DNA of 64,000 bases from Heterodontus francisci. Taxonomy: Eukaryota. The DNA lies in NCBI RefSeq assembly GCF_036365525.1, contig NC_090380.1:60540712-60604711 (forward strand). The letters are read 5' to 3'. The translations under genes and the position numbers were made by a program. A model generated the notes under the pieces. It made no database searches, had not been told where the DNA came from, and saw nothing but the letters and a program-made list of their open reading frames with translations. Positions 1-64,000 of the stretch are shown here, piece after piece (position 1 is the first letter of the stretch; every line of letters starts with the position of its first letter).

Positions 1-753
1 ATTCTGTCTGCCTGCATGAGCGCCACGTCACGAAGCAACCGTGATTTCAAACGCAGCGGCTCATTAGCATGGACGCGGCGCCCATCCCCCGCGATAACAT
101 GGAGGGGGCAGGCGAGCCACCGAAGGCAACAGCGTCCGGTGCCAATACACAGGCGCAGGTGACATTTTTAAAGGGTTTACAGTCCTCAATGCACAGTTAA
201 AATTTAAAGGGACAGTTAAGTATAAGTTACCTAAAACTAAATAAAATAAATGTACCATGCACTCTCCCACCCGCCACATCCCCCCACCCCCATGGCAAAT
301 CACAACATTCCTACCCTTTGCCCTCCCAGAATACAGATATTTAAAATTTGACCTTTCCCCCCCACCAAAGTTCAGCACCTTTGCCCTTTACCCCTTCCCA
401 ACAACCCCCCAACCAATCCACAGCGTTTTAAACCCACTCCCCCCTCCCGCATAGAGAAAAATCCCCCTCCCCCTCCCCACAGATGTTGCGCCCCATTTCC
501 CTGAATGAAGATCGGTGCCACGATTAAGGAGGCGATGGGACCCTCATTAAATCTGGTATGTTAATTAGTTTACATATTTAAAGGGGGTCCCGTCGCCGAG
601 CAGTGGGGCGGTTGCCACTGGGCCACACCGGCGCTGCCGAGATCAGCACGGGGCCTGTCGCCATCAGGGTCAGTGGCGGGCCTCCTCCGCACGAATCTTC
701 ATTTCCCCCCCTTCCAACGTTCCATAAGGTGGAGGGGCTTTAAAATCCAGCCC
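1..753. mobile_element. Right part of a Harbinger/PIF-like MITE (GC-rich non-autonomous DNA transposon)
   Basis: Ends in TAAAATCCAGCCC, the terminal inverted repeat shared with complete copies at 25295-25946 and 55084-55961; body resembles 36501-37242 and 40787-41380. Confidence 0.7.
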
Positions 754-759
754 AAAATA

Positions 760-2422
760 TTTCTCCAATGTCTCTGCCATTTCTTCGTTCCCCATGATGA
801 TTTCTCCTGTCTCTCCCTGTAAGAGACCAATGTCTACTTTAGCTACTCTCTTCCTTTTTATGTACTTATTAAAGCTCTTACAATCTGCTTTATATCGCTT
901 GCTAGTTTACACTCATTCAATTTTTTCCCTTTTCAACTTTTTGGCAGTCCTTTGCTGGTTTCTAAAACACTCCCAATCCTCAGACTTGCTACAACTTTTT
1001 GCAACATTGTAAGCCTCTTCTTTTAGTCTAATACTCTCCTTAATTTCCTGAGTGAGCCACGGATGGGTCTTTCTTGACAAGTTTTTGTTTTTGAACAGAA
1101 TGTACTTTTGTTGAACCTTTTGAATTGTTTCTTTAAATGTTTCCCACTGTTCATTTACCACCATATCTTCCACTCTATTTACCCAATTAACCTGAGCCAG
1201 TTCTCCCCTCATACCTTTGTAATTGGCTTTGCTGAAGTTTAAGATTCTTGTTTGTGATTGAAATGTGTCACTTTCAAACTTTACAGGAAATTCAATGGTA
1301 ATTTGATCAGTATTTTGCAGTGGATCTTTTACTACGACATTCCTTATTAACCCTGCTTCATTACACAATACTAGATCTAAGATAGCTTTATCCTTAGTCA
1401 GTTTTATAACGTACTGCTCCAAGAAACTGTCATAAAAACATTCTACAAATTCATCTTCTAGACCACAGTTGTCAATATATGCAGATTAAACTCCCCCGCA
1501 ATTAATACATTACCTTTGTTACAAGCTCGAATAATTTCCCATTTAATGTTCTGTCGAATAGTATAACTACTGTTAGGAGGCCTGTAAATTACTCCCACCA
1601 GTGTTTTCTGACTCCTGTTATTCCAAATCTCCACCCAAACTGATTCTACTTCATGATCTTCTGAGGCTAGATCCCTTCTTATTAATGTCCTTATGTCATC
1701 CTTTACTATCAAGGCTACCCCTCCTCTTTTCCCATTCTGTCTATCTGTCTAAAATATTGTGTACCCTGGAATATTAATTTCCCAACCTTGATCTCCTTGT
1801 AACCATGTTTCGGTAATGGCAATTAGATCTAGATCATTTACCTCTATTCATGCCACAAGTTAATCTATCTTATTACAGATGCTTCGTGCATTCAGATAAA
1901 AGAACTTTAATTTCATTTTTTTACCTCTATTCCCTGCAATGACCTTATTTGCTGATGTACATTTTTTTGTTAAAATCTCAGTACCTTCCAGTCCCATTCT
2001 GTTGGCATTCCACATCACTATCCTGCTCCAATGCCCTGACCTCTCTCTTTGGATTTCTAAATTTCCCTTTACCCAAACCCTCCCACCCCCGCACCATCAC
2101 CACCTTCCCCCCCGCAACCCCCCCCCCACACCACACGCTTCCCCCCCACCGCCCCCCACCGCCCCCCCCCCCCCACTCTCTTAGTTTAAAGCCTTGTCCA
2201 CAGCCCTAGTTATGCAATTGGCCAAGACACTGCTCCAAGCCCGGCTCAAGTGAAGCCCATACCAATGGAATAGCTCCCTGTTCCGTGAGTACTGATGCCA
2301 GTGCCCCAAGAATCGAAACCCCTTCTTCCCACACCACACTTTTCGCATTTAGTTTTCTAATCTGCTTGACCCTGTGCCAATTTGCGCGTGGCTCAACTAA
2401 CAATCCGGAAGTGATTATCTTT
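760..2422 (-). mobile_element. Decayed CR1 LINE (ORF2 endonuclease region and 3' part of ORF1), interrupted by the provirus
   Basis: ORFs 913-1422 and 1458-1712 carry CR1 APE-endonuclease motifs (VGVIYRPPNS, AILDLVLCNE, FSKANYKGMR, PWLTQEIK). Confidence 0.85.
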
Positions 2423-3197
2423 TGTTGGATCTCAATTTTCCTGTTCTCATTGGTTACACCAAAAAGGGACGAAGTCCGACTGTAGCTTTAAGAAACTTTA
2501 TTGCAGTACTTAATTGTTACATCTTCAAAAAACTTAACAATGAACTGAACTAAAACTAAAAGCAACACATACACTGAACTAACCTAAAACTAAAAGCACC
2601 ACACACACTAAACTAACCCTGAACTAACCACCACCCCCCACGAACTGAACTGAACTGACTCTTCGCGCCAAATCAAGCCTTATTATAGTTATTCATACAA
2701 ATCAGTAACACCTACTCTTTGTTCCCAATTGGTCTACAAACTTCTGCAGTTTCTTGGTGTCAGGGTCTGATTGGGGTACTGCCTTGTCATCCTCTCCTCA
2801 AGCAGTTTCTTATCCCCCTATCTCTTCGGACCGTTAGGCTGAGCCACCCTCGGACAAGGGGCGTGGGTTTGCCTGGTCAGTATGTTTCTCACACTAACTG
2901 TTCCTTAGGAATGTGTCATGTCTGGGTGATGCGGTAAGAAGAGTGTTGTTGAAGCATAATGTCTCTTTCTGCTATTGCGCTGTACCAGCTGCAAGGTCAA
3001 TGGTGAGATTCCTGTTAGTTTCTGCTTGTTAGTCTGTTTCTGCTGATAAGTTGCCTCTGCAGCCCTGAAGTTATGAAGTCGTTACCGATAAGCTGTCTCT
3101 GCAGCTCCGAAGCTAGCTTGTTAGCAAACATGATTGATTAATTATTTCATCGTAAATGTCCCCAAAAAATTCTGTTCTTAAACATTCTGTTCTCACA
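2423..3197 (-). repeat. 3' LTR of provirus
   Basis: TGTTGGATCTC...TTCTCACA, near-identical to 11657-12420; adjoined by the PPT. Confidence 0.95.
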
Positions 3198-3208
3198 GTC
3201 CCCCCTTT
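3198..3208 (-). promoter_or_regulatory. Polypurine tract
   Basis: Reverse complement AAAGGGGGGAC directly precedes the 3' LTR. Confidence 0.85.
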
Positions 3209-3450
3209 GATTCTTCAAAACACTTTTAAGAATCATTCCCTTGATCCCACCTAGGTGCCTTTGATGGTCTCTACTTGTTTAGGAAAAGCCTTCAACACCC
3301 GGAGGAGTCACACTCAATACGTTGACTGCTTGTGCCACAGAAGGGGCCCGCGAGAACTCTGGAAAATCGTAAGTTTTGCAGGGGCTTCAGTTACCTGTTT
3401 ACAACATAAAAGTTGGTACACTTGTACAATTACAATTTCATTTAAGCATC

Positions 3451-3581
3451 TTCTTCTTCTTCTTTGGCCTCCTTATCTCGAGAGACAATCGGTAAGCGCC
3501 TGGAGGTGGTCAGTGGCGTGTGGAGCAGCGCCTGGAGTGGCTAGAAAGGCCAATTCTAGAGTGACAGGCTCTTCCACAGGT
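3451..3581 (-). mobile_element. RTE LINE 3'-end fragment with (GAA)n tail
   Basis: Matches the 3' ends of the RTE copies at 3913, 31856 and 37566. Confidence 0.85.
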
Positions 3582-3912
3582 TTTTTTTTAGAATTAGAAT
3601 ATTACAGCGCAGTACAGGCCCTTCGGCCCTCGATGTTGCGCCGACCTGTGAAACCATCTGACCTACACTCTTCCATTTTCATCCATATGTCTATCCAATG
3701 ACCACTTAAATGCCCTTAAAGTTGGCGAATCTACTACTGTTGCAGGCAGGGCGTTCCACGCCCCTACTACTCTCTGAGTAAAGAAACTACCTCTCACATC
3801 TGTCCTATATCTATCACCCCTCAACTTAAAGCTATGTCCCCTCGTGTTTGCCATCACCATCCGAGGAAAAAGACTCTCACTATCCACCCTATCTAACCCT
3901 CTGATTATCTTA
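3582..3912 (-). mobile_element. CR1/HER1 LINE 3'-end fragment
   Basis: ORF 3663-3887 (TRGHSFKL...FFTQRVVGAWNALP) is the CR1 ORF2 C-terminus; it is followed by a TTCTAA-type tail and A-run. Confidence 0.85.
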
Positions 3913-6616
3913 TTCCTTCCTTTTGGGCCTCCTTATCTCGAGAGACAATGGATACGCACCTGGAGGTGGTCAGTGGTTTGTGAAGCAGCGCCTGGAGTGG
4001 CTATAAAGGCCAATTCTGGAGTGATAGGCTCTTCCACAGGTGCTGCAGAGAAATTTGTTTGTCGGGGCTGTTGCACAGTTGGCTCTCCCCTTGCGCCTCT
4101 GTCTTTGTTCCTGCCAACTACTAAGTCTCTTCAACCCGCCACAATTTAGCCCTGTCTTTATGGCTGCCCGCCAGCTCTGGCGAATGCTGGCAACTGACTC
4201 CCACGACTTGTGATCAATGTCACACGATTTCATGTCACGTTTGCAGACGTCTTTAAAGCGGAGACATGGACGGCCGATGGGTCTGATACCAGTGGCGAGC
4301 TCGCTGTACAATGTGTCTTTGGGGATCCTGCCATCTTCCATGCGGCTCACATGGCCAAGCCATCTCAAGCGTCGCTGACTCAGTAGTGTGTACAAGCTGG
4401 GGGTGTTGGCCGCTTCAAGGACTTCTGTGTTGGAGATATAGTCCTGCCACCTGATGCCAAGTGTTCTCCGGAGGCAGCGAAGATGGAATGAATTGAGACG
4501 TCGCTCTTGGCTGACATACGTTGTCCAGGCCTCGCTGCCATTAAGCAAGGTACTGAGGACACAGGCTTGATACACTCGGACTTTTGTGTTCCGTGTCAGT
4601 GCGCCATTTTCCCACACTCTCTTGGCCAGTCTGGACATAGCAGTGGAAGCCTTTCCCATGCGCTTGTTGATTTCTGCATCTAGAGACAGGTTACTGGTGA
4701 TAGTTGAGCCTAGGTAGGTGAACCCTTGAACCACTTCCAGAGCGTGGTCGCCAATATTGATGGATGGAGCATTTCTGATGTCCTATCCCATGATGTTCGT
4801 TTTCTTGAGGCTGATGGTTAGGCCAAATTCGTTGCAGGCAGCCGCAAACCTGTCGATGAGACTCTGCAGACACTCTTCAGTGTGAGATGTTAAAGCAGCC
4901 TCGTCAGCAAAGAGGAGTTCCCTGATGAGGACTTTCCGTACTTTGGACTTCGCTCTTAGATGGGCAAGGTTGAACAACCTGCCCCCTGATCTTGTGTGGA
5001 GGAAAATTCCTTCTTCAGAAGACCTGAACGCATGTGAAAGCAGCAGGGAGCAGAAAATCCCAAAAAGTGTGGGTGCGAGAACACAGCCCTGTTTCACACC
5101 ACTCAGGATAGGAAAGGGGTCTGATGAGGTGCCGCCATGTTGAATTGTGCCTTTCATATTGTCATGGAATGAGGTGATGATACTTAGTAGCTTTGGTGGA
5201 CATCCAATCTTTTCTAGTAGTCTGAAGAGACCACGTCTGCTGACGAGGTCAAAGGCTTCGGTGAGATCAATGAAAGCAACGTAGAGGGGCATCTGTTGTT
5301 CGCAGCATTTCTCCTGTATCTGATGAAGGGAGAACAGCATGTCAACGGTCGATCTCTCTGCACAAAAGCCACACTGTGCCTCAGGGTAGACGCGCTCAGC
5401 CAGCTTCTGGAGCCTGTTTAGAGCGACTCGAGCAAAGACTTTCCCCACTATGCTGAGCAGGGAGATTCCACAGTAGTCTTTGCAGTCACCGCGGTCACCT
5501 TTGTTTTTATGGAGGATGATGATATTGTTATCGCGCATGTCCTGAGGTACTGCTCCCTCGTCCCAGCACAGGCAAAGCAGTTCATGTAGTGCTGAGAGTA
5601 TAGTAGGCTTGGCACTCTTGATTATTTCAGGGGTAATGTTGTCCTTCCCAGGGGCTTTTCCGCTGGCTAGAGAATCAATGGCATCACTGAGTTCCGATTT
5701 TGTTGGCTGTATGTCCAGCTCATCCATGACTGGTAGAAGCTGAGCTGCATTGAGGGCAGTCTCAGTGACAACATTCTCCCTGGAGTACAGTTCTAGGTAG
5801 TGCTCAACCCAGCGGTCCATTTGTTTGCGTTGGTCAGTGATTATGTCCCCTGATTTAGATTTGAGGGGGCGATCTTCTTGATGGTTGGCCCAAAAGCTCT
5901 CTTAATGCCATCATACATTCCTCTGATGTTTCCGGTGTCTGAGGCCAGCTGAATATGACAGCAAAGGTGTTGCCAGTAGTCATTTGCACAGCGCCTGGCT
6001 GTTCTTTTTGCAGTGATTCTGGCTGCTTTAAGTGCTATGGATGTTAACTCGCCGGGGGCTTTCTTGTAGTTCAACAGTGCAATGCGCTTAGCGGCTATGG
6101 CAGGTTCCAGCTCTTCAATATGAGATTGAAACCAGTCTGCATTTCTCTTCGCACGTTTGCCGTAGGTGGTCAAAGCTGACTCATAGATGGCGTCTCTGAT
6201 GTGGGCCCACTTGGTCTCAGCATCCCCTGTGGGAGTTTTTTGAAGGGCTGTTACAACTGAATTTAGAAATTTTTGTCACAGCTGTGGATGAGAAATTCTG
6301 CTCGTGTTGATGCGCTGGAGGCCCTTCTGCTTGGAATGATGCAACTTCTTTGGTCTGAGTCGAACCTTGCTGCACACCAGGGAGTGGTCGGTGTCACAGT
6401 CCGCACTGTGGAAGCTGCGTGTGATTTGAACACTGTTTAAGGAGGCTCGCCTTGTGACGATGAGGTCCAGCTGGTGCCAACGACGCGATCTTGGGTGCCT
6501 CCATGAAACCTGGTGACAGGGTTTAGTGTGAAAGAACGAGTTGGTGATGCAGAGGTTATGATAGGTGCACAACTCAAGCAGTCTCTGCCCGTTCTCATTC
6601 ATCCTTTCAATGCCAT
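3913..6616 (-). mobile_element. 5'-truncated RTE-clade LINE with frameshifted EN-RT ORF, inserted in the provirus 3' region
   Basis: ORFs 6276-6602 (EN end, DTDHSLV), 5841-6173, 4783-5820 (RT: QCGF, AFIDL, GVKQG, LLFADE), 3970-4734 (C-terminal CSTC...H zinc motif). Confidence 0.93.
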
Positions 6617-6772
6617 AGCATCACTGTTACATAATCGATTGTACAAACATAATGCAATATCATTCTTAAAGTACATTGATCATTCATTAACTCATTTTAA
6701 GTATATATGAAAAGGTTATACAATTACCCTTTTATGGCATAACTAATTGTCTCTCCTTTTATAAAGCAAGTT

Positions 6773-8810
6773 CTAACACTGATTGCTTTTCGGGTAGCTG
6801 TCCAACCTGTATTCATACATCCTCTTACATCGCCTACTTAATTTCTTAAATTGCCAAATTATATATGTCACATCTAACATCATGATACCCAAAACCACTA
6901 TCAGGACATGGGAGATAATTCTAAACCAGGGGTGTATCTGCACGTCTGACCCCCAGTTCCATAAGTCCTTCTGCCAGGTAGAATCATTTATCTCGTCAAT
7001 CTCATCTTGTAGCATCTTCGACTGTTGTTCCAGATTGTAGTACACTACAGCAATGACTTCTAGCTGCTGTCTCTCTTTACCCAAGCGTGTGGGCAATGGC
7101 TGGATAGTATATTCATATTCCCGGAGGTAATTTGTCAAATCCTCCTTAATACTTTCTGTCACAGTTATCGTTTCTGTCTTTTGTTTATGTATCTCTACCA
7201 ACTCCATCTTCCCTTCCTTGGTTGGTATTTGTGGGTTGAACCAAAATGTACTGTTGCTCACCAGACAAGTCTGTTTATGTCATACTGGTACTCCTTCGCT
7301 GTGGTGGTTAAGCAATATCTCCCCTTTCCCATATAGGCCACATGGGTTAGCCCTGACAATGCTTTCCTAGTCTTCATGGTGCAATTTACAGTGGCATTAA
7401 ATCCACATTTTGATTCTGCCATTTTATATATATGATGAGGACATATGACCACCTGGTTTTCCAGACTACACTCAGACAATGGACAATGTTGTTTCAATTA
7501 CCTCTTTTCCAATTTCCACAACATTTTCATAACATAGGGTAATATATCAGTGTTTTATGTAATCTTTTCCCCTTATCACCCCTATATTTTCTACTTTGTA
7601 TAATTGCATCCCTAACTTATCTCTCAGAATTATAGGTATTCCCAACACTACTCCAATACTCATAGATCCTGTATTTACACATTCCTGACCTTTCCATACT
7701 TTACATTTTCTGATTTGGCACCTGGTAATTTTATCATTCGTGTGACTAGTTAAGTTCTCCGACTGGGTGTCATTTATCCAAACTGGCACCTGTCCTGCAT
7801 CAATTTGCCTCAAACTTTCTCAAATTTGTTCTAACATTCACGAACCATATGTACTACAAACACTTTCATTATTTGAAATGATATCATTAATCGTATGAGC
7901 ATGACCTTCTAGTACTCTCATCAGTCCTGTAATTAGTTCAGTTGCTCTGCATGCAACAAATCACATTTTCTTCCATTCCCGGTATCTCTTTGCATACCAG
8001 GTGTTGTTTATATTGGAGTCTGTCATTTGCTGTTGACTTTATATACCTTCATTTGGGACCAATGTTTCCATCGGCCCTTCCCTTTTACCATTACTTTGTC
8101 TCCCACAACAGGCACCTTCGTCTGTTCCTCTTTCATGTCTGTTTCTATAGAATCTCCTGCCTCAGCTCATACAGATGTCTGCACAGCTCCTTCACAAATC
8201 ACCCTTCCTCTCATGGGTCCTACTTCCTTACTACCTGCTACGACATACCTTGGCAGTCTCATCACCCTTCCTGTCACCGTATTCATCAAGTCCTTTCCTA
8301 CTTTAGCTACACCACTCTGTCCCTTTTGTTCCTTTTTCAAAATATCCTTTACTAGCTGACTACGAGTTCTAACATTCTGGTCCACATTTTCCAAATCTAT
8401 AGTATTGACAATTGAAGTTCCCGTATTAATCACTAAACTACGTTTACGTCTCTTTCCTTTTATTATTCCCTCATTACCAAATTCCTGTCTCAGAAATTGT
8501 TACAGTATTACCTTGTACAACTCTCAGATCTTCTCAGGGCACCAGCCAGGTAGCTGGATATCTGAGATATTCAATATTACCGGTACCAACTCAAGCTTTA
8601 TATTATCATATACAATTTTATTAGTTTTTATTATCGCAAGTCCATTTTCTGGTCCTGCAGTTAAGGCAGGGCAAGGGAGACCAGTCACTTGTGACTGCTG
8701 GGTCATAACCTTACTAATCGGTAATTCGGATGTGGGGGTAACCGTGGGGGTTGGTGCTTTTTGTCTGTTTAATCTCACAACCTGGAATAGGAACTGTCCT
8801 TTTTTATCTT
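6773..8810 (-). pseudogene. env: Decayed env: class I (F-like) fusion glycoprotein
   Basis: Collinear ORF fragments 8524-8778, 8167-8433, 7547-7813, 7258-7497, 6773-7261. Furin site KRRKR at 8454-8440 followed by heptad-like helix; Cys-rich ectodomain; Trp-rich membrane-proximal WQKDLWNW; TM segment IISHVLIVVLGIMML; basic tail. In-frame stops and frameshifts present. Confidence 0.85.
7929..8282 (-). pseudogene. Integrase C-terminal fragment displaced into env
   Basis: TGRVMRLP...(frameshift) FVKELCRHLYELRQEI...VGDKVMVK resembles post-core and C-terminal integrase motifs; flanked by TCATCA(A)GTCCT repeats. Confidence 0.55.
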
Positions 8811-8811
8811 A

Positions 8812-8965
8812 GAGCTTTAATATCTTGCGCTAGGGGGAGTTTGAGGATTGTCTGCACTCACTTTTGCTCTGTCTCATGCTTTCCCTGTGTTATTACTATC
8901 CCCAAATAAGAAACCTTTTCCTTCATTATCTGTGCCATTTTCAGCTTAACTTTCACTCTGACCTT
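8812..8965 (-). pseudogene. pol: Short reverse-transcriptase remnant (palm/thumb junction)
   Basis: KVKLKMAQIMKEKVSYLGIVITQG...VQTILKLP...KALR resembles the retroviral KAQ-x6-YLG-x3-SQG motif. Confidence 0.7.
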
Positions 8966-11039
8966 CTGGAGGAAGGTGGAATATCGATGGATTATTATAA
9001 AATCCCTGGGAGAGACACGTCCAGATGTACTGTTGTCCCTTGAACGTAAACGCAAATTTATATTGACACTCTTGTGCCAACGGTATGGACCAGAACCCAT
9101 TGCTAATGTCCAACACAGTAAACCACTGTTTTGTTATTTTCTAAAACTTTGATTGTCCTCTTAAATATCAGATAAATTTCCCTTTGAGTGCTTTAAATAA
9201 CCACTCATATCAATTAAATTTTGTTTATTGATTCCAATTTCCTATGCCCAGACTTGGTGGTATTTTTTGTACGTTAAAGACAGAAGTGCTTGCAACTATC
9301 TCTCCTTCTCAAGCACTTTGTCTCATTGATAAAGATGTTGTGACATTTGATGTCTGCAAGTCCTTAAATTCTCAAAGCTGCTGGATCTCTTGCTGTGGCA
9401 TCATTTCTCACATGGCCTTGGAACCTGCCATCGCCTGCTTAAAAAAAAACACAAAGAATCCATTGTGGCTCTGCCCCTGAGCCCAATGGGTTAATTTGTC
9501 CACTTATATCTGTCAATTTAGAAATTTAAAATTTAACAATGTCCTCTCAGCAATGCAAAAATTGTGTGGTGGATTAAATGGAAAAAACAATAGCTGCAGC
9601 AGTTTGTTTGTCTCCAAGGGGGCGGAGCAAAACATTCTCAGCTTCGTCACTTTACGTAACCTTTTTTCTGATCGAAAAAAACTACTCTCCACTTTAAACT
9701 TTTTTCAATCCTTTTGGTATCCTTAGAGTTTGAAAACAACAAAATCATTACTAACATTATCAACTTCAAAGGAAAGCATCTCCATCAGGAAAGACAGCAT
9801 TTTAGATTAAACTGCAATTGTTTTCAAATTTTTAGCATCATTTGTAAGAGGTTTCTAATGCCAGGATTTTTTTATAACAAAGATTATTCCAAATTCCAAT
9901 TCACTGCAATAAATATTTAAAAACCAAAACTGCCAATGTTATATGAATGAGTCTTGTGTCCAGAACTGAAGACTCCCCCAAAACTTGACATAATAAACTT
10001 GAAAGTTCATTGTGGCCGCAAATGAAATTTCCAGTTTTTCAACTTAACAGGTCAATTAACCTTAATAGTATAAACTTAACTCAGACTTATTAACTTATAA
10101 TACTTATTAACTACACACAGAACAGAATAGCACGTGCTTTGTTTCAAAAGATAGGTAAATTATGGCATTTTCCTTGTTCTTCAGGCGCCTTTTCAAATGC
10201 CTGTAACAAAACCAAAAACTAAAGGAAGAGTTATTTAACATTCTTAACACAAAAGATTTAACACCAACTCCTTACACAAATTTTAAACAGAGAGAATCTT
10301 TCCTATATCTCCTTTGTTTATCCTTCTCTCCCTTAAACCAATATCCAATTCCTGACATTTGCTACTTAAATACAGTCAGTAAAACATGTCTTTAATTTAA
10401 ACACCCAAAAAAAAACAAGAACAGATTTGAAACTGGAACTCCAATTAAAGCAGTGTTTTAAACTTCAAATTGGATTTCTGGCAAACATCTTCAGACCTTC
10501 AAGGCTGAAGCTTATCTCTTACAAAATTGTTCATTGCCTCTTCACAGTTGCAAAATCAACTTTTAAAATAAAAATAAAACTTTAACTTAAAATATAATTC
10601 AATTTTATATCCCATTCCTGGGTGCACAATCTTAAATTGAAATTAATACACAACAATCACTTTTCACACTCATTCAATTCCAAACAACTCAGAAAATTGA
10701 TTCCTGTAATGGGTTATTAATTCAAAATACCAAATCTCTTTCAAATTCCCTGTCCTGATGTCAAGGAGCACACACAGGTTCAACTAATTCACAACCAAAA
10801 CATGACTCAAGGTTCCCACAAAATATACACCTGTAAAAATAGAAAAAGTAACAGACTCATTCTTTCATCATTAAGGCCAGACAACAAAGAGTTCACGACA
10901 GTCAGTTCTACAGAACACAAGTTGTACAGAACACAAGCTGTACATCCCAGGGACATTCAATTCATTCGTGGAAGCTTCCAACATTCACACATTCAAATCA
11001 AAGACACAGTAACTTGTTTTTACACTAAAACATAGTCCT

Positions 11040-11327
11040 TTATGTCACTCTGCCATAAACTTTGTCATGGAGCTCTCTGGCCTTTAGTAGCCAAGAACCA
11101 TTGGGTCCATTCTTTATCCTTATCCAAACTCTCGTTATATCTTCCAGGGACCACTGTCCCGTGGAGGTGCCGTATTTTTGCCCAATTTCAGTGTACGTTT
11201 TAGCCAAATTAAACTGTTGCTCTACATATTCTTTTAACTGCCGAAGTATTTCATCTTCGGGAACGTCAGGTGGGGCCCACCCACCTTTGACAGTAGTTGG
11301 TAACTGTCGGTTACCTTTGTCAGTCAT
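11040..11327 (-). CDS. 95-aa ORF in gag position, possibly a Gag N-terminal remnant
   Basis: ATG-initiated ORF ~310 nt downstream of the PBS; no diagnostic motif, called on position only. Confidence 0.4.
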   Translation of the reverse strand: MTDKGNRQLPTTVKGGWAPPDVPEDEILRQLKEYVEQQFNLAKTYTEIGQKYGTSTGQWSLEDITRVWIRIKNGPNGSWLLKARELHDKVYGRVT

Positions 11328-11574
11328 TTTATCAAAGCCGGAAGGTCGGTATAACCAGATATTTCTACAGATAAACTCAAGCCGATGGAGCTTCCTTCGA
11401 ATGCCGTGGGCCGGTATAACGCCGAATACCGCCGAATTAGGCGCCTAAATATGGGGTTTCCGTCCTCTGTACTCCCCCCAAATGGACTCGAGTTACTGAA
11501 CAAAAAGGTTCGGGATCGCATGGTGGAGTACCGAGCTTAGACAACAGCCAAGAACTTTTAAAACAACAAGGAGT

Positions 11575-11583
11575 CCTTACCTC
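11575..11583 (-). promoter_or_regulatory. Putative major splice donor of the provirus leader
   Basis: GAG|GTAAGG on the minus strand ~55 nt after the PBS. Confidence 0.55.
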
Positions 11584-11635
11584 TGGGACCCGATAACGGT
11601 CCGATGTCCAATGCTTTGGTCTCTATCCTCCAGCG

Positions 11636-11653
11636 ATCCTGCCGACTACGCCA
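11636..11653 (-). promoter_or_regulatory. Primer-binding site, tRNA-Ser
   Basis: TGGCGTAGTCGGCAGGAT is complementary to the 3' 18 nt (ATCCTGCCGACTACGCCA) of vertebrate tRNA-Ser(AGA/TGA); 3 nt from the LTR. Confidence 0.92.
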
Positions 11654-11656
11654 AGT

Positions 11657-12420
11657 TGTTGGATCTCAATTTTCCTGTTCTCATTGGTTACACCAAAAAG
11701 AGACGAAGTCCGACTGTAGCTTTAAGAAACTTTAATTGCAGTACTTAATTGTTACATCTTCAGAAAACTTAACAATGAACTGAACTAAAACTAAAGGCAA
11801 CACATACACTGAACTAACCTAAAACTAAAAGCACCACACACACTAAACTAACCCTGAACTAACCACCACCACCCACCCCCCCACGAAACTGAACTGAACT
11901 GACTCTTCGTGCCAAATCAAGCCTTATTATAGTTATTCATACAAATCAGTAACACCTACTCTTTGTTCCCAATTGGTCTACAAACTTCTGCAGTTTCTTG
12001 GTGTCGGGGTCTGATTGGGGTACTGCCTTGTCATCCTCTCCTCAAGCAGTTTCTTATTCCCCTATCTCTTCGGCCCTTTAGGCTGAGCCACCCTCGGACA
12101 AGGGGCGTGGGTTTGCCTGGTCAGTATGTTTCTCACACTAACTGTTCCTTAGGAATGTGTCATGTCTGCGATAAGAAGAGTGTTGTTGAAGCATAATGTC
12201 TCTTTCTGCTATTGCGCTGTACCAGCTGCAAGGCCAATGGTGAGATTCCTGTTAGTTTCTGCTTGTTAGTCTGTTTCTGCTGATAAGTTGCCTCTGCAGC
12301 CCTGAAGTTATGAAGTCGTTACTGATAAGCTGTCTCTGCAGCTTTGAAGCTAGCTTGTTAGCAATACATGATTGATTAATTATTTCATCTTAAATGTCCC
12401 CATAAAATTCTGTTCTCACA
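11657..12420 (-). repeat. 5' LTR of provirus
   Basis: Near-identical direct repeat of 2423-3197, TG...CA termini, adjacent to the PBS. Confidence 0.95.
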
Positions 12421-13170
12421 CCCTTCTTCCCACACCACACGTTTCGCGTTTCGTTTTCCAATCTGCTTGACCCTGTGCCAATTTGCGCATGGCTCAAGTA
12501 ACAATCCGGAAATGATTATCTTTGATGTTCTGCGTTTTAGATAAACCCTAACTCTTCAAATTCTCAAAGCAGAACATAATTTCTGGTTCTACCTATGTCA
12601 TTGTTTCCCACATGGACCACGATAACTGATCCACCCCTCCCACTCCAGGTTCCTCTCCAGCCACGGGGAGATGTCCTTAACCTTGGCACCAGGCAGGCAA
12701 CACAGCCATCGGAGCTCCTGTTCGAGGCTACAGAGAACAGTATCTATCCCCTTGACTCCACTGTCTCCTATTACTACCAAATTCCTCCTCTCTCCCCCCA
12801 CTGGAATGGCATCATTCACCATGGTGCCATGGTCAGTCTGCTCATTTATCTTGCAGTCCTTCTCTTCACCCATACAGGTAGCAAGGACCTTGTACTTGTT
12901 GGACAAGGTGAGGGGCTGAGGCTCCTCCATCATTACATGTTGATTCCCCCTACCTGCCTCACATGTAGTCACACCCTCCTATCGCTGACCATTGGCCATC
13001 TCGAATGTTCTCTCTACTCTAAGGGGTGTGACTGCCTCCTGGAACAAAGTATCCAGGTAACTCTCCCCCTCCCTAATGCTCCACAATGTCTGCAACTCAG
13101 TCTCCAACTCAGCAATTCTGAGCTGATGTCGTGCAAGCTGCAGACACTAACTGTAGACATTGTTGACCAG
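12421..13170 (-). mobile_element. Continuation of the CR1 LINE: ORF1 (SGNH esterase) region
   Basis: ORF 12598-12972 has LTLSNKYKVL, VVIGDS and CCLPGAKVKDI, typical of CR1 ORF1. Confidence 0.85.
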
Positions 13171-13860
13171 GATTGCAATGCAGTCAATTAATTAATAATC
13201 ACACAGCTCAAGTAATGGAAAGTTGCACTTGTAGTCAAAGGAAGAAGACTCACCAGCTTCTTGAGGTTAAAAAAGACAGGAAAAGGAGCCCCTCTTTCCC
13301 CCTCTGCACCAAACTCCCACTTGCACCAAATTTCCAACCTCACTCTGTCTCACTCAGGCAGATGTAACCTCTCACTGCGTCCCCTCACTCCAATCCCTTT
13401 GTTTCTAAAAATGGTATAATAATATACCATTTGCTTTCCTAATTACTTACTGTACCTGCATGCTAACTTTCTGTGATTTATTTCTCTAAATATCAGCATT
13501 TCACAGTCTCTCACTATTTAAAAAGTATTCTGCTTTTCTATTTTACCTGATTCTATGATTCTAATGACACAGCACAGAAGGAGGCCATTCAGACTCTCAT
13601 GTCTATGCTGGCTCTTTGATAGAACTACCCACGTTGTCCCACTCTCCTATCTATTGTATATGTTTATTGATAAAACATTAAAGTACTTACATAGGTTTTG
13701 CACGCAATTTAAATTTACTATGTATGCATTTATTTTGGTATTTTGAATATTAAAATGCTAACACTTAACTTAGTTAAACCTAACTGTAATAATTACCTGT
13801 CATACCACTAACTGCTGCTCCAAGGAAAGTCCAATGTTAAATGACAGTACTCTCCTGAGA

Positions 13861-13942
13861 CGCCACCTGCTGGCATTCTAATGGTATATGCTAATGTTAA
13901 ATCACTCTGACCTGTCACAGCTATCATGCCACTAGGTGACAC
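13861..13942. promoter_or_regulatory. Pair of candidate CTCF sites in divergent orientation
   Basis: CGCCACCTGCTGGC (13861-13874, minus-strand match to CCASYAGRKGGCR) and GCCACTAGGTGACAC (13928-13942, plus strand, one mismatch) in apparently unique sequence. Confidence 0.55.
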
Positions 13943-16035
13943 TGTATTACCTTTCCCTCACAAATTACTCAAAACGCTTTCTGTAAAAACATTTCATTCA
14001 CTATTTTTATCTTGGCAACTGAAATTTTGAACACCCAAAATAAAGTTTTAAACAAAATAACAAATTGAAAAGGATACAAATTTCACAATAACTTGATAAC
14101 ATTCATCTAATAAGTTATATTTTTGCTGTTTAATGCCTTTGAAGTTTTCATTTGAAGGCATCAGCCTCGCTCAAAAATTAAGGCTTGGATTTCATAGTTT
14201 TGTTCATTGCTGTGGTTCAGTTACCTGAAGGTAGATTGTGCAGTCAAAATGTAATGTATTCACTATTCCAGTTTGCATCAGGGCAATTTCATCAGCTGAA
14301 CTGAAGGGAAACTTTTTTTCAGCTTCTGCAGATAGTCTTCCAAACCTTGCATGTGAAAAAAGTGTAGTAATTTGAAGAAAAATACAATGATAAGCAATGT
14401 GGATGACTGTCAATTACCTTACATTGCTATATATGGGCATGCATATCAATTGTTTTTCATAGCCCCAAATGGATTTCCAAAAGGATTGATGATATTGGAC
14501 TTGTTTTCTGAAGTTTCACTAACCCATGTTGTTAATTCAAGTATAACCACAAACCTGCTGGAAGCAGAATACAAAAGAGAGCTTTTGAGAATATTTGAGA
14601 AGTATTATAATAGATTCAGGTATGCAAAGTTGTAGTTAAGGCTCAGGCTACTCAAGCAACGGTTCCACTGTTTTGACCACTTGATGGGAGGGGGTGGGGG
14701 GGGGGGGTTGCTGCTACATACACGCCAGAGCGGGTTGCAAAGCTTGTGGTGATCTCCTGTATCTTCCATATATTGCCATCATGAAGGTACAGTCACTGTC
14801 TCCAAGAGTCTGGAGGTCATCTTGGGAGCAGGAGGTGGAAGAGGAGAAACAAGAGGAGGAAAAGGAGGAGGAGGAAGAGAAGGAGGCAGGGAGGATGCAT
14901 TGTGGACTCCTTTGCTGTGGATGAGCTGGCAGAGAGCAGATTCCCAGACTCCATTTTCAATAAAATTTCTACCCCTAACTGTACTGTATTGAGAATTGCT
15001 TTGTGCATTCTGTCCACTTAAGGCTAGCATACACACACATACCAACAGAGGGAGTCAGGAATAATACTAAAAGGAATCCATCTTTTAAAAGCACATGCAG
15101 CACTTCTGTCTCTTTCTAACTCTGGCCAAATCTTCCTGTTTAGTCCCAAGTACATCATAATGGCAACGAGGATCGTGAAAAATAGGAAACATTGCTTTCA
15201 GGTATGAAGCTTTTGGAAAGTGTCTATCTACTTTCTGCAGATGACATTTTAAGTTGGAGATTTAGGAAACACATTGAGGCTGTGTTAGACACACATAGCA
15301 CGAGATTGGCAACAGGAAAGCTTGCACAAATAGAATAATCTCGGATTATTACAAAGAAGCTTTTCTTTGAAAGGAACATGATCCCGGATCCTTGACCACG
15401 CATTCGCACTGCATTGCTGGTAAATATGGCTGTCATGCATACAAGAAGTGCGATGATGAGAAATTACAGACTAAAACTGAAGTTAAAGTTAGTTAAAGTT
15501 TATCTACAGAGCAAGTTGGTCACTGGTATAGTGATGGTGGGGATCATTCCAAGCTTATCAATGCAGGAGTTTGACCTATTGCTGGGCAATGATTTGGCAG
15601 AAAGCACATCATTGTACCCAGAAGGTCCAGAACAGTCCACAGAGGCAGGAGAAACTGAGGGTAACAAACAAAACTCTGTACAGCTGCAGAGGGCTGAAAA
15701 AAATCCCAATCCTCCCATGGAGGCGATATGACCAGTAAAGATTAAAAAGGCTAAAAGAAAGCCAATGGAATTTAAAATGGCCAAGATAGAGCAGCAGAAT
15801 TTAAAGGAGCTGAGATAAAAGCAGCAAAGGTTAAAGGAAAAGCACCAGGGATACAGTTAGCTAAAACCTTCTTTAAAGATTTTAATAGGGACGAGGAAAG
15901 TTCCCAAAAAGGAAAGCCAAGAGTGTAGGAGATGCCTCACCCAGTTGAAGTGCCACAGGTCATTCAAGCAGTAGTGTCCCAGAAGACATGGGATAGATTG
16001 GGGAAAATCCGTCCATGAAGTAAAAGGAAAAGGAA

Positions 16036-16399
16036 GTTTTAGTTTTAGTTTTTAGTTTTAGAGATACAGCACTGAAACAGGCCCTTTGGCCCACCGAGTC
16101 TGTGCCGACCATCAACCACCCATTTATACTAATCCTACACCAGTTCCACATTCCTACCACATCCCCACCTGTCCCTATATATTTCCCTACCACCTACCTA
16201 TACTAGGGGCAATTTATAATGTCCAATTAACCTATCAACCAGCAAGTCTTTGGCATGTGGGAGGAAACCGGAGCACCCGGAGGAAACCCATGCAGACACA
16301 GGGAGAAATTGCAAACTCCACACAGGCAGTACCCAGAATTGAACCCGGGTCGCTGGAGCTGTGAGGCTGCGGTGCTAACCACTGCGCCACTGTGCCACC
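16036..16399 (-). mobile_element. HE1-type tRNA-derived V-SINE
   Basis: Minus strand has A box (GGCGCAGTGG), B box (GGTTCAATTC), V-domain (TGGGTTTCCTCCGGGTGCTCCGGTTTCCTCCCAC), HER1-like 3' end and (TAAAAC)n tail. Confidence 0.9.
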
Positions 16400-17660
16400 C
16401 CTAAAATACCCTAAAGTAAACAACATCTGTGAAAATCACAAGAAAACTCCAAGTAAGGTCAGTGTGCCTCTACCCATTGAAGAATCAAATGATGAGGTTC
16501 CAAATCCAAAACTAACCAAACCCAACAATTTAGATTCAGAACTCAGCAAGAATAAGGAGCAGGAGGAAATCCCAGATGCCTCACAGGGGCTAAAAAAACA
16601 ATTTATTATCCACAATCACTCTCGTGATAAGAATTATCAATGTGCCAGAACCTGAACTATTAAACTATGTTGTGGAAACAGCAGTCAAGGGGTTAAATCT
16701 TGTCCAAGCAGTGGGAGTTAGAAGAAACCCAGAACAATGCCGTAACAGAAAGTTGCATACTGCAACCTTCACCAACAATCACATGTTTATTGAGATTATT
16801 ATTCCCAAAGTACTACAAACTGATGCTAGAGAAACTCCAACCCCATTTGACAACATACAATAAAAAGAAATGCAATTATTTTTTAAATAGTACCTCATCC
16901 AAAAAAATGATAATGAAAAGGCTTCAACTTGAACCAGACTGGCTGTTACAGACAATGCCAGCTGTTGTAGTTGTAAGACTGAGGTATGGGTGCCATGTAT
17001 GCAACAGTGTGACCCCTAAACCTTCTTACTTTTTCCTTTCTTTCTTTCTAAACACAAACGCCAAATAACATTAAAAAAAATGAAATCTAAGGAATTTCTT
17101 TCCTTTTCCTTTTGGGGGAGGTGTCATGTGTACAAGAAGTGTGATGATGAAACATTACAGACTAAAACTGAAGAGTTATAAAAACTGATTTTATCTTTTT
17201 TTTTAAATGGGCAATGCTGCTAAAAATGGCCACTGAAGGTAAATGACCCAGCCTCGTTGAAGTGACACAGGGGAATGGAGTAGAGTCTGCACACAGATAC
17301 CTGCAGGCAGGAGTTTCCCAGCGAACAAAGGGGAGATTCACAAAGAATCCTCCCCCACAGTCAGAGGAAAAGGGAAGCACCCATCCCCTGAAGTCAAAAG
17401 CCTTTGCATAACTCAGCAAAGCACTGAAAGAGAGTTCAGGATAGATCTGCCCACGACTGACCCTCTTAAAAAAAAAAGTCAAACTTAGAGCTAATTAAAT
17501 CTAATATTCCCTTTGGCAGACCTCAACAGGAACAAAAAGCCTAGGCAGTCATGGCAATGGGTAAATTGAAGAAAAACTTCCCTAAAGAACCACATGGTTA
17601 CTGGGGTGCCAAAAAGGGGAAAGCTAAAGCAGCACTGGCACCCAGAAAAGACAGTATTAA

Positions 17661-18221
17661 TTTTTTTTCCCCAAAATATGCTTTATACATAAAAATCTGT
17701 AAAAATTACATTACCAGTTTCAAACAGCACCAAGTCAAAAAATACAAACAGTGCAAAGGAGGTCCGTTTGCTTCATTACAATCATGAGTTGCTTCACAAC
17801 CCTTCCATTTCACATTTGTCATGCCAATTACATTTTTACATTTTACAGCAAATGAAAATTTTCCCGATACAGTTCGAGGGGTTTCCCATGGATCCAGCCC
17901 CTCAGTTCAGCTTGGTGGGGGGACCTTACACTGTGGTCTTTCCCCATTGAGCCTTTGCTGCGGCTGCCCCAAGCTTTAGTGCGTCCCTCAGCACGTAGTC
18001 CTGGACCTTGGAATGTGCCAGTCTGCAACATTTGGTCATGGATAACTCTTTGCGCTGGAAGACCAGCAAGTTTCAGGCAGACCAAAGGGCGTCTTTCACC
18101 GACTTGATAGTCCTCCAGCAGCAGTTGATGTTTGTCTCGGTGTGCGTCCCTGGGAACAGCCCGTAGAGCACAGACTCCTGTGTTACAGAGCTACTTGGGA
18201 TGAACCTCGACAAAAACCACT
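17661..18221 (-). mobile_element. Tx1-clade LINE 3' fragment
   Basis: Reverse copy of 23585-24223; A-tail; TSD GACAGTATTAA at 17650 and 18222. Confidence 0.85.
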
Positions 18222-18370
18222 GACAGTATTAATAAGCTTTAGGATTTATGAATGAATGGGAATGAATGAGAGAAATGCGTGGCTTTCTGTATCTTATATA
18301 TTTTTTCTCAACTCTTTTAATGAAAGGCGCCTTTTTTTCAAATTGCATTTAATTCCCCTGGGTATGGAGG

Positions 18371-19203
18371 TGTCATGCAGGCCCCCACCTGCCAAGAATG
18401 AGGCATATTAATTTCATCACATGGACTTTAATTGTTGCTGGGAAGAAGAGAAGGCCGGATACAAAGGGTTGCCAAGCCCCTGGCTGGAAAGACATTTTTG
18501 CATATTAACTGATAGTGTTTGTAGACAAAGAACCATTCCCAGGCCCACGCAATACACAAAGCCAGAAGTGGCTATACCAGTCACATGGCTACCTTGCTGG
18601 CCAACTTATGGAGTTTTTAATTGTAGAGACAGTGTTTGAACTGACAAAAAGCAGAATGCTCCTGGACTGAAGAAGACCTCCTGTCTTCTCCCATCTCTTT
18701 CTCACGTAACTGAAACAGACTGAAGACACATGAACCCCAAGGGAGAAAAATCTCCTACAGTGAACAAGATTTAAGAGGAATACTGAACCCCAATGAAAAG
18801 CAAGAACTATCTACAATCAAGGACTATACAGTGAGCTCAAAGACCCGTAAGCAAAAACTCTTCAGATATTGCCTCAAACGTTTATACTTTATGATTTCTT
18901 CTGCTATTTTCTGTCTCCATTTGCATGTGTGTATCGCATATGCACGCTAGCATGGGCGCGTCGTGTATCAGTAGGCATCAACTGAATTAGAGTTTATGTT
19001 TAAGTTTAATAAAATTTCACCTTTCTTCTTTCTAAGAAAGCCTGTTTGTGCTGGTTTCTTTGCCTTATAATTGGAAAGCGGTGAACAAGGATTGACCAAG
19101 GGGGAGCTAAAAATAGTGCGTTTATAAAATTAAACACTGCTACAGTAAGAACAAGTGAAGGCTGAAAGGGAACCCCAGACCTCTATCTCACCTGGTCGTA
19201 ACA
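18371..19203 (+). repeat. Gypsy-type LTR (~830 bp)
   Basis: TGTCATG...GTAACA termini, AATAAA at ~19007, related inverted copy at 22034-22879. Confidence 0.85.
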
Positions 19204-21368
19204 CATTCCTTGAAATCTCGCCTTCACATTGAGGATACCCTCCTTCGTGTTGTGTGGCACGAACACTTTGCTAAATGGGATAGATTTCGAACAGATCTAG
19301 CAATGCAAAACTGGGCATCCATGAGGCGCTGTGGGCCATCAGCAGCAGCAGAATTGTACTCAACCACAATCTGTAACCTCATGGCCGGCATATCCCACAC
19401 TCTACCATTACCATCAAGCCAGGAGACCTACCCTGGTTCAATGAAGAGTGCAGGAGGGCATGCCAGGAGCAGCACCAGGCATACCTCAAAATGATGTGTC
19501 AACCTGGTGAAGCTATCTGCGTGCCAAACTGCATAAGCAGCATGCAATAGACAGAGCTAAACGATCCCATAGCCAACGGATCAGATCTAAGCTCGGCAGT
19601 CCTGCCACATCCAGTCGTGAATGGTGGTGGACAATTAAACAACTAACTGGAGGAGGTAGCTCCACAAATATTCCCATCCTTGATGATGGGGGAGCCCAGC
19701 ACATCAATGCAAAAGATAAGGCTGAAGCATTTGCAACAATCTTCAGCCAGAAGTGCCAAGTTGATGATCCATCTCGGCCTCCTCCTGAAGTTCCCAGCAT
19801 CACAGATGCCAGACTTCAGTCAATTCAATTCACTCTGCGTGATATCAAGAAAGGACTGAAGGCACAGGATACTGCAAAGGCTATGGGCCCTGACAATATT
19901 CCGGCAATAGTACTGAAGACCTGTGCTCCAGAACTTGCCGTGCCCCTAGCCAAGCTGTTCCAGAACAGCTACAACACTGGCATCTATCCTGCAATGTGGA
20001 AAATTGCCCAGGTATGTCCTGTACACAAAAAGCAGGACAAGTCCAACCCGGCCAATTACCGCCCCTCATCAGTCAGGTGATGGAAGGTGTCATCAACAGT
20101 GCCATCAAGCAGCACTTACTTAGCAATAACCTGCTCAGTGATGCTCAGTTTGGGTTCCGCCAGGGCCACTCAGCTCCTGACCTCATTACAGCCTTGGTTC
20201 AAACATGGACAAAATAGCTGAACTCAAGAGATGAGTTGAGACTGACTGCCCTTGGCATCAAGGCAGCATTTGACCAAGTATGGCATCAAGGAGCCCCAGC
20301 AAAACTGAGGTCATTGGGAATCAGGTGGAAAACCCTCCGCTGGTTGGAGTCATACCTAGTGCAAAGGAAGATGGTTGTGGTTGTTGGGGGTCAATCATCT
20401 GAGCTCCCTCAGCGTAGTGTCCTAGGCCCAACCATCTTCAGCTGCTTCATCAATGACCTACCTTCAATCATAAGGTCAGAAGTGGGGATGTTCGCTGATG
20501 ATTGCACAATGTTCAGCACCATTCGTGACTCCTCAGATACTGAAGCAGTCCATGTAGAAATGCAGCAAGACCTGGACAACATCCAGGCTTGGGCTGATAA
20601 ATGGCAAGAAACATTCGTGCCACACAAGTGCTAGGCAATGACCATCTCCAACAAGACAGAATCTAACCATCTCCCCTTGACATTCAATGGCATTACCATC
20701 ACTGAATCCCTCACTATCAACATCCTAGGGGCTACCATTGACCAGAAACTGAACTGGAGTAGTCAGATAAATACCATGGCTACAAGAGCAGGTCAGAGGC
20801 TACCTCCTGACTCCCCAAAACCTGTCCACCATCTACAAGGCACAAGTCAGGAGTGTGATGGAATACTCTCCACTTGCCTGGATGGGTGCAGCTCCAACAA
20901 CACTCAAGAAGCTCGACACCATCCAGGACAAAGCAGCCCATTTGATTGGCACCCCATCTACAAACATTCAGTCCCTCCACCACTAATGCACAGTGGCAGC
21001 AGTGTGTACCATCTACAAGATGCACTGCAGCAACGCACCAAGGCTCCTTCGACAGCACCTTCCAAACCCACGACCTCTACCAACTAGAAGGACAAGGGCA
21101 GCAAATGCATGGGAACATCACCACCTGCAAGTTCCCCTCCAAGTCACACACCATCCTGACTTGGAACTATATCGCTGTTCCTTCACTGTCGCTGGGTCAA
21201 AATCCTGGAATTCCCTTCCTAACAGCACTGTGGGTGTACCTACTCCACATGGACTGCAGCGGTTCAAGAAGGCAGCTCACCACCACCTTCTCAAGGGCAA
21301 TTAGGGATGGGCAATAAATACTGGCCTGGCCAGCGATGCCCACATCCCATGAATGAATTAAAAAAAAA
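19204..21368 (+). mobile_element. L2/Crack-like (CR1 group) LINE, 5'-truncated and decayed
   Basis: RT fragments GPDNIP, QFGFRQGHS, AAFDQVWH, SVLGPTIFSCFIND, MFADD; ATGAATGAA plus A-tail. Confidence 0.85.
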
Positions 21369-22033
21369 CATGTTTTCTGCCCTAATATTGTCTAATCCAA
21401 TCCAGTCAATTACCATCTGTCTACTCCTGATCATCAGCATAGAGAGGAAGTGTCATCGACAATGCTATCAAGCAGCACTTACACAGAAATAACCTGCTCA
21501 CCTATGCTCAGTTTGGGTTTCACCAGGGCCATTTGGCTCCAGAGCTCATTACAGCCTTGGTCCAAACAAGGACAAAAGAGCTGAATTCCAGAGGTGTGGT
21601 GAGAGTGACTGCCATTGACATAAAGGCAACATTTGACTGAGCGTGGCATCAAATGCCCTAGTAAAATTGAAGTCAATGGGAATCAAGGAGAAAACTCTCC
21701 ACTGGTTGAAGTCATAACTAGTACAAATGAAGATGGTTGTGGCTGTTGGATGCCAAACATTTAAGCTCCAGGACATCACTGGACGAGTTCCATAGAGTAG
21801 TGTCCTAGGCCCAACCATCTTCAGCTGCTTCATCAATGACCTTCCCTCCATCATAAGGTCAGAAGTGGGGATATTCACTGATGATTGCACAATGTTCAGC
21901 ACCATTCGCAACTCCTCAGATACTGAAACAGTCTATGTCCACATGAGTCAAGACCTAGACAACATTCAGGCTTCGGCCGATATGTGGCCAATAACATTTG
22001 CGCCATGCCACACAAGTGCCAGGCAATGACCAT

Positions 22034-22879
22034 TGTTACGACCAGGTGAGAAATAGGTCTAGGGTTCCCTTTGAGCCTTCACCTGGTCTTACTGCAAAGG
22101 ATTTTATTTTTAAATACACTGTGTTTTTAGCTCTGCCTTGGTGAATCCTTGTTCACCACTTTCCAATTATAAGGCAAAGAAACCACCACACACATAGGTT
22201 TTCTTAGGTTTAAAGAAGAAAGATTGAAATTTATTAAACTTAAACTCTAATTCGGTTGACGCCTATGGATACATGACACTCCCACACTAGCATGCATATG
22301 CGATACACACATGCAAATAAAGACAGAAAAGAGCAGAAGAAAAATAAAGTGTAAAAGTTTGAGGCAATATCTGAAGAGTTTTTTTGTTACAGGTCTTTGA
22401 GCTCACTGTATAGTCCTTGATTGTAGGTAGTTCTTGCTTTTCATTAGGGCCTAGTATTCTTCTTAACCCTTGTTCACTGTAGGAGACTTTTCTCTCTTGG
22501 GGTTCATGTGTCTTCAGTGAGTTTCAGTTCCATGAGAAAGAGATGGAAGCAGACAGGCAGACAGGAGGTCTCCTTCAGTCCAGGAGCATTCTGCTTTCTG
22601 CCAGTTCAAACACTGTCTCTACAATTTAAAACTCTCAGTTCAAACTCTGCAATAGCAAGTTAGTCATGTGACCATGTCTGTTTGTGGATTGAATTGGAGC
22701 AGGAGTAGCTCCTTTGTCTACAAGCACTGTCTGTTAATATGCAAAAATGTCTTTCCAGCCAGGGGCCTGGCAACCCCTTGTAACAAGCCTTCTCTTCTTC
22801 CCAGCAACAATTTGAAATTTAATGTCCATGTGGCAAAATTGATGTGCCTCATTCTTGGCAGGTGGGGGCCTGCATGACA
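22034..22879 (-). mobile_element. Solo LTR with 4-bp TSD
   Basis: Reverse complement of the 18371-19203 family; CCAT at 22030-22033 and 22880-22883. Confidence 0.9.
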
Positions 22880-23584
22880 CCATCTCCAACAAGATAGAAT
22901 CTAACCATTTCCCCTTGACATTCAATAGCATTACCACTGCTGAGTCCCCCACCATCAAAATCCTGGGGATTACCATTGACCGGAAACTTAACTGGACCAG
23001 TCATATAAATACAGTGGCTGGGAATTCTGCAGCGAATAACTCATTTCCCGTCTCCCCAATGCCTGTCCACCATCTACAAGGCACAAGTCAGGAGTGTGAT
23101 GGAACACTCTCCACTTGCCTGGTTGGGTGCCGTTCCAACAAAACTCAAGAAGCTTGACATCATCCAGGACAAAGCAGCCCGCTTGATTGGCACCCCATCC
23201 ACTACTTTAATGATTGACTCCCTCCACCACTTCCTCTACCACAACCATACAGTGGCAGCAATGTGTATCACCTAGAAGATGCACTGCAGCAACTTGCCAA
23301 GCCTCCTTCGACAGCACCTTCCAAACCCATGATCTGTACTGCCTAGAAGGACAAGGGCAGCAGGGGCATGAGAACACCACCACCTGCAAGTTCCCCTCCA
23401 GGTCACACATATCCTGACTTGAGTCTGTATCGCTGTTCCTTCACTGCTGCTGGGTCAAAATCCTGGAACTTCCTTCCCAACAGCACTGTGGGGTGTACCT
23501 GCACAGATGGACTGCAACAGTTCACGAAGGCAGATTACCACCACTTTCTCACAGGCAATTCAGGGTGGGCAACAAATGTTGGCC

Positions 23585-24223
23585 TTGTGGTGGCTGCGGT
23601 GGGGAAGAGACGGTTGCCCACCTCCTCCTGGAATGTGTCTTTGCAAAGCAGGTGTGGAAAGAGATGCAGTGGTTTTTGTCGAGGTTCATCCCAAGCAGGT
23701 TGGTAACACAGGAGTCTGTGCTCTACGGGCTGTTTCCAGGGACGCACACCGAGACAAACATCAACTGCTGCTGGTGGACTATCAACTCGGTGAAAGATGC
23801 CCTTTGGTCTGCCCGAAACTTGCTGGTCTTCCAGCGCAAAGAGTTGTCCCCCACCAAATGTTGCAGACTGGCACATTCCAAAGTCCAGGACTACGTGCTG
23901 AGGGACGCACTAAAGCTTGGGGCAGCTGCAGCAAAGGCTCAATGGGGAAAGACCACAGTGTAAGGTCCCCCCACCAAGCTGAACTGAGGGGCTGGATCCA
24001 TGGGAAACCCCTCGAACTGTATCGGGAAAATTTTCATTTGCTGTAAAATGTAAAAATGTAATTGGCATGACAAATGTGAAATGGAAGGGTTGTGAGGCAA
24101 CTCATGATTGTAATGAAGCAAACGGACCTCCTTTGCACTGTTTGTATTTTTTGACTTGGTGCAGTTTGAAACTGGTAATATAAGTTTTACAGATTTTTAT
24201 GAATAAACTATATTTTGAAAAAA
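23585..24223 (+). mobile_element. Tx1-clade LINE 3' fragment
   Basis: zf-RVT-like motif CGGCGGEETVAHLLLEC, 3' UTR with AATAAA and A-tail, TSD AAATGTTGGCC. Confidence 0.85.
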
Positions 24224-24651
24224 AAATGTTGGCCAGTGTCACTCACATCCCATGAAAGAATAAAAGAATTGTGGTTCAGTGTCATATTTTGCTTTGTAAT
24301 GTCCCTGTGAAACGCCATGGGATATTTTACTACGTTAAGGGTGTACAAAGACAAACCGTTTGGTTAAATATAGCTGGTTGTGACTTGATTTTAGAATCTG
24401 AGCTAGAACACATGGCGGCGCTATTTATTCAAATACAGATCAATTATTAGAATATTTTAAATAAAACAGAGGCACCCTCTGAGAGTTCAGCATTACCCTT
24501 TCAGTCGTTCTCGCCAAGCAGGAGTAACTGTACAGGACTGAGTGATATCTGGAGCAGCGACTTTCCAGCACAGAGCCCCTGCCCATTGACTCGTTGATAC
24601 GTGTTGCTGCTGCATGAAAACTCGTTTCTGGAGCTCTGTGACGATCTGCAG

Positions 24652-24697
24652 ATGAAACTCTTTACCCTCATACTGCTGCTGGTCGCTGTTGTAGACG
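24652..24697 (+). CDS. Signal-peptide exon of the CD200-like gene (MKLFTLILLLVAVVD/G)
   Basis: ATG, hydrophobic core and G|GTGAG phase-1 donor, compatible with the phase-1 acceptors of both V exons; lies in unique sequence. Linkage across 31.5 kb is inferred. Confidence 0.75.
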
Positions 24698-25294
24698 GTG
24701 AGAATACTTAACTTTAAAAGGATATATTTACACTAGTTATAATATATAACACCTTGTGCATTAATCGAACTCTTTATAACTAGTTTCTAGTGATCGAATG
24801 TGAATAGGAAATAATTAAGAAGGAGGAAACAAATCGGAGGAAACATTGTTCCCGTCACTAATCTGCAAAGACATAGCAAATGCCTCCGGAAAGAAAGATT
24901 TTTAAGACGTGGTTATATTTGACAACCTGATCAGTTAATGAAATTGTGAAAATTGCTCAAATATGGTTCAATGGTTACATTAAAAAATGAATGCACTAGA
25001 CATTATCATGAAAACCTAACCTTATCTTTAAAGTGGAACATTTTAACATTACAGTAGCACGAGTGTAATCGTCGAAGACATCCACCCTGAATACTGAAGG
25101 TTGCTTTTGTCCACTGCTATTTTTTCAGCTCGCTAGGTGTCTGGCCAGGTTGGGGCATTGGGTGCTTGTGGCATCACACTGAGAGGTATCCATTTCTGGA
25201 ATGGATCACAGAAAGCCATTTGTTTTGGCCCAACTTGGTCATAGGCCTTCTGCTCATCCAGGAAAAGTATTTGAGAAGGGGTTTGGTGCTGTAT

Positions 25295-25946
25295 GGGCTG
25301 AATTTTACATCGCCCCAGCTGGTCAGTAGGTGGCATGCGGCGCAAAATTGAACAGGAGGCACCGGGAGGCCTACCCGCCCTGCTCCCGCCTCCGGTGCAC
25401 TTTACGGTGGTCGGGCGGTTGGTGGGGGAATGGCCTGCCTCACCCCCTCCCCCAAGGCCAATCAAGGCCCTTAAGTGGCCACTTTACGGCCGCTTAAGGG
25501 CCCGCGCCCGACTCTAGGGGTATTTTACCCGGGGCAAGCGGGCGTGCTGGGGACGTGAAAGGCCGCCCAGCGATAGCTGCCGGCCCTGCTGCACACCAGC
25601 GGGGGTGCCATGGCAGTCAGGCACAGGGTGTCCGATTGAGGGCCAACCCCGCCTCCCAACCCACCCTCAGGACCCAAGACACCCCCTTCCCCCCAAACAA
25701 CCACTCCAGCCTCACCAGGGAAGGACCGATCCCTCTGGTGAGGCAAGCCCAATTTACCTAATCTCCACGCGCCATGGCGTCGGCTGGGCTAATTGGCCGG
25801 CAGCTCACTCAGGCGGGACCTCCTCCCCCAAGTGGGTGGAAGTCCGTAAAATGCGGGACGGATCCCTGGGCTAGGCGGAAGCGGGTTGGCCACCAACTTT
25901 TACGTCGGTGGCGATGTCCTGTCCGCCTTAAGGTAAAATCCAGCCC
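25295..25946. mobile_element. Harbinger/PIF-like MITE
   Basis: TIRs GGGCTGAATTTTAC / GTAAAATCCAGCCC; 3-bp TSD TAT. Confidence 0.85.
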
Positions 25947-26039
25947 TATGTGTCAGGTGTTATCCCCTGAATGTCAGCCCTGTATGAAACCTTCAGTGTG
26001 ATGCAGTCTTACAGCAGGAATGGTGTCAGATCAGGGAGT

Positions 26040-26335
26040 CTAATTCCGGCCTCCTCGGCATCCCCGATTTTACTTGCTCCATCATTGACAACCGGCCCTT
26101 CAGCTGCTTAGGCCCTAACCTCTGGAATTCCCTCTTTAAACCTCTCCAACTCTATACCTTACTTTCCTCCATCAGGCCACTCCTTAAAACTTATCTCTTT
26201 GACCAAGCTTTTGGCCATCTGCCCTCATTTCTCCTTATGTGGCTCCGTGTCATATCTTGCTTTAAAATGCTTCTATGAAGCGCCTTGGGACGTTTTATTG
26301 CGTTAAAGGTGCTGTATAAATACAAGTTGTTGTTG
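26040..26335 (+). mobile_element. L2-type LINE/SINE 3' tail
   Basis: TGAAGCGCCTTGGGACGTTT...TATAAATACAAGTTGTTGTTG, an L2-like 3' end. Confidence 0.6.
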
Positions 26336-26987
26336 AGTTGAACTTTGTCAGCTCAACTGGGTCAGCATCAGGTCCTAGGCCTTTTCCAGGGTGGAGACCT
26401 TTGAATTAACACTTTGCCACAGGGTCGAGCAGTCGACGAACGAGGTGTAAATTGTGCAGGTTTAGAGAAGTCTTTTTTCTTGAGTTTCTGCTCATAATCA
26501 CATGGCTATTACCAAAATGTAGTATCTGTCATGAACCAGTGCAATTGTGCAATGTTTTATAATGTAATTTTTAAAAATGCTTTTAAAGGTATTCCTTGAT
26601 ATATTTAAGAGCGGTAACTTATGATATTGATTAGTCAGTTGAAAATGGGTTTATCACAAACAATAAGCACTTTTAATCACTGTGTCAATCCACCACCTGT
26701 GTGTAACCCAATTTTAAATTACAGAAAATTACGTTCTAAAGATATACAGAGCCATTTGCTAGTTATATTGAGGTACAGTCATCAGTTTCTTAGTAAATTT
26801 AAAAGATCAAAAGCTTTTAAAACGTGCCTTTAGTATCCTTGCGTTCAAATGAACCAGCTTAAATTTTAAGAGGCTCCTCAAAGGTTTGCAAACGTGCGCA
26901 ATTTGTGGAAATTCCCAATTGGGATTAATTTGATCTGGGTGTGTGGCCAATGTTTTTTAAACTAACGCAAAAGATCACAGAAACTCA

Positions 26988-29803
26988 AATAAAAACAAAA
27001 AGTGCAGGTCAGGCAGCATCTGTGGAGAGCGAGGCAGAGTTAACATTTCAGACCTTTCATCGGAACTGGCAAAGGTTAGAAAAGAATTAGGTTTTAAGGA
27101 AGGGAAGGGGATGGGGGGGGAATGGTGGGGAAGAGAACAAAAGGGAAGGTGTGTGATAGGGCAGAGGGCAGGAGAGATTAAATAACAAAGCTGTCCTGAG
27201 ACAAAGGCAAAGTGTATGTTAATGCTTGTGCTGAAAGACAAAGCATTAGTCCAGAGAGACTGTTAATGGCAGAATAATGAGCAGCTCTGACTACATGAAA
27301 AACAGGCACATGGTTAACAACTAAAATAATGTTAAAAAATATTTTTAAAAAAGGCCTGTCATGTTCTGAAATTATTGAATTCTATGTTCAGTCTGCAAGG
27401 CTGTAGAGTGCCGAATCGAAAGAGGAGATGCTGCTCCTCGAGCTTGTGTTGATGTTCACTGGAACACTACAGCAGGCCAAGGACAGAAATGTGGGCATGA
27501 GAGCAGTGGGTGTGTTGAAATGGCAAGCAACCGGAAGTTCGGGGTCATGCTTTTGCACTGAGTTGAGGTGTTTCGCAAAGCGGTCTCCCAATCTGCGTTT
27601 GGCCTCTCCAATGTAAAGGCGATCGCATTGTGAGCAGTGAATACAGTATACTAAATTGAAGGAAGTACAAGTAAATCATCGCTTCACCTGGAAGAAGCAT
27701 TTGGGGCCTTGGATGGTGAGGAGAGAGGAACTAAAAGGGCAGGTATTACACCTCCTGTGATTGCGTGGGAAGGGGATGAGGTGTCAGGGGTGATGGAGGA
27801 GTGGACCAGGGAACGATCTCTTTGGAATGCTGACAGGGGAGGGGAAGGGAAGATGTGTTTGGTGGTGGCATCACGCTGGAGGTGGCAGAAATGGTGGAGG
27901 GTGATCCTTTGGATGTGGAGGCTGGTGGAGTGGAAAGTGAGGACAAGGGGAATACTGTCGCGCCAATGGGAGGGAGGGGAAGGGATGAGGGCAGAAGTGA
28001 GGGAAATAGGTCGGACACGGTTGAGGGCCCTGTCAACCACAGTCAGGGGGAGTCCTCAGTTGAGGAAATAGGAAGACATATCAGAAGCATTGTTGTGGAA
28101 GATGGCATAATCAGAACAGATGCGTCGGAGACAGAGAAACTGGGTGAATGGGATGGAGTCTTTATAGGAAGTGTAGTCAAGGTAGCCGTGGGAGTCGGTC
28201 AGCTTATACTGAATATTAGTAGACAGCCTATCGCCAGAGATGGAGACAGAGGCTCCTGGTCAAAGAATGAGCCAGAGGCTCACTTTTGTTTTTATATTAG
28301 TGATTAATTCACTGCCACTTCTCTTCCAGGCATGCCTACCTTGAAGAAGTTCTGCTTTTCTTTCCGACTTCATCAACTTTGGTTCCAGTTTCTACCCTTC
28401 TTTCATCTTTACATGGTCTATCTCCGACACTTCCCTTCCTTGACTTTCCTGTCTCCATCTCTGGCGATAGGCTATCTACTAATATTCATTATAAGCCCAC
28501 CGACTCTAACGGCTACCTTGACTATACTTCCTCACATCCGGTTTCCTGTAAGGACTCCATCGCATTCTTCCAGTTTCTCTGTCTCCGACGTATCTTTTCT
28601 GATGCTGCCTCCTTCCACAACAGCGCTTCTGATGTGCCTTCCTTTTTCCCCAACTGAGAATTCCCTCCCCACCCCTGTCCCCCCATTGTGGTCGACAGTG
28701 CCCTCAACTGTGTCTGACCTATTTCCCACACTTCTACCCTCACCCCTTTCCCTCTCTCCCAGAACCATGACAGAATTCCCCTTGTCCTCACTTTCCACCC
28801 TACCAGCCTCCACAGCCAAAGGATCATCCACTGCCATTTCCACCACCTCCAGCGCGATGCCACCACCAAACACATCTTCCCTTCCCCTCCCCAGTCAGCA
28901 TTCCGAAGTGATTGTTCCCTCTGCGACACACTGGTCCACTCCTCCATCACCCGCAACACCTCGTCTCTTCCCACGGCATCTTCCCATGTGATCGCAGGAG
29001 GTGTAATACCTGCCCTTTTATCTCCTCTCTCCTCACCATCCAAAGTCTCAAATGCTCCTCCCAGGTAAAGCAGCGAATTACTTGTACTTCCTTCAATTTA
29101 GTATACTGTATTCACCGCTCACAGTGCGGTCACCTCTATACTGGGGAGACAAACACACATTGGGTGACTGCTTTGTGAAACACCTCCACTCAGTCTGAAA
29201 GCATGACCCCGAGCTTCCGGTGGCTGGCCATAGCAACACCATTCTCCCCTGCTCCCATGCCCACATTTCTGTCCTTGGCCTGCTGCACTGTTCCAGTGAA
29301 CATCAATGCAAGCTTGAGGAGCAGCACCTCATCTTTCGATTCGGCCTTGCAGACTGAACATTGAGTTCAATAATTTCAGAGCATGACTGGCCTTTTTTAA
29401 TATTTTTCTTTTTTTTATTATTTTATTTTATTTTTTAACCATCTACCTGTTTTTCATGTAGTCAGAGCTGCTCATTATTCTGCCATTAACACTCTCTCTG
29501 GACTAATGCTTTACCACAAGCATCAACACACTCTTTCCCTTTCTCTCATGACAGCTTTGATATTTAATCTCCCTGCCCTCTGTCCTATCACACACCTTCC
29601 CTTTTGTTCTCTCCCCCCGCCCACCCCCACTTCACTTCCTTAAAACCAAATTCATTTCTAACCTTTGCCAGTTCTGATGAAGGGTTACAGACTTGAAACG
29701 TTAGCTCTGCTTCCCCCTCCATAGATGCTGCCTGACCTGCTGAGTATTTCCAGCAATTTCTGTGTTTATTTCAGATTTCCAGCATCTGCAGTATTTTGCT
29801 TTT
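26988..29803. mobile_element. Older Penelope-like element in inverted (fold-back) configuration
   Basis: Minus arm ~26988-28250 and plus arm ~28370-29803 are homologous to 49690-52042; TSD ATCACAGAAACTCA at 26974 and 29804. Confidence 0.9.
29671..29705 (+). ncRNA. Minimal type I hammerhead ribozyme in PLE pseudo-LTR
   Basis: GTT-CTGATGA-a-GGGTT aca GACTT-GAAAC-GTT-AGC: canonical core boxes with a wobble-rich helix II. Confidence 0.65.
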
Positions 29804-30041
29804 ATCACAGAAACTCAGTTTACATTGAATGTAATTTGTACTTAAAAGTCTGTGATCTTTTGCACAGGTTGCGCTGATGTCGGGCAAATTGCATTGAATG
29901 AAGCCAGCACAATTGAGCAGAAACTCTACCCTGTGAAGTCTAGTCATTATAGCTTTTCATGTTTTCGGAGATGGAAACTTTGCCAAGATGCAACAGGATG
30001 TGCTTGCAGAAACTGTAAAAAAGGCAGTATGGGTGGATTTC

Positions 30042-31580
30042 TCTGTTGAGGCTTATCAGGCTGCAGCTAAATCACGCATGGAGTATTTCTGCCCCTTTTA
30101 TTCCATCGACCTCACTTTGAATGCGGCAGTGACAGTCTCACTGCTGCACCACCAGCATTTTCTTGAAGGAGCACAGTCTTGGTGGAACTCTGTTATGAAT
30201 AGGATAATCCCAGCCTATAACTCGTGGAGGTATTTAGTAGAATAAATAGGATAGAAAAGAGAAAAACTAACACAAATTCAGTCGTGACAATAAGACAAAG
30301 TTGCACAAGTTTAAAATTGTGAAAGGGCAATTTAGGACTGATATCAGAAACTTTGGGCTGAATTTTTACAGATCGGCGGTGAGCTTTAAAACCAGCATGT
30401 GCACTGTGGAACTGCCGCAATACTTCGTGGCAGCTCATTAACATCGAGGGAGTGGAATGCCCGCCCCCGAAGATGTAGCGGGGACGAGCGCTCTGTCCCC
30501 AGCAACAGCGCCCAGCGCAACCACGCAGGTGCCAGCACCATTCTTAAAGGGCTTCAAGCCCTTCAGGTCAATTTACATTTTTAAAGAGAACTGCAAGTTG
30601 CATTTAAATTTAAACATTCAATGAAAGATTGAAGCCCCTCTTCCACCCTCCCTCCCACAAGGACCAAACAAGTTATTTATTTCCCGCTCAGCCCCCAAAA
30701 AAACTTTATTGCCGGTCCTGAACTTTCATCCCCAAACTTTCATCGTGGAAAGGTAAGTAATTATTCTGTGATTTTAATTTATTTAAATATTGAAATTAAG
30801 GTTCTGGTGCCGAGCAGTGGAGGGGCTGCCACGAGGTCTCGCTGCTGCCTGTAAAATGGGGCAGGACCTTCCTGGCGTCGAGACCTCTCCTGGAAGGATT
30901 TCCCGGGCCCCCCCCCCCCCAACGACTCCCGACGCCAGGATGCTAGTAAAATTCAGCCCTTAGAAATTATCAGCATACAATGTGCTGTTTGTCCTTTCAT
31001 GCCTGTCCCAGTGTTAGCCCTTCCTTTGCAGTTAACTAATGTGCTCTTCTTTACTCAAAAATGATCTGTATATGGAGCTGACTGCTGGTATTATTATAGT
31101 TGCTGATAAATCCCAATAATTTTCTAGCTTGTAACCACTTCAGTGAAGCTTTATTTCAAGGGCACCAAATTATACATTTCTTTGCACAAAATATACACAA
31201 AATTGCTGGTTGATTTATTTTAGTCAGGATTGTTCCTTAATATTTGGTTCATTCTTCCATGGTGTGGAAACACATTATGCCTATGAATACAAAAGTGCTG
31301 TAATTATGCCTCAAGTATGACATGACTAATACCAAGAAAATTATATGGTGAAGAAATAGTGGGATAGAATTCCTGACAGAAAGTATGTGCTGTCTGATAG
31401 AACAAAGGGAGTAAGGAATAAGCAACAATCTAATATCGGAGGAGTAGAGGCTGCATGAAGATGTACATGACTGGCCTTGTCTGAGCAATCCTGTCCAATT
31501 ACTGCTGCTTCCTGGGGCCATTGTCGGGAAGGTAGTGGTAGATCTTCAAAAGGGGCAATAACAAGCTGGCTTCTCCTGAT
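30042..31580 (+). repeat. Local duplication copy A (contains MITE 30355-30959)
   Basis: Collinear with 36187-37565 plus 39341-39648. Confidence 0.9.
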
Positions 31581-31855
31581 AGATTTAAACTATTATAATC
31601 GGATAAAGGGGCAAGCAGGACAGACTGCAAATTAAGACAAGGGGGTAAGGCTATTAAAGGAAAACCTGAATTGTGCTTCGATGAATGCAAGGAATATAAG
31701 GAATAAAATGGGTGAGCTAGAAGTGCTGATACATAGAGAGGAAATAATTGTTTGAAGAGTGACTGAATCTGATTGAAATTACATGATTGCGGAATTAACT
31801 TGCAGTGTTTACTGTGTTTCAGGAAAGATCAGGAAGGTAAGGTAGCAGATATTCT

Positions 31856-33517
31856 TTTTTTGGGCCTCCTTATCTCGAGAGACAATGGATACGCGCCTGG
31901 AGGTGGTCAGTGGTTTGTGAAGCAGCGCCTGGAGTGGCTATAAAGGCCAATTCTGGAGTGACAGGCTCTTCCACAGGTGCTGCAGAGAAATTTGTTTGTT
32001 GGGGCTGTTGCACAGTTGGCTCTCCCCTTGCGCCTCTGTCTTTTTTCCTGCCAACTACTAAGTCTCTTCGACTCGCCACAATTTAGCCCTGTCTTTATGG
32101 CTGCCCGCCAGCTCTGGCGAATGCTGGCAACTGACTCCCACGACTTGTGATCAATGTCACACGATTTCATGTCGCGTTTGCAGACGTCTTTATAACGGAG
32201 ACATGGACGGCCGGTGGGTCTGATACCAGTGGCGAGCTCGCTGTACAATGTGTCTTTGGGGATCCTGCCATCTTCCATGCGGCTCACATGGCCAAGCCAT
32301 CTCAAGCGCCGCTGACTCAGTAGTGTGTATAAGCTGGGGGCGTTGGCCGCTTCAAGGACTTCTGTGTTGGAGATATAGTCCTGCCACCTGATGCCAAGTA
32401 TTCTCCGAAGGCAGCGAAGATGGAATGAATTGAGACGTCGCTCTTGGCTGGCATACGTTGTCCAGGCCTCGCTGCCGTAGAGCAAGGTACTGAGGACACA
32501 GGCCTGATACACTCGGACTTTTGTGTTCCGTGTCAGTGCGCCATTTTCCCACACTCTCTTGGCCAGTCTGGACATAGCAGTGGAAGCCTTACCCATGCGC
32601 TTGTTGATTTCTGCATCTAGAGACAGGTTACTGGTGATAGTTGAGCCTAGGTAGGTGAACTCTTGAACCACTTCCAGAGCGTGGTCGCCAATATTGATGG
32701 ATGGAGCATTTCTGACATCCTGCCCCATGATGTTCGTTTTCTTGAGGCTGATGGTTAGGCCAAATTCATTGCAGGCAGACGCAAACCTGTCGATGAGACT
32801 CTGCAGGCATTCTTCAGTGTGAGATGTTAAAGCAGCATCGTCAGCAAAGAGGAGTTCTCTGATGAGGACTTTCCGTACTTTGGACTTCGCTCTTAGACGG
32901 GCAAGGTTGAACAACCTGCCCCCTGATCTTGTGTGGAGGAAAATTCCTTCTTCAGAGGATTTGAACGCATGTGAAAGCAGCAGGGAGAAGAAAATCCCAA
33001 AAAGTGTGGGTGCGAGAACACAGCCCTGTTTCACACCACTCAGGATAGGAAAGGGCTCTGATGAGGAGCCACCATGTTGAATTGTGCCTTTCATATTGTC
33101 ATGGAATGAGGTGATGATACTTAGTAGCTTTGGTGGACATCCGATCTTTTCTAGTAGTCTGAAGAGACCACGTCTGCTGACGAGGTCAAAGGCTTTGGTG
33201 AGATCAATGAAAGCAATGTAGAGGGGCATCTGTTGTTCACGGCATTTCTCCTGTATCTGACGAAGGGAGAACAGCATGTCAATAGTCGATCTCTCTGCAC
33301 GAAAGCCACACTGTGCCTCAGGGTAGACGCGCTCGGCCAGCTTCTGGAGCCTGTTCAGAGCGACTCGAGCAAAGACTTTCCCCACTATGCTGAGCAGGGA
33401 GATTCCACGGTAGTTGTTGCAGTCACCGCAGTCACCTTTGTTTTTATAGAGGGTGATGATGTTGGCATCGCGCATGACCTGGGGTACTGCTCCCTCGTCC
33501 CAGCACAGGCATAGCAT
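31856..33517 (-). mobile_element. Young 5'-truncated RTE LINE with an uninterrupted 536-aa RT/C-terminal ORF
   Basis: ORF 31907-33517 has NYRGISLL, AFIDLTKAFD, GVKQG, LLFADD, CSTCGRACHSRIGLYSH. Confidence 0.93.
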
Positions 33518-34615
33518 GTGGTGACATTATTTATTAGAGAAAAACTAATTAAAATGGAATTGTTTGGTGAAAGTGGTACTGAGTCTCCGTAGACAAAATT
33601 TAAAAAACAATAAAGGGAAATTATTAGTAATAGGGATATGCTACATGTCACTAAACAATTCAGGGGAGGTTGATGTAGTTTTGTGATTGGCAATGAGATA
33701 GATGAGTGCTAAGTCTTCAGTAGTCATCCTGGGGGATTTCTGTCTTCCTCATGGTGACTGAAGTGCACAATGGGGACAATCTGCATTTGAGTGGGAATTT
33801 ATTGAAATTCTGAAGGCCTTGTTTCTAAAACAGTATATTCAGGAAACCACAAAAGATACTGAACTTTTAAATTGAGTTCTAACAAATGAAGGTGGAACAA
33901 TAAGCAAAGTCAAAGGAAACATTTGGCCATGACATTTTGATATTCAAGGTAGACATAGGGATAGAAAATAAAAGTAAGTTAATTAAAAAGCTTAATTTTA
34001 AACAAGCTGATTTTAATGGTATGTGAGAAAGTATAGAAATAGTAAAATGGGAAGAAATATTCTGGGCGGAGGACTACTCTGGAATGGCGAACAGTCTCCT
34101 CAGTTACAGCAGGGCCTCCATTTTTCCAGACATTAAGCATCAGGATCAAGTGCTCTGCACTCTGACAATAGCTCAATAAATTCTTTCCCCTTTTACTACA
34201 GTTATTTGCCAGGCGGCATTGTCAGCAAGATCTTTTGCTCCAAAAATGTTTTATTCGTATATCACAACATAAGTAGTCTCAACAAATGCAGGAAAAAATA
34301 GAATTTCAAGACCCACTGTTTGGGTTGTAGTAGGTGGGTCTTGGGGATCCCTTGGGTTATTTCCACGCTGACTCAGTAGGCTAAGGGACCCAAGTTTTCA
34401 AGTATGTGGTTCAAAAGAAACCATTACTGACATCTCTCTTTTTAAAAAAAATTGTTCAAATGTATAATCAGTGTTATCAATAAATCGAGTTGGGTTGCAT
34501 TTGTGTGTAAGTTCTGGCAGGTAATTTTGTAGTCTGGTTTGAAATGTGGGGTATAGCAGATTCAACACTGAAAACATCAAATCATTGTGAAGCAGCAATC
34601 AACAAAGAAATAGAG

Positions 34616-34799
34616 GGGGTAAAAGTGGTCCTCACCAGTATTGTGAAACAAGCGCATAACGAATTTTTAACCCATTTTACACCACACCCAATTTTGTATT
34701 TCATTCTCTTCATTGGATAGAAAATTGGATATGGAGTCAGATGGGCTGCGGATTCACTACGAGCCCTTTTGCACGACTGGTGTGGACAAATTTCACCCC
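34616..34799. mobile_element. Small palindromic MITE
   Basis: GGGTAAAAGTGGTCCTCACCAGT versus ACTGGTGTGGACAAATTTCACCC imperfect TIRs. Confidence 0.6.
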
Positions 34800-36186
34800 A
34801 AGAGAGTTGAACGATATAACCAAAAAGTTGAATACCAATAAGAGGATATCATGTTAGAACTCTACAATGCTCAATCAGATTACAAACTTGGTAACAGGTC
34901 AGTCACTGAGTCACAAATGTAACGTTCGAATTGTGGAAGCAATGCAGAATCCTAGTGACAGATGTAAGACCCCCTACCTGGTCTAAAGGCTCTAGCCTTT
35001 ACTCTGGGTATCAACTTGGATACTGTTCCATTAGATGTGCGACACCTTTATTATACCACTAAGCAATAGTATGTTTGATAATACCGGTTGCTTAGCAGCC
35101 CTGCAAGCCAAAGTCCATCTCAGTGGTCAATCCGCTGATGAATCTTCTGTGCGTGACTTCCAGATGGTTGAGCATGCCACCCCAACCACTGCAGCAAAGA
35201 TGTTCCTGTGAGGTTTTTATACTTTTTTTTTGCTATGGCCCTGCTCCATATAAGGTAAAATCTGTCTTTTACTCTGTCAATTGGTCTGCACTTACCTACA
35301 TGTTTTTTTCAAAACAAGCTAATTACCTCACCAAGTGATGGCCAACTTGGGCTCAGACAGGAATTTCAAGACCCACTGTTTCAGGTAACAAGACAGTTTC
35401 TCTATTCATTATCTCTAGCACCATTATCAATTGGTCTGCAGACAGGCTTTTTTTTAGTTCTTAATGAGCAAGGCCTGGATCTCTTCCTGGATGCTAGCAC
35501 TTTTACAGTTTAATTAATTTTGCAGACCTTGCTAATTCTAGCAAGGCTCTGTCATGACCAAAATTGACCATCCTGCCTTGCACCTTCAGGCCCACAATAC
35601 ATTTCAGTAGGTGTCTACGGTCTGGGTGCTTTGATCCACGTTGCCACCATGAAACAGACACCACACACACAGGACTCCACCACAACCGGTCTACATTCAT
35701 TAATACAAAAGAAATAAAGGGACAGTTACATGGTTAAAAAGTGATTGTACATTAAAAGGTAAAATAATATATTGGCTCACACAGAAGGCTGAGATATAAA
35801 GAAATATATAGATAGAAAAACATGGGCTGTTCAGCCTGAAAAAGAACTGATTAAGAATAAAGCCAATATTGTTTTCCCCATGGCTGTCTAAAATATGGCA
35901 GGATTGAGGCAGAGAATGATGGAAATGTGACTGGTGAGACCTTGCCTTCCTTTCACCCGAGTTGGGACTGCCACACCAATCGCATGCAATGGCATTGGAG
36001 TGGGAAGATTTCTCTTCAATCCACTCCATTTATTGTCACTTCCAGAAGTTACCATGTCGAAGATGGCAGTAGACATTGGGAAGTATGCAGAATTGGCCTG
36101 GATTCCTCCTACAGTGGGAGATGGTCTTGTAGTGGCCTCCTCACCCTCCCATTTGGCCCCCAGTCATTTACCTGTTTAGTTCCTGT

Positions 36187-39100
36187 TCTCTGCTGAGGCT
36201 TATAAGGCTGAAGCTAAATTACGCATGGAGTACTTCTGTCTCTTTTATTTTACCCACCTCACTTTGAATACAGCAGTGACAGTCCCACTGCTGCACCACC
36301 AGCATTTTCCTGAGGGAGCACAGTCTTGGTGAAACTCTGTTGTGAAGAGGATAATCCCAGCCTAAAACTCGTGGAGGTATTTAGTATAATAAATAGGATA
36401 GAAAAGAGAAAAACTAACACAAATTCAGTTGTGACAATAAGACAAGGGGACACAAATTCAAAATTGTGAAAGGGCAATTTAGGACTGATATCGAAACCTT
36501 GGGCTGAATTTTCAAGGATCAGTGGTGAGTTTTAAAACCAATGTGTGCAACGTGGAGCTGCTGCGAGTCAGTAACATGGAAGGAGCGGAACGCCATCCCC
36601 CCCCGAAGATGTAGGGGGGCAAGCGCGCCATCCCTGGCAACGGCGTCCAGCGCAACCACGCAGGTGCCGGCGCCATTTTTAAAGGGCTTCAAGCCCTTCA
36701 GTTCCATTTACATTTATAAAGAGAACTGCCCCTCTTCCACCCTCCCCCCCACAATGACCAAACAAGTTATTTATTTCCTGCTCAGCCCCCAAAAAAACAT
36801 TTTTGCCGGTCCTGAACTTTCACCCCCAAACTTTAATATCTTTGACCTTCAACCCCTACCCACCATCCCATCAGCCAATAGTAACTGTCCCCTCTCCCCG
36901 CCCCCCCCCAACCCTGAAAACTTCACTCCTGGCCCCTCCCCACCAGTGTTCCAGCACAGATCTCTGAATGGAGATCCGAAGGCGCAAGTCTTCTGGCAAC
37001 TGACCAGAATATCGGTGTGGGACGGCCGTCGTGGAAAGGTAAGTAATTATTCAGTGATTTTAATTTATTTAAATATTGAAATTAAGGTTCTGGTGCCAAG
37101 CGGCGGAGGGGCCGCCACAAGGCCTTGCCGCTGCCGGTAAAATGGAGCAGGGCCTTCCCGGCGTCGAGGCCCATGGCGGGCCTCTCCCGGAAGGATTTCC
37201 CACCATGACCCCCAACGTCAGGATGCTAGTAAAATTCAGCCCTTAGAAATTATCAGCACACAGTGTGCTGTTTGTCCTCTCATGCCTGTCCCAGTCTTAG
37301 CTCTTCATTTGCAGTTAACTAATGTGCTCTTCTTTACCCAAAAAATGATCAATATATGGACCTGACTGCTGGTATTATTATAGTTGCTGATAAATCCCAA
37401 TAATTTTCTAGCTTGTAACCGCTTCAGTGAAGCTTTATTTCAAGGGCACCAAATTATACATTTCTTTGCACGAAATATACAAATTTTGTTTATTGCTGGT
37501 TGATTTCTTTTAGTCAGGATTGTTCCTTAATATTTGGTTCATTCTTCCATGATGTGCGAACCCATTCTTCTTTGGCCTCCTTATCTCGAGAGACAATGGG
37601 TAAGTGCCTGGAGGTGGTCAGTGGTGTGTGGAGCAGCGCCTGGAGTGGCTATAAAGGCGAATACTAGAGTGACAGACTCTTCCACAGGTGCTGCAGATAA
37701 AATTGGTTGTCAGGGCTGTTTCGCAGTTGGCTCTCCCCTTGCGCTTCTGTCTTTTTTCCTGCCAACTGCTAAGTCTCTTCGACTCGCCACACTTTAGCCC
37801 CACCTTTATAGCTGCCCGCCAGCTCTGGCGAACGCTGGCAACTGACTCCCACGACTTGTGATCAATGTCACAGGACTTCATGTCGCGTTTGCAGACGTCT
37901 TTAAAGCGGAGACATGGACGGCCGGTGGGTCTGATACCAGTGGCGAGCTCGCTGTACAATGTGTCTTTGGGGATCCTGCCATCTTCCATGCGGCACACTG
38001 GCCAAGCCATCTCAAGCGCCGCTGACTCAGTAGTGTGTACAAGCTGGGGATGTTGGCCGTCTCGAGGACTTCTGTGTTGGAGATACGGTCCTGCCACCTG
38101 ATGCCAAGTATTCTCCGGAGGCAGCGAAGATGGAATGAATTGAGACGTCGCTCTTGGCTGACATACATTGTCCAGGCCTCGTTGCCATAGAGCAAGGTAC
38201 TGAGGACACAGGCTTGATACACTCGAACTTTTGTGTTCTGTGTCAGTGCGCCATTTTCCCACACTCTCTTGGCCTGTCTGGACATAGCAATGGAAGCCTT
38301 TCCCATGCGCTTGTTGATTTCTGCATCTGGAGACAGCTTACTGGTGATAGTTGAGCCTAGGTAGGTGAATTCTTGAACCACTTCCAGAGCATGGTCGTCA
38401 ATATTGATGGATGGAGCATTTCTGACGTCCTGTCCCATGATGTTCGTTTTCTTGAGGCTGACGGTTAGGCCAAATTCGTTGCAGACAGCCGCAAACCTGT
38501 CGATGAGTCTCTGCAGACACTCTTCAGTGTGAGATGTTAAAGCAGCATCGTCAGCAAAGAGGAGTTCCCTGATGAGGACTTTCCGAACTTTGGACTTCGC
38601 TCTTAGACGGGCAAGGTTGAACAACCTGCCCCCTTATCTTGTGTGGAGGAAAATTCCTTCTTCTGAAGACTTGAACGCATGTGAGAGCAGCAGGGAGAAA
38701 AAAATCCCAAAAAGTGTGGGTGCGAGAACACAGCCCTTTTTATCGCCACTCAGGATAGGAAAGGGGTCTGATGAGGTGTCGCTCTGTTGAATTGTGCCTT
38801 TCATATTGTCATGGAATGAGGTGATGATACTTAGTAGCTTTGGTGGACATCCAATCTTTTCTAGTAGTCTGAAGAGACCACGTCTGCTGACGAGGTCAAA
38901 GGCTTTGGTGAGATCAATGAAAGCAATGTCGAGGGGCATCTGTTGTTCGCGGCATTTCTCCTGTATCTGACGAAGGGAGAACAGCATGTCAATGATCGAT
39001 CTCTCTGTACGAAAGCCACACTGTGCCTCAGGGTAGACGCGCTTGGCCAGCTTCTGGAGCCTGTTTAAAGCGACTCGAGCAAAGACTTTCCCCACTGTGC

Positions 39101-39648
39101 TGAGCAGGGAGATTCCACGTTAGTTGTTGCAGTCGCCGTGATCACCTTTGTTTTTATAGAGGGTGATGATATTGGCATTGCGCATGTCCTGAGGTACTGC
39201 TCCCTCGTCCAAGCACAGGCAAAGCAGTTCATGTAGTGCTGAGAGTATAGCAGGCTTGGCACTCTTGATTATTTCAGGGGTAATGCTGTCCTTCCCAGGG
39301 GCTTTTCCGCTGCTAGAGAATCAATGGCATCACTGAGTTCCATTATGCCTATGAATACAAAAGTGCAGTAATTATGCCTCAAGTATGACATGACTAATAC
39401 CAAGAAAATAATATAGTGAAGAAATAGTGGGATAGAATTCCTGACAGAAAGTATGTGATGTCGATTAGAACAGAGTGAGTAAGGAATAAGCAGCAATCTA
39501 ATATCAGAGGAGTAGAGACTGCATGAAGATGTACATGACTAGTCTTGTCTGAGCAATCCTGTCCAATTACTGCTGCTCCCTGAGGCCATTATAGAAAAGG
39601 TAGTGGTAGATCTTCAAAAGGGGCAATAACAAGTTGGCTTCTCCTGAT
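36187..39648 (+). repeat. Local duplication copy B (contains MITE 36501-37242; split by RTE)
   Basis: Collinear with 30042-31580; resumes at 39341 after the RTE insert. Confidence 0.9.
37566..39340 (-). mobile_element. 5'-truncated RTE LINE, frameshifted
   Basis: ORFs 38634-39095, 37878-38624 and 37618-38262 match the other RTE copies; short CCATT TSD. Confidence 0.92.
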
Positions 39649-39694
39649 GGAGGAGGAGGTCCTTGTATCACCCTCCTCACCCTCCATTCCACTC

Positions 39695-39950
39695 TAGGGT
39701 TGCCAACCATCCAGGATTGACCTGGAGTATTCAAGAATTAAAAATGAATCTACTCGACATTGCTGAAAGCAATCCATGAATAAAAATCATAGGAATATTA
39801 AAAATAATAATTCCTGTTGAGCACTTTAATTTATTAGTTCTAAAATTGTTCGAGATGGAAAAAAGGCTATTTGACTAGGTGTGGTGGTTGGAAGTCGGAA
39901 ATCATGTGGTGAAAGCTCCAGGAATACATCCAATCATGTTGGAAACCCTG
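39695..39950. mobile_element. hAT-like MITE
   Basis: TAGGGTTGCCAAC...GTTGGAAACCCTG inverted termini with subterminal CCTGGAG/CTCCAGG. Confidence 0.6.
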
Positions 39951-41381
39951 TTCTGGCCCTTGTTACCTTTTTGTACTGAACTTCCTATCTTCAGGGTAGA
40001 TTTGGACCAGTAACTGACCGTCCACTAGTTCTCTGCAGCATCACTGGAAATTCATGACCAAACAATGGCGGGCTCACTCTTCATGGCGAGAAGCCCTCTG
40101 TGCATATGGGCTGAACCCCCAAATTGGGAAATTGGCTCAGGTTTCCATTAGTGCTGTAGGGTTGAGTGAAATTCCCGCTCGACTAGAAGACGGGTGCTGG
40201 GAGGATAATCCCAGCACCTTTGTCTAAACTGGACTTAACCTCTGATCTCCCCCAAATTGCTTATGCTCAGGAATTCCCCATTTGAGGTGCCAATCAAGGC
40301 TATCACCTCGAATCAGAAACCTTCTACATGGTTTCTACACAGCCTATACAACTAAGACCTTAGGCTGTGCTCACATGAATTAAACAATTTCCAAACTATT
40401 AGTTGTGAATGGCACGGAAATATCTAAATAAGCTCCGCCACCATTTTCTCAAGCTGAATTGGTGCGCAAGAAGAAGCAATTCTCCAGCTGATTTATCTGA
40501 ATCTAATCCATGCTCCAAGAAGCAGAGTTTGTTCAGATTTAATTCCTTGAGGTGAATTTAATGTAAGATTATCATAATATAAATGAATTCAAAATCTCAG
40601 AATAGCCTGTGGTATAAAAGTCTGAAAGGGTTAATGTTTGAGACAGTGAGAGTAATCCCTTCCACTGTAGTGGTGATGATGATGTAATAGTTACAGGGGT
40701 AATTGGCTTGGAAGAAGCAAGAAGCATCATGAGAGGTGCTAGCCAGACATGCTTAAGGAGAGTGTATATAATAGTGTAAATGCAATGGGCTGAATCTTCT
40801 GTGCTCGCCGCCAATGTTGGCGAAATACGACAGTCCGGACAGTCATGGAAGCACGCAATCTACCGTGCAGCAGCTTATTTGAATAGCCAGGGTGGGCCAC
40901 CCACTCCCCCCGCCGATCACATGGAGGGGGCGAGCTGTCCATCCCCAACAATGGTGTCAGCTGCATGTGCGCAGGTGCTGACTCCATTTTTAAAGGGCTG
41001 TCAGCCCTACCAGGAGATTTAAATATTTAAAGATAAAGTGAATAATAACCATAAAATTATTACATTTCTCTTCCCCCCCCAAAAAGATATACCTTTACAA
41101 TTTGACCTTCCCCCACCACCAAACTGCATAAACTTTAACCTCAAACCCTTCCCACCATCGCCTATACCCATGACATTAATTTGACCCCTTAGCTCCTCTC
41201 CCGCACTGAGAAACTTACCTCCTCCCCCCTCCCCACCAGTGTGGTGCCTTGTTTCCCCAGACAGGAATCCAAAGGCATGGGAGTGCCGGCACTGGGCTGA
41301 AGATCAGAGCGGGAATTTTGGCGGTGAGGTAAGTATCATTAATTCATTAATTTTCATTTATTTAAATATGCAAATATATAA

Positions 41382-44147
41382 ACACTGGCGGGCAAGATAA
41401 AGGAAAATCCCAAGGCGTTTTATAAGTATATTAAGGGAAAGTGGATAACCAGGGGAAGAGTAGGGCCCATTCGGGACCAAAGTGGCAATCTGTGTGGAGC
41501 CGGAGGATATAGGTGAGGTTTTAAATGATTGCTTTTCATCTGTGTTCTCTGTGGAGAAAGACGATGCAGGTGTAGAGATCAGGGAGGGGCATTGTGATAT
41601 ACCTGAACATATTAGCATTGCAAGGGAGGAAGTATTAGCGGGCTTAAAAGTGGATAAATTCCCAGGGCCAGATGAGATGTATCCCAGGCTGTTATGTGAG
41701 GCAAGGAGATTGCAGGGGCTCTGACACAAATTTTCAAGTCCTCTCTCGTCACGTGAGAGGTGTCAGAGGACTGGAGGACAGTGAATGTGAAACCATTATT
41801 CAAGAAGGGTAGTAGGGATAAACCAGGTAATTACAGGCCGGTGAGTCTAACATCAGTGGTAGGGAAACTATTGGAAAAATTCTGAGGGACAGGATTAATC
41901 TCCACTTGCAGAGGCAGGGATTAATCAGGCATAATAATAAAAGCAAAATACTGCGGATGCTGGAAATCTGAAACATAAACAAGAAATGCTGGATTCACTC
42001 AGCAGGTCTGGCAGCATCTGTGGAAAGAGAAGCAGAGTTAACGTTTCGGGTCAGTGACCCTTCTTCGGAACTGACAAATATTAGAAAAGTCACAGATTAT
42101 AAACAAGTAAGGTGGGGGTTGGGCAAGAGATAACAAAGGAGAAGGTGCAGATTGGACCAGGCCACATAGCTGACCAAAAGGTCACGGAGCAAAGGCAAAC
42201 AATATGTTAATGGTGTGTTGAAAGACAAAGCATTAGTACAGATTAGGTGTGAATATACTGAATATTGAACATCAGCAAGTGCAAACCTGAAGAAAAACAA
42301 CCTGAAAAAAACAGTGGGTAAGCAAACTGAACAAACTAAGATGAAATGAAATAAATGCAAAAAAAGATTGTAAAAAATGTAAAAAGGAATGCAAAAAAAA
42401 AGGAAGAAAAAATAACTAAAAATGACTAAAAATGAAAGTAAAGTGGGGGGCTGTCATGCTCTGAAATTATTGAACTCAATGTTCAGTCCGGCAGGCTGTA
42501 GTGTGCCTAATCGGTAGATGAGATGCTGTTCCTCGAGCTTGCGTTGATGTTCACTGGAACACTGCAGCAATCCCAGGACAGAGATGTGAACATGAGAGCA
42601 GGGGGGAGTGTTGAAATGGCAAGCAACCGGAAGCTCAGGGTCCTGCTTGCGGACTGAGCGGAGATGTTCCGCAAAGCGGTCACCCAGTCTGCGCTTGGTC
42701 TCCCCAATGTAGAGGAGACCACACTGTGAGCAGCGAATACAGTATACTACATTGAAAGAAGTACAAGTAAATCGCTGCTTCACCTGAAAGGAGTGTTTGG
42801 GACCTGGGATAGTGAGGAGAGAGGAGGTAAATGGGCAGGTATTACACCTTAATCAGGCATAGTCAGCATGGCTTTGTCAGGGGGGGATTGTGTCTAACAA
42901 ACCTGATTGAATTTTTTGAGATGGTGACTAGATGTGTAGATGTGGGTAAAGCAGTTGATGTAGTCTACATGGACTTCAGTCAGCTGTTGATAAGGTCCTG
43001 CATAGCAGATTAGTCAAGAAGGTAAGAGCCCATGGGTTCCAGGGCAATTTGGCAAATTGGATCCAAAATTGGCTTAGTGGCAGGAGGCAGAAGGTGATGG
43101 TCGAGGGTTGTTTTTGCGAGTGGAAGCCTGTGACCAGTGGTGTACCGCAGAGATCGGTGCTGGGACCCTTGCTGTTTGTAGTGCACATTAATGATTTAGG
43201 CATGAATATAGGACGTATATCAGTAAGTTAGCAGATGACATGAAAACTGGTGGTGTCGTAAATAGTGAGGAGGTAAGCCTTAGATTACAGGACAATATAG
43301 ATGGGCTGGTAAGATGGGCAGAGCAGTGGCAAATGGAATTTAATCCTGAGAAGTGTGAGATGATGCATTTTGGGAGGACTAACAAGGCAAGGGAATATAC
43401 AATGGATGGTAGGACCCTAGGAAGTACGGAGGGTCAAAGGGACCTTGGTGTACTTGTCCATAGATCACTGAAGGCAGCAGCACAGGTAGATAAGATAGTT
43501 CGGAAGACAGATGGGATACTTGCCTTTATTAGCCAAGTCATAGAATATAAGAGCAGGGAGGTTACGATGGAGCTGTATAAAACCTAGTTAGGCCACAGCT
43601 GGAGTTCTGTGTACAGTTCTGGGCACCACACTATAGGAAGGATGTGATTGCACTGGAGAGGGTGCAGAGGACATTCACCAGGATGTTGCCTGGGCTGGAG
43701 CATTTCTGCTATGAAGAGAGACTGGAAAGGCTATGGTTGTTTTCCTTAGAGCAGAGAAGGCTGAGGGGGGACATGATTGAGGTATGCAAAATTATGAGGG
43801 GCATTGATAGGTTAGAATGGAAGAAACTTTTTCCCTGAGTGGAGGGGTCAATAACCAGGGGACATAGATTTAAGGTCAGGGGCAGGAAGTTTAGAGGGGA
43901 TTTGAGGAAAAAAAATTTCAGCCAGAGGATGGTTGGAATCTGGAACACACTGCCTGAAGGGGTGGTAGAGGCAGGAACCCTCACAACATTTAAGAAGTAT
44001 TTAGATGAGCACTTGAAATGCCATAGCATACAAGGCTACAGGCCAATTGCTGGAATATGGGATTAGAATAGTTAGGTGCTTGATGGCCGGCACAGACACG
44101 ATGGGCCGAAGGGCCTGTGTCTATGTTGTATAACTCTATGACTCTAT
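41382..44147 (+). mobile_element. CR1/HER1 LINE, 5'-truncated
   Basis: RT fragments (SQHGFV, VDVVYMDFS, GVPQRSVLGP, WQMEFNPEKC, TRGHRFK) and (ACTCTAT)-type tail. Confidence 0.9.
41934..42848 (-). mobile_element. 5'-truncated Penelope-like element (GIY-YIG end plus pLTR; hammerhead at 42037-42071)
   Basis: Near-identical to the 3' part of 49690-52042; TSD TTAATCAGGCATA at 41921 and 42849. Confidence 0.93.
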
Positions 44148-44894
44148 TATGCCATTTTCCCATGCCATCCCCCATAACAATTACACTAACAATTTTCCCT
44201 TTCCCACCAAAATACTTACCCTTTTACATCTGACCTTCGCACCTGCCCCCCCACCGCCCACACTACACAATGTTTCAGGTTCACCCCTTCCCACCATCCC
44301 CTACACCCATATGCTTTTTTGACCCCATCCTCCCCTGCCCTGACAAATTTACCTCCTCCCCCCTCCCGACCTGAGTGGTGCAGGAGTGCTGGCCGCTGCG
44401 TCGAAGATTGAGGCGTGCCCTCAAGATTGGAAGTAGTATTTTTAAATTTATTACTTTTATTGACTTGCATATTTAAATTGTGCTCCCGTCCCCCGGCAGT
44501 GGAGGGGGTGGCCATGGAGCGTCACCGCCACTGGGAGATCGAGCCGGGCCCTGCTGGCATCGAGGTTCATCACGGACCTCATTTGGAGCCATTTTCAGGC
44601 CCCCTCCCCTCCGCCACGTATCACGCGTTGAGTACTTGTTAAAATTGGTCCATTGTCTAATGGCACACTGGGCAGGCGAATCAGGGAGAAAACCAATCCC
44701 TCACGAAGGGCGGGTCTGGAGTTGGCGGCCATTACGCAAGGACACCATGCAGCTGAAGCATGGAAAAACCTCCAAAAAGCACGAGAACTCCGAAAAGAGT
44801 GCGAAACCTCAAAAAAGAGCGGGAATACCTCCACTAAAGCAATGAAAATTTCTAAACCCCAGAGAGTTTAACAAAGGATAGATTCAAAATATGC

Positions 44895-45660
44895 AATGCC
44901 TGAAAGCTTTCAGAATTCGGAAGGACCCAACCAGATACAGAATTGGTCAATGTGGAGAAAAAGATTTCTAATATTTAGAATAGCTTCTCTGCTACACACC
45001 AAATCTCAAGCAGAGGAAGCAAATACTCTACTCCATGGGTGCAATTGCTGATGACGTGATTGTAAGACAAGGTATTAATGATGCTTCAGACAAGTTTGAT
45101 GATGTCTTACAAGCCTTTGATAAATACTTTAATTGAAGAAGCAATAAGATCCTGGAAAGAACAAAGGATCCAGAAGCTGGGCAAATCAGTGGACGCTTTC
45201 ATGAATGATTTGTACAGGTTGGCTGAGAGATGTGAGTCTGGAGAACTGAAGTCTGAATTGATAAGGGACCGAATAGTAGTGGGAATAGCTCACGAGTCTT
45301 TATCAGATCTCTTACAGTCAAAAGAAGACAGACATCCCCCTTGAGAAAGTGATTCAGATGCTGCGACAGGCAGAGATCCGAAGAGAAAATAGAGCCTTCC
45401 TGCGGACTAAAGCGAAGCCTTGGATCAGAAAAAAATCCAAATCCAGGATGGAAAAGCAATCACCAGACAAGAAGTTACACTCAGGTGGAAAAGTGCAAGA
45501 TTAAACCCTTCCAGTGCTGTGGTGCCAGAAAGCTACACAGACTTGAACAGTCTCCTACAGAATGCTTTACTTGCAAAAAGACAGGCCATTTTGGAAAGAT
45601 ATGCCAGAGCAAGAACTCTTCTTACAAATATGCCAAACAAAAAGCCTTCACGCAATGGAG
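44895..45660 (+). pseudogene. gag: Gypsy gag remnant
   Basis: DLYRLAERCESGELKSELIRDRIVVGI and CCHC knuckle CFTCKKTGHFGKIC. Confidence 0.8.
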
Positions 45661-46971
45661 TTGTTTTTTTTATTCATTCATGGGATTTGGGCATCGCTGG
45701 CCAAGCCAGCATTTATTGCCCATCCCTAATTGCCCTCGAGAAGACGGTGGTGAGCTGCCTTCTTGAATCGCTGCAGTCCATGTGAGGTAGGTACACCCAC
45801 AGTGGTGTTAGGAAGGGAGTTCCAGGATTTTGATCCAGTGACAGTGAAGGAACGTCGATATAGTTCTAAGTCAGGATAGCGTGGGCTTGGAGGGGAACTT
45901 GCTGGTGGTGGTGTTCCCATGCATTTGCTGCCCTTGTCCTTCTAGGTGGTAAAGGTCATGAGTTTGGAAGGTGCTGTCTAAGGAGCCTTGGTGCATTGCT
46001 TCAGTACATCTTGTAGATGGGACACACTGCTGTCACTGTGCGTCGGTGGTGGAAGGAGTGAATGTTTGTGGATGGGGTGCCAATCAAGCAGGTTGCTTTG
46101 TCCTGCATAGTATTGAGCTTCTTGAGTGTTGTTGGAGCTGCACCCATCCAGGCAAGTGGAGTGTATTCCATCACACTCCTGAATTGTGCCTTGTAGATGG
46201 TGGACAGGCTTTGGGGAGACAGGAGGTGAGTTACTTGCAGCAGGATTCCGAGCCTCTGACCTGCTCTTGTAGCCATGGTATTTATATGGCTGGTCCAGTT
46301 TAGTTTCTGGTCAATGATAACCCCCAGGATGTTGATAGTGGGGGATTCAGCGATGGTAATGCCATTGAATGTCAAGGGGAGATGGTTAGATTCTGTTTTA
46401 TTGGAGATGGTCATTGCCTGTCACTTGTGTGCACTTGTGTTGCGCAAATGTTATTTGCCACTTATCAGCCCAAGCCTGGATATTGTCCAGGTCTTGCTAC
46501 ATTTCCACACAGACTGGTTCAGTATCTGAGGAGTCATGAATGGTGCTGAACATTGTGCAATCATCAGCGAACATCCCCACTTCTGACCTTATAATTGAAG
46601 GAAGGTCATTGATGAAGCAGCTGAAGATGGTTGGGCCTAGGACACTACCCTGAGGAATTTCTGCAGTGATGGCCTGGAACCGAGATGATTGATCTCCAAC
46701 AATCACAACCATCTTCCTTTCCGCTAGGTATGACTCCAAACAACGGAAAGTTTTCCCCTGATTCCCATTGATTCCAGTTTTGCTCTGGCTCCTTGATGCC
46801 ATGAAGGCATTTATGATTTTAAACCCGAGTAAGGACTGAACCAACTCAGGAGTTCATCCCTATGAATCTCCTTTAATTAAGTTGAAACCAGACAAATTCT
46901 TATAGACACAAAAACAAGAAATGCTGGAATCACTCAGCAGGTCTGGCAGCATCTGTGGAAAGAGAAGCAGA

Positions 46972-47006
46972 GTTAACGTTTCGGGTCAGTGACCCTTCTT
47001 CGGAAC
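46972..47006 (-). ncRNA. Minimal hammerhead ribozyme (variant CCGAAGA core)
   Basis: GTT-CCGAAGA-a-GGGTCActGACCC-GAAAC-GTT-AAC on the minus strand. Confidence 0.6.
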
Positions 47007-47373
47007 TGACAAATATTAGAAAAGTCACAGATTATAAGCAAGTGAGGTGGGGGTGGGGCAAGAGATAACAAAGGAGAAGGTGCAGATTGGACCAGGCCAC
47101 ATAGCTGACCAAAAGGTCACGGAGCAAAGGCAAACAATATGTTAATGGTGTGTTGAAAGACAAAGCATTAGTACAGATTAGGTGTGAATACACTGAATAT
47201 TGAACAGCAGCAAGTGCAAACCTGAAAAAAACCTGAAAAAACAGTGGGTAAGCAAACTGAACAAACTAAGATGAAATGAAATAAATGCAAAAAAAGATTG
47301 TAAAAAATGTAAAAAAGAATGTAAAAAAAAAGGAAGAAAAAATAACTAAAAATGAAAGTAAAGTGGGGGGCTG

Positions 47374-49675
47374 TCATGCTCTGAAATTATTGAACTCAAT
47401 GTTCAGTCCGGCAGGCTGTAGTGTGCCTAATCGGTAGATGAGATGCTGTTCCTCGAGCTTGCGTTGATGTTCACTGGAACACTGCAGCAATCCCAGGACA
47501 GAGATGTGAGCATGAGAGCAGGGGGGAGTGTTGAAATGGCAAGCAACCGGAAGCTCAGGGTCCTGCTTGCGGACTGAGCGGAGATGTTCCGCAAAGCGGT
47601 CACCCAGTCTGCGCTTGGTCTCCCCAATGTAGAGGAGACCACACTGTGAGCAGCGAATACAGTATACTACATTGAAAGAAGTACAAGTAAATCGCTGCTT
47701 CACCTGAAAGGAGTGTTTGGGGCCTGGGATAGTGAGGAGAGAGGAGGTAAATGGGCAGGTATTACACCTCCTGCGATTGCAGGGGAAGGTGCCCTGGGAC
47801 GGGGACGAGGTGGTGGGGGTAATGGAGGAGTGGACCAGGGTGTCGCGGAGGGAACGATCCCTTCGGAATGCTGACAGGGGAAGGGAGGGGAAGATGCGAC
47901 TGGTAGTGGCATCACGCTGGAGGTGGTGAAAATGGCGGAGGATGATCCTTTGGATATGGAGGCTGGTGGGATGAAAAGTGAGGACAAGGGGAACCCTATC
48001 ACGGTTCTGGGAGGGAGGGGAAGGGGTGAGGGTAGAGGTGCGGGGAATGGGTCGGACACGGTTGAGGGCCCTGTCAACCACAGTGGGGGGAAATCCTCGG
48101 TTGAGGAAAAAGGAGGTCATATCAGAAGCACCGTCATGGAAGGTAGCATCATCAGAGCAGATGTGTCGGAGACGGAGAAACTGGGAGAATGGAATGGAGT
48201 CCTTACAGGAGGTAGGGTGTGAAGAGGTGTAGTCGAGGTAGCTGTGGGAGTCGGTGGGCTTATAATGGATATTGGTAGACAACCTATCCCCAGAGATGGA
48301 GACAGAGAAGTCGAGGAAGGGAAGGGAAGTGTCAGAGATGGACCATGTAAAGGTGAGAGATGGGTGGAAATTGGAAGCAAAGTTGATAAAGTTTTCTAGT
48401 TCGGGCCGGGAGCAGGAAACGGCACCGATACAGTCATCAATGTACCGGAAAAAGAGTTAGGGGAGGGGGCCTGAGTAGGACTGGAACAAAGAATGCTCGA
48501 CATATCCCACAAAAAGACAGGCATAACTAGGACCCATGCGGGTACCCATAGCGACACCTTTTACTTGAAGGAAGTGCGTGGAGTTGAAGGAGAAGTTGTT
48601 CAATGTGAGAACAAGTTCAGCCAGGCGGAGGAGGGTGGTGGTGGATGGGGACTGGTTGGGCCTCTGTTCCAGGAAGAAGCGGAGAGCCCTCAAACCATCC
48701 TGGTGGGGGATGGAGGTGTAGAGCGATTGGACATTCACAGTAAAGAGGAGGCGGTTGGGACCAGGAAACTGGAAATTGTCAAAATGACGTAGGGCGTCAG
48801 AAGAGTCACGGATGTAGGTGGGAAGAGACTGGACCAGCGGAGAAAAGATAGAGTCTAGATAGGAAGAAATAAGTTCAGTGGGGCAGGAGCAGGCTGACAC
48901 AATGGGTCTGCCGGGACAGTCCCGTTTGTGGATTTTGGGAAGGAGGTAGAAGCGGGCTGTCCGGGGTTGTGGGACTATGAGGTTGTAAGCCGTAGAGGGA
49001 AGATCTCCAGAGGAGATGAGGTCAGTGACAGTCCTTTGGACGGTGGCTTGATGTTCGGTGGTGGGGTCATGGTCCAGAGGGAGGTAGGAAGAGGTGTCTG
49101 TGAGTTGGTGTTGAGCTTCTGCAAGGTAGAGGTCGGTACGCCATACAACAACAGCACCACCCTTGTCTGCAGGTTTGATGACCATGTCGGGGTTAGACCT
49201 GAGAGAACGGAGTGCCTCAAGTTCAGAGGGGGACAGGTTAGAGTGAGTGAGGGGGGCAGAGAAATTGAGACGACCAATGTCTCGCCGACAGTTTTCAATG
49301 ACGAGATCAAGAGCGGGTAAGAGGCCAGAGGGAGGGGTCCAGGTAGAGGGAGAATGCTGGAGGCGGGTGAATGGGTCTGCTGGTCGGGGGGAAGACTCCT
49401 GGTCGAAGAAGTGAGCCCGGAGGCGGAGGCAACGGAAGAAGAGCTCAACGTCATGCCGAGCGCAAAATTCATTGAGGTGGGGGCGTAAGGGGATAAAACT
49501 GAGACCTTTGCTGAGTACAGAACGCTCAGCATCAGAGAGGGGGAGGTCAGAGGGTATAGTGAATACACGGCAAGGGGTCAGATCAGAAGGGGTGGGGTCA
49601 GAGGGAAGTGAAGCGGAAGGAGGATCTGGAGGGGCATTAGTCCCCATCAGCTGTTGGAGCTTGCGTTCCTTAACA
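47374..49675 (-). pseudogene. PLE RT + GIY-YIG ORF, minus arm (5'-truncated, nonsense codon at 48457-48459)
   Basis: ORFs 48457-49992 and 47374-48282 mirror the plus-arm ORF. Confidence 0.9.
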
Positions 49676-49689
49676 ATATCCATTACAAG

Positions 49690-51543
49690 CCCTCTGAACT
49701 TGAGGCACTCCGTTCTCTCAGGTCTAACCCCGACATGGTCATCAAACCTGCAGACAAGGGTGGTGCTGTTGTTGTATGGCGTACCGACCTCTACCTTGCA
49801 GAAGCTCAACGACAACTCACAGACACCTCTTCCTACCTCCCTCTGGACCATGACCCCACCACCGAACATCAAGCCACCGTCCAAAGGACTGTCACTGACC
49901 TCATCTCCTCTGGAGATCTTCCCTCTACGGCTTACAACCTCATAGTCCCACAACCCCGGACAGCCCGCTTCTACCTCCTTCCCAAAATCCACAAACGGGA
50001 CTGTCCCGGCAGACCCATTGTGTCAGCCTGCTCCTGCCCCACTGAACTTATTTCTTCCTATCCAGACTCTATCTTTTCTCCGCTGGTCCAGTCTCTTCCC
50101 ACTTACATCCGTGACTCTTCTGACGCCCTACGTCATTTTGACAATTTCCAGTTTCCTGGTCCCAACCGCCTCCTCTTCACTGTGAATGTCCAATCGCTCT
50201 ACACCTCCATCCCCCACCAGGATGGTTTGAGGGCTCTCCGCTTCTTCCTGGAACAGAGGCCCAACCAGTCCCCATCCACCACCACCCTCCGCCGCCTGGC
50301 TGAACTTGTTCTCACATTGAACAACTTCTCCTTCAACTCCACGCACTTCCTTCAAGTAAAAGGTGTCGCTATGGGTACCCGCATGGGTCCTAGTTATGCC
50401 TGTCTTTTTGTGGGATATGTCGAGCATTCTTTGTTCCAGTCCTACTCAGGTCCCCTCCCCCAACTCTTTTTCCGGTACATTGATGACTGTATCGGTGCCG
50501 TTTCCTGCTCCCGCCCCGAACTAGAAAACTTTATCAACTTTGCTTCCAATTTCCACCCTTCTCTCACCTTTACATGGTCCATCTCTGACACTTCCCTTCC
50601 CTTCCTCGACTTCTCTGTCTCCATCTCTGGGGATAGGTTGTCGACCAATATCCATTATAAGCCCACCGACTCCCACAGCTACCTCGACTACACTTCTTCA
50701 CACCCTACCTGCTGTAAGGACTGCATTCCATTCTCCCAGTTTCTCCGTCTCCGACGCATCTGCTCTGATGATGCTACCTTCCATGACGGTGCTTCTGATA
50801 TGACCTTTTTCCTCAACCGAGGATTTCCCCCCACTGTGGTTGACAGGGCCCTCAACCGTGTCCGTCCCATTCCCCGCACCTCTACCCTCACCCCTTCCCG
50901 TCCCTCCCAGAACCGTGACAGGGTTCCCCTTGTCCTCACTTTTCATCCCACCAGCCTCCATATCCAAAGGATCATCCTCCGCCATTTTCGCCACCTCCAG
51001 CGTGATGCCACTATCAGTCGCATCTTCCCCTCCCTTCCCCTGTCAGCATTCCGAAGGGATCGTTCCCTCCGCTACACCCTGGTCCACTCCTCCATTATCC
51101 CCACCACCTCGTCCCCGTCCCAGGGCACCTTCCCCTGCAATCGCAGGAGGTGTAATACCTGCCCATTTACCTCCTCTCTCCTCACTATCCCAGGCCCCAA
51201 ACACTCCTTTCAGGTGAAGCAGCGATTTACTTGTACTTCTTTCAATGTAGTATACTGTATTCGCTGCTCACAGTGTGGTCTCCTCTACATTGGGGAGACC
51301 AAGCGCAGACTGGGTGACCGCTTTGCGGAACATCTCCGCTCAGTCCGCAAGCAGGACCCTGAGCTTCCGGTTGCTTGCCATTTCAACACTCCCCCCTGCT
51401 CTCATGCTCACATCTCTGTCCTGGGATTGCTGCAGTGTTCCAGTGAACATCAACGCAAGCTCGAGGAACAGCATCTCGTCTACCGATTAGGCACACTACA
51501 GCCTGCCGGACTGAACATTGAGTTCAATAATTTCAGAGCATGA
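49690..51543 (+). CDS. PLE reverse transcriptase + GIY-YIG endonuclease (5'-truncated, open to stop)
   Basis: IKPADKGG, FYLLPKIHK, GRPIVS, GVAMG, RYIDD, linker CNRRRCNTC, VVYCIRC...LYIGETKR...RFAEH. Confidence 0.92.
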   Translation, partial: PSELEALRSLRSNPDMVIKPADKGGAVVVWRTDLYLAEAQRQLTDTSSYLPLDHDPTTEHQATVQRTVTDLISSGDLPSTAYNLIVPQPRTARFYLLPKIHKRDCPGRPIVSACSCPTELISSYPDSIFSPLVQSLPTYIRDSSDALRHFDNFQFPGPNRLLFTVNVQSLYTSIPHQDGLRALRFFLEQRPNQSPSTTTLRRLAELVLTLNNFSFNSTHFLQVKGVAMGTRMGPSYACLFVGYVEHSLFQSYSGPLPQLFFRYIDDCIGAVSCSRPELENFINFASNFHPSLTFTWSISDTSLPFLDFSVSISGDRLSTNIHYKPTDSHSYLDYTSSHPTCCKDCIPFSQFLRLRRICSDDATFHDGASDMTFFLNRGFPPTVVDRALNRVRPIPRTSTLTPSRPSQNRDRVPLVLTFHPTSLHIQRIILRHFRHLQRDATISRIFPSLPLSAFRRDRSLRYTLVHSSIIPTTSSPSQGTFPCNRRRCNTCPFTSSLLTIPGPKHSFQVKQRFTCTSFNVVYCIRCSQCGLLYIGETKRRLGDRFAEHLRSVRKQDPELPVACHFNTPPCSHAHISVLGLLQCSSEHQRKLEEQHLVYRLGTLQPAGLNIEFNNFRA

Positions 51544-51909
51544 CAGCCCCCCATTTTACTTTCATTTTTAGTAATTTTTTCTTCCTTTTTTTTACATTCT
51601 TTTTTACATTTTTTACAATTTTTTTTGCATTTATTTCATTTCATCTTAGTTTGTTCAGTTTGCTTACCCACTTTTTTTCAGGTTTTTTTTTCAGGTTTGC
51701 ACTTGCTGCTGTTCAATATTCAGTGTATTCACACCTAATCTGTACTAATGCTTTGTCTTTCAACACACCATTAACATATTGTTTGCCTTTGCTCCATGAC
51801 CTTTTGGTCAGCTGTGTGGCCTGGTCCAATCTGCACCTTCTCCTTTGTTATCTCTTGCCCCACCCCCACCTCACTTGCTTATAATCTGTGACTTTTCTAA
51901 TATTTGTCA

Positions 51910-51944
51910 GTTCCGAAGAAGGGTCACTGACCCGAAATGTTAAC
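51910..51944 (+). ncRNA. Minimal hammerhead ribozyme (variant core; GAAAT point change)
   Basis: GTT-CCGAAGA-a-GGGTCActGACCC-GAAAT-GTT-AAC. Confidence 0.55.
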
Positions 51945-53157
51945 TCTGCTTCTCTTTCCACAGATGCTGCCAGACCTGCTGAGTGATTCCAGCATTTCTT
52001 GTTTTTGTTTCAGATTTCCAGCATCCGCAGTATTTTGCTTTTAAATTCTTATAGACACTTAATTGGGTCCAAAGAATTGAACTAGCTTTCCCTCAAAGAA
52101 AGAAAATTAACAGAAAATATTACCATCTTTTGGATAGCCTATTTTTAATAATTATGGCTATGTCATAAATATCTCATATTATAATAGTCTTGGAAACTCT
52201 CTTCAATACGTATCTCTCCACCTAAAGAGACACAGGGAGGGGGTTCTTGTAGTTGTATACAGAATACTACATGAGACGATTTATTCACTTTTATATATTT
52301 ATTAAAGAATTTAACATGCAATACACTTTTAAGTGGATATGTATATCACAATATTAAATATTACTAAGTGTAACACATAATCTTATTTCTAATATAGAAT
52401 CCAAAAGTTTAATCTTGCTAATGTTACAGCAAAATATCTTAGAATAGCCATCAAAATTTAAAATAAACTGTTACCTTAAATTCCTTAAGTAAACCATAGG
52501 GTGAGAAGTATTGTTTGAGGAATTCAATACTTTTAATTTTTTACTTCAGAAACTCTCATGTTTATACTGTTTCTGAGGTATCATATGACCTTTTAGCAAA
52601 TAGGGGTTACCTTTCTGTGTGTGTTTTTCATGCTTTCAGGATCCATATTCGATAGTATCATTAACTAACATCTCCATTTAATGTTTTACTGGAATTCCCC
52701 TGCTCTTGAAGTTGTGAGCATTTATGTGGTCAAAATATTTATAATTGTGTTTACTTGACCTCTTGTTCCTGTAAGTCCATTTTATTTTTGTAATGTCTAT
52801 AATTGTGTTTTCTGGTAGGTTGAACCCTCTTTGTGGGCCAATCTGCCTACATTTACCAATACCATCAATTAATTAAATTTGTGGTTCCCTTTAACTGATG
52901 TCATACAAGATATTTCAATGTGTGTGTTTATCTTCCAAGTCCCTGGCAACAGAGACACTGAAAAGGATTTTCCAACTTGCTTCTGGTTCGCATTCTATTG
53001 TAACAGGGACCTTGAAAGACCTTGAAATATTTAACTCTACCGTCTTAAAGGGGAATGTCAGTGAGTCTTAAAAACTGACCATTTATCCAATCTTTAATTC
53101 TAAAAGGTACAATATATTAACTATATCTAAATGCTACCTAAGTAATGCTACCTATAT

Positions 53158-53378
53158 AAAAGCAAAATACTGCGGATGCTGGAAATCTGAAACAAAAACA
53201 AGAAATGCTGGAATCACTCAGCAGGTCTGGCAGCATCTGTGGAAAGAGAAGCAGAGTTAACGTTTCGGGTCAGTGACCCTCCTTCCGAAGAAGGGTCACT
53301 GACCCGAAACGTTAACTCTGCTTCTCTTTCCACAGATGCTGCCAGACCTGCTGAGTGATTCCAGCATTTCTTGTTTTT
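53158..53378. mobile_element. Miniature fold-back PLE derivative (~220-bp hairpin of two pLTR ends)
   Basis: Perfect ~90-bp stem centred near 53285; 16-bp TSD GTAATGCTACCTATAT at 53142 and 53379. Confidence 0.92.
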
Positions 53379-53571
53379 GTAATGCTACCTATATTTCATC
53401 ACAGTCATACTCAGTCAAATGCTACCTTGATGTCAAAGACAGTCACTCTCACCTCACCTCTTGATTTCAGCTCTTTTGTCCATGTTTGAATCAAGGCTGT
53501 AATGAGGTCAGGGGCTGAGTGGCCCTGGCAGAACCCAACCTGAGCGTCACTGAGCAGGTTATTGCTAAGCT

Positions 53572-53904
53572 GTGAATGAAGTGGAACAACTTCCATTTGA
53601 AAATAGACCAGGAGACTTCCTAGAGGAGATTAATGATCCCAATCATGCATTCTGGATGGCAGACATTTATGTCAATGGACATATTACTAATTTTATATTG
53701 GACACAGGTGCAAGTGTCACAGTGTTGTCAGATCAAGAGCTGTTGTTGTCGACGCATTGCTTGCAACCAGCAGACACTCAGTTAAACGGTGCAGGACGGA
53801 TTGAACTGAAGGTCAAGGGAAAGCTGCAAGCAACATTCCAATATCGGGGTAGGCAGGTAATGGAAACCCCGTACGTTCTGAAAAACCAAGAAAAGCGTGC
53901 TTAG
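53572..53904 (+). pseudogene. Gypsy aspartic protease remnant
   Basis: FILDTGASVTVL catalytic motif. Confidence 0.85.
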
Positions 53905-54590
53905 ACCTACATTTAATTAAAAAAGCGAATGAAATCAAACAGCCAGAGTCCAAAATTTGCTTTCAAGCAGATTTTCCGAAACTATCACCTTCAGAGCTGT
54001 TGATGGGGAGGAAGCTAAAAACTCAGCTTCCTCTTCTACCCAAGAAACTACTTCAAGCGCTAGATCTCCAGGATTATCAGAGAGTTCAAGACAGAGAGAA
54101 GTCTTATCGGAAACAACAAGCTCACAATTATAATAAGAGATTTCATACAAGAAACCTACCGAGGTTGAAGGAAGGAGAAAAAGTATGGATATGAGACCTA
54201 GCAAGAGAAGGTGTAGCCATGCAGAGAGATGAAAATCATCAGAAGGTACTATCAGATGAAATAGGAGAAACCTTATCTCCATTCCTCAGAAACAACACGC
54301 AGTTGTATATTTGGATGAACCAGATGGTGATCATGAAACCCAGAGACAACAAGATACTACAAACCTTAGTCAAGGCCATCTAAGTCGTTGACCAACACTT
54401 CCGAGAAAGATTACTGATCTTGAGTGTCCAACAAGAACATGATCAGGGAGACTCATGAAGCTTCCTGACAGATTGAATCTGTGATGTCAGAGATTTGGTG
54501 GGAGGGTGGGAGATAGGATAGTATGTCAAGTCAAAATGAATGAATGTATGTATATCAAAATTATATATGGAGAATGACTTGGGGGGGAGA

Positions 54591-54826
54591 TGTAGTATAC
54601 GGGTCTGAAAGGGTTAATGTTTAAGACAGTGAGGGTAACCCCTCTTACTGTTGTGGTGATGATGATGTAACAGTTACATTGGTAATAGGCTTGGAAGAAG
54701 CATCATGAGAGGTGTGAGCAAGACATGCTTAAGGAGAATGTATATAGTTGTGTAAATACAATAAACAAGTTATTATTTAGACCTACAGAGCCTCTAAGAG
54801 TTCTGTAGACAAAGCTCATCCTAACA
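54591..54826 (+). repeat. Gypsy 3' LTR
   Basis: TGTAG...CTAACA after the PPT; AATAAA at ~54760; similar to 40608-40786. Confidence 0.85.
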
Positions 54827-54839
54827 TCTTAAACACTAT

Positions 54840-56130
54840 CAACAATATACAACATATCCCAAAGTGCTTTACAGCCAATTAAGTACTTTTCACTGTTGTA
54901 ATGTAAGAAATGCAGCAATTTATGCACAGCAAGGTCCCTCAAACACTAATGTGATAGTGGCCTGATAGTCTGTTTAATAATGTTGATTTAGGGATCAATA
55001 CTGGCCAGGAGACTGGGGAAAACTCCACTGCTCTTTGAATAGTACCATGGTATATTTTACAGGTACGTGAGAAGGTAGATTGGGGGCTGGATTTTACAGC
55101 CACCCCACCCCCCCCCCCCGCCCGCCCCACACCCCCACCCCCGGTGTCGGGGGATGTGGCAGGGAGTGGTGACATAAAATGCCTCCAGTAGAGGCCCGCC
55201 ACGGGCCTCGATGCCAGGAAGACCCGAACCAATATTGCCGGTGGCGGTGTGGCCTCATGGCGGCACCCCCCCCCCCACCCCCGCAACACTGCTCGCCAAT
55301 GGGAGTGAAATGTGCATATGTAAATAAATTTCAATACCTGAATTTATGAACGTCGTGCTCCCACTGTCCATGGCGGAGCGATATTGGTGCCGTTGGCTGG
55401 CATTCCCGTGCCTTCGGATCCCCGACCAGAGATCCGAGGCGGAGAACTGGTGGGGTGGGGGGAGCAGGTAGGTTTTCCAGTGCAGGATTGGGGGGTGGGG
55501 GAGTGGGAGCGGCGTCAAAGACATTTCATTGGTATAAGGGATGGTGGGAAGGGGTAAAGTTTAAAGTTGATGAAGTTTGGGGGAGGGGAAGGTCGGGAGC
55601 ACAAGGTATATGCTTTGTGGGGGGTGAAAGGGCAGGGAATTAATTCTGTGGTTATTGGGGGGGTGGTGATGGGAAAGGTCAGGATACCTTTATTTACTTT
55701 TTAAAAAGCTGTACTTCTTTAAATATTTAAACTGAAATGTAGGGGCTCAAAGCCCTTTAAAAATGGAGTCAGCGCCTGCGCAGAGATGACTAATGGCATT
55801 GCCGGGATCGGTCCACACACTCCCTCCACGTCATCGGGGGTGGGGTGGTCCGCCCCGGCTATTTAAATGAGCCGCCACATTTAATCTCGTGGCAGCTCCG
55901 CGAAGTGTGGCTCGTACATAAGGACTGCCATTGTTTGCAGCGGACATATGAATTACAGCCCTGGGCCTCTGTTTAGCATCTCATCTGAAAGGCAAAATCT
56001 CCAACAATGCAGTACTCTCTCAGTATTGTACTATCAGTCTAGAATTTTTACTCAAGTCTCTGCAGTGGGACTTAAACCCACATTCTTCTATCTCAGAGGT
56101 GACAGTGCTATCATTGAGCCACAGCTGACA
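54840..56130 (-). mobile_element. DeuSINE (SacSINE1-like), split by a MITE
   Basis: Deu-domain-like sequence (GCCTCTGTTTAGCATCTCATCTGAAAG...CAGTACTCTCTCAGTA) and tRNA-like head; related copy at ~57900-58057 plus 59288-59390. Confidence 0.65.
55084..55961. mobile_element. Harbinger/PIF-like MITE
   Basis: TIRs GGGCTGGATTT / AATTACAGCCC; 3-bp TSD TGG. Confidence 0.8.
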
Positions 56131-56242
56131 CAACATTCCAGTGTACTTTGTGAACCTCCAAATATTTTAGAGATGAATACTTTACAGAAAATGTTTTTGG
56201 AATAATTGATTTGTTTCATTATATTCTGTTCCCATTTCACAG

Positions 56243-56578
56243 GGAAAAATCTGACTGTGGAGACGCAGGAGAATATGACAGCAGTTTTAGGTGGAAATGT
56301 TACCTTCAGTTGTACTACACATTTAAAAGATATTCTACAGGTCACCTGGCAAAAGTTAAATGGTCAATCTGAAGAGAATATCGCTACATTCAGTGAAAAT
56401 TATGGACCCAATGTAATTGGGTCATTTAGTGGTAGAGCTGCTTTCATACCATCAAAGATGGAAGTGTCCACCATTGCACTGTCTGGAGTGAAGCTTGAAG
56501 ATGAAGGATGTTATCAGTGTGTCTTTCATACATTCAGACATGGATCAAATGTTGGGAAGACCTGCCTCACTGTACATG
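56243..56578 (+). CDS. CD200: Ig V-set exon A of the CD200 (OX-2)-like gene
   Basis: TTTCACAG acceptor, G|GTAAG donor, 336 nt phase 1-1. Motifs VTWQK, ENIATFSENYG and LEDEGCYQCVFHTF...CLTV resemble CD200, including the extra F-G strand Cys pair. Orthology not established. Confidence 0.88.
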
Positions 56579-58059
56579 GTAAGACTGATATGAGAAAGCT
56601 TGAAACCAAAAAACGATGTTCAGTTCATCAAACCATTTCCTTCCACAGTCCATACATAACTACTTCAACCATGAACTTGCTACTGAACCAAAGTCGTGAT
56701 ATTTTCTTTCTAATTCTCATGTGAATTAAACAGATCTTTTAATATATCTACAACTCCTACTCAACAGATATTCGACTCAATTTATTTTTAATGGTATCAA
56801 CTGACCCTGAATTAAGACCTTCTCTGGGATCTGTTCCACATATACACTATCTCATGTGAAAAAAGTAATCTTGCCTGAAGCTCGTGAATTCTATGCTTCC
56901 TGTTTGAGCTAAATAACCTATTTATGCCTATGTTACCGTTACCTTTCATTACTTTAAATCACAAAGTTTAAACTACATTTCAAGCCATTTAGGTTGTATA
57001 CATTGTTTTTTGCACTGAACATTACATTTAAACTAATTTCTCGGGTCTAGTTTAACTGCAATGATTTATTGATTAGAATTTGAGATGCTTGATCTGCCAT
57101 GAAGGATGAGCAGTGAGTAAGAGGTTTTCAACAGATCAATTTAATCCTATCATGGGTGGAGTATTGCTTAGTTGTATGCCAGAGAGCATAGCATAGTAAG
57201 TTTAAAAATAATTTTTAATTACCCAGTAGAAAACTACCATATTTTTATCTACCAGCTCACTAACAGAGCCTTAGCAAGCAACAGCTAACTTTCCACAGAA
57301 AGATTGGTGCCAGTATTACTCCTCATACTTTGGACAGAAAAGGTAAAAAACTGCGAGGTTCAATTTATCATCTAATTTTCTGCCAGTCCTCCTCTCATTG
57401 TTGCTGCTGGAACTGGCAAAATGTAGTATTCATAATGTGCTAGAAATTAATATATTGCTGTTTAAATTGTTAGAATACTTGGTGAATTATAATAGAGTAA
57501 CTAGGGACTAAATACATACTGAAATATGCACAGAAATCAAGACAGTGGATAGTATTTCAAGCACAGGGGCCTATAAAATTGGTTGTTGCCCAATGTCAGG
57601 GCAAACCTTAAGGCAAATGTAACTTGCTACACCAAAGCTGATGAACAAATGAACCATGTAAAATCGGTCCTCTTGCGTGATCAGGATGTGACCAGCATGG
57701 TGGGGATGCCAGTAACAGGACAATAGACACCTGAAGATGAATATCTGCACTCCTACCGCTTCTGACTCCATATTCAGGTCAGTAAGAAAAATATATTTGG
57801 TAGCATAATCCAGTGGACACTCTCAAAACCTTTGGTTTGGCAGCTGTGCACCTGAGAAAATTGACCACAGGGTCAGGCGCCAACCAACTAATGGCCAGAC
57901 AATCTCTTTTAATAATGTTGACTGAAGGATTAATATTGACCTGGACATGGGAAACCTCCCCCCGCTCTTCATTTAATAGGGCCATAGTATCTCTTACATT
58001 CGCTTGAGAAGGTAGATGGGGTGTTGGTTTAGCATCTCATCTGAAAAATGGCACCTTTG

Positions 58060-59287
58060 ATTTTTTTAAATGCGTTCTTCGGATGTGAGCATCGGTGCCA
58101 AGGCCAGCATTTATTTCCCACCCCGAGCTGTCTTTGAGCAGATGGTGGTGAACTGCCTTTTTGAACCGCTGCAGTCCATGTAATGTAGGTACACCCACAG
58201 TGCTGTTCTGGAGGGAGTTCCAGGAGTACCAGAATGGCACTACCTTTTCAAGTCAGGATGGTGTGTTACTTGAAAGGGAACTTGGAGATGATGGTGGTTC
58301 CACATATCTGTTTCCCTTGTTCTTATAGGTGGTAGAGGTCACTGGATTTGAAGCTGCTTTAGCAAGTTGCTGCAGTGCATATTATGGATGGTATACACTG
58401 CTGCCACTGTGCACTGATGATGGAGAGAGTGAATGTTGAAGGTGGTGGATGGGGTGCCGATCAAGTGGACTGCTTTGTCTCGGATGGTGTCGAGCTTCCT
58501 GAATATTGTTGGAGCCACACTCATCCAGGCAGGTGGAGAATATTCCATCACACTCCTGACTGATACCTTGTAGATGGTGGACAGGCTTTGGGGAGTCAGG
58601 AGGTGAGTTATTCGCCACAGAAATTCCAGCCTCTGACCTGCTGTTGTAGCCACAGTATTTATTTGGCTGGTCCAGTTAAGTTTCTGGTCAATGGTAACCC
58701 CCATGCTGTTGATGGGTTCGGGGGGGGTGGTGGGGGGGTGGAATTCAGCAATCGCAATGCTATTGAATGTCAAGGGGAGATATTTAAATTCTCTCTTGTT
58801 GGAGATGGTCATTGCCTGGAGCTTATGTTACTTGCCATTTCTCAGCCCAAGCCTGAATGCTCCAGATCTTGTTGCATGCAGGCACAGACTGCTTCAGTAT
58901 CTGAGGAGTTGCAAATGGAAATGAACACTGTGCAATCATCAGCCAAAAGCCCCACTTCTGACCTTCTGTTGAAGGGAAGGCCATTGATGAAGCAGTTGAA
59001 GATGGTTGAACCTAGGACATTACCCTGAGGAACTCCTGCAGCAATGTCCTGGGATGATTGGCCTCCATCAACCACAACCATCTCCCTATGTGCTAGGTAT
59101 AACTCCAACCAGTAGAGAGTTTCCCCCTGATTCCCATTTAGCTAGGTCTCCTTGATGCGATACTCAGTCAAATGCTGCCTTGATGTCAAGGTCAATCACT
59201 CTCACCTCGCCTCTGGAATTCAGCTCTTCTGTCCATGTTTGGCCCAAGGTTGTAATGAAGTCCGGAGCTGAGTGGCCCTGGCAGCAC
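58060..59287 (-). mobile_element. L2/Crack-like LINE fragment inserted in the DeuSINE
   Basis: ORFs 58339-58812 and 58842-59108 match the family at 19204-21368. Confidence 0.85.
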
Positions 59288-59495
59288 CCTCCCTCTGTAC
59301 TGGGAGTATCAGACTAGAATTTGCACTCAGGTCTCTGCTGTGGGCTTTGAACCCTCAGAAGCAACAGTGCTACCATTGAGCCACAGTAGTCCACTATATG
59401 TTGTAAACCTCCAAATACTTTAGAGATAAATTCTTTACAGAAAATGTATGTGGAATAATTGATGTGTTTTATTATATTCTTTTCCCGTTTCACAG

Positions 59496-59831
59496 GAAAA
59501 GATCTGACTGTGGAGACGCAGGAGAATATGACAGCAGTTTTAGGTGGAAATGTTATTTTCAACTGTACTACACATTTAAAAGATATTCTACAGGTCACCT
59601 GGCGAAAGTTAAATAGTCAGTCTGAGGAGAATATCGCTACATTCAGTGAAAATTTTGGACCCAATTTATTTGGGTCATTTAGTGGTAGAGCTGCTTTCAT
59701 ACCATCGAAGATGGAAGTGTCGACCATTGCACTGTCTGGAGTGAGGCTTGAAGATGAAGGATGTTATCAGTGTGTCTTTCATACATTCAGAACTGGATCA
59801 AACATTGGGAAGACCTGCCTCAATGTACATG
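59496..59831 (+). CDS. CD200: Ig V-set exon B of the CD200-like gene (tandem duplicate)
   Basis: Same splice sites and length as exon A, open frame, ~94% nt identity by manual alignment. Confidence 0.88.
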
Positions 59832-59904
59832 GTAAGACTGATATAAATAAGAACATAAGAAAGCTTGAAACCAAGATACTGAACTTCATTATTAATATCA
59901 ATGA

Positions 59905-62900
59905 GTTAGATAAAAACTGAAAATGCTGGAAATACTCTGTAGATCAGTTAGTATCGGTGGACAGAGAAACAAAGTTTACATTTCAGTTCATGGACCTTTC
60001 ATCTGAACGCTATTGTCCAGGCGCAGGTGAAGCCTCGTGGCGCAGAGGGTAAGGCAGTGGAGGAAGATCTTGGCATCATGTGGAGCATGAAAGTCAGTGA
60101 GCTGGGGCATAATGGGATGAAGCTGAGGCCTTTGCTGAGGACTGATTGTTTGGGGTCACAGAGGGGAAGGTCAGAGGGTATAGTGAAAATGCAACAAGGG
60201 GTAAGATTGGAAAGAGGGGTGGGGTCAGAAGAAACTGCAAATTTAGAATGATCAGGAGGGGAGTGGTTGGTATCTAAGAATTGTTGAAGTCCTTGACACC
60301 TGAAAGGAAGAAAAAAAGTGTTTTGTTTACGCACCAAAGGAGGTAAAAACTGAAATAGTACTAAGGCAAGGACTGCTCAGAAATAAATTGAGTCAGTGAT
60401 GCTGAAGGGAAGGGTCAAGTTCTGATGAAAGATTATCAATCTAGTAATGTTGGGCAGGATTTTTGGGCCCCGCCGAGGTCTGAAACGGAGGCCTGAAAAT
60501 ACCAAAACCAGCCAATGTGTTGTTATCTTGACCTTGTTCCTGATGATAGCATTTTGGACAAGGTAGATTCAGGACCCACAGGGCTGCCTGCCCCCCACAA
60601 GGCAGGTAGCCAACTTAAGAGCCTTGTTAAAGGTAATTTAAGGAGGCCGAGTGGGACTTTCCAGTTGGCCTTCAGTTTCCCGATGCAGTGGGAAGCAAAT
60701 CAACTGCCTGGAGGTGGGAAACCAGCGGCAGGCTGGGGTGCCAGCACTCCAGGCAAGCCTACAAGCCCTCCCTGCCTTTCTGGTTGGGGGTGCAGCCAAA
60801 GGCTGCCCTGTAGAGGGATTTCCCCTTCACAGTGGTGGCCTGGCAGCTTTCCCTATTGTTTAGTTAAATTTTTCAGAAACTGGTTGGGAGGTTACCATCC
60901 TGTTGAAGTGCCCTCTCAGTTACTTACCATTCATTGCAGCCGCATATTTCTTTGATGCTAGCGGGCCTCTGATTGACCCTCCAGCTTTGAGGGCCTGCCC
61001 ACCACTTTTAATTGAATAGGGAACCTGTCTCCATGCCAATTCATGGGGTGCCCTCGTCAAAATCCCACTGAGTGACAAGGAGTAATCCAGAGTAAAATAA
61101 TTATTGGGGAAGGGCCAATTTCATTGGAGTGAGAATGGAACTGACCTAAGTGAATTGAAATCAAAGATTGGAAGGCGAAACTGTAACTAAACAATGGGCT
61201 GCTTTTAAAGAGGAGATAGCTCGGGTACAGTCAAGGTATATTCTCAAGAGGGGGAAAGGTAGGGCAAACAGATCCAGAGCTCCTTGGATAACGAAAAAGA
61301 TAGAAAGTAAGATGACATTGAAAAAGGGTGCATTTAACAGATGTCAGGGGGATAATACAATTGAGAACTAGGTTGAATATAGAAGGTTCAAAGGGGAAGT
61401 GAAAAAACAATTTAGAGAAGCAAAGAAAGAGTATAATAAGAGACTCATGGTTAACATAAAAGGGAATCTAAAAGTCTTTTATAGTCATATAAATACGAAA
61501 AGGCTGGTAAAAGGAGAAGTGGGGCCGATTAGGAATCTAAAATGGATTTATGCATGGAGGCAGAGGCCATGGCTGAAATACTAAATTAGTACTTTGCATC
61601 TGTCTTTACCAAGGGAGAAGAGGCTGCCCAAATCATGGTGAAAGAGGAGGTAGTTGAGAAACTGGATGGGCTAAAAATTGCTAAAGAGGAGGTATTAGAT
61701 AGACTGGCTGTACTTAAAGTTGATAAGTCACCAGGACCAGATGACACATAACTGAGGTAACATAGGGAAGTAAGGGTAGAAATTGCAGAGGCACTGGCCG
61801 TAATCTTCCAATCCTCCTTAGATACAGTTGTGGTGCCAGAGGACTGGAGAATTGCAAATGTTACACCCTTGTTCAAAAAAGGATATAAGGACAAGCTCAG
61901 TAACTACAGGACAGGTAGATTAACATAAGTGGTGGGAAAGCTTTTAGAAACAATAATTCGGGACAAAATTAAGAGTCACTTGGACAAATGTGTATTAATT
62001 AAGGAAAGCCAGCACTGATTTGTTAAGGGCAAATCGTGTTTAGCTAACTTGCTTGAGTTTTTTGATGAGGTAGCAGAAAAGGTCAATGAGAGTGATACGG
62101 TTGATGTGGTGTACATGGACTTCCAAAATGCATTTGATAAAGTGCCACATAACAAGCTTGTCAGAAAAGTTAGATCCCATGGAATAAATGGGATAGTAGC
62201 AGCATGGATACAAAATTGGCTGAGCGATAGGAAACTGAGAGTCAATGGTTGTTTTTCAGACTGGAGGAAGGTTTATAGTGGGGTTCCTCCCTGTTTTTCT
62301 TGATATATATTAATGACCTAGACTGGAGTGTATGGGGTACAATTTCAAAATTTGTGGATGACACAAAACTTAGAAATATTGTGAACTGTGAGGAGGATTG
62401 TTATAAACTTCAAGAGATGATAGACAGGCTGATGGAATGGGTGGACAAATGGCAGATGAAGTTTAATGCAGAAAAGTCTGAAGTGATTCATTTTGGTAGG
62501 AATAACGAGAAGAGACAATATAAATTAAAGGCTGCAATTATAAAGGGGGTGCTGGAGCAGAGGGAACTGGGCGTATATGTGCACAAGTCATTGAAGGTTC
62601 CAAGGCAGGTTGAGAAAACAGTTAATAAAGCCTATGGGATCCTGGGCTTAATAAATGGGGGCATAGAGTACAAAAACATGGAAGTTATGACAAGCCTGTA
62701 TAAAACATGGTTCGGCCTCAACTGGAGTACTGTGTTCAGTTCTGGGTACCACACTTTCGGAAGGATGGTAAGGCATTAGAGAGGGTGCAGAAAAGATTCA
62801 CGTGAATGGCTCCAGAGATGAGGAATTTCAGTTATGTGGATATGTTAGAGAAGATGGGTCTGTTCTCCTTGGAGAAGAGCAGACTAAAAAGAGATTTGAT

Positions 62901-63492
62901 AGAGATGTTCAAAATCGTGAGGGGTCTGGACAGAGTAGATAGAGAGAAACAGTTCCTATTGGCCAAAGAATCCAGAACCAGATGACACCAATTTAAGGTG
63001 ATTGGCAAAAGAAGCAACAGCAACAGGAGGAAAAATCTTTTTACACAGCGAGTGGTTAGGATCTGGAATGCACTGCCTGAGAGCGTGTTGGAGGCAGATT
63101 CAATCGAGACCTTCAAAAGAAAACTGGATACTTTTCTGAAGAGAAAAAAATTGCAGTACTGTGGGGAAAAGGCAGGGGAGTGGGACTAGGTAAGATACTC
63201 TTGCAGAGAGCTGGCAAGGAAAGATGGGCAGAATGACCTCCTTCTGTACTGTAACCATTCTATAATTCTGTGAGTGGCTGTTCTGCACCCCCCCCCCCCC
63301 CCCCCCATCCCCTGCACCCCAGGGCTGGGTTTGGCACACAGATACAGTACCAGCTCCTGTTTTACACCCCCAAAGCAAACATTCAGTCCATTAACTTTGT
63401 CTCTCTCTCTCCACAGATAGTGCCAGAGCTGCTAGTTCCAGCATTTTCTGTTTTTAGTTCAGATTTCCAGCATCCAGAATACTTTGTGTTTG
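59905..63492. mobile_element. Old inverted PLE remnant whose plus-strand pLTR is split by a MITE (~60452-63389) that itself contains a CR1
   Basis: Minus pLTR end at 59905-60010; PLE ORF piece at 60020-60300; GTTCTGATGAAAG at 60420 continues as TTAACTTTGTCTC...CAGATTTCCAGCATCC at 63391-63480. Confidence 0.65.
61075..63270 (+). mobile_element. CR1 LINE, 5'-truncated and decayed
   Basis: ORF fragments APWITK, VDVVYMDFQNAFDKVPH, KFVDDTKL, WQMKFNAEK, FTQRVVRIWNALP; TTCTAT-type tail. Confidence 0.9.
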
Positions 63493-63608
63493 TTTCAGTT
63501 ACCTAAATGATTGGCAGACACCCAACAATCATATGACAAATATAGATTTACTTTTTCTGGGAAATATGAAAGTTGTGGCATGCATGAACTTCGGCTGCAT
63601 TGAGTCAT

Positions 63609-64000
63609 GGGGGAATTTTATGCTCTCCGCCATGGTAGGTTTGGAGGCGAGGATAGCATAAAATTGGGAGAGATGGTGGCAGGGGGTGTTCTCGCCACCA
63701 TTCTGTCTCCACCAAAATTTAGTCCGGGGCGAGAAGTCTGTTCACAAGCCTTCCCGTCCCATCGCCAATTGAGGCCCTTAACTGGACAATTAACACCCAA
63801 TTAAGGGCCTATTCTCTCCACAGCTGCAATTAACCATAAGGCAGGGAACTCTGTCGCAGCACAGGAAGAATGGCACAAAAAACCATGTGGGCTGCTTCCC
63901 GGCTCTGGAGGGGGAGTGATGCGGGTCTCTGGTTAAAAGGCACTTAGTGCCTGAGCAAGGGACCAGACATTGGGAAGGGGAGGGGCGGGGGGGGCGAACC
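63609..64000. mobile_element. Start of another GC-rich MITE-like repeat (runs off window)
   Basis: GGGGGAATTTTA terminus and internal CAATTGAGGCCCTTAA motif shared with 25295-25946. Confidence 0.5.

Follow-up and report, generated by a model that had tools for sequence, protein, structure and literature searches.

A defective shark provirus with ends that very probably derive from one retrovirus family and an interior from another

Defective retroviruses such as SFFV and mouse ETn/MusD are helper-dependent and spread by means of helper proteins. For the envelope, Wang and Han set out four scenarios of origin and later preferred independent acquisition by lokiretroviruses and canonical retroviruses, because their Envs show no detectable similarity to each other (PMC9040795). 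A survey for lokiretroviruses found none in the 3 Chondrichthyes genomes that it covered (PMC7947760). Here we analyze a window of 64,000 nucleotides from the Heterodontus francisci genome, in which the original prediction had recognized a shark provirus, described as loki-like, env-retaining and non-autonomous, with an envelope gene resembling viral F proteins.

Much of the predicted layout was borne out (Table 1). The two LTRs, expected to be a few percent apart, differ by 14 substitutions over 752 columns (1.9%) and by 8 gaps; the predicted 18-nt tRNA-Ser PBS corresponds to the 3' end of tRNA-Ser(AGA) genes in the genome; and the polypurine tract and, by consensus match, the leader splice donor are in place. 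The nearest named proteins are from Heterodontus francisci (84% identity), in agreement with the proposed shark host. The decayed env of about 2 kb is also there, its parts in the order linker, F2-like part, furin site, HR1, Cys-rich domains, HR2, Trp-rich motif and TM segment, with the N-terminal domain and the putative signal peptide missing. The RT, first put at only about 150 bp, amounts to about 315 bp in two pieces, which have lost the YVDD segment and abut env directly. No short target-site duplication (TSD) was found at this copy; a 103-bp flank duplication stands there instead. The insertion of 3.2 kb, RTE-like by its motifs, came later, and sister copies run contiguous across its site. 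The source of the 333-bp env insert was looked for and not found. The original prediction had made no mention of the non-LTR insertion, the 333-bp insert, the gag stub, the family G env tail, the loss of the env N-terminus, the absent short TSD or the chimerism. The window copy is a single dead provirus without evident host function, and it is non-autonomous, as predicted.

Table 1. Features of the provirus and its flanks, in positions of the window
Feature	Position	Strand	Remarks
Provirus	2423-12420	-	LTR at both ends
5' LTR, family G type	11657..12420	-	patches 73-89% identical to family G LTRs
3' LTR	2423..3196	-	partner of 5' LTR 11657-12420
PBS for tRNA-Ser(AGA)	11636..11653	-	also that of family G; in 11/14 family G loci
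Splice-donor-like motif, leader	11576..11584	-	sequence consensus only
gag stub	11076..11333	-	roughly codons 1-75 of family G gag
5' recombination junction	~11076-11084		at inner edge of gag stub
Non-coding AT-rich segment (33.5% GC)	9130..11075	-	also in older deleted family F derivatives
RT relic of family F	8806..9127	-	pieces 8975-9127 and 8806-8966; Pfam RVT_1 E=2.4e-11
Broken F-type env of family F (predicted type)	6773..8810 (about)	-	several stops and frameshifts
Furin site in env	8440-8458	-	
Foreign insert, 333 bp, env HR1 region	7930..8262	-	common to subfamily
Non-LTR RT element, later insertion	3451..6616	-	RVT_1 E=6e-27; not part of provirus
Cytoplasmic tail of family G gamma-type env and 3' UTR	3209..3406	-	81-93% identity to family G loci
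3' recombination junction	~3406-3416		
Polypurine tract	3198..3208	-	
Flank duplication, 103 bp	2320..2422 (left), 12421-12523 (right)	none	copies 93% identical

Comparison with other loci divides the provirus between two families, here called F and G. Its LTRs, PBS, gag stub and env tail are those of family G, its RT relic and F-type env are those of family F, and the junctions between the two are sharp. The families are distant, their RTs being only 45% identical, and family G has a gamma-type Env (CWIC, ISD and CX6CC in 3 of 14 loci). The PBS of family F loci differs from the tRNA-Ser PBS of the window copy, and a blastn comparison of that copy's LTR with family F loci L005/L006, L011 and L025/L026 gave no match; the AT-rich segment is absent from all 10 of the gag-pol-bearing family F loci. 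We are confident, short of certainty, that the ends of this element come from one shark retrovirus family and its interior from another, and that its spread likely relied on Gag-Pol from the family of the ends.

Based on these findings, we propose the following scheme. It would start from family F as it is observed, a canonical retrovirus whose env joins an N-terminal domain, a Pro/Thr linker and an F-type module, and from the internally deleted derivatives that this family has left in the genome. One such derivative would have gained the LTRs, tRNA-Ser PBS, gag start, env tail and polypurine tract of family G at the junctions seen here, presumably by template switching. The resulting chimera could then be copied in trans by G proteins through the priming, packaging and integration signals of G, with its dead env carried along as a passenger, and the LINE would have entered the window copy last. 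That G mobilized the chimera is suggested by the cis-signals common to both in sequence: LTR, PBS, gag start and polypurine tract.

The chimeric structure is present in at least 40 copies. The RT/env junction is common to 40/40 scored matches (95-100%), and so is the 333-bp env insert (93-100%). In env and RT trees alike, the 15 window-type copies fall together in a single clade (0.98 and 1.00), and every one of them lacks the env N-terminal domain. TSDs of 4-5 bp flank 5 of the 8 window-type sister copies with paired LTRs, and LTR pairs of sister copies are 1.6-4.5% apart. Many copies with the same deletion, paired LTRs and TSDs of their own make up the pattern of a helper-mobilized ERV. Since the env of the chimera was broken before the spread and its shared variants look neutral among window-type copies (omega 0.86, p=0.32), it is likely to be a passenger, and "env-retaining" does not hold in a functional sense. 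The autonomous helper expected elsewhere in the genome fared better in part: full-length relatives do exist, but the likely helper is the unrelated donor of LTRs, PBS and gag start rather than the env-donor family.

The deleted elements could instead be satellites, retained because they provide a gag-pol helper with F-type Env in trans. Env is the largest coding block that they keep, and in older deleted copies the shared env variants bear the mark of purifying selection (omega 0.32, p=8e-8). However, this signal recurs in the RT relic of those copies (omega 0.39, p=0.009), and in the env tree the copies intermingle with gag-pol-bearing ones, so the signal was likely inherited from working ancestors. 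In window-type copies, moreover, the env start is missing, HR1 carries the insert and no constraint is apparent in the shared variants, and family G already has an env of its own. We judge the satellite explanation improbable. Alternatively, the chimera could have been born once in chromosomal DNA, by nested insertion and deletion or by gene conversion, and have multiplied chiefly through segmental duplication, independent of any helper. Locus L126 has such a nested arrangement, its family G gag-pol lying ahead of a second PBS with an F-type interior; tandem or near-identical duplicates occur among the copies (C13, C35, C40), and the window copy has no short TSD. Yet sister copies lie on many contigs in unrelated flanks, with TSDs and diverged LTR pairs of their own, and integrase is therefore needed. 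A helper-free history is thus very improbable, while a DNA-level origin of the first chimera is possible. Mobilization by family G proteins remains our preferred reading.

The envelope of family F is predicted to be F-type, with a fold like those of measles and RSV fusion proteins, as had been proposed from the window copy alone. An AlphaFold model of a natural sister-copy env reached a pLDDT of 73, with low-confidence stretches at the fusion peptide and linkers, whereas an earlier model built on a shallow alignment reached 35. The top PDB matches of the sister model in Foldseek were the F proteins of RSV, hPIV3, henipavirus and NDV (E 6e-11 to 3e-9), and the PDB matches listed through rank 50 are all paramyxo- or pneumovirus F; these rest on a predicted monomer, and TM-scores are low (0.28-0.41). 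Feline foamy Env is among the Foldseek matches of the same model at rank 39 (E=1.9e-6). A profile of 44 env relatives found hPIV3 F as its first match among 177,635 PDB sequences (E=9e-4), and ESM Atlas gave 0.93-0.94 to Fusion_gly, Baculo_F and Gypsy env clusters. With Pfam alone, env stayed below the cut-off (best Baculo_F, E=1.4e-4), and a single whole F module had no F match among Pfam and PDB sequences; only the deeper profile and the fold gave one. The sister env has no CX6CC or CXXC, and the ISD is likewise absent from family F env, so the predicted lack of gamma-type motifs was confirmed. Among retroelement Envs, the profile scored 40-45 bits against loki, 4 bits against snakehead retrovirus (SnRV) and at most 8 bits against foamy (reversed control, 7), aligning with loki Env over about 310 positions; pairwise BLAST between shark and loki Env was not significant, and hhalign with a shallow alignment was weak. 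In hhalign, 283 columns of the shark profile could be aligned with SnRV Env (84%, E=8e-6). Related envs are widespread in sharks, one skate and frogs. Word-index homologue searches returned three Heterodontus proteins only.

Family F is a canonical retrovirus and not a lokiretrovirus. Its full-length loci carry gag with a zinc knuckle, PR, RT, tether, RNase H, IN and env, the last with N-terminal domain, Pro/Thr linker and fusion module, in gag-pol-env order. Under a mixture model, its RT falls inside the canonical retroviruses at 100/98, with loki apart at 100/99; it is monophyletic with spuma- and orthoretroviruses and has the motifs LPQG and YxDD. The SH-aLRT of the canonical retroviruses was 41% in an LG+G4 quick tree, and 99 and 100/98 in mixture-model trees. 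The final tree holds 34 of the 81 RT rows of the quick tree, hand-picked for run time, and whereas a first RT tree was built without true loki sequences, the trees now include three loki RTs, all fish-like, from metagenome contigs (L059-L061), whose motifs agree with the supplement of PMC7947760. Foamy RTs form a clade of their own with the shark family outside it, in a tree that does not name fish FLERVs. An errantivirus of the Ty3/Gypsy type does not fit either, the RT being separated from Metaviridae at 100/100 and the RNase H being dual, not single. The best named exogenous RT match is SnRV (49% identity). Over pol, family F comes closest to ERVs of frog and coelacanth that are annotated "NYNRIN-like" (42-47%) and lie near SnRV; in RT trees, shark, frog and coelacanth together stand apart from SnRV, and neither RT nor IN trees give the shark family a supported clade with it. 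The frog and coelacanth matches had first been taken as loki and were dropped on comparison of their motifs with the same supplement.

That the element is a lokiretrovirus, the first from a cartilaginous fish, is extremely improbable, even though loki Env is its best retroelement profile match, its IN is closer to that of loki (39%) than to that of SnRV (30%, both by BLAST), a loki RT query finds family F as its best match in the Heterodontus francisci genome (41%) and the full-length relative has a dual RNase H (tether plus new RH), a feature common to all retroviruses and therefore not diagnostic: an AU test with the three loki RTs rejects a shark and loki clade (p=0.0006), the IN tree, which is without named mammalian CGIN1, leaves loki outside at an unstarred 94/89, the RT motif is not the CPFG or TPFG of loki, the zinc-knuckle gag is like that of SnRV where the loki gag examined had no Pfam match, and no loki-level RT was found among 144 scored of 27,565 candidates. 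The original prediction had itself named the grouping of full-length relatives within known retroviral clades as evidence against it, and this is how they group.

These placements bear on where the retroviral Env came from. A tentative reading, to which we give slightly less than even weight, takes the F-type (class Ib) fusogen as ancestral among retroviral envelopes, with F-type Env on both sides of the split between loki and canonical retroviruses: in loki, foamy viruses, the early-branching lineage of shark, frog and coelacanth (frog and coelacanth by pol), SnRV and walleye epsilonretroviruses, whose Envs are among the Foldseek matches at ranks 17 and 31 by predicted fold. If this were true, gamma- and beta-type Envs would be later replacements; N-terminal receptor-binding modules, some of them Ig-like, would have been swapped among F-type Envs much as in coronavirus spikes; and the preferred scenario of independent acquisition (PMC9040795) would be overturned. 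A canonical lineage with a loki-like F-type Env, related to that of an infectious fish retrovirus, makes the ancestral scenario testable, and an F-type env is not a lokiretrovirus marker. The chimera itself would document that members of two distant retroviral clades recombined within a single germ line and that the hybrid then spread.

Among known systems, SnRV, clade Huo and class III ERVs, including elephant shark CmiERV lineage I (PMC4422223, PMC6001957, PMC12193657), likewise have a canonical RT; the available text of these papers does not call the Envs of this group F-type. SnRV shares with family F a Gag with a coiled coil and one zinc knuckle and, by eye, an Env with an N-terminal extension and a Pro/Thr linker; unlike SnRV-type ERVs, the window copy is a non-autonomous chimera. 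Lokiretroviruses (PMC7947760) resemble family F in their F-type Env with an RXKR furin site, coiled coils and TM segment and in their tether and RNase H, but differ in RT position and motif and in the extra N-terminal env domain of the shark family. Foamy Env, a class Ib fusogen (PMC11468914), is a retroviral Env with a paramyxo- or pneumovirus F core, as predicted for family F; its receptor-binding domain lies between the subunits, whereas the extra domain of family F is N-terminal. XtERV-S (PMC8278194), with class III pol and class I env, is a case of cross-class recombination, as is the chimera. From XtERV-S, SFFV and ETn/MusD alike, the chimera differs in that its cis-acting ends come from a gamma-Env family and its cargo is a dead env, predicted to be F-type.

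The predicted provirus is real, and its envelope type was called correctly, but its family was not. From our results, we conclude that it is a helper-dependent hybrid endogenous retrovirus (ERV) carrying a dead env, of the type of the paramyxo-/pneumovirus fusion protein (F), from an early-branching canonical retrovirus; its mobilisation would be due to family G, a second retroviral family with a gamma-type Env. The LTRs are closely similar as predicted (14 substitutions and 8 gaps over 752 columns; K2P 0.019), which gives ~43 Myr at the shark substitution rate assumed in PMC4422223 or ~4 Myr at a mammalian rate, a tenfold uncertainty in age. The tRNA-Ser PBS matches genomic tRNA-Ser(AGA) genes, and the PPT, donor motif, furin site, Cys-rich stretch, Trp motif and TM all lie where they had been placed. 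An RT remnant is also present, but the expected ~150 bp was too short: the relic totals ~315 bp, is split in 2 pieces and lacks YVDD. The closest named proteins to the element are from Heterodontus francisci (84%), which identifies the host as a shark. In place of the usual 4-5 bp target-site duplication (TSD), a 103-bp duplication flanks the provirus; its 7 mismatches exceed the expectation from LTR divergence (P=0.003), and it may possibly reflect an aberrant integration event, or else two insertions in a repeat that recombined with each other. Two other repeat fragments are, judging by their motifs, presumably CR1-like.

Features of the provirus and its surroundings (window coordinates)
Feature	Position	Strand
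Provirus	12420 to 2423	minus
Non-LTR element, 3.2 kb	3451-6616	
Switch from G to F-derived sequence	11076-11084	
Switch from F-derived sequence to G	3406-3416	
103-bp flank duplication	2320-2422 and 12421-12523	
Repeat fragment within inserted LINE	3588-3911	
Repeat fragment, right flank	12598-12978	

The window element is one member of a multi-copy group. Its RT/env junction recurs at 95-100% identity in all 40 matches scored from among 2,564 first-look candidates. A 333-bp insertion within env recurs in 40/40 scored (of 657 candidates) and the env C-terminus, at an identity of at least 80%, in 150/150 scored (of 5,198 candidates), all three counts being lower bounds. Window-type sister copies, which have the same chimeric structure, carry 4-5 bp TSDs in 5 of the 8 cases having both LTRs; in the remaining 3, the ends are irregular or were mis-assigned by the script.

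The window LTR found no match among the loci of family F, the full-length canonical-retrovirus relatives, whose PBS differs from the window's and which we take to be of tRNA-Lys type. The search with the window gag stub led to family G, whose LTRs are related to the window's and which has the same tRNA-Ser PBS in 11/14 loci. RT identity between the two families is only 45%; the family G RT groups with Astyanax and Lepisosteus ERVs, and a 34-row RT tree puts this clade next to the class I/II group as its sister. All three gamma-type env motifs are found in 3/14 family G loci, the rest being deleted or cut off. The window element passes from G to F-derived sequence and back again, retaining a G env tail. 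Its AT-rich segment and RT relic are already present in older, internally deleted family F derivatives, among which 15 window-type copies are nested as one clade. Sequence comparison thus indicates that the element is a chimera of families G and F. Older deleted derivatives (L047, L010, L024, L043) have other LTR combinations, suggesting that ends were swapped more than once; L047 has G-type ends and lacks the G gag stub. No account of this chimera, or of F-type Env in ERVs related to snakehead retrovirus (SnRV) or in shark canonical ERVs, was found in the literature outside subscription journals, Repbase and bioRxiv supplements, which may hold one.

We suggest that the hybrid would arise by co-packaging and template switching between G and an F derivative, and that family G Gag-Pol would then copy it, because the priming, packaging and integration signals all come from G. 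The two parents, the junctions, the common deletions and the integrase-type TSDs are direct observations. Alternatively, the first step may have been a nested DNA insertion like that of L126 (966-10000), a locus in which a family G provirus gives way, within IN, to another tRNA-Ser PBS followed by F-type internal sequence; this arrangement could be an intermediate in chimera formation.

The env of the window showed only a suggestive Pfam match below the cut-off (Baculo_F, E=1.4e-4), and env analyses used the natural sister copy L039 (83-87% DNA identity to the window env), whose F module is in a single open frame. In the ESM Atlas it lay at 0.93-0.94 near Fusion_gly, Baculo_F and Gypsy-env clusters, with a recognition score under the tool's bar and hence weak if taken alone. 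A whole-library HMMER search found 42 relatives; 18 of the 20 examined have names, and these come from sharks (six genera), one skate and two frogs. The 44-row env profile had hPIV3 F as its top PDB match (E=9e-4), scored 40-45 bits against lokiretrovirus (loki) Env, with shuffled controls at <=1 bit, and gave 84% over 283 columns against SnRV Env in hhalign. The AlphaFold model (pLDDT 72.9, pTM 0.51) matched RSV F first in the PDB (E=6e-11), followed by further paramyxo-/pneumovirus F proteins, and in BFVD mononegaviral F, baculovirus F, walleye epsilonretrovirus Env and foamy Env. TM-scores were low (0.28-0.41), likely because a long-helix monomer was modelled in a mixed state. Model and sequence profile agree with the original prediction in pointing to an F-type env. 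The walleye models Q9WHI8 and A4GTG3 (walleye epidermal hyperplasia virus 1, WEHV-1, and walleye dermal sarcoma virus) match at E=4.8e-10 and 8.4e-8; the Viro3D table gives both viruses a class I glycoprotein score of 0, and its WEHV-1 entry is a partial genome. Several F-type Envs bear an Ig-like N-terminal domain, as in the retrieved proteins P0132 (UniRef name) and P0153 (weak V-set match, E=0.045) and, by eye, in SnRV env (L117:6131-9532); the SnRV leader has a short hydrophobic exon, then a splice donor. Two annotated Heterodontus fbxo15 isoforms (P0001, P0002) end in ~170 residues of the env described here (HR2, TM), possibly by exonisation or as an annotation artefact.

Full-length relatives, anticipated by the original prediction, were found; they encode a gag with a zinc knuckle as well as PR, RT, tether, RNase H and IN, and in pol they come closest to ERVs of frogs and coelacanth (42-47%). 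For reference, three loki elements were taken from metagenome contigs, while viral contigs supplied the RTs of SnRV, foamy viruses and orthoretroviruses. The 34-row mixture-model tree places the shark family inside canonical retroviruses (100/98) and loki in a separate clade (100/99), and the shark+loki topology, with three loki RTs, is rejected (p-AU 0.0006), ruling out a lokiretrovirus. The IN tree had the same outcome with weaker support (94/89). The loki-like assignment thus fails on the placement named beforehand as deciding against it. When the Heterodontus francisci genome was queried with a loki RT, none of the 144 candidates scored exceeded 41%, in agreement with 0/3 loki-positive Chondrichthyes genomes in PMC7947760. 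Family F is an early branch among canonical retroviruses, near SnRV but not demonstrably with it. A second abundant family (L027-L030, L035-L038), with RT ~70% identical to family F and a different PBS, keeps remnants of its own F-type env. Loci L025/L026 join family F gag-pol to a divergent F-type env remnant (profile matches of 17 and 30 bits) that does not match the window env at the DNA level, which suggests env exchange inside the lineage. In one gag-pol-bearing copy (L005:3200-4100), a deletion joins IN in frame to mid-env.

The window-type env is a passenger, as seen from its missing N-terminal domain and putative signal peptide (assigned by eye; absent in 15/15 copies), common HR1 insert and neutral shared variants (N/S 68/28, with singletons at 142/44; p=0.32 for an omega of 0.86). 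In gag-pol-bearing copies, env is under purifying selection (27/27 shared vs 221/93 singletons; omega 0.36, p=0.004). Older deleted copies have an env omega of 0.32, and their RT relic has a similar value (0.39), so this low omega is not env-specific.

The main value of these findings is the light that parent family F sheds on how retroviral Env originated. SnRV-related ERVs were already known from elephant shark, according to PMC4422223, PMC6001957 and PMC12193657, and an F core shared by foamy virus Env is described in PMC11468914. The window element belongs among known kinds, as a helper-dependent hybrid ERV with a dead F-type env from a canonical retrovirus.
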